Source of the DNA: a virus
Lineage: Duplodnaviria > Heunggongvirae > Uroviricota > Caudoviricetes
Strand: one strand, 5' to 3'
Length of the DNA stretch: 10,062 bases
Virus record (IMG/VR): IMGVR_UViG_2579779107_000005
Shown: in pieces, positions 1-10,062 of the stretch
Layout of the letters: the number at the start of each line of letters is the position of its first letter
Numbering within the stretch: the first letter of the stretch is position 1
The notes under the pieces: generated by a model
The model's database searches: none
The model's input: only the letters and a program-made list of their open reading frames with translations
Told to the model about the DNA's origin: nothing
Program-made: the position numbers and the translations under genes

Positions 1-3000
1 TGAGCTGGGCGACCGAGGCGTAGCCACCGGCGACGAGCGCCGAGAACAGCACCGACATCGCGCCGGCCGCCTGAGGACCGCTGCTCGAGCTGGCAGCGAT
101 GTCGTTGAGCACTGCGGACATGGCCGATCCGCTGAGTGCCGCGGTGGCGCCGTTGGTCTGGAACGCGCCGCCGAGGGTGTTCAGGTCGCCCGCGAGGCGC
201 TCGGCGTTGAGGCCGCCGGCGAGGGCCTGGTTGAGGCCCTGGGTGAGCGAGTCGGCGAAGGTGATGGTGCTGTCGCCGGCGCCGTCTGCGGCGTCCCCGA
301 GGGCGGCCACGCCGTCGGCGGCGCCCGCGGCCGAGGTGCCGAGCGCGGAGTTCGCGGAGGAGGCTGCTGCGGCCTGCTGAGCGCTCTTGCTGACGGCGGT
401 GGAGCTGGCGTCAATCGCCGCGTTCACCTTGTCGTAGATCGGTGCAATCTCGTTGAGTACGCGCGCCTGCTCCGCGGTGGTCTGCGTGAAGCCCTGGGCG
501 GCGAGCTGGGACTGCAGCATCTTGCTGGAGTCGATGCCCTTGGCCTTGTTGCCCGAGATGAGGTCCATGGCGTGCTCGAGCTGGTTCGTCGAGATTCCGA
601 TTCCAGTGGCGACGTTCTCGGCGAGCTGCTTGCCGTACTCGCGGCCACCGTTCACGGGGTCGCCGAGGATGGCCTTGGCGAGGTCGTTCTGGTTGAAGCC
701 GAAGCCCTGGAGCTTCTGGAGGCCCGCGCTGTCCTTGAAAAGGCTCTGGAATGACTTGCTGTTGGCGAGTGCGGTCGCGAGGGCCTGCTTGGCGTTCTCG
801 CCGTATGCCACGGTCTGCTTCTTGATCGAGTCGGTGGCCGTGGTCGTGTCGTTGCTGAGCTTGACCTGGGCGCCCGTGGCCGTCTCGAGCGAGGAGACCC
901 AGGAGTCAGCCGAGCGGCTGTTGTCTTGGATGTTCGTCGAGATGGTGTTGATCGCGTCACCGGTCTGCTTGTAGGTCGCGGTGTCCTTCTGCATGGCCGC
1001 GGAGAGGTCCGCACCCTGGTCGCCGAAGAAGTTCTTGGCTCGCGTGGAGGCGGACGCCTGCGCGTCGTTGTACTCCATGAGGGCGGCGACGATCGATCCG
1101 ATAGCGACGGCGGCGATCCCAAGGCCAGTGGAGGCGAGTGCGATCTTCCACAGGCGGGCACCGCGGGCGGCCGTGGCCTCGGCGGCGGCGACCGCCTCGA
1201 CGCCGCCAGCGTAGGTCGCTGCTGCCGCGCGGGCCTCGATGAGCATGGTCTTGGTGGCGAGCAGCGAACCGGTGAAGCGTGCGCCGGCCGCGGTCGCGAG
1301 AGCAATGGCCCCGGTGACCGCCACGACGCCGAGCGTGATGGCAATGAACGCCTGGCCGGTATCGGTGCTGGCGACGTCGGTGAGGGTCTGGACGAAGTCG
1401 GTTAGCCCGCTAACGATGTCTCGGATGGGGCCGCTGGCGGCGTCCCCCATCGAGGCGAAGAGCGCGGCGGTCGAGTTGCCGAGGACCTGGAGCTTGGCGG
1501 CGAGGGTCTCGCTGGTGATGCCGTACTGGGCGCTCAGCTCGGACGCCTGGCTCATGCCGGTCGAGGCGTTGGCGAAGGAGTCGCCGAGCAGCTCGGTGTT
1601 CTGGGAGAGCTTGAGCAGCGAGGGGATGTCGCGGACGCTCTGCAGGCCAAGTGCCTGCAGGGTGGCGATGGCGTTGTCGCCCTGGGCGTGGACCCCCTCG
1701 AAGAGGTCGACGAGGGTGGACGCGGCGTCGGCCTTGAAGGCGGCGCGGAACTGGTCGCCGGTCTCGCCCGCCAGGGCTCCGAACTTGGCGAGCGCGTCGC
1801 TGTCGCCGTTGATGGCCTGCTGGATGAGCGTGAACAGGCGCGTCACCGAGGCTCGGGCGGCCTCCGGGGCGATGCCGATGGAGGCGAGCGCCCCAGAGAG
1901 GCCGACCACCTGGTCGGAGGTGAGCCCGACGGTGGAGGCGATGCCGGCGATGTTCTGGGAGATGGCGATGATCTGCGACTCGGTGGCGACCGAGTTGACG
2001 CCGACCTTGAGGATCGACGAAGCGAGTCCCTCGTAGTTGCCCTGGACGTCGGGGAGCAGCTCGTTGAGACGGCCGAGCGCCGTGCCGGACGCCTCGATGC
2101 CGACGTTGGTGGTGGCCGAGAACTCGGCGGTGACGCGGGTGAAGTCCGTGAGGTCGGTCGCTGCGATGTTGAGCTGACCACCGAGGGCACCGATGTCGGA
2201 GAGGTCCTGGAAAGAGACGGGGATCGACGTGGAGAGGTCTACGAAGCTCTGCTTGAGGTTGGCTGCCGCCTGACCGGTGACGTCGGCGGTGCGCTCGACC
2301 TGCGCGAAGCTGCTCTCGAACGACATGGATGCACCCGCGGCAGCGCCGAAGGCGGCGACGAATCCTGCGCCCATGGTCGCTGCTGCGAGCGAGACGTCGA
2401 AGAGCGCGTACCGGACGCGGGGGAGGTGGCTCTCGGTGATCCCGAGGAAGGTCTTGTCGTTGCTGGCGCTGGCTGCGCTGGCAGCAGCCTGCTTCTGGGC
2501 GGACGCGAGCTGTTGTGAGGCGGCGCGGTCCTTCTCCTTGGCGTCCGCGACCTTGCTGAGCGCTGCAGCCTGGGCCGAAAGGTCGGCGGGCGCCGTGGAC
2601 ACGACCGCCTGCAGGTTGCGCTCGGCGGCGGCGAGAGCTGTGGCAGCGCTGCGCGCACGGTCCTGGGCGGCGGCGACCGCGCCGACCTTCGCGACCTGCG
2701 CGTCGTAGGCGTTCGCGTCATCGACCTTGGTGATGCGCCCCTTGGCGCCGGTGATGGCGGACGCGATGCGAGCCTGGTTCGCTGCAGCGCGAGCGGCCTC
2801 CGCATCCGCCTGCGCCTGCGCCTGGGCGAGCGCCTTGACTGCCGCCTTCTGCTCGTCGTACGCGGCGGCGAGGTTCTGGCGGGCGCGCGCCTGAGCCGGG
2901 AGGGAGGCGTCCTGGTTGACGAGCCTGGTGTTCGCGCCCTTCGCGACCGTGAGCGCCTTGGTGGCGGCGGCGAGGCGCATCTCGGCGGCGGCGACGCCTC

Positions 3001-3565
3001 CGATCTTGGCGACCTGGGCCTCGTAGTCGGCGCTCTTGAGCGAGGCGTTGATGCGAGCCTGGGCGGCCTCGATCTGTGCGGCGGCGCCCTTGATTTCGGC
3101 GGCGTAGCTCGCCTCTCGCGCGGCGATCGTGCGGAGCTGGTCGTACTGGCCCGAGCCGCTGGCCTGCGCGCCGTTAAGCGGGTCGGCGGTGGCCTTCTCG
3201 CCCTCGGTGCCGGTCAGTTCGTTCTTGCGGAACGCGGCGTAGGCGCGCTGGGCCTCGTTGATGGCAGTGACGCGCTCCTGCCAAGCGGTCGACCCCCGCG
3301 AAACGACGTTGCTCTCGTCGCCGAGCGCGGTGGCGGCGTCCGAGATGGCAGAGCGAAGCTGCTCGTGCGCGCCCTGGACGTCGAGAAGCGCGCGGGCGTG
3401 CTTCTCGGTGGAGCCCTGGAGGACGTGGAACTTCTCCTCGAGCGCGGCGAGTCCGGTGACCGTGCCGTCGATCTTCTTCTCAGCGCCGTCGAGTGCCTTG
3501 AGGGCGTCGGACAGGCCGCTGATGATGAAGTCGAGCCGCGCTTCAAGGCTGAAATCCTCGGCCAC
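1..3565 (-). CDS. Tape measure protein, TP901 family (3' end runs off the left edge; about 1188 codons visible)
   Basis: Not in the ORF track. Manual translation from GTG at 3565 (SD-like GAGAGAGGA 9 nt upstream) gives MAEDFSLEARLDFIISGLSDALKALDG..., and I found no in-frame stop to position 1. Ala-rich and helical, with a PhageMin_Tail/TP901-like core from about residue 414 (MSFESSFAQVERTADVTGQAAANLKQSFVDLSTSIPVSFQDLSDIGALGGQLNI...). Lies directly after the chaperone genes. Confidence 0.95.
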   Translation of the reverse strand, partial: MAEDFSLEARLDFIISGLSDALKALDGAEKKIDGTVTGLAALEEKFHVLQGSTEKHARALLDVQGAHEQLRSAISDAATALGDESNVVSRGSTAWQERVTAINEAQRAYAAFRKNELTGTEGEKATADPLNGAQASGSGQYDQLRTIAAREASYAAEIKGAAAQIEAAQARINASLKSADYEAQVAKIGGVAAAEMRLAAATKALTVAKGANTRLVNQDASLPAQARARQNLAAAYDEQKAAVKALAQAQAQADAEAARAAANQARIASAITGAKGRITKVDDANAYDAQVAKVGAVAAAQDRARSAATALAAAERNLQAVVSTAPADLSAQAAALSKVADAKEKDRAASQQLASAQKQAAASAASASNDKTFLGITESHLPRVRYALFDVSLAAATMGAGFVAAFGAAAGASMSFESSFAQVERTADVTGQAAANLKQSFVDLSTSIPVSFQDLSDIGALGGQLNIAATDLTDFTRVTAEFSATTNVGIEASGTALGRLNELLPDVQGNYEGLASSILKVGVNSVATESQIIAISQNIAGIASTVGLTSDQVVGLSGALASIGIAPEAARASVTRLFTLIQQAINGDSDALAKFGALAGETGDQFRAAFKADAASTLVDLFEGVHAQGDNAIATLQALGLQSVRDIPSLLKLSQNTELLGDSFANASTGMSQASELSAQYGITSETLAAKLQVLGNSTAALFASMGDAASGPIRDIVSGLTDFVQTLTDVASTDTGQAFIAITLGVVAVTGAIALATAAGARFTGSLLATKTMLIEARAAAATYAGGVEAVAAAEATAARGARLWKIALASTGLGIAAVAIGSIVAALMEYNDAQASASTRAKNFFGDQGADLSAAMQKDTATYKQTGDAINTISTNIQDNSRSADSWVSSLETATGAQVKLSNDTTTATDSIKKQTVAYGENAKQALATALANSKSFQSLFKDSAGLQKLQGFGFNQNDLAKAILGDPVNGGREYGKQLAENVATGIGISTNQLEHAMDLISGNKAKGIDSSKMLQSQLAAQGFTQTTAEQARVLNEIAPIYDKVNAAIDASSTAVSKSAQQAAAASSANSALGTSAAGAADGVAALGDAADGAGDSTITFADSLTQGLNQALAGGLNAERLAGDLNTLGGAFQTNGATAALSGSAMSAVLNDIAASSSSGPQAAGAMSVLFSALVAGGYASVAQL
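1402..1413. promoter_or_regulatory. Putative operator TTAGCCCGCTAA inside the tape measure gene
   Basis: Exact match to TTWGCNNGCWAA; extends to GTTAGC-CC-GCTAAC. Encoded by GTT AGC GGG CTA, where GTT and CTA are atypical codons for this GC3-rich gene. Confidence 0.5.
2495..3025 (-). repeat. Degenerate internal duplication (about 70 aa, 106-aa period) in the tape measure N-terminal region
   Basis: YEAQVAKIGGVAAAEMR...SLPAQARARQNLAAA (3025-2816) vs YDAQVAKVGAVAAAQDR...DLSAQAAALSKVADA (2707-2495); the Tyr codons are 318 nt apart. Confidence 0.7.
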
Positions 3566-3616
3566 CGGCCACCGTCCTCTCTCGTTTGGGGTTTACAGGA
3601 AGCGTACAGGTTACAT

Positions 3617-4078
3617 TCAGGAAACCCTCAGAGACTCGAGAACCTCGCGTCGGCGCACGTCCTCGGAGACGTAGTAGCTGTCCCGATAGCTGGCAAAGTC
3701 GCTGCCATCAGTGGTGTAGGGCACGGGCCGCAGTGCAACGCCATGGGGCTTCTTCCAGTTCTCGCCGGCGCGCTTCTGCTCGCGCTCTTCGAAGATGTCG
3801 ACAGCCTTCTGCGCCTCGCACTCGTCCTCTTCGACGCGGAAGCGAATGCGGGGGTCGTCGGAGTGGCAGATGTAGACGGGCAGGCCGCAGCGGCAGCGCT
3901 CAGCCTCGAGGGACTGCACCGCCTCCACCAGGAGGTAGTCCCACTCGGACCATGCGGCCTTGTGCGGGTGCTTCTTGCGGAAGAGGAACGCCGTGGGCGC
4001 CACGTTCACCGACGCAGCAGCCTTGATGACTGAGACGTACCTGGCCCCGGCGCCGGAGGCCAGGTAGCCGGCTAGAAA
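3617..4078 (-). CDS. Tail assembly chaperone, C-terminal (gpT-like) part reached by -1 frameshift; predicted fusion about 408 aa
   Basis: The -1 frame is open from the slippery site (FLAGYLASGAGARYVSVIKAAASVNVAPTAFLF...) into ORF 3617..4009, which has a CRCGLPVYICH...C motif. Lies between the chaperone and tape measure genes, as in lambda G-T-H. Confidence 0.85.
   Translation of the reverse strand, partial: FLAGYLASGAGARYVSVIKAAASVNVAPTAFLFRKKHPHKAAWSEWDYLLVEAVQSLEAERCRCGLPVYICHSDDPRIRFRVEEDECEAQKAVDIFEEREQKRAGENWKKPHGVALRPVPYTTDGSDFASYRDSYYVSEDVRRREVLESLRVS
3686..3697. promoter_or_regulatory. Putative operator (one mismatch) ATAGCTGGCAAA, about 120 nt upstream of the tape measure start
   Basis: Minus-strand reading TTTGCCAGCTAT is 11/12 identical to the site at 8824-8835; encoded with TTT and TAT codons. 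Confidence 0.4.
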
Positions 4079-4081
4079 TCC
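4038..4081 (-). other. Programmed -1 ribosomal frameshift signal: heptamer G GAU UUC (4081-4075), 8-nt spacer, stem-loop (4066-4038)
   Basis: The heptamer immediately precedes the UAG of the chaperone gene. The downstream stem UACCUGGCC/GGCCAGGUA is a perfect 9 bp, extendable by G-U and C-G pairs. The -1 frame joins the next ORF. Confidence 0.85.
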
Positions 4082-4842
4082 GCCTGTGCGATCGCCGACT
4101 CGGAGACGGCGTTGCGGAACTGCAGGTCGTTCACCGTGGTGAACAGCTTGCTCATCTGGCTGATGGGGAGGAAGTCACGCAGCGCTTCCAGCTCCTCGAC
4201 CGAGAGCTTGACGCCCTCCTCGCCGGTGGAGTTGTCGCGGTAGCGCACCACCTGGTCATAGGCCAGCTCGAGCAGGTTGCGCTCCTGGAACGCCTCCTCC
4301 TGATCCGCGGGGATGCCCTTCTCGGTGATGCCGAGCGCCTTGCGCGCGCGCCGGGATGCGCCGCGAGCGATGGCGAAGGGGAGCGCTCGCAACTCGATCG
4401 AGAGGCTGTTGGACCGAACCTCGTCGCGAATCGCGGCGGCGGCTGCATCCAGCTCCGCGAGCTTCGCCTCCTGCGGCTTGATGAACTCGAGCAGCTCCTT
4501 GCGCTGACTGATCTGCTCCTCAACTTCCGCGATGTCGACCTCGAGGGCGGCGGCGTCGTCGCCCTCCGCCTTCTTGAGGTCGCGCTTGAGCTTGGCGCGG
4601 AGCTTTGTCAGCTCGTCGATTCCGGCAGCGTTGAGCTTGGCGCTCTCGATGGCGTTACGAAGGCGTGCGAGCGCCTGCTCAGCTACGGCCAGGCGCTCGC
4701 TGTTCACCTCGTCGTACCCGAGGTCGAGCTTCGCCGTTCTCATGTCGCGGTTCTTGATCCGGTCGATGAGCGAGAAGCCGGACTTGGCCTCCTCGACGAT
4801 TTCGGTCACGTCGGCGATGTCGGTTTCCAGGGCGTCGGTCAC
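4072..4842 (-). CDS. Tail assembly chaperone (gpG-like), 256 aa, with a long coiled-coil-like segment
   Basis: GTG start with SD GGAGGAG; positioned between tail tube and tape measure genes; ends ...AQADF* at the slippery site. Confidence 0.85.
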   Translation of the reverse strand: MTDALETDIADVTEIVEEAKSGFSLIDRIKNRDMRTAKLDLGYDEVNSERLAVAEQALARLRNAIESAKLNAAGIDELTKLRAKLKRDLKKAEGDDAAALEVDIAEVEEQISQRKELLEFIKPQEAKLAELDAAAAAIRDEVRSNSLSIELRALPFAIARGASRRARKALGITEKGIPADQEEAFQERNLLELAYDQVVRYRDNSTGEEGVKLSVEELEALRDFLPISQMSKLFTTVNDLQFRNAVSESAIAQADF

Positions 4843-4887
4843 GCTGCTCCTCCAGGCTGATATTCGGCTGCCTCCCAGCCAAGACTC

Positions 4888-4916
4888 AGGTTAGCGCGAT
4901 TCGTTTAGCGAGCAAA
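4888..4916 (-). promoter_or_regulatory. Candidate promoter for the chaperone/tape measure genes (-10 TAACCT at 4893-4888; weak -35 TTTGCT at 17 nt) overlapped by an operator-like site at 4905-4916
   Basis: TANNNT hexamer just downstream of the terminator. TTAGCGAGCAAA (plus strand) is an exact match to TTWGCNNGCWAA and covers the putative -35. Confidence 0.5.
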
Positions 4917-4947
4917 AGAAAAGCCCCGCCGCGAGTGCGACGGGGCT
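4913..4947 (-). terminator. Rho-independent terminator after the tail tube genes
   Basis: Minus strand AGCCCCGTCGC-ACTC-GCGGCGGGGCT (11-bp stem with one G-U pair, 4-nt loop) followed by TTTCTTTT, starting 13 nt after the stop at 4960. Confidence 0.9.
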
Positions 4948-4959
4948 CTTCTTGGTCTG

Positions 4960-5721
4960 TTAGGCCGTGACGGTGATCGCCGTCTCGTCCGACGGGAGGG
5001 CGCCGGGGAAGGAGGCGGTGATCTTCGCCTCGCCGATCTTGAGGCGCTCGACGATGCCGTGCTCGGTGACGGTGGCGATCGACGGGTCGCTCGTGCTCCA
5101 CTTCGCGCCGATGGTGACGATCTTGCCCTGGTAGACCGCCTTGAGCCGCGTGACCGACCCGACCTTCCCGCTCGCGTCGCCCGCGGCGACCGTGACGGCG
5201 ACCTTGACCGGCGCGGCGGGCGCGATGATGCCACGCACGCCCATGTCGGACTGCGGGAGCAGCGCGTCCGCCCACGAGTACGAGGTGTCGCCGCGGACGT
5301 CCTTCGGAGCGTCGGACAGCACGTGCCAGGCGTTGTACTCGTCGCCGGCAACGAGCGGCTTGGAGGCCGCCTCCACCGGGCGCGCGAGGAGGATGACGTC
5401 CGAGCCATACGGCTTGAGCATCGTCTCGGCGATGAAGTAGCTCGAGGCGGTGTCGTCGGGCTGGGCCTTGAAGCCGGAGAAGTTGCCTCCGAAGTCGCCG
5501 TTGCCGGCGCTCTTGGCGCCCGCGGCGTCCGCGAAGGAGCGGTCGTCGCTGGACTGGCTCGACTTGGTGTTGAAGTCGGTGCCGTCGAACTTCACCGCGT
5601 CGGTGATGTTCTTGAGCGTCGCCGCCTCGGTCTCGGTGATGGCCGTGACGTCGGCGACCGCGGAGGCCGGACCCACGAACCAGGCGTAGTGCTTGTTGGT
5701 GAGGATGCGCTTGTTGGTCAC
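4960..5721 (-). CDS. Major tail (tube) protein paralog B with C-terminal Ig-like (Big_2-type) domain, 253 aa
   Basis: GTG start with SD AAGGA. The N-terminal ~170 aa align by eye with the 5734..6318 protein (NITDAVK/NITEAVK; VAGDEYNAWHV/VAGQKYSAFYV). C-terminal WSTSDPSIATVTEHGIV...GEAKITA is an Ig-fold signature. Precedes the terminator and chaperones. Confidence 0.85.
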   Translation of the reverse strand: MTNKRILTNKHYAWFVGPASAVADVTAITETEAATLKNITDAVKFDGTDFNTKSSQSSDDRSFADAAGAKSAGNGDFGGNFSGFKAQPDDTASSYFIAETMLKPYGSDVILLARPVEAASKPLVAGDEYNAWHVLSDAPKDVRGDTSYSWADALLPQSDMGVRGIIAPAAPVKVAVTVAAGDASGKVGSVTRLKAVYQGKIVTIGAKWSTSDPSIATVTEHGIVERLKIGEAKITASFPGALPSDETAITVTA

Positions 5722-5733
5722 TGTTGCTCGTCC

Positions 5734-6318
5734 TTACACGAGAGTCGCGTCGACCACGGACACGGACTTCGTGACCCAGGTGACGTCGATGGTCTGGTTG
5801 GCGCCGTCGCCGTAGGCGTCGACGGGGTGGTCGTTCTCCACGTAGAACGCGCTGTACTTCTGGCCGGCGACGCCGAGTGCGTCGTGAGCGAGACCGATGC
5901 GGCGGACGGCGATGAACTTGGCGCCGCGCGCGCGAACCTGGTCGTTCGCCACGTTGTAGGTCGAGTCCACCGCGGCGCTGTTCGCATCCCGGAAGATCGT
6001 CGCCTTCGCGTCGTAGTTCTCGGAGGTCGGGACCACCGAGTTCCCCGACGCATTCACGGGCTTGTCGCTGTCGGTCTCGGAGTCGCTCGCCTCGAGCTTC
6101 GAGTCGTCCTTGACGGCCTCGGTGATGTTGGCGCCGGCGCCCGAGTAGCCGGCGGCGGCGCGCGTCGTGAGGGCCGCGTACTCGTTGTAGAGGTCGGCGC
6201 TGATGGCGCTGATCGGGTCCTTGCCGGCGACCCCGATTCCGTACGGCTCGCCGAGAACCTCGGTCGCGGGGATGAGTACCCACGCCTCGGTGTCGGCGGA
6301 GAGAACCTTGTCGGCCAT
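5734..6318 (-). CDS. Major tail (tube) protein paralog A, 194 aa
   Basis: Canonical position after the tail terminator; beta-rich tube-protein-like sequence; start coupled by TAATG overlap; homologous to paralog B. Confidence 0.8.
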   Translation of the reverse strand: MADKVLSADTEAWVLIPATEVLGEPYGIGVAGKDPISAISADLYNEYAALTTRAAAGYSGAGANITEAVKDDSKLEASDSETDSDKPVNASGNSVVPTSENYDAKATIFRDANSAAVDSTYNVANDQVRARGAKFIAVRRIGLAHDALGVAGQKYSAFYVENDHPVDAYGDGANQTIDVTWVTKSVSVVDATLV

Positions 6319-6527
6319 TAGGCGGCCACCTTCTTCCTGTTCGAGGCGGCGTGCTTGCCGCCGTTCGGTTCCGTCTCGGTGGCGTTGGGCTCGGGGGTCT
6401 CCTCCGCGATCGGCTCGGCGGCCGGTGCGTCGATCGGCTCCAGCTCCGGGAACAGCGCTGCCACGGCGTCGCTGAACTCGCCCACCTTGCCGGTGATGCT
6501 GTGCTTGTAGGTCTTGGTCTGACTCAC
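6318..6527 (-). CDS. Hypothetical 69-aa protein upstream of the tail tube genes (acidic/Pro-rich C-terminal half)
   Basis: ORF fills the gap; its TAA overlaps the next ATG; GC3-biased codons; probable leaderless GTG start. Confidence 0.75.
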   Translation of the reverse strand: MSQTKTYKHSITGKVGEFSDAVAALFPELEPIDAPAAEPIAEETPEPNATETEPNGGKHAASNRKKVAA

Positions 6528-6540
6528 ACAGCTCAGTGTA
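6527..6540 (-). promoter_or_regulatory. Candidate leaderless promoter: -10 TACACT (6540-6535), 7 nt before the GTG at 6527
   Basis: TANNNT-N7-start geometry and no SD before the start codon. Confidence 0.5.
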
Positions 6541-6575
6541 AGGAAACTCCCAGCTTACTTCCAGAAACGGGGATT

Positions 6576-7016
6576 CTACAGGTTGATGGTGGTCTTCATT
6601 GCGGCGATCTTCGAGAAGAGCGCGGGCCGGGTCTTCGTCTGCTGGGAAGAGCCGTTGTAGGCGTACGGGATGCTGACCGGAGTGTCGTTGCCGGGCACGG
6701 GGGTCCAGTCAACCATCAGCTCGACGACCGCCTTCCAGAGCGCATTGAGGGAGTTGCGGTCACCGGCGTAGCAGCCGACGACGAAGGTCAGGGTGTACGC
6801 GATGTCGGCCTCGCCGTCTGACATCGCTCGACCGGCGGAGGGGTTGGCGAACGGTACGCCCATGGACAGGACGATGTAGGGCATGGCCTTGCCCTGGCCG
6901 TCCGGGTACACCGGCACCATCGTGTCGTCGGGTTCCATGTCCATGATCCGGCCGCCGGCGAGGGTGCCGAGTCGCTCTCGGATCGCCGTCTCTTCTGCGC
7001 CTCCGTCGAAGCTCAT
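6576..7016 (-). CDS. Tail terminator protein, 146 aa (start revised to ATG 7016)
   Basis: Position between gp10-like and tube genes; PYIVL...TFVVGCYAGDRNSLNALWKAVVELM pattern typical of terminator-type proteins. ATGA overlap with the upstream stop supports 7016 over 7034. Confidence 0.7.
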   Translation of the reverse strand: MSFDGGAEETAIRERLGTLAGGRIMDMEPDDTMVPVYPDGQGKAMPYIVLSMGVPFANPSAGRAMSDGEADIAYTLTFVVGCYAGDRNSLNALWKAVVELMVDWTPVPGNDTPVSIPYAYNGSSQQTKTRPALFSKIAAMKTTINL

Positions 7017-7465
7017 CCCTTGCTTCCCACCCATGCCTTTAGCTGGCTCTTGAACTCGCTCTTGGCTACCTCGGAGGCGTCAAGGAGTGCGTGGACGCCG
7101 GCCACTGGAACGACCTGCGAGCCGTTCTCCTGGACCTCGTAGTAGATGGGCGTGCCATCGTCGCCGATCCAGCCGAAGCGACCCTGCATTCGGTTCTCAT
7201 CGAGCTGGTACGAGTCGTGCTGGAAGTCGTCGCGGAAGTCACCAGTGACGATGCGACCGGGGTGGCCGCCGTTGTCGCGCGCGCGGCGGTCGCCGGTCGG
7301 CGTGGTGCTCATCTCGATCTTCTGGTGGGCGACGTCCTCGCCCTTCGTGAGGGACTCATCCATGGCGGCGGCGGCCACGGCGTTCGCCTCGTCGCGGAGG
7401 CCAAGGAGCTGCTGGCGGACCCCGGCGATGAATGCGGTGCCGACACCGGCAAGCGCGGTGCTCAC
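7013..7465 (-). CDS. HK97 gp10-like tail completion / neck protein, 150 aa
   Basis: GRIVTGDFRD and YYEVQENGS motifs resemble the gp10-family R.dTG..r and Y..y.E.GT motifs; GTGA overlap with the stopper gene; synteny. Confidence 0.7.
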   Translation of the reverse strand: MSTALAGVGTAFIAGVRQQLLGLRDEANAVAAAAMDESLTKGEDVAHQKIEMSTTPTGDRRARDNGGHPGRIVTGDFRDDFQHDSYQLDENRMQGRFGWIGDDGTPIYYEVQENGSQVVPVAGVHALLDASEVAKSEFKSQLKAWVGSKG

Positions 7466-7917
7466 GGCATGCTCCAGGGATCGAGCAGAGCGCCGTTGGT
7501 GCGACAGCGCACCTTGGTCAGCGCTGCGATCGACCCATTCTCGACGCCGAGGACCTGGAACCCGAAACGCGCGAGGGCGGGGTTGTCGCCACCGGGGAGC
7601 GCGCGGATGACCATGCCCTGCTGCAACACGGGGTCGCCGGGCTCAGGGATGAACTGGATGCGAAAGTCCACGATCCCCTGCAGCAGGCCCGCCTCGGTGA
7701 GGGCGGCAGCCTGGAGGGCCTTGAAGTAGGCGGGCCGGGGGCCGAGCACGAGCGTGGCTGCGCTCAGCCCCCCGGTGTCGGCATGAGGGTCGTAGTCGTC
7801 CGTCGGTGTCCTGGTGTTCGGGTCCAAGACGACGAGCTGGTCCTTGAGCATGCCTGCATCCAACAGCGCATCGCGAATCGCGCCGATGAAGTCGGTGGAG
7901 GCAGGGGCAAGGGCCAT
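7462..7917 (-). CDS. Head-to-tail stopper (head-closure) protein, DUF6093-like, 151 aa
   Basis: DYDPHADTG and C-terminal DNPALARFGFQVLGVENGSIAALTKVRC resemble actinophage stoppers; first gene of the stopper/gp10/terminator/tube series. Confidence 0.65.
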   Translation of the reverse strand: MALAPASTDFIGAIRDALLDAGMLKDQLVVLDPNTRTPTDDYDPHADTGGLSAATLVLGPRPAYFKALQAAALTEAGLLQGIVDFRIQFIPEPGDPVLQQGMVIRALPGGDNPALARFGFQVLGVENGSIAALTKVRCRTNGALLDPWSMP

Positions 7918-7945
7918 GCCTTCCAGGGTAGCGTTTGCTGGCTAA
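7917..7945 (-). promoter_or_regulatory. Candidate leaderless promoter (-10 TACCCT at 7930-7925, 7 nt before ATG 7917) with an operator-like site at 7934-7945
   Basis: Minus strand TTAGCCAGCAAA-CGC-TACCCT-GGAAGGC-ATG; exact match to TTWGCNNGCWAA 3 nt upstream of the -10. Confidence 0.55.
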
Positions 7946-8097
7946 ATTCCAGCAGGAATGTGCTGGTGGCAATACCAGCCGTTCGGCCACTCGTACGGCG
8001 TCGTCCACTTCTGGCGCGGGCATCGCTCGCCAGTCGCAGTTGTTCCGCAGCACTGGTGCTTCCAGATCGTCGACTCGGAGGGCCAGTCGTAAGTCAC
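7942..8097 (-). CDS. 51-aa putative zinc-finger protein (not in ORF track): MTYDWPSESTIWKHQCCGTTATGERCPRQKWTTPYEWPNGWYCHQHIPAGI
   Basis: GTGA overlap with the upstream stop, SD GAGGAG 5 nt upstream, fills the gap exactly; C-x3-T-x2-G-x2-C ... C-x2-H pattern. Confidence 0.75.
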   Translation of the reverse strand: MTYDWPSESTIWKHQCCGTTATGERCPRQKWTTPYEWPNGWYCHQHIPAGI

Positions 8098-8417
8098 GAG
8101 TGCTCCTCAAGGTAGCGGCGGCCGGCGTCGGTGATCTTGAATAGCGCCTGGTTCACCGAGTTGGAGCGGTGGTGAACAAGGCCGAGGCGTGACAGCTCCC
8201 AGGCGACACGCGCCCCCTTCATGGGCATGGTGCCGCCCATGGCTCCGGGATCGTTCGTGCCATGCTTGCGCGTGCGCTTCTCCCAGGCGGGGGAGTCGGG
8301 CCAGAGCTTCGCAGCGATCGCGCGCCCGGGGGTGCCGAGAGACCCCTCGTAATCGTCATCGTTGAGGTCTCGGATCGCGGCCAGAGCCCGGAGCTTGGCC
8401 GGAGTGAGGTCGGCCAT
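8094..8417 (-). CDS. 107-aa hypothetical protein, winged-helix-like (start revised to ATG 8417)
   Basis: TGATG overlap with the upstream stop. N-terminal LTPAKLRALAAI and C-terminal ELSRLGLV...FKITDAGRRYL resemble wHTH recognition-helix/wing motifs. Confidence 0.65.
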   Translation of the reverse strand: MADLTPAKLRALAAIRDLNDDDYEGSLGTPGRAIAAKLWPDSPAWEKRTRKHGTNDPGAMGGTMPMKGARVAWELSRLGLVHHRSNSVNQALFKITDAGRRYLEEHS

Positions 8418-8581
8418 CAGTAGCAGAACCACCCTTCGCAACTGCTGCAGCGAATACCGCCGCCATGTCCCGCGACGATCTTGTGCTTGCAGCCTACTGC
8501 CGCGCCCCACAGGATCGTTCGACCCTCTTCGCTTACCCAGGTTTCGCGTAGCGTTCCGGTCGGGCTGTTGGTCTTGCTCAT
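8417..8581 (-). CDS. 54-aa Cys-rich hypothetical protein (start revised to ATG 8581)
   Basis: ATGA overlap with the xis stop; MSKTNSPTG...GCKHKIVAGHGGGIRCSSCEGWFCY has C-x-H and CxxC, a possible zinc ribbon. Confidence 0.7.
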   Translation of the reverse strand: MSKTNSPTGTLRETWVSEEGRTILWGAAVGCKHKIVAGHGGGIRCSSCEGWFCY

Positions 8582-8772
8582 GCCGCCGCCTTCGTGTCCA
8601 TCTCCTGCTTCGCCAACCAGGCGTCGACGGTGGACTGGCGCCAGCGGAGTCGGTTGCCGATCTTGATGGGCTCGGGCAGGTCGTCGCCGTCGCTCCTCTT
8701 GCGGTAGATGGTCTGCTTTGCGAGCCCGAGTTGCTCGCCCAGGTCGTCGACGGTCAAGAGCCGGTCGCCCAT
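8578..8772 (-). CDS. xis: Excisionase / AlpA-family HTH protein (probable recombination directionality factor), 64 aa
   Basis: LLTVDDL..LGL..TIYR..G..LPEPIKIG.RLRWR..VDAWL signature; SD GGAGG; adjacent to the integrase. The RDF role is inferred. Confidence 0.85.
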   Translation of the reverse strand: MGDRLLTVDDLGEQLGLAKQTIYRKRSDGDDLPEPIKIGNRLRWRQSTVDAWLAKQEMDTKAAA

Positions 8773-8799
8773 GTTTCCTCCAGGTTCCAGTGGTTGCCA

Positions 8800-8844
8800 T
8801 TTAGCGAGCTAAAGCTATCTCATTTTGCCAGCTAATGCTATTCT
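8800..8844. promoter_or_regulatory. Divergent xis/int control region with two tandem operator-like sites (8801-8812, 8824-8835) and -10 candidates TATTCT (+, 8839-8844) and TAGCTT (-, 8817-8812)
   Basis: AT-rich 102-bp gap. Imperfect direct repeats TTTAGCGAGCTAAAGCTAT / TTTTGCCAGCTAATGCTAT, 23 bp apart, each containing TTWGCNNGCWAA. Confidence 0.7.
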
Positions 8845-8874
8845 TCTTCCTATTCATACCGAACAGGAGGTCTG

Positions 8875-10062
8875 GTGGCCCGGTCACGTACACCCGTCGG
8901 CGCGCACGGCGACATCAATCTCAAGCAGATCGCCCCGGGCAAATGGCGGGCGCGCACGCTCTACCGCTTCGAGGATGGCACCCGTCGTCAGGTCGAGCGC
9001 GCCGGCAGCACGAAGGGCAAGGCCCAGAACGCGCTCCTCGAGGCACTCACCACGATCGGCGTGCCGGACTCCCGCACGGGAAAGATGAAGGCGACCATGA
9101 CCGTTGCCGACCTGGCCGAGGTCTACCTTGAGACGAAGCGCAAGGAGAAGCTCGCGCCCAACAGCATCCGCACCTACACCCAGTGGGCACGCTCGAACAT
9201 CGTGCCGCAGCTCGGCGCTCTGCGCGCCACCGAGGTGCGCCCGATGGTCGTGCAAGAGTTCTGTGACCGGGTGACCGACGAGAACGGCGCCGGAACGGCC
9301 TACAACTGCCGGAAGGTGCTGCGAGGCATGTTCGCCCTTGCGCTTCTGAATGACGTCGTGAAGGTGAATCCGGTTGTCGGCGTGAAGGTGTTCGGAGTGG
9401 GTGACGTCGGCAAGGCGGCGAAGGCCCTTCCGCTCGATGGCGTCGACAGCTTCCTCGACGTCGTGCGCAACGACCCCGCGATGCGCTCCGCCGGCATCCC
9501 GGATATCTGGGAGTTCATGGCCTTCACGGGCTGTCGCATCGGCGAGGCGCTCGCGCTTCGGTGGTCCCACGTCGACTTCGAGGCGGGCGCCATCACGCTC
9601 GGTCCTTCCATCGCAGAGTACGAGGGGCCGGTGCGCATCTGGGAGCCCGCGAAGACGGACAAGTCCTTGCGCACCATCATCGTGCCAGCGCGGACGATGG
9701 CCCTGTTGCGGGGCATCAAGGAGCGGGTGCCGCATACCGACGAGGGCCTCGTCTTCCCGCACCCGACGGGCAAGATTTACCGGCCGACACGCCTCGAGCA
9801 AATCTGGGAGCGCAACCGGGAACGGCTCGGCTACCCCGAGTTCACCTCGCACGGCTTCCGAAAGACCGTCGCGACTATGCTGGATGCGGCGGGGCTCACC
9901 GCTCGAGAGATTGCGGAATACCTCGGACACAAGCGCCCCTCCTTCACCCAGGACGTCTACATGTCGCGCGAGGTGGGAAGCAACAAGGTGGCGAAGTTCT
10001 TCGACTCAAAGTTCGGGGAAAGTTCGGGATCGGAGGGGGAGCGGGATGCGAAATCCGCGTAA
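8875..10062 (+). CDS. int: Tyrosine integrase, 395 aa
   Basis: SD AGGAGG plus GTG. Catalytic motifs TGCRIGE (R), PAKT (K), SHGFRKT (HxxR), LGHK (H), TQDVY (Y). N-terminal arm-binding-like segment (GKWRAR...DGTRRQV). TAA at 10060-10062. Confidence 0.97.
   Translation: MARSRTPVGAHGDINLKQIAPGKWRARTLYRFEDGTRRQVERAGSTKGKAQNALLEALTTIGVPDSRTGKMKATMTVADLAEVYLETKRKEKLAPNSIRTYTQWARSNIVPQLGALRATEVRPMVVQEFCDRVTDENGAGTAYNCRKVLRGMFALALLNDVVKVNPVVGVKVFGVGDVGKAAKALPLDGVDSFLDVVRNDPAMRSAGIPDIWEFMAFTGCRIGEALALRWSHVDFEAGAITLGPSIAEYEGPVRIWEPAKTDKSLRTIIVPARTMALLRGIKERVPHTDEGLVFPHPTGKIYRPTRLEQIWERNRERLGYPEFTSHGFRKTVATMLDAAGLTAREIAEYLGHKRPSFTQDVYMSREVGSNKVAKFFDSKFGESSGSEGERDAKSA
10008..10029 (+). repeat. Tandem direct repeat AAAGTTCGGG x2 (11-bp period); candidate integrase arm-type sites
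   Basis: AAAGTTCGGGG AAAGTTCGGGA within the low-complexity 3' end of int. Function is inferred from the usual position of arm sites flanking attP. Confidence 0.55.

Follow-up and report, generated by a model that had tools for sequence, protein, structure and literature searches.

A symmetric twelve-base motif at the integration switch, the tail module and other gene junctions of a Leifsonia prophage

Genes and motif copies in the window

The window, by which we mean the whole 10,062-nucleotide stretch of DNA analysed, ends in a tyrosine integrase gene (8875..10062, + strand; Pfam Phage_integrase, E = 2.5e-18), and divergent from it on the - strand is a gene for a 64-aa Xis-like protein assigned by its HTH_17 domain profile (8578..8772). 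Two further genes on the - strand encode a 107-aa winged-helix-like protein (8094..8417), whose only domain match is a weak EarA-like one below the Pfam cut-off, and the 151-aa first protein of the tail module (7462..7917), which synteny with relatives identifies as connector-type. The motif TTWGCNNGCWAA is present in five exact copies in the window, at 1402, 4905, 7934, 8801 and 8824, with one copy carrying a single mismatch at 3686. These are the coordinates given in the original prediction, and in shuffled sequence 0.02 exact copies and a one-mismatch count of 0.27 are expected, the observed counts being reached in 0 of 200 shuffles. Four of the six copies lie at gene boundaries, in agreement with the four boundary or promoter positions claimed earlier. 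The extended form TTWGCSAGCWAA-NGC-TA was likewise recovered three times as described (8801+, 8824+ and 7945-), and in two of the three the TA opens a TANNNT hexamer, TATTCT at 8839-8844 (+) and TACCCT at 7930-7925 (-). When relatives are compared, the NGC-TA extension is outside the core motif, and the TA there is part of a hexamer resembling a -10, whose offset varies between 2 and 4 nt.

The int-xis intergenic region holds two sites, site A (TTTGCCAGCTAA, 8824..8835) and site B (TTAGCGAGCTAA, 8801..8812), spaced 23 bp start-to-start. Downstream of site A, 6 nt away towards xis, is the predicted Pxis -10 hexamer, TAGCTT (8812..8817, -), and 3 nt away towards int is the one predicted for Pint, TATTCT (8839..8844, +), which is preceded by TGC in the manner of an extended -10 element. 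Site B, read toward xis, shares its first base with the end of the predicted Pxis -10 hexamer and extends over the predicted start point, so that the hexamer is sandwiched between the two sites. The same layout is found in a related prophage in a Pseudolysinimonas metagenome-assembled genome (G180), where the two sites are 24 bp apart and the hexamer is TACCGT. The order of site, 6 nt, TANNNT and site is thus shared by the two prophages, and their xis genes are unrelated.

Upstream of the connector gene, the site at 7934..7945 contains a TAG that doubles as the stop codon of a 51-aa open reading frame (7942-8097, -). The predicted -10 hexamer TACCCT (7925..7930, -) is 3 nt beyond this site, and 7 nt separate it from the ATG at 7917. 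The site is kept in G180 and in four metagenomic relatives (L044, L058, L059 and L060), and across six relatives it changes at degenerate positions only and the layout is site, 2-4 nt, TANNNT, 6-7 nt, ATG, the hexamer having the form TA[ACG]CCT. Several of these genes have no Shine-Dalgarno sequence, and the spacing from the predicted -10 to the ATG fits a leaderless or near-leaderless tail-module promoter. A scan of positions 3500-9000 with the sigma-70 consensus gave no match, and a late-promoter element, TCCCAGGAAAC, was not enriched in the window (4 matches versus 2.1 expected).

The remaining copies lie further into the tail module. The site at 4905..4916, kept in G180, L058 and L060, falls between the gene for an Ig-bearing tail tube protein and a chaperone gene, and it is abutted by a hairpin and T-run that resemble a terminator and follow the tail tube gene (4917..4952, -; -32 kcal/mol). 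This hairpin has a 9-nt loop and was missed by a terminator scan of 3500-9000. The site at 1402..1413 is within the tape measure gene, where it is composed of the rare codons GTT and CTA; when aligned with the tape measure gene of G180 it matches a site there in both column and codon phase, and L058 has no counterpart at that place. The one-mismatch copy at 3686..3697, within a 130-aa chaperone open reading frame, is absent from the G180 counterpart and for this reason is probably incidental. A weaker copy with differing outer bases at 4064..4075, on the stop codon of a 256-aa chaperone gene, is kept in G180, L058 and L060 and may be part of a frameshift signal instead of the site network.

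Distribution in the prophage and in its relatives

All eight exact copies in the 4.58-Mb genome fall within C9:283089-334331 and lie inside a single prophage, as do 20 of the 21 copies of the refined form WTWGCBVGCWAW and at least 15 of the 32 one-mismatch copies genome-wide. This Leifsonia prophage, of ~74.6 kb, makes up 1.6% of the genome and carries about 25 sites. They are found at early, replication, lysis, tail and head junctions, with 22 of 26 either on a stop codon or in non-coding DNA, the non-coding share being 16% (p = 2e-14), and paired sites are spaced 23-24, 60-63 or 73 bp apart. In both this prophage and that of G180 the ~20-kb left arm encoding nucleotide metabolism, terminase, portal and capsid has 1-2 sites only, and any silencing would therefore be uneven. 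The original prediction had one regulator co-controlling int, xis and the tail promoters; the predicted promoters of all three do carry sites, but they have no special link to one another within a set of about 25 that extends over the prophage.

G180 belongs to a different genus, and all 23 copies in that genome fall inside a syntenic prophage whose proteins are 37-77% identical to those encoded here, with 13 orthologous positions keeping a site. It was the only relative found in the species-genome collection, and in a family-wide pattern scan, in which high-GC genomes mostly had 0-2 copies, it was the sole outlier. No close relative was found in the phage database, in IMG/VR searched by protein, in 54 same-genus genomes or in JGI metagenome contigs, and Clavibacter phage CMP1, with a tail tube 35% identical, has no dispersed motif copies. 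A scan of IMG/VR for double sites did find unrelated phages with the same palindrome; they share no candidate binder with the prophage, the sole common protein being a Toprim/topoisomerase-like one in L016.

That the copies are an artefact of chance or composition would be conceivable for a motif derived after the fact from six copies, a worry that the original prediction had itself raised. However, the exact motif is absent from the remaining 4.5 Mb, which is host DNA, and it was recovered independently in another genus, at matching positions in the related prophage. Together with the shuffles these observations refute the artefact, to which we give practically no chance, and comparison with host DNA and with relatives, both proposed at the outset, came out in favour of the motif. 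The existence of the sites is established, as are their confinement to the prophage, their positions between genes, their symmetry and their conservation.

Symmetry of the site and candidate binders

The fuller form of TTWGCNNGCWAA spans about 16 bp and reads not-T, w, WTWGC-BV-GCWAW, w, not-A. When oriented by transcription, the two half-sites show no difference (p = 0.2-0.8), the flanks share this symmetry, and there are two central bases in 48 of 48 pooled sites. Folded as RNA the sites average -0.2 kcal/mol and form no stable hairpin. With symmetric half-sites and no stable hairpin, the motif appears to be a binding site on DNA for a dimeric protein, and the dimeric factor proposed originally agrees with this behaviour. 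A signal at the RNA level, for processing or for control of translation just 5' of ribosome-binding sites, could be read from the eight sites that lie 14-29 nt 5' of start codons and directly ahead of a Shine-Dalgarno sequence. It is nevertheless highly improbable, since the conservation is symmetric regardless of the direction of transcription, the hairpin is not formed, and sites also occur in divergent, untranscribed-looking spacers, past terminators, beside an att core and in both orientations at int-xis.

The proteins encoded nearest to the paired sites, the Xis/AlpA-like and the 107-aa winged-helix protein, were among the candidate binders of the original prediction, and either would in that case control its own gene along with int, xis and the tail genes. 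Their genes are the ones immediately downstream of the paired sites, and an HTH_17 gene follows the int-proximal site or sites in every relative. Against this, the motif is kept in G180, L058, L059 and L060, four of the five relatives, in none of which the winged-helix protein has a tblastn match at E <= 1, and at four loci with homologues 40-50% identical no motif copy is found in ~20 kb each. The Xis-like HTH_17 proteins of the relatives can be sorted into three or more types, unrelated or distant (22-36% identity, with just 5 columns invariant), that differ in their presumed recognition helix while the motif is unchanged, and some 25 sites over 75 kb are unlike the sites of a directionality factor. 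Arm-type sites of the integrase or sites of Xis were rejected likewise: there is no co-variation, the integrases being 29% identical and the Xis proteins unrelated under a constant motif, and the copies do not cluster at the att core but are spread over 75 kb. With the winged-helix protein absent from four of five relatives and Xis and Int varying under a constant motif, the candidates in the window are disfavoured and binding by either neighbour is distinctly unlikely; what is left of the earlier list is its third entry, a candidate factor encoded outside the window. The winged-helix protein has no relative in the PDB by sequence, and its single-sequence model is of low confidence (pLDDT 62). 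Alternatively, the sites may be targets of a phage activator or sigma-associated factor that switches promoters on, for example the conserved WhiB-like protein at C9:298721-299047. Several sites adjoin TANNNT hexamers, and this protein, which contains a GVWGG turn, shows 70% conservation in G180, a site following its gene in both prophages. We consider activation unlikely, because the distance from site to -10 varies (2-4, 6, 7, 11, 17 and 23 nt), at Pxis the -10 and the start point are overlapped by one of the sites, at many sites a start codon follows after 14-16 nt and leaves no space for a promoter, and one conserved site is intragenic; WhiB-type factors are moreover sigma-bound monomers, which leaves the dyad unexplained.

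DndB is a DNA-binding regulator with a ParB/Srx-like fold, and the plasmid RK2 carries 12 dispersed OB sites. The motif copies might be loading or silencing sites of a ParB/KorB-style protein acting at a distance or in genome maintenance, the candidate being a conserved DndB-like protein (C9:271879-273315) that occurs in L059 as well as in G180, where its conservation is 71%. The half-sites do resemble those of RK2 KorB OB (TTTAGC-G-GCTAAA) and KorA OA (TTTAGCTAAA) (PMC11790492), but the central spacing is two bases instead of one or none, no ParB_N or KorB domain was found in the prophage, and DndB was not found in five unrelated viral records that bear the same palindrome, so that a role of this kind appears quite unlikely. 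Its most specific version is very doubtful: the DndB-like protein, which may be of ParB/Srx type, would load at TTAGC-NN-GCTAA as KorB does at OB and silence the whole prophage remotely, including the integration switch, and if true this would be a phage counterpart of the RK2 KorB system. Searches of the PDB with the DndB-like and WhiB-like proteins gave no informative match. The copies could also be chiefly landmarks for recombination, at which cassettes are swapped between related phages, with regulation secondary. The stretch from the int-xis sites to the connector site is a variable cassette (xis, the winged-helix gene and the 51-aa open reading frame in this prophage, xis alone in G180, L058 and L059, and xis with a 77-aa open reading frame in L060), non-homologous early genes are also bracketed by sites, and Cluster O phages have a gene flanked by their own dyad repeat (PMC4351075). 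Twelve bases are, however, very short for homologous exchange, and the fixed layout at -10 hexamers, the pairs two helical turns apart and the intragenic rare-codon site would be left unexplained, which makes this reading very unlikely. A pair of paralogues, each with a site before its gene (C9:293941-294513 and C9:295154-295465), was set aside as binder for want of support: it gave weak, HTH-leaning atlas leads only (0.79-0.87), the AF2 model is all-helical (pLDDT 85) with no PDB fold match at E <= 0.001, and among homologues, which lie on short contigs, one keeps the upstream site.

A candidate operator network

What we infer is protein binding, the promoters and the direction of regulation. 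We put at roughly 0.6 the probability that TTWGCNNGCWAA is the operator of one phage-encoded symmetric and probably dimeric regulator, most likely a repressor, whose sites form a network in the prophage. Within the window this network would take in both divergent int/xis promoters, the tail-module promoter, a restart point past the tail-tube terminator and one spot in the tape measure gene. A pair of dimers, spaced by two helical turns, would flank and cover the -10 and the start point of Pxis, one dimer would abut the -10 at Pint and at the connector promoter, and sites in tight, promoterless gene junctions may act as roadblocks. The predicted promoter layout, in particular the Pxis sandwich and the connector spacing, suggests repression. 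The position of the putative operator is variable, abutting the -10, over the -35 or at places with no predicted promoter, and repression is not separable by sequence alone from other roles based on occupancy. The binder should be a backbone protein shared with the related prophage and encoded outside the window. HTH_3, ParB_N and KorB domains were not found in the prophage, which has one HTH_17 protein, and Pfam scans of about 70 prophage proteins gave no match to a gp71-type repressor (HTH plus stoperator domain).

Dispersed operators of phages are already known in principle, and the sites described here are a further instance of that style. Streptomyces phage phiC31 has many palindromic repressor sites, the 17-bp CIR operators, scattered in its genome, and its repressor gene is c. 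The present sites are likewise palindromic and dispersed in a temperate actinophage, whereas the CIRs are longer, differ in sequence and have a known repressor gene. The OB sites of RK2 are dispersed round the replicon and are bound by a global repressor. The sequence of OB is a 13-bp palindrome, TTTAGC-S-GCTAAA (PMC11790492), and the half-sites TTTAGC and GCTAAA of OB and OA are near-identical to those found here; RK2 is, however, a plasmid, its sites have one or no central base against two in the phage, and no ParB_N/KorB-domain protein was found in the prophage, which does encode one of the DndB family. Cluster A mycobacteriophages (L5 gp71 and the TipsytheTRex repressor; PMC9283540, PMC6550527) have a gp71-type immunity repressor whose sites block both initiation and elongation of transcription. 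Shared with them are more than 20 copies of one short site across a temperate actinobacterial phage genome, conservation among relatives, positions at promoters (here predicted) and in narrow gaps between the genes of early and late operons, and confinement to the phage genome (here 8/8 exact and 20/21 refined, 23/23 in G180), whereas the Cluster A site is an asymmetric 13-mer bound by a monomer and oriented with transcription, unlike a dyad with no orientation bias. Cluster O mycobacteriophages carry more than 30 copies per genome of a 17-bp dyad, TGTTCGG-NNN-CCGAACA, with no known binder (PMC4351075). The likeness is one of kind and not of sequence, both being short inverted repeats with a free centre, in tens of copies mostly at gene junctions or ends and conserved in the group; the Cluster O repeat is built 7+3+7 instead of 5+2+5, and the Cluster O phages are not described as integrating (PMC4351075), unlike the present prophage, where sites are also on the int/xis switch.

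The motif would define a regulon conserved within a group of Microbacteriaceae prophages about which little is known, a single factor acting through one 12-bp dyad on the integration switch, the tail-module promoter and about twenty other junctions. The recurrence of the two-site Pxis sandwich with unrelated xis and int genes points to regulatory sites that outlive the genes they control. Since no recognisable cI/XRE-type repressor is present in the phage, the identity of the binder would show how this lineage maintains lysogeny.

Distribution and symmetry of the motif

The motif TTWGCNNGCWAA occurs exactly at positions 1402, 4905, 7934, 8801 and 8824 of the window with a one-mismatch copy at 3686, against 0.02 exact and 0.27 one-mismatch copies expected from dinucleotide shuffles of the window. 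All of these copies had been listed in the original prediction, and the three occurrences of its 17-base extension were likewise confirmed. The window corresponds to G000:C9:325508-335569 of a 4.58-Mb Leifsonia genome (70% GC), in which there are only eight exact copies, every one of them within C9:283089-334331, a stretch that also holds at least 15 of the 32 one-mismatch copies of the genome. For the refined form WTWGCBVGCWAW, 20 of 21 genome copies lie inside the prophage. The motif is thus not spread in host DNA, and its reality as a feature is strongly supported.

Symmetry was analyzed with 48 sites pooled from the G000 prophage and the syntenic prophage of a Pseudolysinimonas MAG (G180), oriented by the direction of transcription. 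The half-sites are statistically indistinguishable, the constraint on the flanks is symmetric, T being avoided at the position two bases ahead of the 12-mer and A at the position two bases past it, and the mean RNA fold energy at the sites is -0.2 kcal/mol. Together these properties fit recognition by a symmetric dimer at the DNA level, and not an RNA element.

Coding sequence makes up 84% of the prophage, yet 22 of the 26 sites are located in intergenic DNA or on a stop codon (p = 2e-14); overlap with stop codons arises because the motif contains TAG and TAA. Eight sites lie 14-29 nt ahead of a start codon, immediately upstream of the ribosome-binding site, and several adjoin terminator-like hairpins, namely after the capsid gene, after the tail tube genes and at the point where two arms converge. 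The proposed link between int, xis and the tail genes holds, but it captures only the local portion of a network that extends over the prophage and is not special to these genes.

Architecture of the prophage

The prophage spans about 74.6 kb, its ends marked by a 17-bp direct repeat at C9:260962-260978 and C9:335594-335610 and its boundaries coinciding with a dip in GC content. The left repeat overlaps the stop codon of a host ABC-ATPase gene, and the right one lies 25 bp past the int stop, just outside the end of the window. A leftward arm from attL carries capsid, portal, terminase, DndB-like, nucleotide-metabolism and SPFH genes and is followed by a 1.3-kb gene-free divergent control region of lower GC (G000:C9:282100-283437) with three motif copies, two of which, 63 bp apart, flank a promoter-like TTGAAC-N17-CATAGT; at the analogous place in G180 a motif pair is spaced 60 bp. 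The rightward early/replication arm contains ArdA-like, SNF2, NAMPT/Prs, AAA_24 and PrimPol genes, and a second leftward arm runs from xis to the tail and lysis genes, with int at attR. Given this order of arms, integration separates the head part of the virion operon from its tail part. Capsid, int, xis and connector are contiguous and unsplit in the metagenomic contig L059, a phage form (6411-10453), and the G180 prophage has the same head/tail split but a different integrase, which targets a tRNA.

Within the window, the tyrosine integrase gene (8875-10062, +) diverges from the Xis-like HTH_17 gene (8578-8772, -), beyond which lie the 107-aa winged-helix-like gene (8094-8417, -) and a 51-aa ORF that ends on the TAG of the 7934 site. 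Connector-type genes then run downwards from 7917, and they are followed by a pair of tail tube paralogues (5734-6318 and 4960-5721, -), by two chaperone ORFs and by the start of the 1870-aa tape measure gene.

Several other features of the prophage were recorded. An IS transposase gene (rve, HTH_28; G000:C9:270141-271598) inserted between the DndB-like gene and a small terminase-side gene is missing from the corresponding place in G180. A sequence resembling an actinobacterial LexA box (TCGAAC-N4-GTTC) at G000:C9:273340-273360, upstream of the DndB-like gene, hints at a possible SOS input to the left arm. In both prophages a small gene at the same syntenic place opposes the surrounding operon and is followed by a bidirectional terminator (G000:C9:273471-273710, +, 79 aa; G180:C16:27592-27789, -, 65 aa); the products are weakly similar (pairwise E = 8e-7) and match no family, and the gene could be one expressed in the lysogen. 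A tRNA-like gene of 88-89 nt (called tRNA-Ala GGC; G000:C9:304903-304991) lies 76 nt past a motif copy, upstream of the PrimPol gene. In G180 and the metagenomic relative L058, the two relatives with a tRNA-targeting integrase, a motif copy TTAGCGGGCAAA is found downstream of int, separated by 2-4 nt from the att core that derives from the tRNA (L047, G180:C2:54837-54848; L058:34-45). This copy, which has no equivalent in G000, could block read-in transcription or influence recombination.

Conservation of the sites in relatives

The motif is kept in relatives, as the original prediction had proposed to check. A family-wide search found the tail tube protein to be 68% identical in G180, whose syntenic prophage spans two contigs and has roughly 35 proteins in common with the G000 prophage, with protein identities of 37-77%. 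All 23 copies of WTWGCNNGCWAW in the G180 genome fall inside this prophage (control pattern, 4), and 13 orthologous positions retain a site, among them the junction of tail tube and chaperone, the regions upstream of the connector and downstream of the capsid, the point of convergence and several early junctions. A site pair 24 bp apart separates int from the HTH_17 gene in G180, where int is only 29% identical to that of G000 and xis is unrelated. The intragenic site of the tape measure gene aligns at one and the same column, and in the same codon phase, in G000 and G180 and is built from xTT and CTA codons, which are rare at a GC3 near 0.9; it is not present in L058. The connector upstream site is retained in G180 and in the metagenomic relatives L044, L058, L059 and L060, with only degenerate positions varying. 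The 3686 copy is not conserved.

In comparison with these five relatives, the stretch from the int-xis site or sites to the connector site (window 7946-8577) is a variable cassette bracketed by motif copies, and contains xis alone, xis with a 77-aa ORF, or xis with the winged-helix gene and the 51-aa ORF. In four relatives the first chaperone ORF carries a weaker palindrome of the CTAGCCGGCTAC type on its stop codon, beside a GC-rich hairpin (window 4064-4075; L058:5425; L060:5692; G180:C2:60421); this palindrome may be part of a chaperone frameshift signal instead of the operator network.

Predicted promoters, candidate binders and related systems

Towards xis, the order in G000 is site A (8824-8835), 6 nt, TAGCTT (8812-8817, -), site B (8801-8812), and in G180 it is site, 6 nt, TACCGT, site, the promoters being predicted from sequence. 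A pair of dimers separated by two helical turns would occupy the spacer, -10 and start point, and the two-site arrangement around the predicted -10 is that of a repressor. On the int side, 3 nt separate site A from a predicted -10, TATTCT (8839-8844, +), with a preceding TG. For the connector gene, the upstream layout in six relatives is site, 2-4 nt, TA[ACG]CCT, 6-7 nt, ATG, the hexamer of the window lying at 7925-7930 (-); this conserved layout, together with the lack of a Shine-Dalgarno sequence in several of the six, suggests that the tail module has a leaderless promoter whose -10 the putative operator adjoins. In both G000 and G180, the site after the tail-tube terminator contains a TTGCnn hexamer that is 16 nt away from a TANNNT. 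Such varied positions of the putative operator argue against a fixed-geometry activator.

The binders proposed within the window, the Xis/AlpA protein and the 107-aa winged-helix protein, are disfavored: the latter is carried by L044 alone among the relatives, its more distant homologues sit in loci without the motif, and the Xis-like proteins of relatives are of several unrelated types. The putative binder should be encoded outside the window. A search of the prophage for HTH_3, ParB_N and KorB domains found none, and the shared backbone candidates examined, a WhiB-like protein, a DndB-like protein and two paralogous helical proteins, all failed to gain support.

The same half-site was found again in unrelated viruses. 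L022, a 13.2-kb IMG/VR contig (40% GC) of a phi29-like podovirus, has 21 copies of TTAGCCGGCTAA or TTAGCTGGCTAA, at almost every gene junction; L017 (57% GC) has 12 copies of the TTAGCAAGCTAA type, and the contigs L016, L035, L036 and L037 have clusters of 4-7.

The half-sites are similar to the RK2 KorB and KorA operators, but the spacing is different and the search of the prophage yielded no ParB-type protein. Cluster A stoperators (PMC9283540) represent the same kind of arrangement, although the prophage site is a dyad without orientation bias, and the closest form is the 17-bp dyad repeat of Cluster O, which has no known binder (PMC4351075). The dispersed sites of this prophage are a further case of an already known type of arrangement.

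Follow-up and report, generated by a model that had tools for sequence, protein, structure and literature searches.

The 10,062-nt stretch of viral DNA analyzed here (hereafter, the window) carries an integrase and an excisionase gene directly followed by stopper and tail genes, while no terminase, portal, or capsid gene was found within it. This raises the question of which kind of element such a junction belongs to. A preliminary description made from the window offered two options: either attP and int lie within the structural region, so that integration splits head from tail genes, or the element is headless, being either a tailocin-like unit of the F type or a satellite whose own stopper and tail are grafted onto helper heads. 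Once the sequence was extended and both attachment sites were defined, the window proved to be the right-hand (attR-proximal) end of one apparently complete temperate siphovirus prophage of 74,632 bp. With a probability of close to nine in ten, this element is a complete prophage related to Clavibacter phage CMP1, whose integration module lies inside the neck-gene cluster and which is split into a head end at attL and a tail end at attR.

Gene Content of the Window

The gene order given in the preliminary description was recovered: on the minus strand, xis and three small coupled genes are followed, after a gap of 24 bp, by the stopper-fold gene, neck genes, two tube paralogs, the chaperone, and the tape measure gene, the last of which runs past the window start (Table 1). 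The integrase gene is divergent from xis, the first late-strand gene past it, and the two are separated by an intergenic region of 102 bp; every other named gene of the window lies on the minus strand. The xis product is 37% identical to its counterpart in L016, an unintegrated JGI contig. Among the three small genes, the Cys-rich 54-aa ORF shows no family match and is absent from relatives, and the Cys/His-rich 51-aa ORF, which the 24-bp gap separates from the stopper gene, is weakly similar (E 0.003) to the 77-aa ORF that L023 carries in this position.

Table 1. Features of the window and of the adjoining attR core (window coordinates unless stated otherwise).
Feature	Position	Strand	Evidence and remarks
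attR core CAGTTTCTCGGACTGAA	C9:335594-335610; window-equivalent 10087-10103		Just beyond the window; starts 25 nt after the int stop
int, tyrosine integrase, 395 aa	8875..10062	+	PF00589 Phage_integrase 2.5e-18; phrog_1 2e-57
Two palindromic operator-like sites	8801-8812, 8824-8835		int/xis intergenic region; same motif in the int-xis gap of L015
xis, excisionase-type HTH, 64 aa	8772..8578	-	HTH_17 1.4e-9; Phage_AlpA 1.5e-4; phrog_66 excisionase 1.2e-9
Cys-rich ORF, 54 aa	8581..8417	-	ATG overlaps xis stop (ATGA); translationally coupled
ORF with weak EarA-like winged-helix match, 107 aa	8417..8094	-	PF07381 3.2e-4, under family cut-off; TGATG overlap
Cys/His-rich ORF, 51 aa	8097..7942	-	GTGA overlap; stop codon inside operator-like palindrome
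Stopper promoter-like element	7925..7945	-	Palindrome TTAGCCAGCAAA 7945..7934, 3 nt, TACCCT 7930..7925, 7 nt, ATG 7917
Stopper-fold head-completion protein, 151 aa	7917..7462	-	CMP1 gp17 homologue (blastp 35% identity, 5e-10)
HK97 gp10-like neck protein, 150 aa	7013..7465	-	CMP1 gp24 homologue (blastp 6e-11); phrog_16765 5e-11
Tail terminator (SPP1 gp17/lambda U type), 152 aa	6576..7034	-	CMP1 gp25 homologue (blastp 9e-5)
Predicted late-type promoter	6535..6568	-	Tandem GTTTCTGGAAG / TAAGCTGGGAG repeats, TACACT, 7 nt, GTG of 69-aa gene
ORF, 69 aa	6318..6527	-	CMP1 gp26 homologue (blastp 9e-5)
Tail tube paralog 1, 194 aa	5734..6318	-	PF25595 Phage_TTP_16 3.5e-15; phrog_2491 1.6e-16; CMP1 gp27 7e-19
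Tail tube paralog 2, 253 aa	4960..5721	-	PF25595 Phage_TTP_16 3.7e-27; CMP1 gp28 5e-37
Palindromic operator-like site	4905..4916		Between tube gene 2 and chaperone gene; position also occupied in L015
Tail assembly chaperone and downstream extension ORF	4842..4072, 4009..3617	-	phrog_15960 4e-4, phrog_20192 9e-10; CMP1 gp30
Tape measure, N-terminal 1188 of 1870 residues	1..3565	-	CMP1 gp31, 40% identity over 583 aa, 1e-92

Its predicted fold, rather than any match to a sequence family, supports the name “stopper” for the 151-aa protein. With a pLDDT of 68.7, the AF2 model is of moderate quality, and its VIA matches to neck/stopper chains reach Z-scores of 7-9.5, of which 8-9.5 lies near the tool's stated grey zone; they include SPP1 gp16 (7z4w_1, 8.0), RcGTA (6tba_3A, 8.7), phage Chi (8vhx_F, 9.3), the stopper of phage 812 (8qgr, 7.5), and lambda FII (8k37_M, 7.1). 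Nearly all of the top ~25 structural matches are neck/stopper chains and cover ~100 of the 151 residues, with Foldseek E-values of only ~5e-3. The predicted model displays the stopper β-barrel, and the gene occupies the position of a stopper: its homologues in CMP1 and L020 follow the adaptor-like gene, and here it precedes the HK97 gp10-like and terminator genes. The former was recognized by Atlas features and structure (HK97-gp10_like, TM 0.73) and the latter by Atlas matches to Tail_completion_gp17, Phage_tail_U, and tail-terminator clusters (TM 0.7-0.8). An ORF of 67-88 aa is kept at the position of the 69-aa ORF on most readable tail sides of relatives (P0008 contig, L015, L023, L025/26, and L030); in L031, no ORF was called there. 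The C-terminus of tube paralog 2 may be Ig-like, as suggested by a weak Big_2 match (4.3e-4) under the family cut-off.

Bounds and Head Module of the Prophage

The prophage is bounded by a 17-bp direct repeat, for which a genome scan revealed two copies only (C9:260962 and C9:335594) and no third att core. In seven congeneric genomes, the integration site is empty and the left and right flanks are contiguous, with an overlap that corresponds exactly to the core. The start codon and RBS of the interrupted host gene are rebuilt by the attR arm, as in canonical temperate siphovirus prophages. The element thus shows the direct-repeat att bounds and the absence from the same site in relatives that define a Campbell-type prophage, as well as an integrase beside the att site (25 nt from the attR core) and a recombination directionality factor (xis, HTH_17). 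This integrase is the only tyrosine integrase within the element.

Packaging, head, neck, tail, and lysis gene sets are all located inside the att bounds, together with replication genes. The attL end carries a TerS-like gene followed by genes for TerL (phrog_2, 2.4e-20), portal (phrog_10963, 1.6e-82), protease (phrog_15531, 2.3e-26), capsid (PF25209, 1.6e-16), and an adaptor-like protein, and the head and tail halves of the prophage lie on the same strand. Consequently, the reported lack of head genes holds for the window and not for the element. The designation “adaptor-like” is tentative and derives from gene position, homology to CMP1 gp16, and an Atlas feature that points to the adaptor clusters of PhiTE; the AF2 model of the protein has a pLDDT of 43.9. 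One ORF downstream of the tail genes combines a VanY match with two PG_binding_1 domain matches and is read as an endolysin, and no holin was identified in the element.

The Boundary Between Adaptor-Like and Stopper Genes

In CMP1, gp16 and gp17 abut. Here, their homologues are separated by attP, a tRNA gene, int, and xis and are found at opposite prophage ends. In L020, a distant relative from IMG/VR, the adaptor-like and stopper genes abut as well and the neck genes follow directly. The relatives compared are metagenomic contigs, and L016 displays the undivided order TerS-TerL-portal-protease-capsid-adaptor-like-attP-int (reversed)-xis-stopper; its attP contains a 3' fragment of tRNA-Arg. 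A recombinase directly upstream of the stopper gene was found in all seven relatives with readable context (P0008 contig, L015, L016, L023/24, L027, L031, and L025/26), the last of these carrying a serine recombinase and L031 being integrated with its host flank visible. The survey of homologues called for in the preliminary description recovered the adjacency of recombinase and stopper. The three intervening small genes are unique to this prophage. The slot integrases are 39% identical or without detectable similarity, and structural proteins are 38-79% identical. The stoppers of the temperate relatives show 44-89% identity to the 151-aa protein, with the distant L031 being found by profile only.

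The following picture emerges from these observations. Besides the attP core, the integration module holds a tRNA-Arg gene and int on the strand opposite to the late genes, as well as xis on the late strand itself, and it sits exactly between the adaptor-like (gp16 homologue) and stopper (gp17 homologue) genes. As attP lies inside the virion-gene series, Campbell-type recombination breaks the phage circle halfway along this series. Integration thus places the TerS-like to adaptor-like genes at the attL end and leaves the stopper, neck, tube, tape measure, distal tail, and endolysin genes behind int/xis at attR, 74 kb away. Such a split may be tolerated because the phage does not appear to rely on one long late transcript.

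Operator-Like Palindromes and Promoter-Like Elements

All eight exact copies of TTAGCNNGCWAA in the genome fall inside the prophage. At up to one mismatch, 25 copies were counted inside the prophage vs. 9, and 19 of the 25 are intergenic. The window contains six distinct sites where 0.27 would be expected, which bears out the earlier mention of shared sites, the operator role itself being predicted. Their positions are kept in L015 and L016, and one site is located in the 24-bp gap before the stopper gene. The arrangement found there, i.e., palindrome, TAnCCT, 6-7 nt, and ATG, also precedes the stopper genes of L015, L016, L023/24, L025/26, and L027; this alignment comprises all relatives with DNA, the P0008 contig being known from gene calls. 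Ahead of gp17 in the lytic CMP1, neither the palindrome nor a -10 element was detected.

Based on sequence geometry and conservation, the element ahead of the stopper gene probably restarts structural-gene expression past the cassette, in agreement with the proposal that the tail module has its own promoter. Similarly, the architecture of the predicted late-type promoter (Table 1) was found ahead of the TerS-like, protease, and adaptor-like genes and of the homologous genes in L015 and L016. Expression would thus start from dispersed promoter-like elements located 6-7 nt before start codons, one of them being dedicated to the stopper. The phage-specific palindrome covers the -35/spacer region of the stopper element, a position typical of repressor sites, and might act there as an operator, as might the same palindrome between int and xis.

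Alternative Explanations

The window alone, in which int and xis lead directly into stopper and tail genes without head genes, would fit a headless integrative element, be it tailocin-like (F-type) or a satellite providing helper heads with its own stopper and tail. The TerS-like, TerL, portal, protease, capsid, and adaptor-like genes are inside the same att bounds, the finding that the preliminary description had itself set as decisive against its second option. These head genes are syntenic with those of CMP1 and L016, in which they run directly into int, xis, and stopper, and the element contains just two att cores and one tyrosine integrase. The full head module within one att-bounded element refutes the headless readings, to which a probability of a few percent at most is left. 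The option in which integration divides head from tail genes, in turn, is fully supported by the att-bounded element, CMP1 synteny, and L016. It is equally improbable that unrelated head-bearing and tail-bearing elements lie side by side or were misassembled, with the int-tail junction being accidental. The size of the element and its blocks of opposite orientation might suggest such a composite; against this stand the clean single insertion relative to the seven congeners with its 17-bp target overlap and the missing third att copy. Moreover, the int-xis-stopper junction is shared by contigs that were assembled independently and come from different samples, one contig (L016) joins the head and tail sides via attP, and CMP1 is the nearest sequenced relative of both head and tail proteins.

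Scarcely more probable is that the cassette recently entered the neck genes of just one phage in a one-off event, which would make the junction debris rather than an evolved architecture. The three small genes found in this prophage only would agree with it, as would the stopper family, which was not detected in any of the 400 further genomes sampled from the order. However, no temperate relative with an empty slot was found, the recombinases in it differ and have diverged widely, one of them being a serine recombinase, and the conserved promoter-like element follows immediately after the cassette. The range of stopper identities also indicates that the cassette-bearing contigs are not near-identical copies of one phage. 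The adjacency in seven relatives and the promoter-like element kept in those with DNA thus favor the earlier view that the junction is functional.

Implications

The split CMP1-related prophage represents an annotation trap, as an integrase followed by tail genes without a head mimics a tailocin or satellite and here belongs to a complete phage, of which it forms one end. Prophage detection tools and completeness scores built on the expectation of head beside tail genes will split or mislabel such elements. The neck-gene series of siphoviruses, which is tightly ordered, can host an integration module at a fixed position, where recombinases are swapped (divergent tyrosine integrases, a serine recombinase, and different attP specificities) and after which a dedicated restart promoter appears to be placed. 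A further-reaching idea, that this phage lineage reserves the adaptor/stopper boundary as a slot for exchangeable integration modules, is put forward tentatively, with the odds clearly against it. If true, the stopper, gp10-like, and terminator genes would come under the int/xis regulator instead of the late activator through the conserved palindrome-controlled promoter-like element, thereby coupling excision control and head completion. In addition, one deletion starting at either end of the prophage would suffice to produce a self-contained int-xis-tail-lysis unit (a proto-tailocin) or a packaging-head unit; the capsid and adaptor remnant of Lacisediminihabitans (L017) is a possible case of the latter. 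The layout thereby offers a testable evolutionary route from prophages to tail-only or head-only domesticated elements.

Comparison With Known Systems

The lytic siphovirus CMP1 (Cimpunavirus, NC_013698) is the nearest sequenced relative for portal, tubes, tape measure, and neck genes. It provides the best match of tube paralog 2, and its portal, at 36% identity, is the best match among actinobacterial phages, behind a cyanophage at 40%. Both share the order TerS-like, TerL, portal, protease, decoration protein, capsid, gp16, and gp17, followed by gp24-26, two tube genes, chaperone, and tape measure, and a rightward structural arm that faces a leftward replication arm. In contrast, CMP1 lacks an integrase and has a 7-kb insertion of its own between gp18 and gp24 (gp19-23, minor tail and hydrolase genes). 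Consequently, gp18 and this insertion intervene between its stopper homologue and neck genes, whereas L020 has none between them.

In temperate siphoviruses of the lambda, L5, and phiC31 type, Campbell integration by a tyrosine integrase takes place beside attP with a small HTH excisionase, and the canonical prophage map is a circular permutation of the phage map. As their attP and int lie outside the virion-gene series, head and tail genes stay adjacent in the prophage. The prophage palindrome resembles the stoperators of cluster A-type phages in layout only: many copies of one short, phage-confined, and mostly intergenic site are common to both, whereas stoperators are asymmetric, share one orientation to transcription, and are bound by the immunity repressor, and the site here is a palindrome (TTAGC-NN-GCWAA).

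A parallel is mycobacteriophage Giles (NC_009993), in whose annotation table int, running against the late genes, and xis, running with them, are embedded in the rightward late arm, in the order structure, integration cassette, lysis (PMC5705681). Its cassette is located inside the late arm and not at its end, so that integration separates late genes there, too. However, it follows the minor tail genes, and what it severs is limited to the lysis genes and a single annotated tail protein (gp36); head and tail modules remain together in Giles, whereas here it is the adaptor-like and stopper genes that are parted by the cut. F-type tailocins and capsid-forming PICIs are similar only superficially and within 10 kb, where an integrase precedes one half of the virion set. 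Tail-only elements are devoid of capsid, portal, and terminase, all three of which lie inside the att bounds here, and phage satellites are small, lack most virion genes, and depend on a helper, whereas this element spans 74.6 kb with full gene sets. Unlike these systems, it encodes both halves of the virion together with packaging genes, an ORF with endolysin domains, and replication genes.

Gene Order and Neck Proteins

The window corresponds to C9:325508-335569 within a 638-kb contig of the prophage-bearing genome, exhibits a GC content of 62-74% (500-bp windows) and carries nearly every real gene on the minus strand. The preliminary description of its gene order was found to be accurate: xis is followed by small genes, a gap of 24 bp, a 151-aa gene designated the stopper and a tail series, and no head gene lies within the window. 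Downstream of the stopper, the minus strand encodes two further proteins of about 150 aa and then a 69-aa ORF, followed by a pair of tail-tube paralogs (Phage_TTP_16), paired chaperone ORFs and the tape measure protein.

An AF2 model of the stopper (pLDDT 68.7, with 10 homologues as input) gave structural matches almost confined to stopper-class neck chains of phages, including those of phage Chi (Z 9.3), RcGTA (Z 8.7), SPP1 (gp16, Z 8.0), phage 812 (Z 7.5) and lambda (FII, Z 7.1). The model supports “stopper” as a reasonable name with moderate confidence. The first protein after the stopper groups with HK97-gp10-like clusters and the second with tail-terminator clusters of the SPP1 gp17/lambda U type. 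The model of the adaptor-like protein (pLDDT 43.9) was too poor for use and a profile search against PDB sequences gave no match; the label rests on gene position, homology to phage CMP1 and an Atlas feature pointing to PhiTE-adaptor clusters.

Features of the window, the prophage and related contigs (window positions unless a contig is named)
Feature	Location	Strand	Match or remark
Tyrosine integrase gene (int)	8875..10062	+	divergent from xis
xis	8772..8578	-	HTH_17 1.4e-9, phrog_66
Three small ORFs after xis	8581..8417, 8417..8094, 8097..7942	-	stop/start overlaps ATGA, TGATG, GTGA
Stopper gene (151 aa)	7917..7462	-	no Pfam or PHROG match
Palindrome in chaperone extension	3686-3697		one mismatch, within coding sequence
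Palindrome in tape measure gene	1402-1413		exact, within coding sequence
17-bp repeat, attL	C9:260962
17-bp repeat, attR	C9:335594		25 nt past int stop
attR phage arm	L003:1-70 and window-equivalent 10078-10103		new GTG start and GGGGGAG ribosome-binding site for downstream host gene
TerS-like gene	attL end		CMP1 gp10 homologue
TerL gene	attL end		phrog_2 2.4e-20
Portal gene	attL end		phrog_10963 1.6e-82
Maturation protease gene	attL end		phrog_15531 2.3e-26
142-aa gene	attL end		between protease and capsid
HK97-type capsid gene	attL end		PF25209 1.6e-16
Adaptor-like gene (142 aa)	attL end		closes head series
79-aa ORF	C9:261268-261507	+	outside window; weak Rz-like spanin match only (E 0.0013)
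tRNA-Arg(CCT), encoded CCA	C9:261174-261248; L019:1675-1749	+	outside window
CMP1 gp19-23 insertion	L006:14336-21399		between gp18 and gp24
Remnant in Lacisediminihabitans changchengi	L017:6432-10429		JAEPES010000004
462-aa ORF of a related phage	L015:5497-6885		between chaperone and tape measure genes

Bounds of the Element

A 17-bp direct repeat, CAGTTTCTCGGACTGAA, is present in only two copies in the whole genome. In seven congeneric genomes, the flanks of both copies adjoin one another and share exactly the 17 bp of the repeat. The intervening 74,632 bp therefore represent a single insertion, whose attL and attR are defined by the repeat and whose empty site is preserved in the congeners. 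The attB site covers the junction of two genes, namely the stop codon of an ABC-ATPase gene and the beginning of its downstream neighbour. The att core retains this stop codon. Only one tyrosine integrase is encoded within the att bounds.

This insertion also carries the head genes, which occupy its attL end and share the strand of the tail genes. The region separating the two structural halves contains replication and recombination genes on the opposite strand, genes for the distal tail and an ORF whose VanY and PG_binding_1 domains are of the endolysin type.

The preliminary description had offered two explanations for the missing head genes: either attP and int are situated inside the structural region, or the element is a headless, tailocin-like unit or satellite. 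An att-bounded insertion with head genes at attL and tail genes at attR supports the former. The headless readings were refuted on the description's own terms by the search for a head module, as packaging and head genes, among them TerL, portal and capsid, are found within the same att bounds. Nor does the element have the defining features of a tailocin or of a satellite, and judged by its sequence it would qualify as an ordinary Campbell-type temperate siphovirus prophage. A tandem or composite element is very unlikely in view of the single insertion relative to the seven congeners and the lack of a third att copy.

Position of the Break

The nearest sequenced phage is the lytic Clavibacter phage CMP1, in which gp16 and gp17 abut, whereas here the gp16 homologue is the last gene of the attL end and the gp17 homologue is the attR-end stopper. 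Homologues of CMP1 gp10-13, gp15, gp24-28 and gp30-33 were identified by blastp in matching order; for gp14, gp18 and gp29, no syntenic match was obtained. The adaptor-like and stopper genes also abut in a distant, cassette-free IMG/VR relative (L020). Joining of attL and attR yields the order capsid, adaptor-like gene, small reverse ORF, tRNA-Arg(CCT) (reverse) and attP, followed by int (reverse), xis, small genes, stopper and tail genes. CMP1 exhibits its own 7-kb insertion, which includes genes for a minor tail protein, a phosphodiesterase and an SGNH hydrolase and is located two genes from the slot occupied here by the cassette. The neck region of the CMP1-related lineage seems generally permissive to insertions.

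The prophage-borne tRNA is flanked by the attP core and the adaptor-like gene and lies 196 nt inside attL; it differs from the host's own tRNA-Arg(CCT) on contig C18 at several positions, which fall in the D, anticodon and T arms. The 79-aa ORF has a hydrophobic N-terminus, shares the strand of int and converges with the adaptor-like gene. In the lysogen, the host ABC-ATPase gene and the phage tRNA are upstream of this ORF, so that host read-through could express it.

Conservation of the Slot

The stopper family is rare: a word-based search identified 10 close homologues, and 83 matches were obtained with a profile among 1.84 billion representatives. It was not found among 400 other genomes of the order searched. 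Scans with the stopper alignment revealed no relatives in the genome contigs and only two distant matches in the viral contigs, L020 among them; a scan of the viral contigs with tube paralog 2 gave no match.

A recombinase gene was found directly upstream of the stopper in each of the seven relatives with readable context (L015, L016, L023/24, L025/26, L027, L031 and P0008). The JGI contig L016 exhibits the unintegrated order TerS, TerL, portal, protease, capsid, adaptor-like gene, attP, int (reverse), xis and stopper. The contigs of L015, L023/24, L027 and P0008 (55 kb) begin at or near int, which is followed by xis, stopper, neck genes, two tube genes, chaperone and tape measure, and in L031, an integrated copy, host genes precede int. 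L025/26 instead carries a large serine recombinase gene on the late strand, 50 nt ahead of the stopper. While the structural proteins of these relatives are 38-79% identical to those of the prophage, their integrases are 39% identical or without detectable similarity. The attP core of L016 consists of the 3' 39 nt of tRNA-Arg(CCT), the only part of the tRNA at this position, and 36 of the 39 positions match the host tRNA of the prophage-bearing genome; the att site of the prophage, in contrast, is a protein-gene junction. The slot itself is kept across these phages, and what occupies it has been exchanged. A one-off insertion is very unlikely in view of the occupation of the slot in relatives with divergent recombinases.

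In L. changchengi, host genes border both sides of a remnant of about 4 kb, whose content is limited to a 318-aa gene, two small ORFs, a Phage_capsid_4 gene and an adaptor-like gene, the last being 57% identical to that of the prophage. The remnant resembles what would be left of the head end of an identically organised prophage after decay. In L015, the 462-aa ORF replaces the 130-aa chaperone-extension ORF; given its faint LAGLIDADG_3 match, an insertion of the homing-endonuclease or intein type is possible.

Promoter-Like Elements

Scans of the junction for sigma-70 and intrinsic-terminator consensus sequences gave no match, and the putative promoters of the phage do not fit the sigma-70 consensus. 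One terminator-like hairpin is located 3' of the capsid gene. As a plain pattern, the late-promoter repeat TCCCAG(G)AAAC was not above chance in the window, and the putative promoter of the gp26-like gene was recognised only by reading upstream regions. Such reading revealed a late-type architecture (two tandem repeats of about 11 nt, a TAnnnT hexamer, 6-7 nt and the start codon) upstream of the TerS-like, protease, adaptor-like and gp26-like genes and their L015 and L016 homologues.

The stopper is preceded by a different but equally conserved element, comprising the palindrome TTAGCCAGCWAA, 2-4 nt, TAnCCT, 6-7 nt and ATG. Each of the six relatives for which DNA was available has this element (L015, L016, L023/24, L025/26 and L027), but CMP1 lacks it. 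The palindrome is phage-specific: all eight exact genomic copies lie inside the prophage, as do 25 copies at ≤1 mismatch (19 of them intergenic) vs. nine outside. Two copies are located between int and xis, a further one separates tube gene 2 from the chaperone gene, and the positions are kept in relatives. Centred some 21 nt ahead of the putative start, the palindrome would occupy the site where a repressor would block RNA polymerase. In this model, the structural genes would be transcribed from many short-range promoters, and an operator-controlled promoter would restart transcription past the cassette, so that the split between head and tail genes would cost nothing.

Comparison With Known Systems

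A limited full-text literature search yielded no described case of an integration cassette between head and tail genes, which is not proof of novelty. The nearest described precedent is mycobacteriophage Giles, whose cassette lies inside the late arm, with int (reverse) and xis annotated after the minor tail genes and ahead of the lysis genes (PMC5705681). An integration module amid the neck genes represents a conserved, unusual placement in a little-sampled lineage of actinobacterial phages.
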